NCBI GenBank assembly: GCA_043816965.1
Contig: JBDRHK010000026.1
Location: forward strand, 1 to 24,635
From: Candidatus Iainarchaeum sp.
GTDB taxonomy: Archaea > Iainarchaeota > Iainarchaeia > Iainarchaeales > JAFCCJ01
DNA: 24,635 nt
Direction of reading: 5' to 3'
Shown here: in pieces, positions 1 to 24,635 of the stretch
How the letters are laid out: every line of letters begins with the position of its first letter
Numbering within the stretch: position 1 is the first letter of the stretch
The notes under the pieces: generated by a model
The model's input: the letters and a program-made list of their open reading frames with translations, nothing else
The model's database searches: none
What the model was told of the DNA's origin: nothing
Position numbers and translations under genes: made by a program

Positions 1-63
1 GGGAGCCATGCCTGCTCTTTTGAGCAGACGTTTAACTTTTTTAATGATTCTTCCCTCTTTCAT
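1..63 (-). CDS. 5' end of a gene running off the window (MKEGRIIKKVKRLLKRAGMAP...), possibly a DDE transposase
   Basis: ATG at 63-61 preceded by GGAGGTG RBS, and the frame is open to the window edge. The N-terminus resembles, from memory only, archaeal IS4/IS5-like transposase starts. Only 21 codons are visible. Confidence 0.4.
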   Translation of the reverse strand, partial: MKEGRIIKKVKRLLKRAGMAP

Positions 64-66
64 AGC

Positions 67-114
67 GGGAACACCTCCAACGTGTTCCCCCACCATTAGA
101 TGGTTGTTCAACCA
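67..114. repeat. Cluster of short inverted repeats upstream of the edge gene
   Basis: GGGAACAC(67-74)/GTGTTCCC(82-89) overlaps the RBS. Also ACCAT-TAG-ATGGT (92-104) and TGGTTG-TT-CAACCA (101-114). Confidence 0.7.
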
Positions 115-129
115 CCTATAAAGACATTT

Positions 130-492
130 TCAATGAAGCCTTCTGAGCTCAATGTTATTTATATTTCCTAGTAATGCTTTTTTTGCTTCGAGTAACACTC
201 TATGCGATATTCCTTTTGCATTTCTTTCAATTGCTTGCAATTTGAGTTCAATTTCTGCATCTTTGTACCAATCATCATACTCCTTGAAGGATTTTGGTTT
301 TTTCATTAATTCCTCCCCACGTTTCGTAACAAGATCTCTCAGTTTGTTGGCAGTCCATTTAGTATGCGGATTTGTTTCAAAATCAGAAAATGCATGTTCT
401 ATTTCCTTTATGGCGGATGTGATTTCTTTATTGCCTGTAATCTCCCTTCTAAGACGGTCTGCTATATCTCCAAAGGGGTCTGATTCAGCCAT
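130..492 (-). CDS. Hypothetical helical, charged protein (120 aa)
   Basis: ORF with GGTGGGTGA RBS-like sequence and a TATA-containing upstream block. No recognisable motif. Confidence 0.7.
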   Translation of the reverse strand: MAESDPFGDIADRLRREITGNKEITSAIKEIEHAFSDFETNPHTKWTANKLRDLVTKRGEELMKKPKSFKEYDDWYKDAEIELKLQAIERNAKGISHRVLLEAKKALLGNINNIELRRLH

Positions 493-502
493 TCACCCAC
501 CT

Positions 503-560
503 AACACTGTTAATTTCCTTGTAAATCCCTTATATAATCAATGCCGCACCGAATTATTAA
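503..560 (-). promoter_or_regulatory. Conserved upstream block, copy 1 (contains TTATATAA TATA box)
   Basis: 46/58 ungapped identity to 1131-1188 by hand count, with an exact 18-nt core TGTAAATCCCTTATATAA at 520-537. Confidence 0.8.
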
Positions 561-572
561 GGTTTTCCTAAA

Positions 573-1118
573 TCATTTAACTCTTCTGGCAAATCTCCCC
601 TTAGTCCAGTTCAATGCTCTGGTTGCGTGAAACCCGACAAATCCTTTCCTTGCATGTTTTACAATTTCCAAAAGTTCTGCATGTTGTTTTCCTCTAGGGG
701 TCTTAATATTCATATTTCTTTCAAGGAACACATTGGCTGCAGAAACAAAGCGTATATTTGGCTGGCCTTTGAGAATCTTGCGTTCCCCTCTTAAATATTT
801 AATAAGACGTCCTCTTTCATCAGGAGTTAAAGATCTTTCCTTTAATTTGGTTTCTGCGGGTTCTGCTTCAGGAGCCTCACTCATTTTGGCAGTATTTGCC
901 TCATCTCTTCGCCTTGCTTGATGTTGGGCAATGTCCTTATTCCTAATCTCTGTTAGAAACCAGTGGTCAAAAGCCTTTAATTCAGCACCTGAGAAATTTA
1001 CTCTTTCTTTTTGAAATTCAGATTCAATTGTTTCTGGATTCAGATTCGTGCCCATATTCCAGATTTCCTGACGAATTCTCCCCTTGGCTACGTCAAGTTC
1101 TTCATTACTTAATGCCAT
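573..1118 (-). CDS. Hypothetical charged protein (181 aa) with basic C-terminus
   Basis: ORF with ATG at 1118 behind a GAGGGG RBS and the same upstream block as 130-492. Confidence 0.75.
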   Translation of the reverse strand: MALSNEELDVAKGRIRQEIWNMGTNLNPETIESEFQKERVNFSGAELKAFDHWFLTEIRNKDIAQHQARRRDEANTAKMSEAPEAEPAETKLKERSLTPDERGRLIKYLRGERKILKGQPNIRFVSAANVFLERNMNIKTPRGKQHAELLEIVKHARKGFVGFHATRALNWTKGRFARRVK

Positions 1119-1130
1119 CAAAATCCCCTC

Positions 1131-1188
1131 AACACCGTTAATTATCCTGTAAATCCCTTATATAACCAATAATGCACTCAGATATTAA
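1131..1188 (-). promoter_or_regulatory. Conserved upstream block, copy 2
   Basis: Direct repeat of 503-560, exact core at 1148-1165. Confidence 0.8.
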
Positions 1189-1222
1189 AATATTACCCCT
1201 ATTTAATCCATACTGATTCTAA

Positions 1223-3778
1223 ATGAAGTCAGACAAGGAAGTAAAGAAGGAATTCAAGGAAAAGGCATCAAAAGAGCCTGAAAAGCATTATCCTGTTGAA
1301 ATGCTCAAAAATACAGGTTTCACCAGGATAAAATGCGAAAAATGCGGGAAATTTGCCTGGACTACTGATGCTGAGAGAAAGGTCTGCGGGGATGCTGCCT
1401 GCTCTGGCGGATACCAATTTATCGGAAACTCCCCAGCTAAAAAGCAGTTTGATTATTTGGAGAGTTGGGTCGCATTCAGGGATTTCTTTAAAGATTTAGG
1501 ATATTTGGAGGTTAAAAGATATCCTGTTGTCGCAAGATGGAGGGACGATGTTTATTGGGTTGCCGCCTCTGTCTATCCTTTCCAGCCTTATGTGGTCAGT
1601 GGCGAGGTAAAGCCCCCAAGCAATGCAGTTATTATCCCCCAGCCTTCATTGAGATTTAACGACATTGACAATGTCGGAATTACAGGCTCCCACTATGTAT
1701 GCTTTGACATGCTGGGGCAATTGCATTTTGAGAAAAAGGAGGACTACAAGCCAAACCTTTATTTTGAGGAATATTATAATTGGGTAAACAAGGGAATGGG
1801 AATTCCCAAAGATGAATTAATTCTCCACGAGGATGCCTGGGCAGGGGGAGGCACCTTTGGACCTTGCGTCGAATTCTTTTCCCGCGGCTGCGAAATCGGA
1901 AACCAGGTTTATATGCAGTATGAGGTTCAGGAAAAGGGCTATGATGAACTGAAAATAAAAGTTCTCGATATGGGCCAGGGCCATGAAAGAATCCCCTGGT
2001 TCACGCAGGGAAATTCAACTTCCTATGAAACTACATTCCCCACTGTTGTGAAAAAGCTGAAAGAAAGTGCGGGAATCCAGGCCGATGAAAAACTTATGAA
2101 AAAGTTCCTTCCATATTCTGCTTACTTGAATGTTGATGAGGTTGAGGATATTGAAAAAACCTGGGGCTTTGTTGCAAAAGAACTGGAGCTGGATGTCAAG
2201 GATCTTAAAGACAAGGTCCTGCCTCTTGCTGCGATTTACAGCATTGCCGAGCACAGCAGGGCTGCCCTATTTGGCCTTAATGACGGGGCACTCCCATCAA
2301 ATGTTGGCGGAGGCTATAATTTGAGAATTATCTTGCGAAGGGCTTTGGGTTTCATAGATTCCTATGGTTGGGATATGGATTTGGGGGAGTGCGCTGAACT
2401 GCATGCCAGCTATTTGAAACCGCTTTACGATGGTTTGCACGAAAATATCGAGGATGTAAAGTTAATCCTCGAGAGCGAGAAGAAAAAATATTTCGAGAAC
2501 AAAAAAAGGTCCATGCAGATTATTGCCCAGGTGGTAAAAAATAAAGTTGATGAAAAAAAGCTTATTGAATTATATGATTCCCACGGAATCAACCCTGACC
2601 ATATCAGGAAAGAAGCAAAATTAATCGGGAAAGAAATTTCAGTTCCCGAGGATTTTTACATAAAGGTTGCCGAAAGGCATGAAAAGTCAGAGACTACAAC
2701 CGCAACAGGGAAAAAGGAGAAAATTGATTTTGGTTTAGGTGAGGGGGCGGCAACTGAAAAACTCTACTGGACAGATTGGAGGTTTATTGAATTCAAGGGA
2801 AAGGTCCTTGCGGTTAAGGGCAGGCATATTGTCCTTGATAAAACCGCATTCTACCCCACAAGCGGCGGGCAATTGAATGACATTGGCTCATTGGGCGGGA
2901 ATGATGTTGTTGATGTTTTTGTGCAGGATAATTACATAGTCCATAAATTGAAGGACAAGGCCGATTTTAAGGTTGGAACTGAGATTGAGGGAAAAGTTGA
3001 TTTTGAGAGGAGAAAACAACTCACCCAGCACCACACCTGCACCCATCTGGTTAACCTTGCATGCCAGGAAATTTTAGGCCCGCACTGCTTCCAGGCAGGC
3101 GCCTCAAAAACACTTGACAAGGCAAGGCTGGATATAACGCACTATGAACAACTAAGCGATGAAAATTTGAAGGCCCTTGAGAAGAAGTCAAATGAATATG
3201 TGAAAACCAATATTTCTGTCAATAAGGAAATTCTTCCCAGGGCAGATGCCGAGAAAAAATACGGGATGAGAATTTATCAGGGAGGATTTATTCCCGGGAA
3301 AAAATTGAGAATTGTTTCTGTCGGGGATAAGGACCATGAGGCATGTGGCGGAACCCACCTAAATTCGACAAAGGAAACAGGCGGCATAAAAATAATAAAT
3401 TCCAGCAGGATTCAGGACGGGGTAATAAGGATTAACTTTGCCTGTGGAAAGGCCGCAGATAAGGAACAGGAAGGAAAAACAGGGCTAATGGCAGAAACCG
3501 TCGAGGCTTTTGGGGTTTCCCCCTCAAGGGTTCCTGGAATGGCAAAAGAATTGTTTGAGAAATGGAAAACAGCAAGAAAACTGGTGAAAAAGGGCAAGAA
3601 AACTGATGTAAATGAATTTGAGTTAAGCTCCTCTCAGGAAAGCAAGGGAAGTGAGGAAGAACTGCTGAAAGAAACAGCGGCAATCTTTTCCACACAGCCG
3701 GAACATGTCCCAAAAACCGCAAAAAGGTTCCTCACCGAACTGGAACAGTTCAGGGAAAAACTCAGGGGAATGAAATAG
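1223..3778 (+). CDS. alaS: Alanyl-tRNA synthetase, archaeal type, shortened C-terminus
   Basis: N-terminal CxxC...CGD..C, VVARWRDD, WAGGG, DMGQGHER. Editing domain has FYPTSGGQ, HHTCTH (HxxxH) and EACGGTH (CxxxH). Confidence 0.97.
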   Translation: MKSDKEVKKEFKEKASKEPEKHYPVEMLKNTGFTRIKCEKCGKFAWTTDAERKVCGDAACSGGYQFIGNSPAKKQFDYLESWVAFRDFFKDLGYLEVKRYPVVARWRDDVYWVAASVYPFQPYVVSGEVKPPSNAVIIPQPSLRFNDIDNVGITGSHYVCFDMLGQLHFEKKEDYKPNLYFEEYYNWVNKGMGIPKDELILHEDAWAGGGTFGPCVEFFSRGCEIGNQVYMQYEVQEKGYDELKIKVLDMGQGHERIPWFTQGNSTSYETTFPTVVKKLKESAGIQADEKLMKKFLPYSAYLNVDEVEDIEKTWGFVAKELELDVKDLKDKVLPLAAIYSIAEHSRAALFGLNDGALPSNVGGGYNLRIILRRALGFIDSYGWDMDLGECAELHASYLKPLYDGLHENIEDVKLILESEKKKYFENKKRSMQIIAQVVKNKVDEKKLIELYDSHGINPDHIRKEAKLIGKEISVPEDFYIKVAERHEKSETTTATGKKEKIDFGLGEGAATEKLYWTDWRFIEFKGKVLAVKGRHIVLDKTAFYPTSGGQLNDIGSLGGNDVVDVFVQDNYIVHKLKDKADFKVGTEIEGKVDFERRKQLTQHHTCTHLVNLACQEILGPHCFQAGASKTLDKARLDITHYEQLSDENLKALEKKSNEYVKTNISVNKEILPRADAEKKYGMRIYQGGFIPGKKLRIVSVGDKDHEACGGTHLNSTKETGGIKIINSSRIQDGVIRINFACGKAADKEQEGKTGLMAETVEAFGVSPSRVPGMAKELFEKWKTARKLVKKGKKTDVNEFELSSSQESKGSEEELLKETAAIFSTQPEHVPKTAKRFLTELEQFREKLRGMK

Positions 3779-3836
3779 TTTTCCATCCATAAACGCTTAT
3801 TTATTAACTTTTTCAGGGAAAATTCTTCTTGATACC

Positions 3837-4781
3837 ATGGAAAAAATCCTTGTGACAGGCGGGGCAGGCTTTATTGGCTCCACCCTTTGCGAAAAACTGC
3901 TTGATTCAGGCAAAGCAATTATCTGCCTGGACAATTTCAATGATTACTACTCCCCTGAGATTAAAAGAAACAACCTCAGTAACTGCCTTGAGAATGAAAA
4001 TTTCAAATTAATTAAGGCAGACATTAGGGAAAAGGAAAAACTTAGCGAAATTTTTGCAGGGGAGGAATTCGATAAAGTTGTCCACTTAGCAGCCCTTGCA
4101 GGTGTGAGGTACAGCATTGACAAGCCGCAGCTCTTTGAGGATGTCAATGTTAAGGGAACATTAAACCTCCTTGAGCTTGCCAAGGATAAAAACCTGAAGA
4201 ATTTTGTTTTCGCATCCTCATCCTCGGTTTACGGGGTGAGCAAAAAAATCCCATTTAAGGAGGACGATTCAGGAAACCCGATTTCCCCATATGGGAAAAC
4301 CAAGCAGAGCGGGGAGAAACTCTGCAGGGAGTACAGTGAAAAGCATGGCATGAACATCAGCTGCCTGCGCTTCTTTACAGTTTATGGCCCCCGCCAGAGA
4401 CCAGATATGGCAATCCACAAATTCACTGATTTAATTGAAAACGGAAAAGAAATCCCGCTTTTCGGCGACGGGAAATCGCAAAGGGATTACACTTATATAG
4501 ATGACATTGTTGCAGGAATTGCAGCAGCTGTTGATAAGGAATTCAAATTCGAAATTTTCAATTTAGGCAATAGCAAAACAGTTGAACTTAATTATTTGGT
4601 TTCCCTTATTGAAAAGGAACTGGGAAAGAAGGCGAAAATCAACCGCCTACCCAACCAGGAAGGGGATGTCCCAATCACATATGCGGACATTTCAAAATCA
4701 AGGGAGATGCTTGGCTTTAATCCAAAAACCCCAATCGAGGAAGGAATTGTAAAATTCGTGGAATGGTATATGGGAAAGTAA
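3837..4781 (+). CDS. NAD-dependent nucleotide-sugar epimerase/dehydratase (UDP-glucuronate 4-epimerase-like)
   Basis: TGGAGFIG, HLAALAGVRYS, ASSSSVYG, YGKTK (YxxxK), RFFTVYGPRQRPDMA. Confidence 0.93.
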   Translation: MEKILVTGGAGFIGSTLCEKLLDSGKAIICLDNFNDYYSPEIKRNNLSNCLENENFKLIKADIREKEKLSEIFAGEEFDKVVHLAALAGVRYSIDKPQLFEDVNVKGTLNLLELAKDKNLKNFVFASSSSVYGVSKKIPFKEDDSGNPISPYGKTKQSGEKLCREYSEKHGMNISCLRFFTVYGPRQRPDMAIHKFTDLIENGKEIPLFGDGKSQRDYTYIDDIVAGIAAAVDKEFKFEIFNLGNSKTVELNYLVSLIEKELGKKAKINRLPNQEGDVPITYADISKSREMLGFNPKTPIEEGIVKFVEWYMGK

Positions 4782-4831
4782 TTGATTTTCGCAAGATAAA
4801 GCCTTTTATACTCCATTAACTGATTCTTAAT

Positions 4832-5563
4832 ATGGCATTATTTGAGGAAGCTGTTCTGTCCAAAGAAAGAGTGAACGCCCTTGACAAATTTGTTAAGGGG
4901 ACAATAAGCACACTCCTCCAGCTTGCTGATGAGGCAGAAACCAAAAGGGAACAGGAACTCTATGAAAGGATGGCGAAAGAGGTATCCAAAATTAATCTCC
5001 TATTCTATGATAAGAAAGCATTGAAGTCAGAAGTGATGAAGAAAGATGGCAAGCTTTATGGTTATGCTGTTATGGGAGAGCATGTGACTAATTACTTGCT
5101 CGAAACAAAAGGGGACAAGAAGAAAATTCTGAAGCAGGAGTATATCAATATGCCAGCCGAGCATGTCTTCCATGGAAACCAAATTAGGGCGCAGGGAGCA
5201 CTCACTCTGTGGCACGAGTATGGCCATTTCCCAAAAAGCCATTTCAGGCGATATATTGAAAGATTGGGAATTCCTCCCTATGCCAGTGAGGAGGCAGGGG
5301 CAGATTTTCTTGCAGCAAAAGTCGCAAGGAGCCAAGGATTTAGTGAGGATTTGATTAAGGAACATTCAAAGGGCAGGGTTGGTGTTTTTGGGAGGTCCTT
5401 CCCCAGATACTGGAAGATTTTGGAAGGAATTGTTACCCCGACAGGAAAGGCGTTTAAAAAGGCAAAGAAACCAATCAAAACAATTTGGGAAAAAGCAAAG
5501 GAAAAGGCGAAAGAAATGAAGGAAAGGCCCAGGGGATTAAGGCCTGCCCACGCATGGCGCTGA
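4832..5563 (+). CDS. Hypothetical protein with zincin-like HExxH motif (possible metallopeptidase)
   Basis: LWHEYGH followed by EEAGADFLA. Upstream AAAGCCTTTTATA promoter. Lys/Arg-rich tail. Confidence 0.6.
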   Translation: MALFEEAVLSKERVNALDKFVKGTISTLLQLADEAETKREQELYERMAKEVSKINLLFYDKKALKSEVMKKDGKLYGYAVMGEHVTNYLLETKGDKKKILKQEYINMPAEHVFHGNQIRAQGALTLWHEYGHFPKSHFRRYIERLGIPPYASEEAGADFLAAKVARSQGFSEDLIKEHSKGRVGVFGRSFPRYWKILEGIVTPTGKAFKKAKKPIKTIWEKAKEKAKEMKERPRGLRPAHAWR

Positions 5564-5580
5564 GAAAGCCTTTAAATTAA
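5564..5580 (+). promoter_or_regulatory. BRE/TATA promoter of leuS (probably leaderless)
   Basis: GAAAGCC-TTTAAATT about 30 nt before ATG 5603. The same AAAGCCTTT motif occurs at ~4798 and ~23434. Confidence 0.65.
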
Positions 5581-5602
5581 TTCCCCCGAATAATCTCTAG
5601 TT

Positions 5603-8332
5603 ATGTCATTCAATCCAAAGAAGATTACCACCAAATGGCAGGTGAAGTGGGAAAAAGAAGGTATTTTCCGCACTAAGATGGACAAATCCAAGAAGAAATA
5701 CTATGTTTTGGAGATGTTTCCCTATCCCTCTGGCAAATTGCATATGGGGCATGTAAGGAATTACTCCCTTGGGGATGCCCTTGCACGCTATATGCGAATG
5801 AGGGGATTTAATGTCCTGTATCCGATGGGCTATGATGCCTTTGGGATGCCTGCGGAAAATGCAGCAATAGCCAATAAAACCCATCCCCAAAAATGGACAG
5901 AGCACACAATGTCCCTGATGAAGGCCCAGTCCAAACTTTTGGGAAACAGTTATGACTGGGACAGGGAGCTCGCATCCTGCTATCCTGAGTATTACAAATG
6001 GAACCAGCTGTTTTTCATCAAGTTTTTGGAGAAGGGCCTTGCCTACAGGAAAAAGGCACCTGTGAATTGGTGCGAGAGCTGCAAGACAGTCCTTGCAAAT
6101 GAGCAGGTTGAGAACGGCAAGTGCTGGAGATGTGACAATGATGTTGTGCAAAAGGAACTTGAACAGTGGTTTTTGAAAATTACAGATTATGCCGACCGCC
6201 TTCTTGAGGATATTGAAAAGCTCGAGGACTGGCCAGAAAAAGTAAAGACAATGCAGAAAAATTGGATCGGGAGGAGTGAAGGGGTTATTGAGAAATGGAA
6301 ACTCGAGGGCGAGGGCAGAGAACTGGAAACATTTACCACAATGCCGCACACAACATATGGTGCTTCATTTATGGTTATTGCCCCGGAACACCCTGTTGTT
6401 CTGGAACTTGTGAATGGAACCAAGTATGAGAATGGGGCAAAGGAGTTTATTGAGAAATGTTTGAAACTCAGGAAGGAAGACCCTGAAAATGCGGAAAAGT
6501 CAAAGGACGGCTTTTTCCTGGGAAAGTACGTAATTAACCATCTCAATGGGAGGAAAATGCCGCTCTATATTGCGAATTTTGCCCTAATGCATTATGGTAC
6601 CGGTATTGTCAAGTGCACCCCAACACATGACCAGCGTGATTTTGAGTTTGCGAAAAAATATGATTTGGGCTTTTACCCTGTTATCGATCCGCCAGGAAAA
6701 AAACTTGACCCAAAAATCATGAAAGAGGCATATACTGATTTATCTGTTGGAACCATGGTTGATGCCGGCAAGTTCACCGGAATGGATGCAGGAGAGGCCA
6801 AGAAAGCTGTGGCAGATTACACAGTAAAAACAGGGCATGGAAAGAAAACCATAAATTACAAAATCCGCGACTGGCTAATCTCAAGGCAGAGATATTGGGG
6901 AACCCCGATTCCTGTTATTTATTGTGACAAGTGCGGAATTGTTCCTGTCCCTGAAAAGGACCTCCCTGTTAAACTTCCCACAGATGTTGAATTCAAGGTC
7001 GGGGTTAACCCAATCCTGAGCTCTAAAAAATTCCTTGATGTTAAATGCCCAAAATGCGGGGAGTTAGGGAGAAGGGAAACCGACACAATGGACACATTTG
7101 TTGACTCTGCCTGGTATTTCATCAGGTTTATTTCCCCCAAGGAAAAATCCGCCCCTTTCAAGAAGGAAGAGGCAAATTTCTTCATGCCTGTTGACCAGTA
7201 CATAGGCGGAATTGAGCATGCAATTCTCCACCTCCTTTATGCAAGGTTCTGGACCAAAGCACTCAAGGATTTGGGCTATGTAAAAGTTGATGAGCCATTT
7301 AAGAGGCTGATGACTCAAGGGATGGTCCTCAAGGGCGGGGTAAAGATGTCCAAGAGCGCGGGAAATGTTATTGACCCTGGTGAATTGTTCGAGAAGTTCG
7401 GGCCTGACACAGTGAGATGGTTTATGCTGTTCTCCTCACTCCCTGAATCAGAAATTGAGTGGAGCGACAAGGGAATTGAATCCTCCCACAGGTTTTTGCA
7501 TAAGATTTATCGCCTGGTTGAGGACTCAAAGCCACTGATTGATCTGAAGGGCAATGCAAAGCCAAAAGAACAGAGGAACAAATTCATTTACTCAAAAACA
7601 AATTATGTTATTAAAAGGGCAAATGAACTGATTGGGAAATTCCATTTCAGCCCTGCCCTTATTGAGGTTGCCGGATTTGTTTCGGAAATTTCAAATTTCA
7701 GGGAGCTGGTCGGGAAAAATCCAACATCCGAGGGAAAGCAGGTTTTGGGCTATGCCATTAGAAATCTTGTCCTTCTCATTTCCCCCTTTGTGCCCCATCT
7801 TGGGGAGGAATTATGGGAAATGATTGGGGAAAAAGGATTTGTTTCCCTTGCGAAATTCCCCGAGGCTGATGAAAAGGCGATTGATTACAGGGCGATTGTT
7901 GCCCAGGAGATGGTTGAGCAGACAATTGCAGATGTCGCCAAAATTAGGGCTCTTGCAAAAATCGCAAAACCGAAAAAAGTAATCATCTATTCCCCCGCCC
8001 CCTGGAAGTGGATCGCGCTTGAAAAAATGCTTTCCTCAATCATGGAGAAGTTCGACTTTTCGGCGGCAATGAAGGCAGTGATGTCTGATTCAAAACTGAA
8101 AAAACATGGAAAGGAAATGCAGAAATTCGTAAAGGGAATCTCCGGGAAACTTATGGACTATAAGGGGAAGGAAAAGATTGATGAATTTAATGTCCTTAAA
8201 GATTCACTTCCACATCTAAAGGATTCTCTAGGTTGCGAAGTTCTGATTGAGAGGGAAGAGGAAACAAAAAACGACCCCGGGAAAAAGGCAGGCAATGCCC
8301 TCCCCCTAAAACCAGCAATCTATGTCGAGTAG
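5603..8332 (+). CDS. leuS: Leucyl-tRNA synthetase, bacterial-type core with archaeal-type C-terminus
   Basis: [14 protein letters not shown] (HIGH), [38 protein letters not shown], and C-terminal [11 protein letters not shown]. Confidence 0.97.
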
Positions 8333-8335
8333 GGA

Positions 8336-8788
8336 TTACATTTTCCAGCTTCTTTTGAACGAGGATTTATTTCTCTTTGCGAAAATGTTGAAAATTATTA
8401 TAAGAATAATAATCGCGGGAAAAACAAAATTCCCCCAGCCCAAAAAAGGCAGGAAAAATATTATGAAAATAAATCCGAAAAACAGCAGGGCACTAAACAG
8501 CATTCCCACAATTTTTTTATTGACCTCCTGAATCTGGACATCGCTTGCCCCTGTGTTAATCTCTGTTTCACCTTCCTGAAGGATATCGAATTCTTCTGGG
8601 TCGAAAGCTGTCTCGAGATTTCCCCCAAACCTTCCATCATTCCTGTCAAACTGCTCCCTTTGCCCCCTTAGCAAATCCTCCTCCTGGAAGGAATCAGTAT
8701 TATGTGTTTTGAATTTTTTCTTTCCAGAGTCAGGCCTGTACTGGGTTTCCTCCTCAATTTCCCCAAAAAGCCAGCCCCATAAGCTCAT
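8336..8788 (-). CDS. Hypothetical membrane protein (acidic N-region, two C-terminal TM helices)
   Basis: Hydrophobic segments IVGMLFSALLFFGFIFIIFFLPFL and FVFPAIIILIIIFNIFA. Start is ATG 8788 or GTG 8794. Confidence 0.7.
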   Translation of the reverse strand: MSLWGWLFGEIEEETQYRPDSGKKKFKTHNTDSFQEEDLLRGQREQFDRNDGRFGGNLETAFDPEEFDILQEGETEINTGASDVQIQEVNKKIVGMLFSALLFFGFIFIIFFLPFLGWGNFVFPAIIILIIIFNIFAKRNKSSFKRSWKM

Positions 8789-8865
8789 TTTCACACATCC
8801 TTCGAATATCTTTAAATAAATTAGCCAATTCTAATTAATAAGATGTACTTTTTAGGGGGGATTTT

Positions 8866-9858
8866 TTGAAAGTTGCAATAAACGGATTTGGAAGGATTGG
8901 AAGGCAGGTTTTAAGGATTGGTGCAGGGAGAAAGGGAATGGATTTTGTGGCAATTAATGATTTGGCAGACCCTGCGGCCCTTGCGCATCTGCTCAAGTAT
9001 GACTCAGTACACGGTAAATTCGATGGAAGCGTTGAGGTTGATGGAGATACATTGACTGTAAACGGGGACAAGCTAAAGGTTCTCTCTGAAAGGGATCCAG
9101 CAAAGCTCCCCTGGAAGGAATTGGGCGTTGATGTTGTTATTGAAAGCACAGGAGTATTCAGGCAGATTGCGGACGTAAAGAAACACATTGATGCAGGTGC
9201 AAAGAAAGTAATCCTATCAGCCCCGCTGAAGGGTGAGGGTGCACCAATGATTGTTTTGGGCATTAATGATGAGGGATTTGATTTTGAGAAAAACCCGATT
9301 ATTTCAAATGCCTCATGCACAACCAACTGCCTTGCGCCTTTGGTGAAGGTGCTTAATGATGAATTTGGGGTTGTTAAGGGATTTATCACAACAATTCACG
9401 CATACACCTCAGATCAGAGACTTCTTGATGCCCCGCACAAGGACCTGAGAAGGTCAAGGTCGGCGGCAGTAAACATTATTCCGACATCAACCGGTGCGGC
9501 AAAGGCAATAGGGAAAGTAATGCCTGAGATGGCGGGCAAACTTGATGGCTGTGCAATGAGGGTTCCGGTTGCCGACGGGAGCATCACTGATTTTGTTGTA
9601 GAGCTGAAAAAGGAAGCATCAGTTGATGAAATCAATGCGGCAATGAAAAAGGCGGCAGAGGGAAAACTCAAGGGAATTCTGGAGTACAGTGATGAGCCTT
9701 TGGTCAGCACAGACATAATAGGCAATCCCGCCTCAAGCATTTTTGATTCCGGCTCCACAATGGCAAGCGGAAAGTTGGTGAAAGTGCTTTCATGGTATGA
9801 CAATGAGGCCGGCTATTCGGCAAGGCTTGTTGACCTGATAGAATTGGTATCAAAGTAG
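8866..9858 (+). CDS. gap: Glyceraldehyde-3-phosphate dehydrogenase, class I (bacterial type)
   Basis: INGFGRIGR, AINDL, SNASCTTNCLAP, WYDNE. TTG start after a GGGGGG RBS. Confidence 0.97.
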   Translation: MKVAINGFGRIGRQVLRIGAGRKGMDFVAINDLADPAALAHLLKYDSVHGKFDGSVEVDGDTLTVNGDKLKVLSERDPAKLPWKELGVDVVIESTGVFRQIADVKKHIDAGAKKVILSAPLKGEGAPMIVLGINDEGFDFEKNPIISNASCTTNCLAPLVKVLNDEFGVVKGFITTIHAYTSDQRLLDAPHKDLRRSRSAAVNIIPTSTGAAKAIGKVMPEMAGKLDGCAMRVPVADGSITDFVVELKKEASVDEINAAMKKAAEGKLKGILEYSDEPLVSTDIIGNPASSIFDSGSTMASGKLVKVLSWYDNEAGYSARLVDLIELVSK

Positions 9859-9861
9859 CTC

Positions 9862-11298
9862 TCAATTTTTTGAGAGCTCCTCAGATATTAGGCGCTTTGC
9901 GGATTTCGAGTGCACCTTCCTCAGCCAGCTCTCGCCTATCTGCATTCTCTTTGAATAGACCAGTTCCACAATATTTCCTGCCTCAAGCACATGGTCCAGG
10001 GGCGCCTCCTGGCCATTAATCCTTGCCATAAAGCAGTAGGGGGCCTTTTTCGGGCTGGTAAGAAATGCGAAATCAAGGACAGTTGATTTAGGGCTCAATT
10101 CAATTATTTTGTCCTTGCTGTTAAATACAAATATTACGTCGAATAAGTCGCTTATCTTCAGCCAGTCAGCCATTTCACTGCTGGTTCTGAACTTAAACGG
10201 GCTGTGCGTTATTTCTGCCAGCCATTTGGTTCTTTTGTTGAGGGTTTTCTTGTCATCAGCATCTGCGGAAAGGTACCTGAATACCCCCCTCCCGTAGAAT
10301 TTGAAAAACTCCTTTGTGCTGATATAAAATTTCAGCGGTTTTTTATCAGGCCCGATTACGGTTGTATGTATGGCCCTGTGAAGCTCACTTTTTGGGATTG
10401 CGATATGGTCCTTGAGCTTTTTGGGGAGTGGCCTAAAGAGGGCATGAAGCTTTCCAAGGGCGCAATATGCCTCATTGATATCGTTGGTGAGGATAAAAAC
10501 CAGGACATTGTCATTGATTTCGGCAAGAATTTTTCCATGGTGCAGCATTTTATGGTATGTGGAATAAATTGATTTGTCATAAACAACGAAATTGTAATCC
10601 TTGCCCACGAATTCCTTTTTCAGGAGCTTAATTGCCTTGTTGATTTCCTTCCTTTTTACCTTCCTCTTTATTTCAATTTTCTTTTTTAGATCAGAATATT
10701 TTTCAGGATTGATATGTTGAAATGCCAGGTCCTCCAACTCACTCCCAATTCTGTAAAGTCCCAGGCGATGTGCAAGCGGCCCATAAAGCGCGAGAACATC
10801 CACGGCAATTCTTTTTTGTTTTTCCTTTGGAACAAATCCAAGGGTTTTCATATTGTCTAATTTGTCGGCGAGTTTAATCAGCACAACCCTTATGTCCTTT
10901 GAGCCTGCCTCAAGTATTTTTTCAAGATTAGCGATATTATTCTCCTGCCTTGATTTAAATGCCGCCCTGTCCCAATTGGTTACTCCCTCAACCAACTGGC
11001 AGATTTCCTTCCCAAAAAGTTTCCTAAGCTGTTTGTAATCTACAGGGGTATCCTCCAATACATCGTGGAGAAGGGTGGCAGCAATCATCACCTCATCTGA
11101 CCTGTACTCAGCTATAATTTTTGCGGCCCCGACAGGATGCACTATGTAGGGCTCCTTTGAAAGCCTTAACTGCCTTTTGTGGCGGCTTTTTGAGAAATGG
11201 TATGCCTCCTCAATGAGGGCTGTGTCGGCCTTTGGGTGGTATTTGAGGTAGGTTTTAATCAGTTCCCTTAAATCGTCGTTTCCCTTTTTCTTAGCCAT
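9862..11298 (-). CDS. RelA/SpoT homologue: HD hydrolase + degenerate synthetase + TGS, lacking ZFD/ACT
   Basis: PYIVHP, LLHDVLEDT, IKLADKLDNMKTL, PLAHRLG, ELEDLAF, HTTVIGP, and TGS-like STVLDFAF...ARING. Confidence 0.9.
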   Translation of the reverse strand: MAKKKGNDDLRELIKTYLKYHPKADTALIEEAYHFSKSRHKRQLRLSKEPYIVHPVGAAKIIAEYRSDEVMIAATLLHDVLEDTPVDYKQLRKLFGKEICQLVEGVTNWDRAAFKSRQENNIANLEKILEAGSKDIRVVLIKLADKLDNMKTLGFVPKEKQKRIAVDVLALYGPLAHRLGLYRIGSELEDLAFQHINPEKYSDLKKKIEIKRKVKRKEINKAIKLLKKEFVGKDYNFVVYDKSIYSTYHKMLHHGKILAEINDNVLVFILTNDINEAYCALGKLHALFRPLPKKLKDHIAIPKSELHRAIHTTVIGPDKKPLKFYISTKEFFKFYGRGVFRYLSADADDKKTLNKRTKWLAEITHSPFKFRTSSEMADWLKISDLFDVIFVFNSKDKIIELSPKSTVLDFAFLTSPKKAPYCFMARINGQEAPLDHVLEAGNIVELVYSKRMQIGESWLRKVHSKSAKRLISEELSKN

Positions 11299-11356
11299 TA
11301 AATATCAACCGAACAAACTCTATTTAATTAATTCTTTTGGGTGGCACTTAATTCTC

Positions 11357-13057
11357 TCACATTTCCTCGAGAACAGGAATTCCAAGCAACTCCATTCCAT
11401 TTTTCATTGCATGGGAGAATGCCCTCACCAACCCAATCCTTGCATTTCTGAATTTCTTTTCTGCCTTGAGAACAGGCAGCTCATGGTAAAATGAATTGAA
11501 GGCCGCACCCATCTGTAGCAGGTGCTGGCAAAGCGGGAGCGGGGAAACATGTTCCGCAGAATAATCGCAGATGGCAGGGAATTTCCCGAGATGCGAAACC
11601 AGGTTCTTCTCCATCCCCTCGGTGAGAAGTGAGTAATCCCCCTTTCCTGAATCCTTTACCTTCCGAAGTATGCTCCTTGCCCTTGCATAAGAATATTGGA
11701 GATATGGCCCTGTCTCCCCCTCAAGTGCAAGCGCCCGTTTCCAGTTGAACACTATTTCCTTATTGTTGTCCCTGTTAAGCATGCTGAACTTTATTGCCGC
11801 AAGGGAAATCGCCTTTGCATTCCCATTAATCCTCTTAGCGTTCCAGCCCTTATGCCTTTCCCCAACTTCCCTGACAACCTGTTCCATCATATTCTCCATA
11901 AGTTCATTGTAAGTAATCACTTTTCCTTCCCTGGAGGCCATCTTTCCCTCCTCCAGCACAACCAGCGCATAGCTGATATGCCTTGTTTTCTTCGCCTCCT
12001 TGAAACCTGCCAGATTCAGGGTTTTAATCAGCTGCCTGAAATAAAAATCCTGTTCAGCACCCACTATGTGCAGGCTCCTGTCAGGCTTAAATTCCCTGAA
12101 TTTCATTTCCGCAAGCGCAAGGTCCTTTGTTGAATAAAGCGGCATATCGTCACTCTTCAGGATTACTAAAACCCCCAGCCCATATTTTTTCAAATCCATA
12201 ATAATCGCGTTTTCGCTCTCCTCAGCAACCCCTTTCTTCAGCAGGCCCTTTGCAATTTCCTGCCCCCTTTTTTCCATCTCGCTCTCGAAATAAAGCCTGT
12301 CAAATTTAACCCCAAAATCCCTGTAAATCCCCATGAAATAATCCAGGCTCCATTTCCTTGTCTTCTTCCAAAGTGCCTGCAATTTCTTATCCTTCCCCTC
12401 AAACAATTTTTTGGTTAGGTCCCTCATTTCCTGCCCCAGTTCCTCATTGCCCTTCACTTTTCCGCTTGCGGTCGCATAAATCTTCCCTAACCAGATTCCC
12501 TTTCCTTCCTTAGGTTCATTTCCGCCCAAACCATTCATATATCCCCACAGGCACTTGCTTACATGCGGCCCAACATCCCCCTGATAGTTGGTTCGGTAAA
12601 TTTTGTAGCCATTGAATTCCAGAATGCGGGAAATCGCCGCTCCCAATGAAATATTCCTCACATGCCCTATGTGGAATGCTTTGTGGGTGTTTGCATGGCA
12701 GAATTCGGTGACAATTTTTTCCTTCTTTTTTGGGCTTGAACCATATTTTTCTTTCTGTTTAAGAATTTCCCCAATAACCTCTTTACCTAAACTGCCCTTA
12801 TTCAAATAGAAATTCAAATATCCCCCTGCCAATTCCATCTTCTCGAATTCGACAGGCAGCTTAATTCCATTGACCAGCTCCTGCGCAATTTCAGCAGGCG
12901 CCTTTTTGTAAACAGCCGCAAGCTTAAAGCAGGGAAATGCCAAATCCCCAAGCTCGGGATTGGGTGGAACCTCCAGCATCTCTTCAATTTCCCCCCTAGA
13001 AATGCCCTTTGCCGATTTGGCAATGGCCCCTGAAAGCAGTTTTCTGTAATCAGCCAT
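11357..13057 (-). CDS. argS: Arginyl-tRNA synthetase
   Basis: GDLAFPCF, HANTHKAFHIGHVRN (HIGH), KMASREG, GETGPYLQYSYAR, C-terminal EEM. Confidence 0.97.
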   Translation of the reverse strand: MADYRKLLSGAIAKSAKGISRGEIEEMLEVPPNPELGDLAFPCFKLAAVYKKAPAEIAQELVNGIKLPVEFEKMELAGGYLNFYLNKGSLGKEVIGEILKQKEKYGSSPKKKEKIVTEFCHANTHKAFHIGHVRNISLGAAISRILEFNGYKIYRTNYQGDVGPHVSKCLWGYMNGLGGNEPKEGKGIWLGKIYATASGKVKGNEELGQEMRDLTKKLFEGKDKKLQALWKKTRKWSLDYFMGIYRDFGVKFDRLYFESEMEKRGQEIAKGLLKKGVAEESENAIIMDLKKYGLGVLVILKSDDMPLYSTKDLALAEMKFREFKPDRSLHIVGAEQDFYFRQLIKTLNLAGFKEAKKTRHISYALVVLEEGKMASREGKVITYNELMENMMEQVVREVGERHKGWNAKRINGNAKAISLAAIKFSMLNRDNNKEIVFNWKRALALEGETGPYLQYSYARARSILRKVKDSGKGDYSLLTEGMEKNLVSHLGKFPAICDYSAEHVSPLPLCQHLLQMGAAFNSFYHELPVLKAEKKFRNARIGLVRAFSHAMKNGMELLGIPVLEEM

Positions 13058-13108
13058 AATTAGATAACCGCCCTGCTTAATTTAAACCTATTTCCGATGG
13101 GCAATAAA

Positions 13109-14395
13109 CTAGTTTTCCAATTTCTGAATTTCCCGCCCAATTTTATCCAGATTCAGATTTCCAGGGGAGCCCACAATCTTTAGGGATTTTAAATATTCCC
13201 CAATTTTGTAATCCATTCCCTTACTTTCAGCAGCTTTTTTATATGCCTCGCGGAAAGGAACCCCTCCCAATGCAAGTTTATTGGCCTCAACAGCCTGGAA
13301 CATTTCAGGGGTTATTGCCGCCTCACTTTTCCCCTTATCCACTTTCAGCCCGGAAATAACTTTCTTCATGACTGAAACCGATTTTTTGCAGGATTCCAGC
13401 GAATTCATAAATGGTTCTTTAGTAAGCTGAAAATCCTTATTGTAACCGGAAGGAAGTGAGTTAATTATTGAAAATATTTTGAAACATTCTCCCGCCATCT
13501 CCCCGGATTTTGCTCTCACCATTTCCAGAACATCGGCATTCTTTTTCTGCGGCATTATGCTGCTCCCGCTGCACAATTCAGGGGAAATTTCAACAAACCC
13601 AAATTCCTCTGTAGAAAACAGAAGCAAATCAGTGGCAATTTTGTTCAGATCCAGCATAACCTGCAGCAATGCATTCACCACAATCAGCTCAAACTTCCCT
13701 CTGCTGTTCTGCACATACAATGCGCTGTTCTGGATTTTACCAAAACCTAAAAGGTCCTTTGTCAGTTCCCTGTCGAGGGGAACATTCACCCCATAGCCCG
13801 CGGCAGAACCCAGTGGATTCTGGTCAATAATCTCAATTGCAAGCCCAACCATTTTCAAATCATCGAGCAATGCCTCTGCAAATGCCCCTCCCCACAACCC
13901 CCAGGAGGATGGCATTGCCTTTTGCATGTGGGTGTAACCAGGCATTCCCACAAACTCATTCTCCTTTGCAAACCCTGCCATTATTTTGGCAAGCCCAAGC
14001 AGGCCTGATTTAATTTCATTCAACTCATTTTTCGCAAAAAGGCGTATTGCGGCAATAACCTGGTCATTTCTCGAACGGCCTGTATGAATCTTCTTTCCCG
14101 CCACCCCAACCTTTTCCACAAGATAGTTCTCGATTTTTGTATGGCAGTCCTCGTCCTCAAAAGAAATTCCGAATTCCCCCTTTTTCGAAAGTCCGATAAT
14201 TTCTTCCAGGCACTTCTCCAGATCACCTAATTCCTCCCCGGAAAGAACCCCTATTGAATGAAGCATTTTTGCATGTGCGGCCGAGGCGATGCAGTCAAAC
14301 TCCACCAATTTCCCGTCTAGCAAAACATCATTTCCTGCGATGAATTCCTCAACCTCCTTATCGATTGAAACCTTATCCTTTTTCCATAACTTCAT
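13109..14395 (-). CDS. argH: Argininosuccinate lyase
   Basis: HTGRSRNDQ, MPGYTH, PLGSAAGYG, GSSIMPQKKN. Operon context agrees. Confidence 0.96.
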   Translation of the reverse strand: MKLWKKDKVSIDKEVEEFIAGNDVLLDGKLVEFDCIASAAHAKMLHSIGVLSGEELGDLEKCLEEIIGLSKKGEFGISFEDEDCHTKIENYLVEKVGVAGKKIHTGRSRNDQVIAAIRLFAKNELNEIKSGLLGLAKIMAGFAKENEFVGMPGYTHMQKAMPSSWGLWGGAFAEALLDDLKMVGLAIEIIDQNPLGSAAGYGVNVPLDRELTKDLLGFGKIQNSALYVQNSRGKFELIVVNALLQVMLDLNKIATDLLLFSTEEFGFVEISPELCSGSSIMPQKKNADVLEMVRAKSGEMAGECFKIFSIINSLPSGYNKDFQLTKEPFMNSLESCKKSVSVMKKVISGLKVDKGKSEAAITPEMFQAVEANKLALGGVPFREAYKKAAESKGMDYKIGEYLKSLKIVGSPGNLNLDKIGREIQKLEN

Positions 14396-14403
14396 TCCAA
14401 CAC

Positions 14404-15624
14404 CTAAATTAATTCTATCCCCAGCTTCTTATTAATCTTTGACTGGATTTTCAATGGCAGGCTGTTTATTTTCAGAAAGCCGGTGGAATCATCCTGATTG
14501 AAATCCCCGCCCTTTTCCATTGTGGAAATGCTTTCATCGTAAAGTGAAAATTCAGAACTTCTCCCAACAGGGATGCAGTTCCCCTTGTAAAGTTCCAGTT
14601 TCACCTCGCCGCTAACCCCTATCTGGCTTGCATCCACCAGCTTATTCAGCGCATGAAATTCTCTGCCACACCAGAATCCATTGTAAACCAACTTCGCATA
14701 TTCAGGAATAAGTGAATCACGCAGATGCATTAAATCTCTGTCCATACAAATTCCCTCCAAATCATTGTGGGCTATGTAAAGGATTGTAACCCCCGGAGCC
14801 TCATAAACCCCTCTGCTCTTTATGCCCACAAATCTGTTCTCCACCATATCCAGAATTCCAATCCCGTGCTTTTTTCCTATGGAATTCAATTCCGTAAGCA
14901 ATTCAACCCCGCCCATCTTCTTTCCATTCAGGGCAACCGGAATTCCATCCTTAAAGGAGATTGTTATTTCCCCTGATTCCTCGCCAACAAATTTGGGATG
15001 TGATGTGAGAGTATACATGTCCTCTAGTGGTTTTGCCATAGGATCTTCCAACATTCCTGCCTCGCTGCTTTTATGCGCGATATTGTCATCATTGCTCCAT
15101 GGTTTCTCTTTGGTGGCAGAAACCGGAATGCCGTTCTTCTTCGCAAAATCAATTGCCTCAATTCTCCCGGGAATGAGCTCACGGAACCCCTTGTCTCTCC
15201 ATGGCGCAATTATTTTCACATCAGGCATGAGCGCAGCAGCGGTAAGTTCAAATCTGCACTGGTCATTTCCTTTTCCTGTTGCTCCATGTGCTATAATGTT
15301 GGTTCCCTCCTCTTTCGCAACTTCAACCAGTTTTTTGGATATGAAAGGGCGTGCAATGGAGGTCCCCATAAGATACTTTCCCTCATACTTTGCATTTGCC
15401 TTCAGGCACTGGAAAACCCCATCCTCAACAAATTCCTTCTTTGCATCAATAAGGAAGAACTTTTTAGCGCCTGATGCCAGTGCCTTTTCCTTAATCCCTT
15501 TCTCCATTTCCTGCCCTAAATCAACACTGGCACAAATTACATCATAGCCCTTATTGTCCAGCCATTTCACTATTACTGAGGTGTCCAGTCCCCCTGAATA
15601 TGCCAGAACAACTTTTTCCCCCAT
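14404..15624 (-). CDS. argG: Argininosuccinate synthase
   Basis: LAYSGGLDTS, HGATGKGNDQ, ENRFVGIKSRGVYE, LYKGN. Confidence 0.97.
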   Translation of the reverse strand: MGEKVVLAYSGGLDTSVIVKWLDNKGYDVICASVDLGQEMEKGIKEKALASGAKKFFLIDAKKEFVEDGVFQCLKANAKYEGKYLMGTSIARPFISKKLVEVAKEEGTNIIAHGATGKGNDQCRFELTAAALMPDVKIIAPWRDKGFRELIPGRIEAIDFAKKNGIPVSATKEKPWSNDDNIAHKSSEAGMLEDPMAKPLEDMYTLTSHPKFVGEESGEITISFKDGIPVALNGKKMGGVELLTELNSIGKKHGIGILDMVENRFVGIKSRGVYEAPGVTILYIAHNDLEGICMDRDLMHLRDSLIPEYAKLVYNGFWCGREFHALNKLVDASQIGVSGEVKLELYKGNCIPVGRSSEFSLYDESISTMEKGGDFNQDDSTGFLKINSLPLKIQSKINKKLGIELI

Positions 15625-15625
15625 T

Positions 15626-16516
15626 TTAATCCTCTCCCAAAAGTTTCACCATTATTGCCTTCTGCATATGCATTCTGTTTTCCGCCTGGTCGAAAACAAC
15701 TGAATTTTCAGAATCAAGCACCTCATCCGAAATCTCATAACCTCTGTGGGCCGGAAGGCAGTGCATTACAATTGGGTCAATCCCGTTCAGCAACTCACCA
15801 TTAACCTGAAACCCCTTAAATGCCTTCATTTTTCTTTCTTTCTGATTTTCTTCCCCCATCGAAATCCAGGTATCTGTGTAAACAATATCTGCGCCCTTAA
15901 CCGCCTCCTTAGGGTCTGTGAAATGCTTGTATTTCCCGAACATTTTCCCAACTTTCACAGCATCCTCCAGTGGTTCATGTCCTTCCGGAGTTGCAACATT
16001 AACATTCATCCCTGCCTTTGCCCCCCCAATGATTAGGGAATTGCAGACATTGTTCCCGTCCCCGATAAACGCAAGGCTTAGTCCCTCCAATTTCCCTTTT
16101 TTTTCCTTTATTGTAAGCAAATCTGAGAGAATCTGGCAGGGATGGTATAGATTGCACAATCCATTCATCAGCGGAACATTTATCGCATTAGCCATCTCAA
16201 CCAAATCCCCGTGCTTGTAAACCCTCGCCATAATTATGTCTGAATATTTCTCAATGCATTTTATCTCGTCAGCAATGCCCCCCAAAGTAAAATTGGTTTT
16301 AAGCCAGTCAAGAAAAATTGCGTGCCCCCCGAGCTGGGTCATGCCTGCCTCAAAGGACATCCTTGTCCTTGTGGATGTTTTCTGGAAAATCATTGTAAGG
16401 GTTTTCCCCTCCAAAATCCCAGAGTACTCCTTTTGATTTGCCTTTATCTTTTCGGCCAGTTTCACCAAATCATTCACTTGGCTTGCTGTCAAATCCTTTA
16501 AGCTCAGCAGATGCAT
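15626..16516 (-). CDS. argF: Ornithine carbamoyltransferase
   Basis: STRTR, HPCQ, GDGNNV, DTWISMG, HCLP, DQAENR. True start is ATG 16516 behind a GGAGGTGG RBS, not the track start at 16618. Confidence 0.96.
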   Translation of the reverse strand: MHLLSLKDLTASQVNDLVKLAEKIKANQKEYSGILEGKTLTMIFQKTSTRTRMSFEAGMTQLGGHAIFLDWLKTNFTLGGIADEIKCIEKYSDIIMARVYKHGDLVEMANAINVPLMNGLCNLYHPCQILSDLLTIKEKKGKLEGLSLAFIGDGNNVCNSLIIGGAKAGMNVNVATPEGHEPLEDAVKVGKMFGKYKHFTDPKEAVKGADIVYTDTWISMGEENQKERKMKAFKGFQVNGELLNGIDPIVMHCLPAHRGYEISDEVLDSENSVVFDQAENRMHMQKAIMVKLLGED

Positions 16517-16668
16517 ATCTCCACCTCCGTTAAGTAATTCTGCTGTCCAGGCAGTTATAACTGCTGACCGAAACAGGACAGAATTTCCGGAAAAAGTCCC
16601 ATATCGAAAAATAGACAAATTTGTCCAAAAAAGAACAATTTAAATACTCCCTCCCACAATAATATTTC
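16517..16668. promoter_or_regulatory. Divergent control region between argF and the ACT-domain gene, with several palindromes
   Basis: ATTTAAAT TATA at ~16638-16645. Palindromes GCAGTTATAACTGC (16551-16564) and GACAAATTTGTC (16614-16625). Inverted arms at 16536-16548 and 16576-16585. Confidence 0.7.
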
Positions 16669-17301
16669 ATGAAAGTATCCCAAAAACTGGAGGAATTCAT
16701 TGAAAATTCCCCATCGGTTAAGGACTGCCTGGCAATGGGCCTGATAAATCATTCGGCTCTCGCCAGAAAATTCTGTGATGAATCAGGGCTGAAGAAGAAT
16801 TCCTGCTTCGATGCTGCATTGATTTCTTCTCGCAGATACCAGGAAAAGATAAAGCTAACAAAAACATCTGAGTCAAAAATCCTCGCCCTCCTAAAGAGCA
16901 GCAAGCTCTCGCTGAAAACAAAGATGGCTGCAATGGTAATTTCAAACAAGGTGCAGTTTTCAGCCATCATTGACTTTGCAAAGGAAATTGGAAAGGGGGA
17001 TGAGGAATTTCATTTAATTCAGGGCCCCTCCTCAATGACCATAATCTGTTCAGACGAGTTTATTGATTTGGCGAAAAAGATTTTTGGGCATTTCCTGATC
17101 AGCAGGAAAAAGAATTTAGTTGAATTAAGCCTGAAGTCAGGGAAGGATCTGGAGGAACTCTCCGGAGTGATGCAATATCTATACACAAAATTCGGCCAGA
17201 ACGGGATAAACATAGTTGAAACCATGAGCTCCTGGACCGACACATTATTTGTTGTTGATGAGAAAGATTCCTCGCGGGCGATGCAATTGCTGAGTTTTTA
17301 A
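16669..17301 (+). CDS. ACT-domain protein with N-terminal HTH-like segment, putative amino-acid-responsive regulator
   Basis: GLINHSALAR N-terminal motif and C-terminal ACT-like GVMQYLYTKFGQNGINIVETMSSWTDTLFVV. Divergent from the arg operon. Confidence 0.75.
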   Translation: MKVSQKLEEFIENSPSVKDCLAMGLINHSALARKFCDESGLKKNSCFDAALISSRRYQEKIKLTKTSESKILALLKSSKLSLKTKMAAMVISNKVQFSAIIDFAKEIGKGDEEFHLIQGPSSMTIICSDEFIDLAKKIFGHFLISRKKNLVELSLKSGKDLEELSGVMQYLYTKFGQNGINIVETMSSWTDTLFVVDEKDSSRAMQLLSF

Positions 17302-17305
17302 AAAT

Positions 17306-17677
17306 TTAGAGTTTTATCATTTTAAGCGCGCTGTAAATAAACCCGCCGACTATGATGAGGTAAATGAAGAAACTTATTATGTAAAAAACCGGCGAGAAAT
17401 GGGTGAGGATTAGGAGCAGAACCAAAAGCCCAATCATAATTTCACTGTGCACAAGCAGCTTGAAACCGCTAAACAAAATCCATAGCGCAACAGCGGCCTG
17501 GGCATAAAAGAAATTTTCAGGAAAAAAATGCAGGATTGTAAAGAAGCCAATAACAACAATAATGAATTTCACCCTCGCAATATCCCCCTTTGCGGCAATG
17601 AAATGCACAAGTATGGCGAAATAAATTAGGATATTCATTATTTCCCCAGCAATCCCAATTAAAGCAGGTGCGTCCAT
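17306..17677 (-). CDS. Hypothetical multi-pass membrane protein
   Basis: Almost entirely hydrophobic 123 aa, with GAGGG RBS upstream. Confidence 0.75.
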   Translation of the reverse strand: MDAPALIGIAGEIMNILIYFAILVHFIAAKGDIARVKFIIVVIGFFTILHFFPENFFYAQAAVALWILFSGFKLLVHSEIMIGLLVLLLILTHFSPVFYIISFFIYLIIVGGFIYSALKMIKL

Positions 17678-17687
17678 TTAATCCCTC

Positions 17688-17756
17688 AGCGAGGCCAAAG
17701 GCCGAGCTAGACCTATACAAAGTATAGGTCGTCGTGTACCCGCAGATAGGCGGGTA
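17688..17756. repeat. Three consecutive GC-rich hairpins immediately 3' of tRNA-Arg
   Basis: AGC-GA-GGCC-AAA-GGCC-GA-GCT (17688-17708), GACCTATAC-AAA-GTATAGGTC (17710-17730), TACCCGC-AGATAG-GCGGGTA (17737-17756). Confidence 0.85.
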
Positions 17757-17757
17757 A

Positions 17758-17867
17758 CGGACCCGGGCGGATTTGAACCGCCGACCTACTGCTAACACCC
17801 CTTTTTCATTAACCATTTTGAAAAAGGTTAGAAGGCAGTTGCCCTATCCAGACTAGGCTACGGGTCC
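17758..17867 (-). tRNA. tRNA-Arg(UCU) with 35-nt intron at 37/38 (17794-17828)
   Basis: Acceptor GGACCCG/CGGGTCC-G, anticodon arm ACTGC-CT-TCT-A|A-GCAGT, T arm GGCGG-TTCAAAT-CCGCC, intron stem CCTTTTTCA/TGAAAAAGG. No encoded CCA. Upstream TTTAAATA. Confidence 0.95.
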
Positions 17868-17909
17868 TGTTAGATAATTAGGTCCAATGAAATTATTTAA
17901 AGCTATTGA

Positions 17910-18914
17910 TTAGCGCTTTCTTCTCAATCCAAGCTGCTTTCTTACCGATTTTGATGTTGCCAAAGGATGGGTAAGAAATGAGAAAATATTCTTTCTCAAA
18001 GCATATCCTCCTCTTGTGCAGCCATAATAGCAGGGAGTATTGAGATGGCAATCCCTGATAATTTCAATTTGCTTCTTATTGCCGAATATTTTTGAGGCAG
18101 GCTCTTTTTTTAAGTCCAGGTAAGGCGGCTTTTCAATGCAGGGCGCAACCATCCCCTCCTCAGTCACATATATTGAGTATGCAAGGGCATCGCAAGGCCC
18201 TAAACTTTTACCTGAAAGGTAATCCACAACCTCCCTATAAAAAATGGAGGCAATAAAGTCATCCTTCTTTTCCAATTGCTCCAATTTTTCAAATATTCCG
18301 ACCAGAGATTTATTCTCATAGGCTGAGGATTTATTTTCCTTGCCGGCAATGCCAATATTGCTGATGTAGGGGAGGGCGGTAAAATAAAACCCGTTCTTCA
18401 TTGAATAATCCCTGATTTTAAAAACCTCGCCTCTGTTCAAATCCGAAACAGTGCAGTGGATTGAAACATTCCTGAACTTTTTTTCTGAAAAACCCTTCAA
18501 ATTATTTAAAACCTTGTCCAGGCAGTCCACGCCCCGGATTTTCTTATATTTCCCCCTGTCTAGGCTGTCCAGTGAAACAGTCACCCCGATATTGTTCCCT
18601 ATCAGAAAATCCTGCATTTTCCCATCAAGGAGAATCCCGTTTGTTATCACCCTCGGGTCAAAGTGCTTATTCAGAAAAAGGAGCATTTCCTTGATTTTCG
18701 GGTGCATAAGCGGCTCCCCGCCCTGGACAAAAACCTCAAAAACCCCAATTTTCTTGATTTTCATGAATACTTTCTCAAATTCGGAGGAACTCATTTCCTT
18801 TCCCGAAGCCCTTTCCCAGATGGAACAGATGGAACAGCGGGAATTGCAGCTCTTTGTGAGCTCAAAGACGCACAACAGCGGCTTTTTAAGCAGAAAATTT
18901 TTGAGTGCACTCAT
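17910..18914 (-). CDS. Radical SAM enzyme with SPASM/twitch-like C-terminal cysteines
   Basis: CNSRCSIC (CxxxCxxC), GGEP, TNG, VSLDS, C...G.V.PC, C...C...C. Likely start is ATG 18914 behind a TATA, because the track start overlaps the neighbouring gene. Confidence 0.9.
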   Translation of the reverse strand: MSALKNFLLKKPLLCVFELTKSCNSRCSICSIWERASGKEMSSSEFEKVFMKIKKIGVFEVFVQGGEPLMHPKIKEMLLFLNKHFDPRVITNGILLDGKMQDFLIGNNIGVTVSLDSLDRGKYKKIRGVDCLDKVLNNLKGFSEKKFRNVSIHCTVSDLNRGEVFKIRDYSMKNGFYFTALPYISNIGIAGKENKSSAYENKSLVGIFEKLEQLEKKDDFIASIFYREVVDYLSGKSLGPCDALAYSIYVTEEGMVAPCIEKPPYLDLKKEPASKIFGNKKQIEIIRDCHLNTPCYYGCTRGGYALRKNIFSFLTHPLATSKSVRKQLGLRRKR

Positions 18915-18943
18915 GATGAATTTACAAGGGGAGATATTAAAAA

Positions 18944-18969
18944 ATGTAGCGAATCCTAATTCGTTGCAT
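18944..18969. promoter_or_regulatory. Imperfect palindrome adjoining the radical SAM gene TATA box
   Basis: ATGTAGCGAAT-CCTA-ATTCGTTGCAT next to TTTTTAATAT on the minus strand (18934-18943). Confidence 0.5.
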
Positions 18970-18984
18970 CGAAAATCCCTAAAT

Positions 18985-19503
18985 TCATTTCTTTGGAGGG
19001 TTAGCCCACCCGAACTTTGTGGCAGGCATTTTGGATTTAACGAATTTTTTAAGTTTTTCCAATTCCCCCTTTTCCCCTGAAACAAGAATCGAATTAGAGA
19101 AACCATCCATCATATCAATCAGCAAGCCATCTGCCTCAATAATAAGGTCTGTAAAGAACAGGTCAAATAACTCATTGTACTCCTGCAAAAGCTCTGAAAT
19201 TTTCTCCACCTTAATTTTCGCGGTAAGGGTTGTTTTGTCCTTTCCCCTGTAAAGCGCAGGCAGCTCCCTAAGGTGGCGGGATTTTGCAAATTTATGATAG
19301 TGCTTTTTCAGTTCCTCTTTGGAAATCTCAAGATTGGTGTAAACCATGTCAATAGGCTCAAGCCTCTCAATTTTAACAGAAACTTTCCCGCCCCCCAATT
19401 CCTTCAGGGCGCCGGAAAGATGGTTCCATAGGAAATCATATATTGCGGGGGAATTGTCTTTCCCGAGTCCAAACTTAAGCTTTAAATAATGTTTCTCTTT
19501 CAT
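18985..19503 (-). CDS. Hypothetical protein (172 aa)
   Basis: ORF fills the gap and has host-like composition. No motif recognised. Confidence 0.75.
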   Translation of the reverse strand: MKEKHYLKLKFGLGKDNSPAIYDFLWNHLSGALKELGGGKVSVKIERLEPIDMVYTNLEISKEELKKHYHKFAKSRHLRELPALYRGKDKTTLTAKIKVEKISELLQEYNELFDLFFTDLIIEADGLLIDMMDGFSNSILVSGEKGELEKLKKFVKSKMPATKFGWANPPKK

Positions 19504-19554
19504 AAATAATAGATTGATTCAGAACATAATATAACTTTAATTGGGGGTTTTTTG

Positions 19555-20343
19555 ATGGCATTGTTGGATGTAATATTGGGATTAGGTTTGGTTTTAATTT
19601 TTCCTATATTGATAATCGGTTTCTTTTTCCTTCTTGGCTCAATAAAGATAATTATGGAGTATGAGAGGGGGATTGTATTTACCTTGGGAAGGTACTCAAA
19701 AATACTCGGGCCTGGGTTTAATATTGTAGTTCCAATGCTCCAGAGCTGGAGAAAAGTGGACATAAGGATTAAAACAGTAGATATTCCGAAGCAGGAGGTT
19801 ATGACACAGGACAATGTCCCTGTAAATGTAAATGCCGTTGTTTACTTCCGTGTTGAGGACCCGAAGAAGGCTGTTTTAAACATTCAGGATTATATCTATG
19901 CAACTGCCCAGTATGCGCAGACCGCATTGAGGGACATAATCGGCGGGTCGAGCCTTGATGCAGTTCTCACCAAAAGGGAGGAACTGGCGACAGAGATAAA
20001 AATATTGGTTGACAAGGAAACCGACCCATGGGGAATTGATGTAACCGCAATAAAGATGCAGGATGTTGAATTGCCCCAGGACATGAAAAGGGTAATGGCA
20101 AAGCAGGCCGAGGCTGAAAGGGAGAAAAGGGCAGTAATAATTAAGGCAGAGGGGGAGGTTGTTGCGGCAATTAACATTGCAAAGGCGGCAAAAACCCTCT
20201 CAGCTTCACCAGGGGCACTGCACTTAAGGACCCTGAACACATTAAATGACCTTAGCAGCGACCAGAGCAATACTGTGATTTTCGCCTTGCCTATAGAGAT
20301 TCTCAGGGCATTTGAAGCTGTCACCAGTAAATTGAAAAAATAG
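19555..20343 (+). CDS. SPFH/band-7 (stomatin-like) membrane protein
   Basis: N-terminal TM, EYERGIVFTLG, VDIR, TQDNV, AQTALR, WGIDV, AEAEREKRA. Confidence 0.95.
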   Translation: MALLDVILGLGLVLIFPILIIGFFFLLGSIKIIMEYERGIVFTLGRYSKILGPGFNIVVPMLQSWRKVDIRIKTVDIPKQEVMTQDNVPVNVNAVVYFRVEDPKKAVLNIQDYIYATAQYAQTALRDIIGGSSLDAVLTKREELATEIKILVDKETDPWGIDVTAIKMQDVELPQDMKRVMAKQAEAEREKRAVIIKAEGEVVAAINIAKAAKTLSASPGALHLRTLNTLNDLSSDQSNTVIFALPIEILRAFEAVTSKLKK

Positions 20344-20373
20344 GGGCATTTATGCCCCAAATTCCTTCTTTTT
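20343..20373 (+). terminator. Hairpin plus pyrimidine tract after the SPFH gene
   Basis: GGGGCA-TTTA-TGCCCC followed by TTCCTTCTTTTT. Confidence 0.55.
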
Positions 20374-20435
20374 CAATTAACTGTTTAACTGCATAGTAGT
20401 AACTTTTAATATGTTTTCGAGCCTATAATATATTA

Positions 20436-20669
20436 ATGGGCAGCAACAAGGACTTGGGCGCAGGGGTATTGCTTACTATTTTTGCCGTAATTGTTATACT
20501 TGCCGTAATGGATGTTATTGATATAGATGCTTTCCGGAATGAGGAGACACTCACCCTCTTAATCGCGCTCCTTATCCTTGCATTGGGAGTGGCAACAATT
20601 TACACAAACAGTTCGGAAGGAAAAAAGGTTGAGCTGGAAGTTACAGAAGCCACTTTAGGAAAACATTAG
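20436..20669 (+). CDS. Small membrane protein (two TM helices)
   Basis: Two hydrophobic segments, with TTTTAATA about 30 nt upstream. Confidence 0.7.
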   Translation: MGSNKDLGAGVLLTIFAVIVILAVMDVIDIDAFRNEETLTLLIALLILALGVATIYTNSSEGKKVELEVTEATLGKH

Positions 20670-20674
20670 CAGAA

Positions 20675-21358
20675 TTATTTTTTATTCCTTAATCGTTCCA
20701 GCACTTTTTCACTTTCCAGTTCCCGCAAGGCATCTGCCGCAATCCATCTTGCCGCCTTTGAATCAATTTCACTGATTTCTTTCCCAACCTTAACTGCTTT
20801 TTTGTTCAGCGCAAGATTCCTTTTCCCAATTTGCCTCAGCGCCCAGTTCACAGCCTTCTTCACAAAATTCCTTTCATCGGTTGCTTCCCTCTTAATTACC
20901 GGAAAAAACTTCTCAAATTTTTTATCACCTGCTTCCTTATCATGCACTGAAAGAGTTGCCATCAGAACAAAACCCGCGCGCTTAACAAATTCCTCCCCTC
21001 TCTCACTCCATTCAAAAGCTTTTGCATATGCAAATTCAGTTTTGTCGAAAAGATTGCTGCAGCACTGGTCCACTATATCCCAGGAATCAAAATCCCTAAC
21101 CCATTTTTCCATCAGTTTCTCAGTAACCTTCTCAGGCTCACCAATAAAAGTCGCGAGCATCCTTGCCTCATGAATTCCGGTTTCCCATAATTCCTCGGCA
21201 AGTTTTTGGTCCTTGCCAATCTCTTTTCCAAAGGGCCTTAACACATAGAGGGAAATTCCCAATGCGTTTTTGGTCTCAATCCCAAAACGCGCCATCCCTT
21301 CTTTGTTCTTTTTGGAGCCCATTTTTTTGAGTTTTTTGATAACTTCATCAGCATTCAT
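20675..21358 (-). CDS. DNA alkylation repair enzyme (AlkD-like)
   Basis: LAEELW...HEARMLA, FDSWDIVD, FVKRAG, DERNFVKKAVNWALRQIGKR. Confidence 0.9.
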   Translation of the reverse strand: MNADEVIKKLKKMGSKKNKEGMARFGIETKNALGISLYVLRPFGKEIGKDQKLAEELWETGIHEARMLATFIGEPEKVTEKLMEKWVRDFDSWDIVDQCCSNLFDKTEFAYAKAFEWSERGEEFVKRAGFVLMATLSVHDKEAGDKKFEKFFPVIKREATDERNFVKKAVNWALRQIGKRNLALNKKAVKVGKEISEIDSKAARWIAADALRELESEKVLERLRNKK

Positions 21359-21361
21359 TCA

Positions 21362-22903
21362 TCAAATTCTTCTAACAACACCCTTAAAAGCGTCAACCTC
21401 AACCATGTCCCCGTCTTTAAGCAGCGAGGTGGCGTTTTTCGTGCCAATGATCCCCGGAATTCCAAACTCGCGGGAAACAATCGCAGCATGGCATGTGATT
21501 CCTCCCTCATCCGTAACTATTGCCCCCGCTTTCTCAATAATTTCAGTCAAATCAATAGTAGTCATAGGCGCAACAAGTATATCTCCTCTGTTGAATTTAA
21601 CCCCATCCTGCTTGGTTTTGATTATTTTGACTGTTCCCACCACTTTTCCCTTGTTTGCTATGCTGCCACTAATTGTCTCAATTTCTTCAACCTCTTTTTT
21701 AGTGGCCCTTTCAATCGCTTCCCTATCATCAGCTGAAAAAACTGACATCTTCCTGTTGAAAAGGAAAATCCCATACCATTCCAGCCTCTGATGCGCTAAA
21801 TTTTTGTCAATTTCAGCGCCATCAAAAAAAGAATCTATCTCCGGCTTTATGAAAAAATGAAATTCCTGAATTGTTATATCAAACAGCCTGCAGATTTCCT
21901 CAACCAGGTTCAGGGCATAATACTCCGCCGCAAAAGAGGCCTCAAGCTGGAATGTGTGTAGGTAAAGCAGTTCCTGGAGCGCTTCCATATAAACCAGAAG
22001 CTCGCCATCAACCCCAAGTTCCTTAACAATCGCATTAAAATCCTTATTTCTCGTGGCCTTATTTTCCTCCAGATCACTTAACTTTTTTTCACAGTCCTGC
22101 CCAACAGCCTTTTTAATTCTCGCAATATAATCCTCGGCGCTCATTGCTTCCCTTGCCCAGGTAAATCTGGTGCTCCAGCCATATTCCTTAACAAGGAAAT
22201 CCAATTCGTGGGAAATCTCAGAAAATTTTTCCCTAATTTTTGCCTCAATCTCTTTTTCATTCTCTTCAAAAACTTTTATTAACTTCTCATCATTTTTAAC
22301 CATGACAGCTATTTCAAGAATTTTTCGGCTCTCCAGCACAACCAAAGAATCATCTGAAGGAAAAACAACCTTGTCAAGGTATCTGTCAAACTCCGTCTCC
22401 ATGCCTCTTGATTTCAGCAATTCTAAAAGTTTTTCTGAAACCAGTGATTCAAGGACACGGTTGAAATTGTGCTTCAGCTGGATAAAAGAAACAGAATCAA
22501 CCAATGCTTGCCAGTAGTAATCAAACAGATACCGCAAAGCCTGTTTGTCCATTCCCCTAATATTCTTTCTCCCACCAATCTCCTTTGCCTTCCTTATCAG
22601 TTCCTCACTGTGGTGCCTGAGGCGCCTGTTTATTTCAGTAAAAGCAGATGGATTCTGTGAGCCCAATTCTCCCAAATCATTCCTAATTCTCTTGTAATCT
22701 GCAGGGCTCCAATAATAGCTTTCCCCTATTTTTTTGAAGTTCTCAAACTCAAAACGAAATGAGGTCAGATTCTCCAGCCTTTCAGCAGGATGTTGGCAAT
22801 CAATAACCAAGTAAGACCATAGAAGCGGATATTCGCCATGGCGTGTAAGGAAAACTTCCCAATCAACCTTGCGGTCCAGATCTAGAACCTGTTCCAAATC
22901 CAT
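21362..22903 (-). CDS. PEP-utilising enzyme mobile (phospho-His swivel) domain protein with helical N-terminal region
   Basis: C-terminal GDILVAPMTT...AIVTDEGGITCHAAIVSREFGIP...VEVDA. No ATP-grasp domain seen. Confidence 0.85.
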   Translation of the reverse strand: MDLEQVLDLDRKVDWEVFLTRHGEYPLLWSYLVIDCQHPAERLENLTSFRFEFENFKKIGESYYWSPADYKRIRNDLGELGSQNPSAFTEINRRLRHHSEELIRKAKEIGGRKNIRGMDKQALRYLFDYYWQALVDSVSFIQLKHNFNRVLESLVSEKLLELLKSRGMETEFDRYLDKVVFPSDDSLVVLESRKILEIAVMVKNDEKLIKVFEENEKEIEAKIREKFSEISHELDFLVKEYGWSTRFTWAREAMSAEDYIARIKKAVGQDCEKKLSDLEENKATRNKDFNAIVKELGVDGELLVYMEALQELLYLHTFQLEASFAAEYYALNLVEEICRLFDITIQEFHFFIKPEIDSFFDGAEIDKNLAHQRLEWYGIFLFNRKMSVFSADDREAIERATKKEVEEIETISGSIANKGKVVGTVKIIKTKQDGVKFNRGDILVAPMTTIDLTEIIEKAGAIVTDEGGITCHAAIVSREFGIPGIIGTKNATSLLKDGDMVEVDAFKGVVRRI

Positions 22904-22946
22904 AAAACCATAAATAGCTCAAAGTGTTTTTATTTTAAACAAATAA

Positions 22947-22967
22947 TGCGGGAGGGAGGACTCGAAC
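22947..22967 (-). pseudogene. Isolated tRNA 3' fragment (T loop to discriminator, Leu-like), possible att site
   Basis: Minus strand reads GTTCGAGT-CCTCC-CTCCCGC-A, 18/21 identical to the 3' end of tRNA-Leu at 24266-24286. No 5' portion nearby. Confidence 0.8.
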
Positions 22968-22971
22968 TTTC

Positions 22972-23121
22972 ACCACCTCCAATAGAGAATTTTTTCTTAG
23001 GACTCTGATTTTCTCGGCTTAAACCTTTGCACGTTTAATTCCTAATTTTGGTGCAAAGAATTTAATGCCTCCAAAATCAGCAGAGACGTCCACGAAAAAA
23101 TTCATTCTTTTTGGAGGTGGT
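22972..23121. repeat. ~150-nt rod-like imperfect hairpin
   Basis: Nested stems: 22972-82/23111-21 (11 bp), 22987-96/23094-103 (10 bp), GGAC/GTCC, 23005-12/23073-80 (8 bp), GGC/GCC, TTAAA/TTTAA, 23025-32/23051-58 (8 bp). Confidence 0.9.
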
Positions 23122-23124
23122 TTA

Positions 23125-23256
23125 ATGAAAAGTTTTTTCGATTTTCAGATTCCCTCAAGGGAAGAGATTGAATCTTGTCTGAAATCTTCAAAAAATCCAG
23201 AGATTCTTACGGATAGGGATTTTTGGATTTTGAGGGAGTTTGGAGGGGAGTTTTAA
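23125..23256 (+). CDS. Micro-ORF A, 43 aa (MKSFFDFQIPSREE...REFGGEF)
   Basis: Strong GGAGGTGG RBS, and TAATG stop/start coupling to the next ORF. Confidence 0.55.
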   Translation: MKSFFDFQIPSREEIESCLKSSKNPEILTDRDFWILREFGGEF

Positions 23257-23408
23257 TGAACTTCCCTTTTTTTCTTGTGATCAATTATTTTTGTTTTTCG
23301 TCCTTATTCGTGCTTTTTGGTTATGGCTTCCAAGAAGAGGCGAGAACTTTTGCAAAATATTTGTTTGCGTTTTTCTTCGGGATGCTGGTAATGGAGTTGA
23401 TAACGTGA
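23256..23408 (+). CDS. Micro-ORF B, 50 aa Phe-rich protein with two predicted TM helices
   Basis: GGAGGGG RBS, TAATG overlap, hydrophobic-charged-hydrophobic pattern. Confidence 0.55.
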   Translation: MNFPFFLVINYFCFSSLFVLFGYGFQEEARTFAKYLFAFFFGMLVMELIT

Positions 23409-23431
23409 AATCCGCACCGGAAATCCACTCT

Positions 23432-23449
23432 AGAAAGCCTTTATCTATT
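23432..23449 (+). promoter_or_regulatory. BRE/TATA-like promoter for the LAGLIDADG-tRNA-Leu unit
   Basis: AGAAAGCCTTTATCTATT shares AGAAAGCCTTTA with the leuS promoter and lies ~28 nt before ATG 23468. Confidence 0.6.
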
Positions 23450-23467
23450 GAAAAAGAAAAAATATGT

Positions 23468-24238
23468 ATGGAATTTACTGAAAAGCATGCGGAGCTGGTT
23501 GGGTTGCATTTTGGGGACGGCAGCTTAATAAGACGAAAAGGGACAGAAAGGCTGAGATTCCAGTTGAGGGGAGACGCAATTTCAGATAGGGCGCATTATG
23601 AGAATTTTATCATCCCTCTCTGCAATGAACTGATAGGCTTTCCCATACTTGGAAGACCGGTAACAACGACTTATTACAAAAAGCGCAACTGTTTTGGAGT
23701 TGCAGTCGAGAGTGCTCAATTGGCAGGATTCTTTGAAAAACTTGGCGTAAAGGTGGGAAGAAAGGAGGAACTGGAGATCCCTGAGTGGATAAAAAATGAT
23801 GAAAATTTCTCCAAGGCATTTGTAAGGGGCTTGTTTGATACAGACGGGTGCATTTATTATGGCACTAACCATACTGCAAAGAGCAACTTACATATTGTTG
23901 GGAGAATAATTATCACCTCCACCTCAAAAAACCTGATGCATGGCGTTTCAGCAATCCTGTCGAAAATAAGGCTAAAGCATTCAATCAAAGAACGCAGAAA
24001 GACCAATGGCGAAAAAAATGTTTTCGTTGTCGAGGTCCAAAGGCCCCATGAAAAAAAATTTATGTCATTGATAGGCTCCCATAACCAAAAACATCTGAAT
24101 AAATTCAAAATAGCCCAAATATTCGGTTTTTGCCCTCCCTATACAACCCCGCTGGAACGGAGGAAAATATTAAAAGGTGAATTGAATCCATTGTCTTTAT
24201 ACGCGAGGGTACCGAAGCGGTCTAACGGGCAAGGTTGA
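23468..24238 (+). CDS. Free-standing two-motif LAGLIDADG (intein/DOD-like) homing endonuclease, 256 aa, overlapping tRNA-Leu
   Basis: Motif 1 AELVGLHFGDGSL, block KVGRK...IPEWI, motif 2 AFVRGLFDTDGCI. No intein splicing termini. Stop TGA at 24236-24238 lies in the tRNA anticodon loop. Confidence 0.9.
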   Translation: MEFTEKHAELVGLHFGDGSLIRRKGTERLRFQLRGDAISDRAHYENFIIPLCNELIGFPILGRPVTTTYYKKRNCFGVAVESAQLAGFFEKLGVKVGRKEELEIPEWIKNDENFSKAFVRGLFDTDGCIYYGTNHTAKSNLHIVGRIIITSTSKNLMHGVSAILSKIRLKHSIKERRKTNGEKNVFVVEVQRPHEKKFMSLIGSHNQKHLNKFKIAQIFGFCPPYTTPLERRKILKGELNPLSLYARVPKRSNGQG

Positions 24239-24286
24239 GGGCCTTGTGGCTTAGTGCCTTCGGGGGTTCGAATCCTCCCCCTCGCA
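24203..24286 (+). tRNA. tRNA-Leu(GAG), 84 nt, long variable arm, no intron, no encoded CCA
   Basis: Acceptor GCGAGGG/CCCTCGC-A, anticodon arm CAAGG-TT-GAG-GG-CCTTG, variable arm GGC-TTAGT-GCC, T arm GGGGG-TTCGAAT-CCTCC. Confidence 0.97.
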
Positions 24287-24635
24287 TTATTTCAGGAATT
24301 CCTTGATTTTCTTCTCGAATTCCTTCATCTCTTCCTGTTCGTAATTTCCCTGGCCCCAGTGCTTCAGCCCGTCATCCTCGAAACGGGGAATTATGTGCAT
24401 GTGCGCGTGCGGCACCAATTGCCCTGAAACTTTGAAATTGTTCATCCCAAGGTTAAATCCCTGCGCGTCTGTGCCTTTCATCACTGCCCCTGAAACTTTC
24501 TGGATTGTTTTAATCCATGCGTCCAATTCCTTTTCAGGAATATCAAGCAAAGTTTCATAATGCCCTTTCGGAATCACTAATGCATGCCCCTTATTAACGG
24601 GCATAATATCCAGAAAAGCAAGAGTCAATTCATCC
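24287..24635 (-). CDS. HIT family hydrolase (5' end outside the window)
   Basis: AFLDIMPVNKGHALVIPK, SGQLVPHAHMHIIPR (HxHxH). Frame is open to the window edge. Confidence 0.95.
   Translation of the reverse strand, partial: DELTLAFLDIMPVNKGHALVIPKGHYETLLDIPEKELDAWIKTIQKVSGAVMKGTDAQGFNLGMNNFKVSGQLVPHAHMHIIPRFEDDGLKHWGQGNYEQEEMKEFEKKIKEFLK

Follow-up and report, generated by a model that had tools for sequence, protein, structure and literature searches.

Introduction

Homing endonucleases are dangerous to their hosts. In the account of PMC2988022, hairpins that sequester the ribosome-binding site and carry an embedded late promoter control the genes for I-TevI, I-TevII, I-TevIII, SegB and MobE. 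The internal promoter of such T4-type hairpins is proposed there to yield transcripts that lack the 5′ arm (PMC2988022). The same source lists T4 SegB, which targets the region of the tRNA gene cluster, among the hairpin-regulated enzymes. A second set comes from the study of ‘fractured genes’, where 15 of the 16 genes for free-standing endonucleases have a hairpin ahead of them (Dassa et al. 2009, PMC2677866).

Here, we analyze a hairpin of comparable position in an archaeal chromosome. It lies in a 24,635-nt contig of Candidatus Iainarchaeum sp. (assembly GCA_043816965.1, contig JBDRHK010000026.1), which is hereafter termed the window. The hairpin, which we refer to as the rod, opens a cassette that consists of a leader ORF, sometimes a small hydrophobic ORF and an endonuclease gene, set against a tRNA gene. 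The features of the window copy are as follows:

22941-22967, minus strand: tRNA-Leu stub with the 3′ acceptor strand and the T stem; the break falls within the T loop, after ...CGAAC
22972-23121, plus strand: rod hairpin of 150 nt, a conserved cassette leader by folds, covariation and model match
22972-22982, plus strand: 5′ arm of the outer stem, ACCACCTCCAA, from the fold; 34 of 41 copies have CCTCC among their first 14 nt
22987-22996, plus strand: GAATTTTTTC, T6 on the plus strand, pairing with GAAAAAATTC at 23094-23103, which is T6 on the minus strand
23054-23069, plus strand: TATA-like box with its preceding purine-rich box, CAAAGAATTTAATGCC, a candidate weak internal promoter
23111-23121, plus strand: 3′ arm of the outer stem, TTGGAGGTGGT, from the fold; it serves micro-ORF A as its Shine-Dalgarno sequence
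23125-23256, plus strand: micro-ORF A, the 43-codon leader ORF, encoding a conserved two-helix small protein of unknown function
23256-23408, plus strand: micro-ORF B, a 50-codon hydrophobic ORF whose ATG overlaps the ORF A stop (TAATG)
23405-24238, plus strand: LAGLIDADG homing-endonuclease gene, Pfam LAGLIDADG_3 (PF14528), E 1e-10 and 8.5e-11
24203-24286, plus strand: tRNA-Leu(GAG) gene, found by ARAGORN and scoring 49.9 bits against Rfam tRNA

Structure and conservation of the hairpin

Positions 22972-23121 form a single rod when folded. As plus-strand RNA the rod reaches -55.6 kcal/mol, against -26.6 ± 3.4 for shuffled sequences (z -8.43); the minus-strand RNA reaches -59.1 kcal/mol (z -7.89) and the fold with DNA parameters -35.5 (z -7.70), and in each of the three cases none of 200 shuffles was as good. 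The minimum-energy fold has six to eight helical segments, the number varying with the treatment of bulges. Every one of the 52 modelled pairs of the window copy is Watson-Crick. Its outer stem of 11 bp joins ACCACCTCCAA to TTGGAGGTGGT. The initial annotation, made from the letters and a list of ORFs, had described a 150-nt hairpin at this place, built of seven Watson-Crick stems able to fold on either strand, with the ribosome-binding site of micro-ORF A in its outer 11-bp stem. The hairpin and its pairing are confirmed, with z about -8 and a fold far beyond shuffled sequence on both strands, seven is a fair count of the stems, and 40 of 41 copies have GGAGG in the outer stem, among the final 14 nt of the rod. 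A bulge-helix-bulge splice motif at a 4-bp helix was also considered and rejected, as its loops (3x2 and 1x7 by eye) are non-canonical.

The rod occurs in many related genomes. There are eight copies in the 1.34-Mb assembly, and DPANN genomes of 1 Mb carry up to about a dozen. A covariance model (R1), for which the window rod is the top match at 178 bits, matches 56 of 151 genomes of the same order; in a phylum-wide sample 61 of 151 genomes were matched, every one of them labelled as belonging to that order. Rfam returned nothing over the rod at the gathering score, nor at E ≤ 1 in eight loci. This conserved structured element is therefore uncatalogued, in line with the new RNA that the initial annotation had named as one option. 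One match, to MIR2933 (E 0.28), sits in the ORF A region and was dismissed as chance-level.

For counts of covariation, position and orientation we used a set of 41 loci, each taken with about 1.5 kb to either side. Both sides have changed in 37 of the 52 pairs, so that pairing is preserved among the homologues by compensatory changes, and 92.4% of cells are paired. None of 500 shuffles did as well, and partners slid along the alignment were paired in at most 56% of cases. Covariation at the basal pair 2:188, which is C-G in 26 copies and U-A in 12, shows that the 5′ arm follows changes adjoining the Shine-Dalgarno sequence. Among the 2123 cells of the 41 copies, 1911 are Watson-Crick, 50 are G-U and 39 are A-C. 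The minus-strand RNA has the more stable fold in 34 of the 41 copies (medians -60.4 versus -55.6 kcal/mol). Bulges and internal loops are conserved and asymmetric.

Position and orientation are equally constant. The model matches once per locus in all 41, the 3′ arm always points toward the following ORF, and no flip/flop (inverted) form of the palindrome was seen among them. Two copies (L019, L024) have the 5′ arm only and are broken at the apex, and one (L002) lies between two halves of a LonB gene. Among the copies of this genome, homology sets in 0-9 nt before the first base of the rod, with unrelated flanks; in the other direction, homology between copies runs 170-200 nt beyond the rod.

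Three sequence features recur within the structure. The first is the Shine-Dalgarno sequence in the 3′ arm: 38 of 41 copies have GGAGGTG among the final 14 nt of the rod. The facing arm, ACCACCTCCAA, is presumably letter-identical to the anti-Shine-Dalgarno tail of 16S rRNA; a search for the 16S 3′ end in the assembly did not find it. Shine-Dalgarno-like 5-mers precede only 122 of 833 long ORFs of a crude call. The second feature is the GAATTTTTTC / GAAAAAATTC tract, which is nearly invariant in the consensus of the 41-copy alignment; a T run of at least five occurs in the 5′ half of the rod, and an A run of at least five in the 3′ half, in 40 of 41 copies each.

The third feature is the TATA-like box, which in about half of the copies sits 52 nt before the 3′ end of the rod. 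Its TTTAATG does not vary in alignment A1, and in the 41-copy alignment A2 it is conserved to at least 90%. With a promoter matrix built from 30 tRNA upstream regions of this genome, the common form CAAAGGATTTAATGCC scores 5.5 bits, versus mostly 9-14 for the tRNA sites; this is near the 99.5th background percentile, and no better than chance in 150 AT-rich bases. The variant in the window is not the top-ranked plus-strand site of its own hairpin under this matrix. Upstream of the rod, no consistent promoter was found: sites of at least 8 bits occur in 12 of 41 loci at scattered distances, where chance would give about six. A truncated transcript that begins in the 3′ arm would have an unremarkable structure (z +0.56).

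Organization and insertion of the cassettes

An ORF start adjoins the end of the rod in all 41 loci. In 39 of them this is a leader ORF of 32-61 codons, starting 4-8 nt past the rod or, in one case, 1 nt inside it; in the other two, a long ORF begins directly after the rod and there is no leader ORF. The ATG of micro-ORF A in the window (23125) lies 4 nt past the last paired base. Leader ORFs are under purifying selection, with a median dN/dS of 0.30-0.36 and values below 1 in 151 of 151 pairs. The AlphaFold model of ORF A (pLDDT 82.7) has two helices; it found no match in the PDB with Foldseek (best E 2.0), and the sequence belongs to no family in Pfam. Its relatives form 104 clusters, all ‘hypothetical’ where named.

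The ORFs of the cassettes are tightly coupled. In 33 of 39 loci the following ORF starts between -10 and +11 nt from the stop of the leader ORF, and in most copies the leader ORF couples straight to the endonuclease. The hydrophobic ORF B, which has no match in Pfam, follows six of the 41 leaders (L001, L010/L037, L011/L033, L008 and L013, with a remnant in L006). In the window, the endonuclease probably starts at GTG 23405, which overlaps the ORF B stop (GTGA); the first ATG is at 23465.

The gene of the window cassette is classed by its domain as a LAGLIDADG homing endonuclease. Two LAGLIDADG motif-like stretches, the number expected of a monomeric enzyme, can be recognized by eye in its translation, and an orthologue in a genome of the same genus (G001) shares 74% protein identity. 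LAGLIDADG_3 is present in five of the six large cassette ORFs of this genome and in 12 of 28 from other genomes (E ≤ 0.001); several of the remainder have LAGLIDADG-like motifs, by eye only. One leader sits ahead of a MazE/PemK toxin-antitoxin pair rather than an endonuclease. Given LAGLIDADG_3 cargo together with this pair, the module serves selfish or toxic genes. Leaders are 91-95% identical among cassettes whose endonucleases are 27-33% identical or not alignable, which points to exchange at the leader. The remaining genes of the window are housekeeping genes.

The endonuclease gene usually abuts a tRNA gene, whether for Leu, Ile, Val, Arg, Thr, Pro, Gly or others. In the window, the last 36 nt of the endonuclease ORF overlap the tRNA-Leu(GAG) gene. 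Comparison with empty sites in G001 shows that the cassettes are insertions at tRNA ends. At tRNA-Ile, the insertion lies directly beside the tRNA and there is no target-site duplication; at tRNA-Val, it is accompanied by a duplicated tRNA end and a replaced T arm. The initial annotation had placed the rod beside a tRNA fragment and allowed that it belonged to an integrated element. Both points stand: the element is a LAGLIDADG cassette inserted at tRNA genes, and the fragment at 22941-22967 repeats, in inverted orientation, the 3′ end of tRNA-Leu(GAG) (24203-24286), with 24 of 27 bases matching.

Such stubs are not confined to the window. BLAST places broken tRNAs 4-25 nt from the rod base in four of the 41 loci (L001, L006, L045, L049), and further stubs near the rod base were found by eye in L003 and L051. 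Relative to G001, the window carries a 2.27-kb segment which ends in the tRNA-Leu stub and is joined at the rod. Over positions 22945-22967 the stub has 100% identity with the 3′ end of a tRNA-Leu gene that is complete on G001:C84. A split tRNA or giant tRNA intron was rejected as a reading of the stub, since the 5′ part of the tRNA is not upstream on the minus strand, the stub lacks part of its T stem, and G001 has an orthologue of this tRNA, complete, at another place.

Proposed function

The explanation that we consider reasonably probable is that the rod serves as the conserved 5′ leader of a mobile free-standing LAGLIDADG cassette, where it would act in cis as an expression lock and insulator. 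A transcript running in from the host side with both arms of the rod would fold, and the Shine-Dalgarno sequence of the leader ORF would be buried in the 11-bp basal stem; the RNA would then be the acting level, and translation would be repressed. Because the downstream ORFs start on the preceding stop, the chain from ORF A through ORF B to the endonuclease hangs on one ribosome-binding site. The T tracts are putative archaeal oligo-T terminators judging by sequence, and with T6 on both strands the rod should halt archaeal RNA polymerase arriving from either side.

Low expression could be maintained in two ways. Transcripts may begin at the weak TATA-like box in the 3′ arm, if it is indeed a promoter, and would lack the 5′ arm; alternatively, the stem may breathe. 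Opening of the rod by ribosomes that terminate on an upstream ORF was considered and rejected, as co-directional ORFs stop 8 to several hundred nt short of the rod and none reads into it in the 41 loci.

Several considerations count against the lock. With efficient termination at the T6 of the 5′ arm, RNA of the whole hairpin would be rare. The minus-strand fold is the more stable in most copies, the TATA-like box is weak by the matrix from the tRNA promoters of this genome, no consistent promoter lies upstream of the rod, and few of the crudely called long ORFs follow a Shine-Dalgarno-like 5-mer. In addition, an RNA acting from one strand would be expected to accept G-U far above A-C, and the two are found at similar counts. 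The initial annotation had expected G-U tolerance of an RNA and strict Watson-Crick pairing of a DNA signal; the strictness observed goes against the RNA expectation, and it leaves room for a DNA-level or two-strand role.

The rod is a candidate archaeal translational control element. It also offers a marker by which a large class of selfish cassettes can be searched for in DPANN genomes. The insertions that go with it alter the ends of tRNA genes, and may partly explain the disrupted, duplicated and rearranged tRNA genes of these lineages.

Alternative explanations

The palindrome might instead act in DNA, defining the end of the cassette or serving as its recombination point, a role that could hold besides one in RNA. 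During double-strand-break repair, the new strand would fold at the rod, copying would stop there, and joining would follow between the stopped end and the other end of the break in the tRNA gene. We judge this unlikely, though several observations agree with it. Pairing is strictly Watson-Crick, the fold with DNA parameters is strong, and homology among the copies of this genome starts almost at the first base of the rod. Broken tRNAs lie near the rod base, the 2.27-kb segment is joined at the window rod, L019 and L024 break at the apex, and nearly identical leaders stand beside diverged endonucleases. However, the conserved bulges and internal loops are asymmetric, and the single match at each locus has a fixed orientation with no flipped copy. 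Translation, rather than DNA mechanics, explains why the outer stem consists of a Shine-Dalgarno sequence and its complement. The cassette has no linked enzyme able to read a DNA hairpin, and a sharp boundary could also be produced by selection for an intact regulatory rod.

A combination of the two levels, with the rod hiding the ribosome-binding site in RNA and defining the end of the mobile cassette in single-stranded DNA during break repair, is likewise rather improbable. If true, it would account for the onset of homology, the Watson-Crick strictness on both strands and the abutting tRNA stubs. The leader would then be a portable recombination module through which unrelated endonuclease genes swap front ends.

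Another possibility is that the functional molecule is the minus-strand RNA, which would either regulate in antisense or form a hairpin that terminates leftward transcription from the cassette. In support, the minus-strand fold is the more stable in most copies, and a T4-T6 run follows the rod on that strand in many loci. Yet the mirror-image GGAGGTG at the left end is used by no ORF. The left neighbours are co-directional in 25 cases and divergent in 15, most of the latter having their starts tens to hundreds of nt away; the gap in stability may come from the purine-rich loops in the energy model. We consider this explanation quite improbable.

Two further explanations are very improbable. 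The rod resembles a MITE-like selfish palindromic repeat, inserting itself ahead of genes, in being multi-copy, about 150 bp long and palindromic, and in having one copy ahead of a toxin-antitoxin pair. Against this, a leader ORF or long ORF follows at fixed spacing in 41 of 41 loci, homology extends well past the rod, none of the 41 is a solo copy, the tRNA-Ile site lacks a target-site duplication, and what is duplicated at tRNA-Val is part of the tRNA itself. The initial annotation had also compared the rod with the leaders of repressed toxin mRNAs, and in the window the buried ribosome-binding site and the coupled 50-codon hydrophobic ORF would suit a type I toxin-antitoxin-like arrangement, with a mok-like leader ORF coupled to a hok-like ORF B. 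The comparison survives as an analogy only, since ORF B follows a minority of leaders, one of these being a remnant, and most leaders couple straight to the endonuclease.

The other proposal of the initial annotation, a single-stranded DNA signal of an integrated element, taken here as the origin or transposon end of a rolling-circle or IS200/IS605-type element, is largely refuted and now has next to no likelihood: a bulged rod that folds on either strand and occurs in dispersed copies would fit it, but the cargo is LAGLIDADG endonucleases amid housekeeping genes, each cassette in the 41 loci has one rod in fixed orientation rather than one at both ends, the empty sites show features of gene conversion (a duplicated tRNA end, a replaced T arm) and not of transposition, and the genome (86% complete) has no Y1/HUH transposase by a Y1_Tnp (PF01797) search whose control was positive in 6 of 14 known genomes.

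Comparison with known systems

Integron attC sites and the subterminal hairpins of IS200/IS605 mark the boundary of a mobile cassette with imperfect palindromes whose bulges are conserved. The rod is similar in that pairing outweighs sequence in parts of its stem. It differs in that no integrase or HUH enzyme is linked to it, that it lies 5′ of the gene and not 3′, that its copies are dispersed and not arrayed, and that it contains a ribosome-binding site. In mRNAs of the hok/mok type and in the 5′ stem-loop of IS200 tnpA, a fold-back masks the ribosome-binding site of a leader ORF or a harmful gene. The rod likewise holds its ribosome-binding site in a fold-back; here, no antisense RNA or transposase is known and the hydrophobic ORF is optional.

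The cassettes share with the ‘fractured genes’ a free-standing endonuclease and a conserved hairpin in the 5′ untranslated region. The endonucleases described there are Vsr-like or GIY-YIG enzymes in marine phage-like DNA, with short hairpins (PMC2677866), and in these respects the rod cassettes differ. The leader ORF is a feature of the rod cassettes; the available text of PMC2677866 describes none for its hairpins. As with T4 SegB in the account of PMC2988022, a free-standing homing-endonuclease gene is found among tRNA genes. SegB is presented there as a phage GIY-YIG enzyme, whereas the LAGLIDADG enzymes here adjoin single chromosomal tRNAs of several identities.

The closest parallel is with the T4/Aeh1 type (I-TevI, I-TevII, I-TevIII, segB and Aeh1 mobE), in which, as described, a hairpin buries the Shine-Dalgarno sequence directly upstream of an endonuclease gene. 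Compared with the hairpins so described, the rod is archaeal, chromosomal and far longer (about 150 nt, 52 pairs), and it locks a coupled, conserved leader ORF instead of the endonuclease start itself. It also bears T tracts on both strands, and its internal promoter is only a candidate. Furthermore, a single family of rod sequences is common to very different endonucleases in dozens of genomes. On the reading favoured here, the rod would be the archaeal counterpart of the hairpins that hide ribosome-binding sites in T4-type phages. The logic known from phage endonucleases would then be found in cellular archaea, embodied in a single long element with strong covariation and no entry in Rfam.

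Structure and genetic context of the rod

The following window features bear on the rod, the bulged hairpin that forms the leader of a LAGLIDADG homing-endonuclease cassette:

17758-17867, minus strand: intron-containing tRNA (Rfam gathering score; tRNA-Arg by ARAGORN with introns)
22941-22967, inverted relative to tRNA-Leu(GAG): tRNA-Leu stub, matching the 3' end of that gene at 24 of 27 positions
22972-23121, plus strand: rod hairpin (RNA and DNA folding against shuffles)
23125-23256, plus strand: ORF A, the leader ORF and first of the chain
23256-23408, plus strand: ORF B, hydrophobic, 50 codons, between ORF A and the endonuclease
GTG at 23405, plus strand: inferred endonuclease start, overlapping the ORF B stop
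24203-24286, plus strand: tRNA-Leu(GAG) gene (ARAGORN)

The initial annotation described a 150-nt hairpin able to fold on either strand, and the folding calculations bear this out. A single bulged rod is formed by the plus-strand RNA at -55.6 kcal/mol, far below the -26.6 ± 3.4 kcal/mol of 200 dinucleotide shuffles (z = -8.43), none of which folded as well. The minus-strand RNA reaches -59.1 kcal/mol (z = -7.89), DNA parameters give -35.5 (z = -7.70), and all 52 pairs of the rod family model are Watson-Crick in the window copy. The 11-bp outer stem was also correctly described: ACCACCTCCAA / TTGGAGGTGGT, ending in the ribosome-binding site of micro-ORF A, with the ATG (23125) 4 nt further on. 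RNA starting in the 3' arm has an unremarkable structure (z = +0.56).

An ORF start adjoins the 3' end of the rod in all 41 oriented loci. In 39 of these it opens a leader ORF of 32-61 codons, which in 38 cases begins 4-8 nt past the rod and in the remaining case 1 nt within it; the long ORF starts directly in the other two. The next ORF begins on or beside the leader-ORF stop (ATGA, TAATG, GTGA) in 33/39 loci. Among the leader ORFs, two groups are related to each other (PxxEEI...LTDRELWIL...GGDF and similar) and a third is different (RGNPFxDGFS). Their median dN/dS values of 0.30, 0.36 and 0.33, with every ratio below 1 among the 85, 38 and 28 pairs, show that purifying selection acts on all three groups. 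A profile search recovered relatives in 104 clusters, every named one of which is 'hypothetical'; the source records carry the labels Diapherotrites, 'ainarchaeum', Micrarchaeota or 'archaeon'. The predicted model of ORF A has two helices (pLDDT 82.7) and no match in the PDB, and the protein has none in Pfam.

ORF B is conserved and strongly hydrophobic, with the common pattern GF.EE....AKYL.AFF.GML..EL and no Pfam match. Most cassettes lack it; it is present in L001, L008, L010/L037, L011/L033 and L013, with a remnant in L006. The window endonuclease most likely starts, we infer, at GTG 23405. Otherwise unrelated large ORFs of several cassettes (L002, L004, L006, L043, L048 and others) have a common motif in their first 15-25 residues, (S/T)GNPL.Q..YK...KQ or FPHRKPTP..YK..KQ, which shares the leader-ORF reading frame at L031.

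Distribution and covariation

The rod is repeated at eight sites in this 1.34-Mb assembly (86% complete), with 79-100% identity, and a BLAST-type search of 41 related genomes located it in 12, the source genome included. R1, a covariance model made from 17 rod copies, matched 56 of 151 genomes of the same order (17 of 53 among high-quality ones), often at several loci per genome; its 16 matches in the source genome represent the eight loci, each scored on both strands. Across a phylum-wide sample, 61 of 151 genomes had matches, all labelled as the same order, while the five other families sampled had none (0/11). A new cis-regulatory or non-coding RNA had been suggested as one of two options for the rod; Rfam contains no family matching it at the gathering score, nor at E<=1 in the eight loci.

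The rod structure is conserved through compensatory changes. In 41 copies aligned by fitting to R1, standard pairs occupy 92.4% of 2123 cells and changes on both sides occur at 37 of 52 pairs (165 cells), with none of 500 shuffles reaching any value; homologues therefore preserve the pairing. When the 3' partner is slid by 1-3 columns, at most 56% of cells are paired and the covariation score is at most 0.067, versus 0.238 for the true structure. An independent MAFFT alignment of 17 copies agrees (19/52 pairs with two-sided changes, 90.6% paired). Within the basal stem, pair 2:188, adjoining the Shine-Dalgarno sequence, covaries between C-G (26 copies) and U-A (12). Two segments are invariant or nearly so in the 41-copy consensus, namely GAATTTTTTC paired with GAAAAAATTC, and GGCTTAAA with TTTAA-T-GCC plus a 3x3 pyrimidine loop, whereas both length and sequence of the apical loop are free.

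It had been proposed that G-U tolerance would suggest RNA and strict Watson-Crick pairing DNA. The cells comprise 1911 Watson-Crick pairs, 50 G-U, 39 A-C and 123 other mismatches; wobble is thus not preferred, and the strict pairing expected of DNA was found rather than RNA-like tolerance.

Cargo and insertion sites

The large ORFs behind the rods encode LAGLIDADG endonuclease-like proteins. PF14528 is found in five of six from the source genome (window ORF, E = 1e-10). Among 28 taken from other genomes, 12 match it at E<=0.001, and 11 of those reach the Pfam cut-off. There are two exceptions: an unrelated Lcl-domain ORF behind a decayed leader ORF, and L026 (G021:C13, oriented 1787-2387), where the rod and a short leader ORF precede a MazE-antitoxin/PemK(MazF)-toxin pair (E = 2.7e-11 and 1.1e-32). 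The leader module can therefore be carried over to another class of selfish gene. One cassette copy (L002, G000:C15:56207-59361) follows a LonB fragment ending in an intein-like stretch.

As site comparisons show, the cassettes are insertions at tRNA genes, in line with the earlier suggestion of an integrated element. At least 17 of 41 loci have a tRNA gene at the endonuclease-ORF end, on either strand (Leu, Ile, Val, Arg, Thr, Pro, Gly, Asn and others), a lower bound because each locus reaches only 1.5 kb past its rod. The same-genus relative G001 has a single rod and empty sites for two source-genome cassettes. Compared with these, about 1.19 kb is inserted exactly at the tRNA-Ile 3' end, and next to the insertion at tRNA-Val 10-19 nt of the tRNA 3' end are duplicated. 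Unlike the cassette-free allele, the cassette-side tRNA-Val (L003 2770-2874 versus G001:C73) has a swapped T arm (GGCGG/CCGCC to GAGAG/CTCTC) with pairing kept, and an acceptor-stem G-U; it is otherwise nearly unchanged. These features are of the kind left by homing with co-conversion; the T arm looks like conversion to a cleavage-resistant, still functional tRNA.

The window cassette, tRNA-Leu(GAG) and a HIT gene are syntenic in G001 (79% identity over 1279 nt). Left of the window rod is an extra 2.27 kb (about 20700-22968), containing genes for DNA alkylation repair and for a PEP-utiliser-domain protein and ending in the tRNA-Leu stub, which confirms the reported tRNA fragment. The stub, whose break falls within the T loop, shares 23 identical nt with a complete tRNA-Leu gene at another place in G001. 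Similar stubs adjoin the rod in four of 41 loci by BLAST and two more by eye. A split tRNA or giant tRNA intron was rejected, since no upstream 5' half was found and a complete orthologue of the stub lies at another place. Whole-window Rfam at the gathering score reported only the tRNA at 17758-17867, missing tRNA-Leu, and default ARAGORN only tRNA-Leu; both genes were recovered with other settings.

Proposed function

In any transcript with both arms, the rod is most likely a translation lock on the whole cassette, because the Shine-Dalgarno sequence lies in the basal stem, the stem covaries beside it, and the ORFs form a coupled chain. The strong Shine-Dalgarno would be buried in such a transcript, leaving the entire chain locked. 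Oligo-T tracts terminate archaeal RNA polymerase, and the T6 tracts on both rod strands (40/41 copies) would likewise stop transcription. With a matrix from source-genome tRNA promoters (mostly 9-14 bits), a TATA-like box in the rod scores 5.5 bits, about chance level in 150 AT-rich bases; upstream there is no consistent promoter, with 12/41 loci reaching at least 8 bits at scattered positions. Many loci (L048, L049, L043, L002 and L032 among them) have a weakly conserved TTTTTT-C-AAAA-TCTC-type motif 15-20 nt left of the rod, and 18/41 have T>=5 within 40 nt upstream. This motif might end transcription of the host gene lying upstream.

Several points tell against a simple RNA lock: wobble is not preferred, the promoter candidates inside and upstream of the rod are weak or inconsistent, and the minus-strand RNA is more stable in 34 of 41 copies (Wilcoxon p = 7e-5, overstated because copies are related). 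Action at the DNA level, as a rival or addition to the RNA lock, is therefore a live explanation. It is favored by the sharp homology boundary at the left base of the rod (among source-genome copies, homology begins 0-9 nt before the rod, extends 170-200 nt beyond, then ceases) and by the tRNA stubs joined there. Two copies (L019, G040:C21; L024, G014:C1) are truncated to the first 57-60 nt, which form the 5' arm, with divergence setting in at the apex, a pattern that fits breakage in the middle of the palindrome. In addition, leaders are 91-95% identical within the genome though their endonucleases are 27-33% identical or unalignable, versus 86% for the orthologous G001 leader, whose endonuclease has 74% protein identity; this implies exchange or homogenisation of leaders within a genome.

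The remaining explanations fare poorly. A MITE is very improbable, as solo rods number zero among 41 copies, and a type I toxin leader, akin to the toxin mRNA leaders mentioned in the initial annotation, is equally doubtful, as the hydrophobic ORF B is optional. The rolling-circle or IS200-type signal also raised there is the least credible: no Y1 transposase was found in the source genome (86% complete), cassettes carry one rod each and the window neighbours are housekeeping genes.

Our literature search, mostly outside subscription journals, found no description of the rod or of archaeal endonuclease leaders. We class the rod, read as a translation lock, as a widespread, uncatalogued form of an already known kind of control element. 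According to PMC2677866, of 16 free-standing endonuclease genes in 'fractured genes', 15 have a hairpin in front of them. T4-type phages, as described in PMC2988022, restrain I-TevI/II/III, segB and mobE by such hairpins, with an internal promoter providing unlocked transcripts; by analogy, the rod would restrain its cassette in the same manner.

Follow-up and report, generated by a model that had tools for sequence, protein, structure and literature searches.

What kind of element can run into a tRNA gene and leave that gene intact? The question is raised by a genome of the DPANN archaeon Candidatus Iainarchaeum, in which an endonuclease open reading frame (ORF) adjoins and enters a leucine tRNA gene. 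The prevailing view is that a homing endonuclease gene enters an essential gene harmlessly only with the help of a self-splicing intron or an intein; the phage Seg and Mob genes are, to our knowledge, the known exception. The window is the whole stretch of DNA that was analysed, 24,635 nucleotides of one contig, and its features at this locus are collected in Table 1.

Table 1. Features of the tRNA-Leu(GAG) locus, in coordinates of the window.
Feature	Position	Strand	Description or evidence
tRNA-Leu(GAG) 3′-end relic (acceptor 3′ strand and T-arm), tentative	22947-22967	-	21 nt, inverted relative to the intact tRNA
Long hairpin, 5′ part of a ~290-nt shared module	22968-23121	+	fold energy and genome copies
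Small ORF in the shared module	23125-23256	+	43 codons; conserved in module copies
Conserved box CGCACCGGAAAYC...	23413-23431	+	directly upstream of the gene's BRE/TATA
Putative BRE/TATA-like promoter of the endonuclease gene	23432-23447	+	sequence; conserved in the same-genus genome G001
Two-motif LAGLIDADG ORF	23468-24238	+	free-standing; 256 codons, ATG at 23468
TATA-like box ATTAAAAG for tRNA-Leu(GAG)	24169-24176	+	34 nt before tRNA nucleotide 1
tRNA-Leu(GAG)	24203-24286	+	intact, without intron; ARAGORN and Rfam
ORF stop TGA	24236-24238	+	U33-G34-A35 of tRNA-Leu(GAG)

The tRNA gene scores 49.9 bits with Rfam against a gathering score of 29, and in ARAGORN it is the sole Leu gene with a GAG anticodon in the assembly. 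Since the endonuclease ORF has no stop codon of its own, reading continues in frame through 36 nt of the tRNA to a chance stop, here U33-G34-A35; the anticodon GAG lies at 24237-24239. The conserved portion of the protein extends to Y245 (24202), and codons 246-256 with the stop are tRNA sequence, nucleotides 1-33 of the tRNA encoding the final 11 residues (ARVPKRSNGQG). The initial annotation had described both the in-frame entry at tRNA nucleotide 1, ending in the anticodon loop, and this tRNA-encoded tail, and it agrees with the coordinates and with ARAGORN and Rfam. It had also called both catalytic motifs intact and found no intron or intein features, and the analyses that follow uphold both statements.

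Motifs and structural model place the protein among the single-chain LAGLIDADG enzymes with two motifs, of the I-DmoI/I-Tsp061I type, and nuclease activity is predicted. It matches Pfam PF14528 (LAGLIDADG_3; E 8.4e-11, 42.4 bits against a cut-off of 22.5), and the acidic residues of its two motifs, D17 in GDG and D126 in DTDG, are invariant across 48 aligned homologues. The AlphaFold model (pLDDT 95.8) has the pseudo-dimeric alpha-beta-beta-alpha-beta-beta-alpha fold, and its best PDB matches in Foldseek are I-Tsp061I (2dch, E 7.9e-10, TM 0.76 on target) and I-DmoI (2vs7, E 7.2e-9), followed by PI-PfuI (1dq3, E 1.8e-8), while sequence identity to solved LAGLIDADG enzymes is 17-21%. Beyond the I-DmoI core lies a C-terminal three-helix extension (residues 207-247, ~45 residues) without family assignment.

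We rejected an intron-encoded origin of the bulge-helix-bulge type, as the entire tRNA lies downstream of codon 245 and aligns end to end without an intron in both ARAGORN and Rfam. An intein was likewise rejected, there being no extein or other host-protein context around the ORF. With the tRNA uninterrupted and the ORF outside any host protein, the gene is therefore neither, and it stands alone with its own ATG and BRE/TATA.

Association with tRNA genes is a property of the family. Counting either orientation, a tRNA lies at the 3′ end of the ORF in 78 of 107 relatives as against 32 of 371 control ORFs of the same loci (two loci duplicate another genome's locus), which bears out the earlier expectation that the 3′ ends of homologues should meet tRNAs. 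Within the genome itself this holds for 6 of 8 endonuclease-like genes and for 8 of 926 other ORFs of at least 200 codons (Fisher 9e-11); the corresponding counts are 18 of 27 relatives in 60 genomes of the same order and 54 of 72 in the best 80 GTDB loci. Four of the genome's six tRNA-linked paralogues converge on the tRNA 3′ end, and some family members adjoin the starts of protein genes (thiolase, Hsp70). Each clade of the tree is paired with one tRNA, and one clade with the thiolase gene; tRNA identity changes 29 times on the 106-row tree compared with 49-58 times in 500 shuffles; the tRNA-Leu(GAG/AAG) clade comprises 24 rows with support 100. The family is present in Iainarchaeota, Woesearchaeota, Pacearchaeota, Nanoarchaeota and Aenigmarchaeota, with a patchy distribution (matches in 39 of 61 genomes, 0 to 8 each) that includes truncated and internally deleted copies. 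One further LAGLIDADG match, C36, was rejected as a free-standing member because it is an intein.

Among 21 co-oriented homologue rows linked to tRNA-Leu(GAG/AAG), one of which duplicates another genome, the ORF overlaps the tRNA in 19, and in 7 of these the stop occupies the U33-N34-A35 position. The overlap ranges from 1 to 313 nt, and therefore no particular stop arrangement is selected. Neither the length nor the sequence of the tRNA-encoded tail is conserved among homologues, and model confidence is low at its last residues (mean pLDDT 82 over residues 241-250, falling to 49 over 251-256). The stop codon in the anticodon loop appears to have arisen as a by-product of the flush junction and not as a selected device.

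How such cassettes come to lie at gene ends can be read from relatives, for which comparative evidence places the insertions no more than a few nucleotides from a terminus of a conserved host gene, in most cases a tRNA gene. In the same-genus genome G001, otherwise matching sites lack at least four of the six paralogous cassettes: the absence is clean for those at tRNA-Arg(TCG), tRNA-Ile, tRNA-Val and the thiolase gene and probable for the one at tRNA-Gly, the comparison, made without an outgroup, not distinguishing gain from loss. Filled alleles keep 5-11 nt relics of the host gene terminus on the far side. In these relatives the 3′ end of the cassette carries a replacement copy of the host terminus, which keeps the host gene complete, and a short relic of the former terminus persists on the far side. 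Compared with the empty G001 site, the tRNA-Arg(TCG) cassette is placed exactly between the old TATA box and tRNA nucleotide 1, a position that fits the promoter-tRNA junction proposed as target in the initial annotation.

Protein-gene hosts give a similar picture. Four members from four families lie upstream of the same thiolase gene, each with a stop that overlaps or abuts the thiolase start (one nucleotide intervenes in one member), and an upstream relic of the first 7-8 thiolase codons survives in three of the four; a further member is separated from an Hsp70 start by 2 nt. A search of all loci for far-side relics of tRNA ends returned mostly noise, the significant relics being those at L145 (20 nt, E 5e-7), L155 (13 nt) and L023 (14 nt).

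In our view the cassette is probably a free-standing homing-endonuclease element whose speciality is the 5′ end of the tRNA-Leu(GAG) gene, endonuclease activity being predicted. The enzyme would cut cassette-free tRNA-Leu(GAG) alleles at the junction of upstream spacer and tRNA, and the cassette would spread as the break is repaired by copying. Insertion would have displaced the old promoter of the tRNA, which may now be transcribed mainly from the TATA box within the last 12 codons of the gene, with a possible addition from read-through of the endonuclease promoter. One observation counts against homing: filled and empty alleles do not differ over the first 21 nt of tRNA-Arg(TCG), so that the escape of filled alleles from cutting lacks an explanation.

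The transcriptional part of this proposal depends on the promoter-like sites. With the TATA box of the endonuclease gene beginning 28 nt upstream of the start codon, a leaderless mRNA is probable. This BRE/TATA had been taken for the only clear promoter, a view that no longer holds. With a TATA position-weight matrix built from the regions upstream of the other tRNAs in the genome (31 training tRNAs; used in place of a sigma-70 model, which is not applicable to an archaeon), TTTATCTA before the ATG scores below 5, while the second site, ATTAAAAG, scores 7.9-8.2, exceeding 21 of the 31 training tRNAs and reached by 214 of 20,000 random genome windows. It falls within the codons of a conserved K-I-L-K motif, and -34 is where a tRNA promoter usually lies. 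Among co-oriented relatives, 29 of 51 loci have a TATA box at tRNA promoter distance, against 52 of 255 control windows, so that part of the controls reach the threshold too. Nearly every tRNA-Leu locus with a co-oriented gene has the ATTAAAAG motif between -31 and -38, and the box is retained in two remnants (L228 and L247) from which the rest of the endonuclease gene is deleted. Against an embedded promoter, codons for K-I-L-K will almost inevitably resemble a TATA box when the genome is AT-rich, and a similar string occurs in convergent paralogues, which need no such promoter. Among the sequencing runs searched, none provided RNA data containing this sequence; in the two DNA runs, 6-7% of the words sampled were present.

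As a tentative extension, the embedded box may be what allows such cassettes to persist. DPANN cassettes might displace the native tRNA promoter and supply the only well-placed TATA from their last codons, a form of promoter capture after which the host could not delete them cleanly and decay would stop at a promoter-bearing 3′ stub, as two genomes may illustrate. Many DPANN tRNA promoters could then be fossil endonuclease C-termini, and the read-through nuclease mRNA could be a substrate of RNase P that loses its stop codon by the cut, keeping a dangerous enzyme low.

A stricter version, close to that of the initial annotation, would leave the tRNA without a separate promoter: the pre-tRNA 5′ leader would be the mRNA of the endonuclease, and RNase P would free the tRNA and strip the stop, making the insertion both harmless and self-limiting. 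It would accommodate the missing ORF stop in 19 of the 21 tRNA-Leu rows, the placement of the tRNA-Arg(TCG) cassette, the overlapping or abutting stop and start codons of the thiolase and Hsp70 members, which resemble those of co-transcribed genes, and the lack of any T-rich terminator between the ORF body and tRNA-Leu(GAG). We nevertheless regard it as unlikely. The box at -34 has a score typical of the genome's tRNA promoters, recurs across phyla and outlasts deletion of the gene in two genomes; because the tRNA has this TATA inside the ORF, leader removal is not needed for harmlessness, and the earlier argument that 5′ processing makes the insertion neutral is not supported. The convergent paralogues, four of six, and the members at protein-gene starts cannot reside in a pre-tRNA leader, and a tail overlap varying so widely is at odds with a selected stop arrangement. 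What stands of the earlier model is a free-standing, splicing-free element tied to tRNA genes; residence in the leader is not supported.

The history of the tRNA-Leu(GAG) cassette itself bears on whether it is mobile at all. Both genomes of the genus carry the endonuclease gene at this tRNA with synteny kept, and on this comparison the cassette is older than the split of the two. The orthologues differ by dS 1.37 with dN/dS 0.126, values by which the gene is under purifying selection; as its dS equals that of the neighbouring HIT gene (1.2), the endonuclease gene looks vertically inherited and long-lived at tRNA-Leu(GAG). Empty alleles, which had been named as a check, were found for the paralogues in G001 and not for the tRNA-Leu(GAG) locus in the same-genus genome, where it is filled, or in metagenome contigs, of which a scan with the downstream HIT protein returned 56 loci (best identity 56%), in none of which HIT had tRNA-Leu(GAG) or the endonuclease as a neighbour. 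Seven further tRNA-Leu(GAG) loci were compared within the order. Two of them, in two other families, retain nothing of the gene but its final 20-40 codons, TATA box included, in front of the tRNA, and five have no trace. A purely selfish gene that is fixed in a lineage is expected to decay, which we count against homing.

Purifying selection and conserved synteny would suit an immobile, host-serving DNA-binding protein domesticated in the manner of WhiA, for example one that binds or regulates the neighbouring tRNA gene. WhiA is a domesticated regulator of LAGLIDADG fold that is not known to retain the catalytic acidic residues, and the present protein resembles it in fold, in having a C-terminal helical extension (here the three helices beyond the I-DmoI core), in being free-standing and in its purifying selection, here sustained over a dS above 1 and with synteny conserved in the genus. 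In contrast to WhiA, however, the catalytic aspartates are kept in all 48 homologues, the distribution is patchy, paralogues have empty sites within the genus, and decayed copies, internally deleted or truncated, occur; a Pfam search of the protein at E up to 1 gave no match to the WhiA model PF14527 or to an HTH. Domestication is on this balance distinctly improbable.

Chance juxtaposition, in which an ordinary gene lost its stop and ran into a neighbouring tRNA, would fit a genome so compact that the next gene's stop codon touches the 3′ end of tRNA-Leu(GAG), but it has next to no probability and is already contradicted by the ORF-into-tRNA arrangement of orthologues at 40-74% identity in several DPANN phyla and by a family-tRNA link far above background, so that on comparative grounds the overlap is not accidental.

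Upstream of the gene, the tentative tRNA relic, by manual count, has 18 of 21 positions in common with the reverse-complemented 3′ end of this tRNA and 19 of 21 with that of the G001 tRNA. Its inverted orientation relative to the tRNA and its weakness alone (blastn-short E 0.15 within the locus) count against the proposal; homology with G001 begins at 22968, directly past it. The adjoining ~290-nt module is common to several LAGLIDADG cassettes and has eight genome copies at 74-83% identity. The 5′ arm of its hairpin, CACCACCTCC, pairs with a Shine-Dalgarno-like GGAGGTG before the small ORF; the predicted energy is -56.2 kcal/mol (z -7.6), folding as good occurred in 0 of 200 shuffles, and two module copies alter both arms together, as judged by eye. 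Substitutions in the small ORF among module copies are coding-like. The hairpin had no match in Rfam and the small ORF none in Pfam. The CGCACCGGAAAYC box is common to paralogous cassettes with only ~30% protein identity and has short solo matches in G001.

In fold, two-motif architecture and one acidic residue per motif, the protein is like I-DmoI, I-Tsp061I and the endonuclease domain of PI-PfuI. I-DmoI and I-Tsp061I are encoded in rRNA introns and PI-PfuI is an intein, whereas the present gene stands alone at the outer edge of a tRNA, has its own putative promoter and encodes the C-terminal extension. The free-standing homing endonucleases of T-even phages, associated with "intronless homing", offer a second comparison, as SegB, a GIY-YIG enzyme, is likewise encoded by a stand-alone gene beside tRNA genes. 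Unlike SegB in its phage genomes, the family described here is of LAGLIDADG type, resides in cellular DPANN genomes, keeps to one tRNA per clade, and has ORFs that are flush with the tRNA end and read into it. According to PMC13096335, SegB cleaves inside tRNA genes and the segB-tRNA association is widespread in phages, with no preference for tRNA isotype. For fungal mitochondria, PMC4019555 describes free-standing, mobile endonuclease ORFs at the extreme ends of genes, namely atp6 and cox2 in Phlebia radiata and atp6 in Allomyces macrogynus; they bring an alternative terminus, and this copy, duplicated or foreign, keeps the host gene intact. The logic is that of the relic and replacement terminus in the archaeal family; the fungal cases concern C-termini of organelle proteins, whereas the archaeal ones lie on chromosomes, mainly at either end of tRNAs and also at the 5′ starts of protein genes, with a putative host-gene promoter inside the endonuclease coding sequence.

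Full-text searches, mainly outside the subscription journals, turned up no account of free-standing LAGLIDADG genes that flank tRNAs in archaea, so that an earlier report is possible. Beside the intron or intein and the phage exception, a large cellular family appears to take a third route, docking on the host gene, a tRNA or a housekeeping gene, at its outermost nucleotides and carrying a replacement terminus; its co-oriented members additionally seem to bring the host gene a replacement promoter, as predicted from their TATA-like boxes. If the enzymes are active, the family would constitute a ready-made natural collection of meganucleases with tRNA-gene specificities, and it would help to explain the variable introns, flanks and acceptor stems at the tRNA loci of these small genomes.

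The window is the entire 24.6-kb contig C26 of a 1.34-Mb genome (G000; 86% complete), whose closest named relatives are Candidatus Iainarchaeum/Diapherotrites (DPANN archaea). The product of its LAGLIDADG gene, P0001 (256 aa), matches Pfam LAGLIDADG_3 (E 8.4e-11) and retains both acidic motifs described in the initial annotation, GDG (D17) and DTDG (D126), whose aspartates are invariant across 48 aligned homologues. An AlphaFold model built on this alignment is confident (pLDDT 95.8, pTM 0.92) and weak at the tail only (pLDDT averages 82 over residues 241-250 and 49 over 251-256; <50 for 254-256). In the PDB, the model best matches two archaeal intron-encoded enzymes, I-Tsp061I (E 7.9e-10) and I-DmoI (E 7.2e-9), followed by the PI-PfuI intein endonuclease, with residues 207-247 modelled as three helices extra to the I-Tsp061I/I-DmoI-type core. 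By motifs and predicted fold, P0001 belongs with the archaeal single-chain LAGLIDADG homing endonucleases.

ORF and tRNA coordinates confirm that the gene reads into tRNA-Leu(GAG): because it ends at a TGA within the anticodon loop, it takes in the whole 5' part of the tRNA up to that point. Among 21 co-oriented, tRNA-linked homologues at Leu(GAG/AAG), one of which duplicates another genome, the ORF enters the tRNA in 19 (overlap 1 to 313 nt), and in seven the stop lies at U33-N34-A35, as TGA for GAG and TAA for AAG. The A-(R/G)-V-P... tails of orthologues in the protein alignment are translated acceptor stem. The orthologue in G001, the same-genus genome, is frameshifted by two additional nucleotides and stops at a TAG in the D-arm of the tRNA. 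What is conserved across the aligned sequences is the flush ORF/tRNA junction, and neither the tail nor a particular stop. The tRNA does supply C-terminus and stop, as first proposed, and does so again in relatives, but apparently as a by-product of flush insertion rather than a selected device. The tRNAs vary as well. The 31-nt intron of G001 tRNA-Leu(GAG) has no counterpart in the window, and the 18-nt intron of G000 tRNA-Arg(TCG) (L002) has none in G001 (C41). Between the genomes, 11 of the first 38 positions of tRNA-Leu(GAG) differ and three acceptor-stem pairs are changed on both sides (counted on the alignment), a change that is unusually fast for one genus and falls at the predicted target site.

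Coordinates of the features discussed, by genome and contig or locus
Feature	Location	Position	Strand	Remark
tRNA-Leu(GAG)	G000, window	24203-24286	+	ARAGORN and Rfam
Endonuclease ORF (P0001)	G000, window	ATG 23468 to TGA 24236-24238	+	spans tRNA nucleotides 1-36; stop is U33-G34-A35
Predicted tRNA TATA box	G000, window	24169-24176	+	
Conserved box and BRE/TATA	G000, window	23413-23447		
Module copy	G000, window	22968-23260		
Module copy	G000, C5	8318-8613		
Module copy	G000, C86	7709-8004		
Module copy	G000, C25	6407-6702		
Module copy	G000, C15	57706-58002		
Module copy	G000, C15	897-1189		
Module copy	G000, C66	228-523		
Module copy	G000, C7	9767-10066		
tRNA 3'-end-like sequence	G000, window	22947-22967		
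Stretch replaced in G001	G000, window	20700-22967		
tRNA-Arg(TCT)	G000, window	17758-17867	-	
Stop of LAGLIDADG/HTH gene and adjoining tRNA-like pieces	G000, C31 (L254)	1098-1378		
tRNA-Leu(GAG)	G001, L009	2238-2351		
Solo box	G001, C43	10915-10950		
Solo box	G001, C45	28900-28930		
Solo box	G001, C41	21102-21134		
Solo box	G001, C10	6233-6265		

The predicted association of homologues with tRNAs was borne out. G000 holds eight P0001-like genes (E <1e-5), and stop-to-stop frames and Rfam-confirmed tRNA calls place a tRNA at the 3' end of six. Two are co-oriented and lie 5' of the tRNA (Leu-GAG, 36-nt overlap; Arg-TCG, 26-nt gap), and four are convergent at the tRNA 3' end (Ile-GAU, Thr-GGU, Gly-CCC and Val-GAC; overlap 20-76 nt). 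Genome-wide, 14 of 934 stop-to-stop frames of at least 200 codons have a tRNA there, and six of these are P0001-like (Fisher 9e-11). When a tRNA was sought between -150 and +100 nt relative to the stop, with ORFs of at least 150 codons at the same loci as controls, the counts were 6/8 family ORFs versus 2/17 controls in the own genome, 18/27 versus 12/70 in 60 same-order genomes and 54/72 versus 18/284 in the best 80 GTDB loci. Eight loci of the GTDB set and two of the order set lacked a usable frame end or match, and the sets include two duplicates (L088, same genome as L009; L158, identical to L012). A FastTree tree with 106 rows has 29 changes of tRNA identity, versus 49-58 in 500 label shuffles, which shows clustering, not independent events, because related sequences share labels. 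The clades comprise Leu(GAG/AAG) (24 rows, support 100; P0001 with Iainarchaeota, Woesearchaeota, Pacearchaeota and Nanoarchaeota), Arg(TCG) (30 rows), Leu(UAA), the convergent Thr(GGU) and Ile(GAU), and one without a tRNA. Archaeal-type members also occur on contigs labelled Falkowbacteria (L107), Patescibacteria (L135) and Aminicenantes (L166), with a tRNA at the ORF end in L107 and L166 and none called at L135; these are either mis-binned DPANN contigs or cross-domain transfers.

A Pfam search of G000 finds 33 LAGLIDADG_3 stretches in its 1.34 Mb, among which open-frame length points to roughly a dozen inteins (host open frames of 518-1649 codons, such as EF-2-like on C42 and IscU-like on C36) and about 13 free-standing genes, an exceptional endonuclease-element load for such a small genome. 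Among more distant free-standing genes, the ORF on C66 enters tRNA-Leu(CAG) and that on C71 ends 2 nt ahead of an Hsp70 start. The stop of a third, a LAGLIDADG/HTH gene on C31, abuts a T-arm and acceptor 3' strand, followed after 4 nt by an acceptor 5' strand, D-arm and anticodon-like arm, an arrangement that looks permuted; ARAGORN called no tRNA at these pieces, which give a weak, sub-threshold Y-RNA-like Rfam match, a tRNA with a very large intron coming next. Separately, a short GC-rich hairpin and conserved tail (ACGG-CTATCT-CCGT...ACACGA type) lie downstream of many G000 tRNAs, including tRNA-Arg(TCT) of the window and tRNAs on C4, C22, C25, C31, C40, C66 and C81, and a reverse-complementary string (...CGTGTCAAC...) precedes three tRNAs (C19, C70, C90). 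These strings may signal processing or termination, or else be the sequences through which split or permuted tRNA genes pair.

To see how the endonuclease cassettes sit in the host gene, we compared six paralogous G000 loci with G001, the one same-genus genome available for comparison. In G001, where the DNA is otherwise collinear, cassettes at Arg(TCG), Ile, Val and a tRNA-less site are cleanly absent. G001 is also shorter by about 900 nt at the Gly locus, and at the Thr locus 594 unrelated nucleotides occupy the position of the cassette. The empty Arg(TCG) allele consists of TATA, 8 nt and tRNA, and the filled allele of the same TATA, a 5-nt tRNA-start relic, a 940-nt cassette and the whole tRNA. 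The 1270-nt Val insert has a 7-nt relic of the tRNA 3' end on its far side, and the Ile insert replaces a 15-nt spacer, ending 2 nt from the tRNA. On C103, the member without a tRNA sits in the opening codons of a thiolase gene (Pfam Thiolase_N). Upstream, a relic of the thiolase's first eight codons is fused to the endonuclease frame; at the other end, the last nucleotides of the cassette recreate the thiolase start, which overlaps the endonuclease stop. This clade has three further members, from three other families of the order, which lie 5' of the same gene with their stops overlapping or abutting its start (one nucleotide apart in one case); the relic recurs in two of them, and the third copy is truncated. 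From these junctions and relics, the habit of the family is therefore insertion within a few nucleotides of a conserved-gene end, carrying a replacement of that end. Cassettes come and go at exact sites, gain and loss being inseparable in a G000/G001 comparison without an outgroup.

At the P0001 locus, the unit common to both genomes starts at 22968 with a module, ending at about 23260, that is present in eight copies in G000 (74-83% identity), six of them followed by a LAGLIDADG gene. Its first part is a 150-nt hairpin (-56 kcal/mol, z -7.6), an arm of which pairs with and sequesters a Shine-Dalgarno-like GGAGGTG; in two copies both arms have changed together in a compensatory-looking manner (judged by eye). 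Its second part is a conserved 43-codon ORF with no match in Pfam. Paralogous cassettes also share the conserved box and BRE/TATA, and in G001 solo copies of the ~35-nt pre-promoter box may mark places where cassettes were lost, or may form a dispersed regulatory site. Immediately left of the module, a short sequence resembles the reverse complement of the tRNA-Leu(GAG) 3' end (18/21 identical to the window tRNA, 19/21 to that of G001; a weak match alone, E 0.15). We speculate that the cassette first lodged at the tRNA 3' end and was copied to the 5' end via the 7-nt acceptor sequence, which is conceivable because acceptor stems read alike from either gene end.

G000 and G001 are collinear around this locus and both have the gene (73% amino-acid identity; dN/dS 0.126, dS 1.37, 245 codons; neighbouring HIT gene, dN/dS 0.06, dS 1.2), which indicates that it predates their split and is under purifying selection. 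About 2.27 kb of the window, with a 227-codon ORF and a 513-codon PEP-utilising-like ORF, corresponds to 445 nt in G001, the boundary falling at the left edge of the cassette unit; between tRNA-Leu(GAG) and the HIT gene, G001 has an additional 190-codon gene. No identically flanked empty allele turned up when metagenome contigs were scanned via the downstream HIT protein. A set of 29 tRNA-Leu loci was also retrieved from other families in this order. Seven carry Leu(GAG), and five of these show an ordinary promoter and nothing of the gene. The remaining two keep remnants that include the K-I-L-K codons: at L228 (G023), a scrap matching residues 31-44 is joined to residues 218-256 (tblastn E 2.7e-10), and at L247 (G036) about the last 20 codons stand alone. 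The proposed homing element at a promoter-tRNA junction is supported for the family and, at the P0001 locus, by analogy and decayed copies.

The initial annotation regarded the BRE/TATA at the endonuclease ATG as the only clear promoter. With an 8-nt TATA matrix trained on -50 to -18 of the other G000 tRNAs, tRNA-Leu(GAG) held out (consensus TTTAAAAG, start usually -34 to -40), that TATA scores <5, on a matrix trained on tRNA upstreams, versus 8.2 for ATTAAAAG at -34 of the tRNA, inside the ORF. This box exceeds 21 of 31 training tRNAs, is the best + strand site in 22900-24300, and has a score attained by 214 of 20000 random windows. It sits in the conserved K-I-L-K codons, 12 codons before the junction, and [C/T/A]TTAAAA recurs there in nearly all co-oriented Leu loci; of the 51 co-oriented loci in which the ORF extends to the tRNA, 29 have a score of at least 6 in this region, versus 52 of 255 control windows further up the same ORFs (medians 6.2 versus 3.6). 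Box score, recurrence over the 51 loci and the two stubs at L228 and L247 make a tRNA promoter internal to the ORF the more likely reading. Read-through from the endonuclease promoter into the tRNA may occur, possibly beside the internal promoter. The Arg(TCG) cassette position and, at protein-gene targets, the overlap of stop and start codons suggest that the family tolerates or uses co-transcription. A strict 5' leader mechanism is unlikely as the main route, given the tRNA's own well-placed predicted promoter.

A full-text literature search found no description of tRNA-flanking, free-standing LAGLIDADG genes in archaea, the kind of family to which P0001 belongs. In genomic habit, its closest parallels are the phage free-standing enzymes, of which SegB is reported to cleave inside tRNA genes and to show a widespread association with them (PMC13096335), and the fungal mitochondrial endonuclease ORFs located after atp6 or cox2, at the host-gene end, with alternative C-termini (PMC4019555). 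Unlike these parallels, the family described here is cellular and DPANN-wide, keeps to one tRNA per clade while docking at either tRNA end, and has an ORF without its own stop and a predicted host-gene promoter within its coding sequence.
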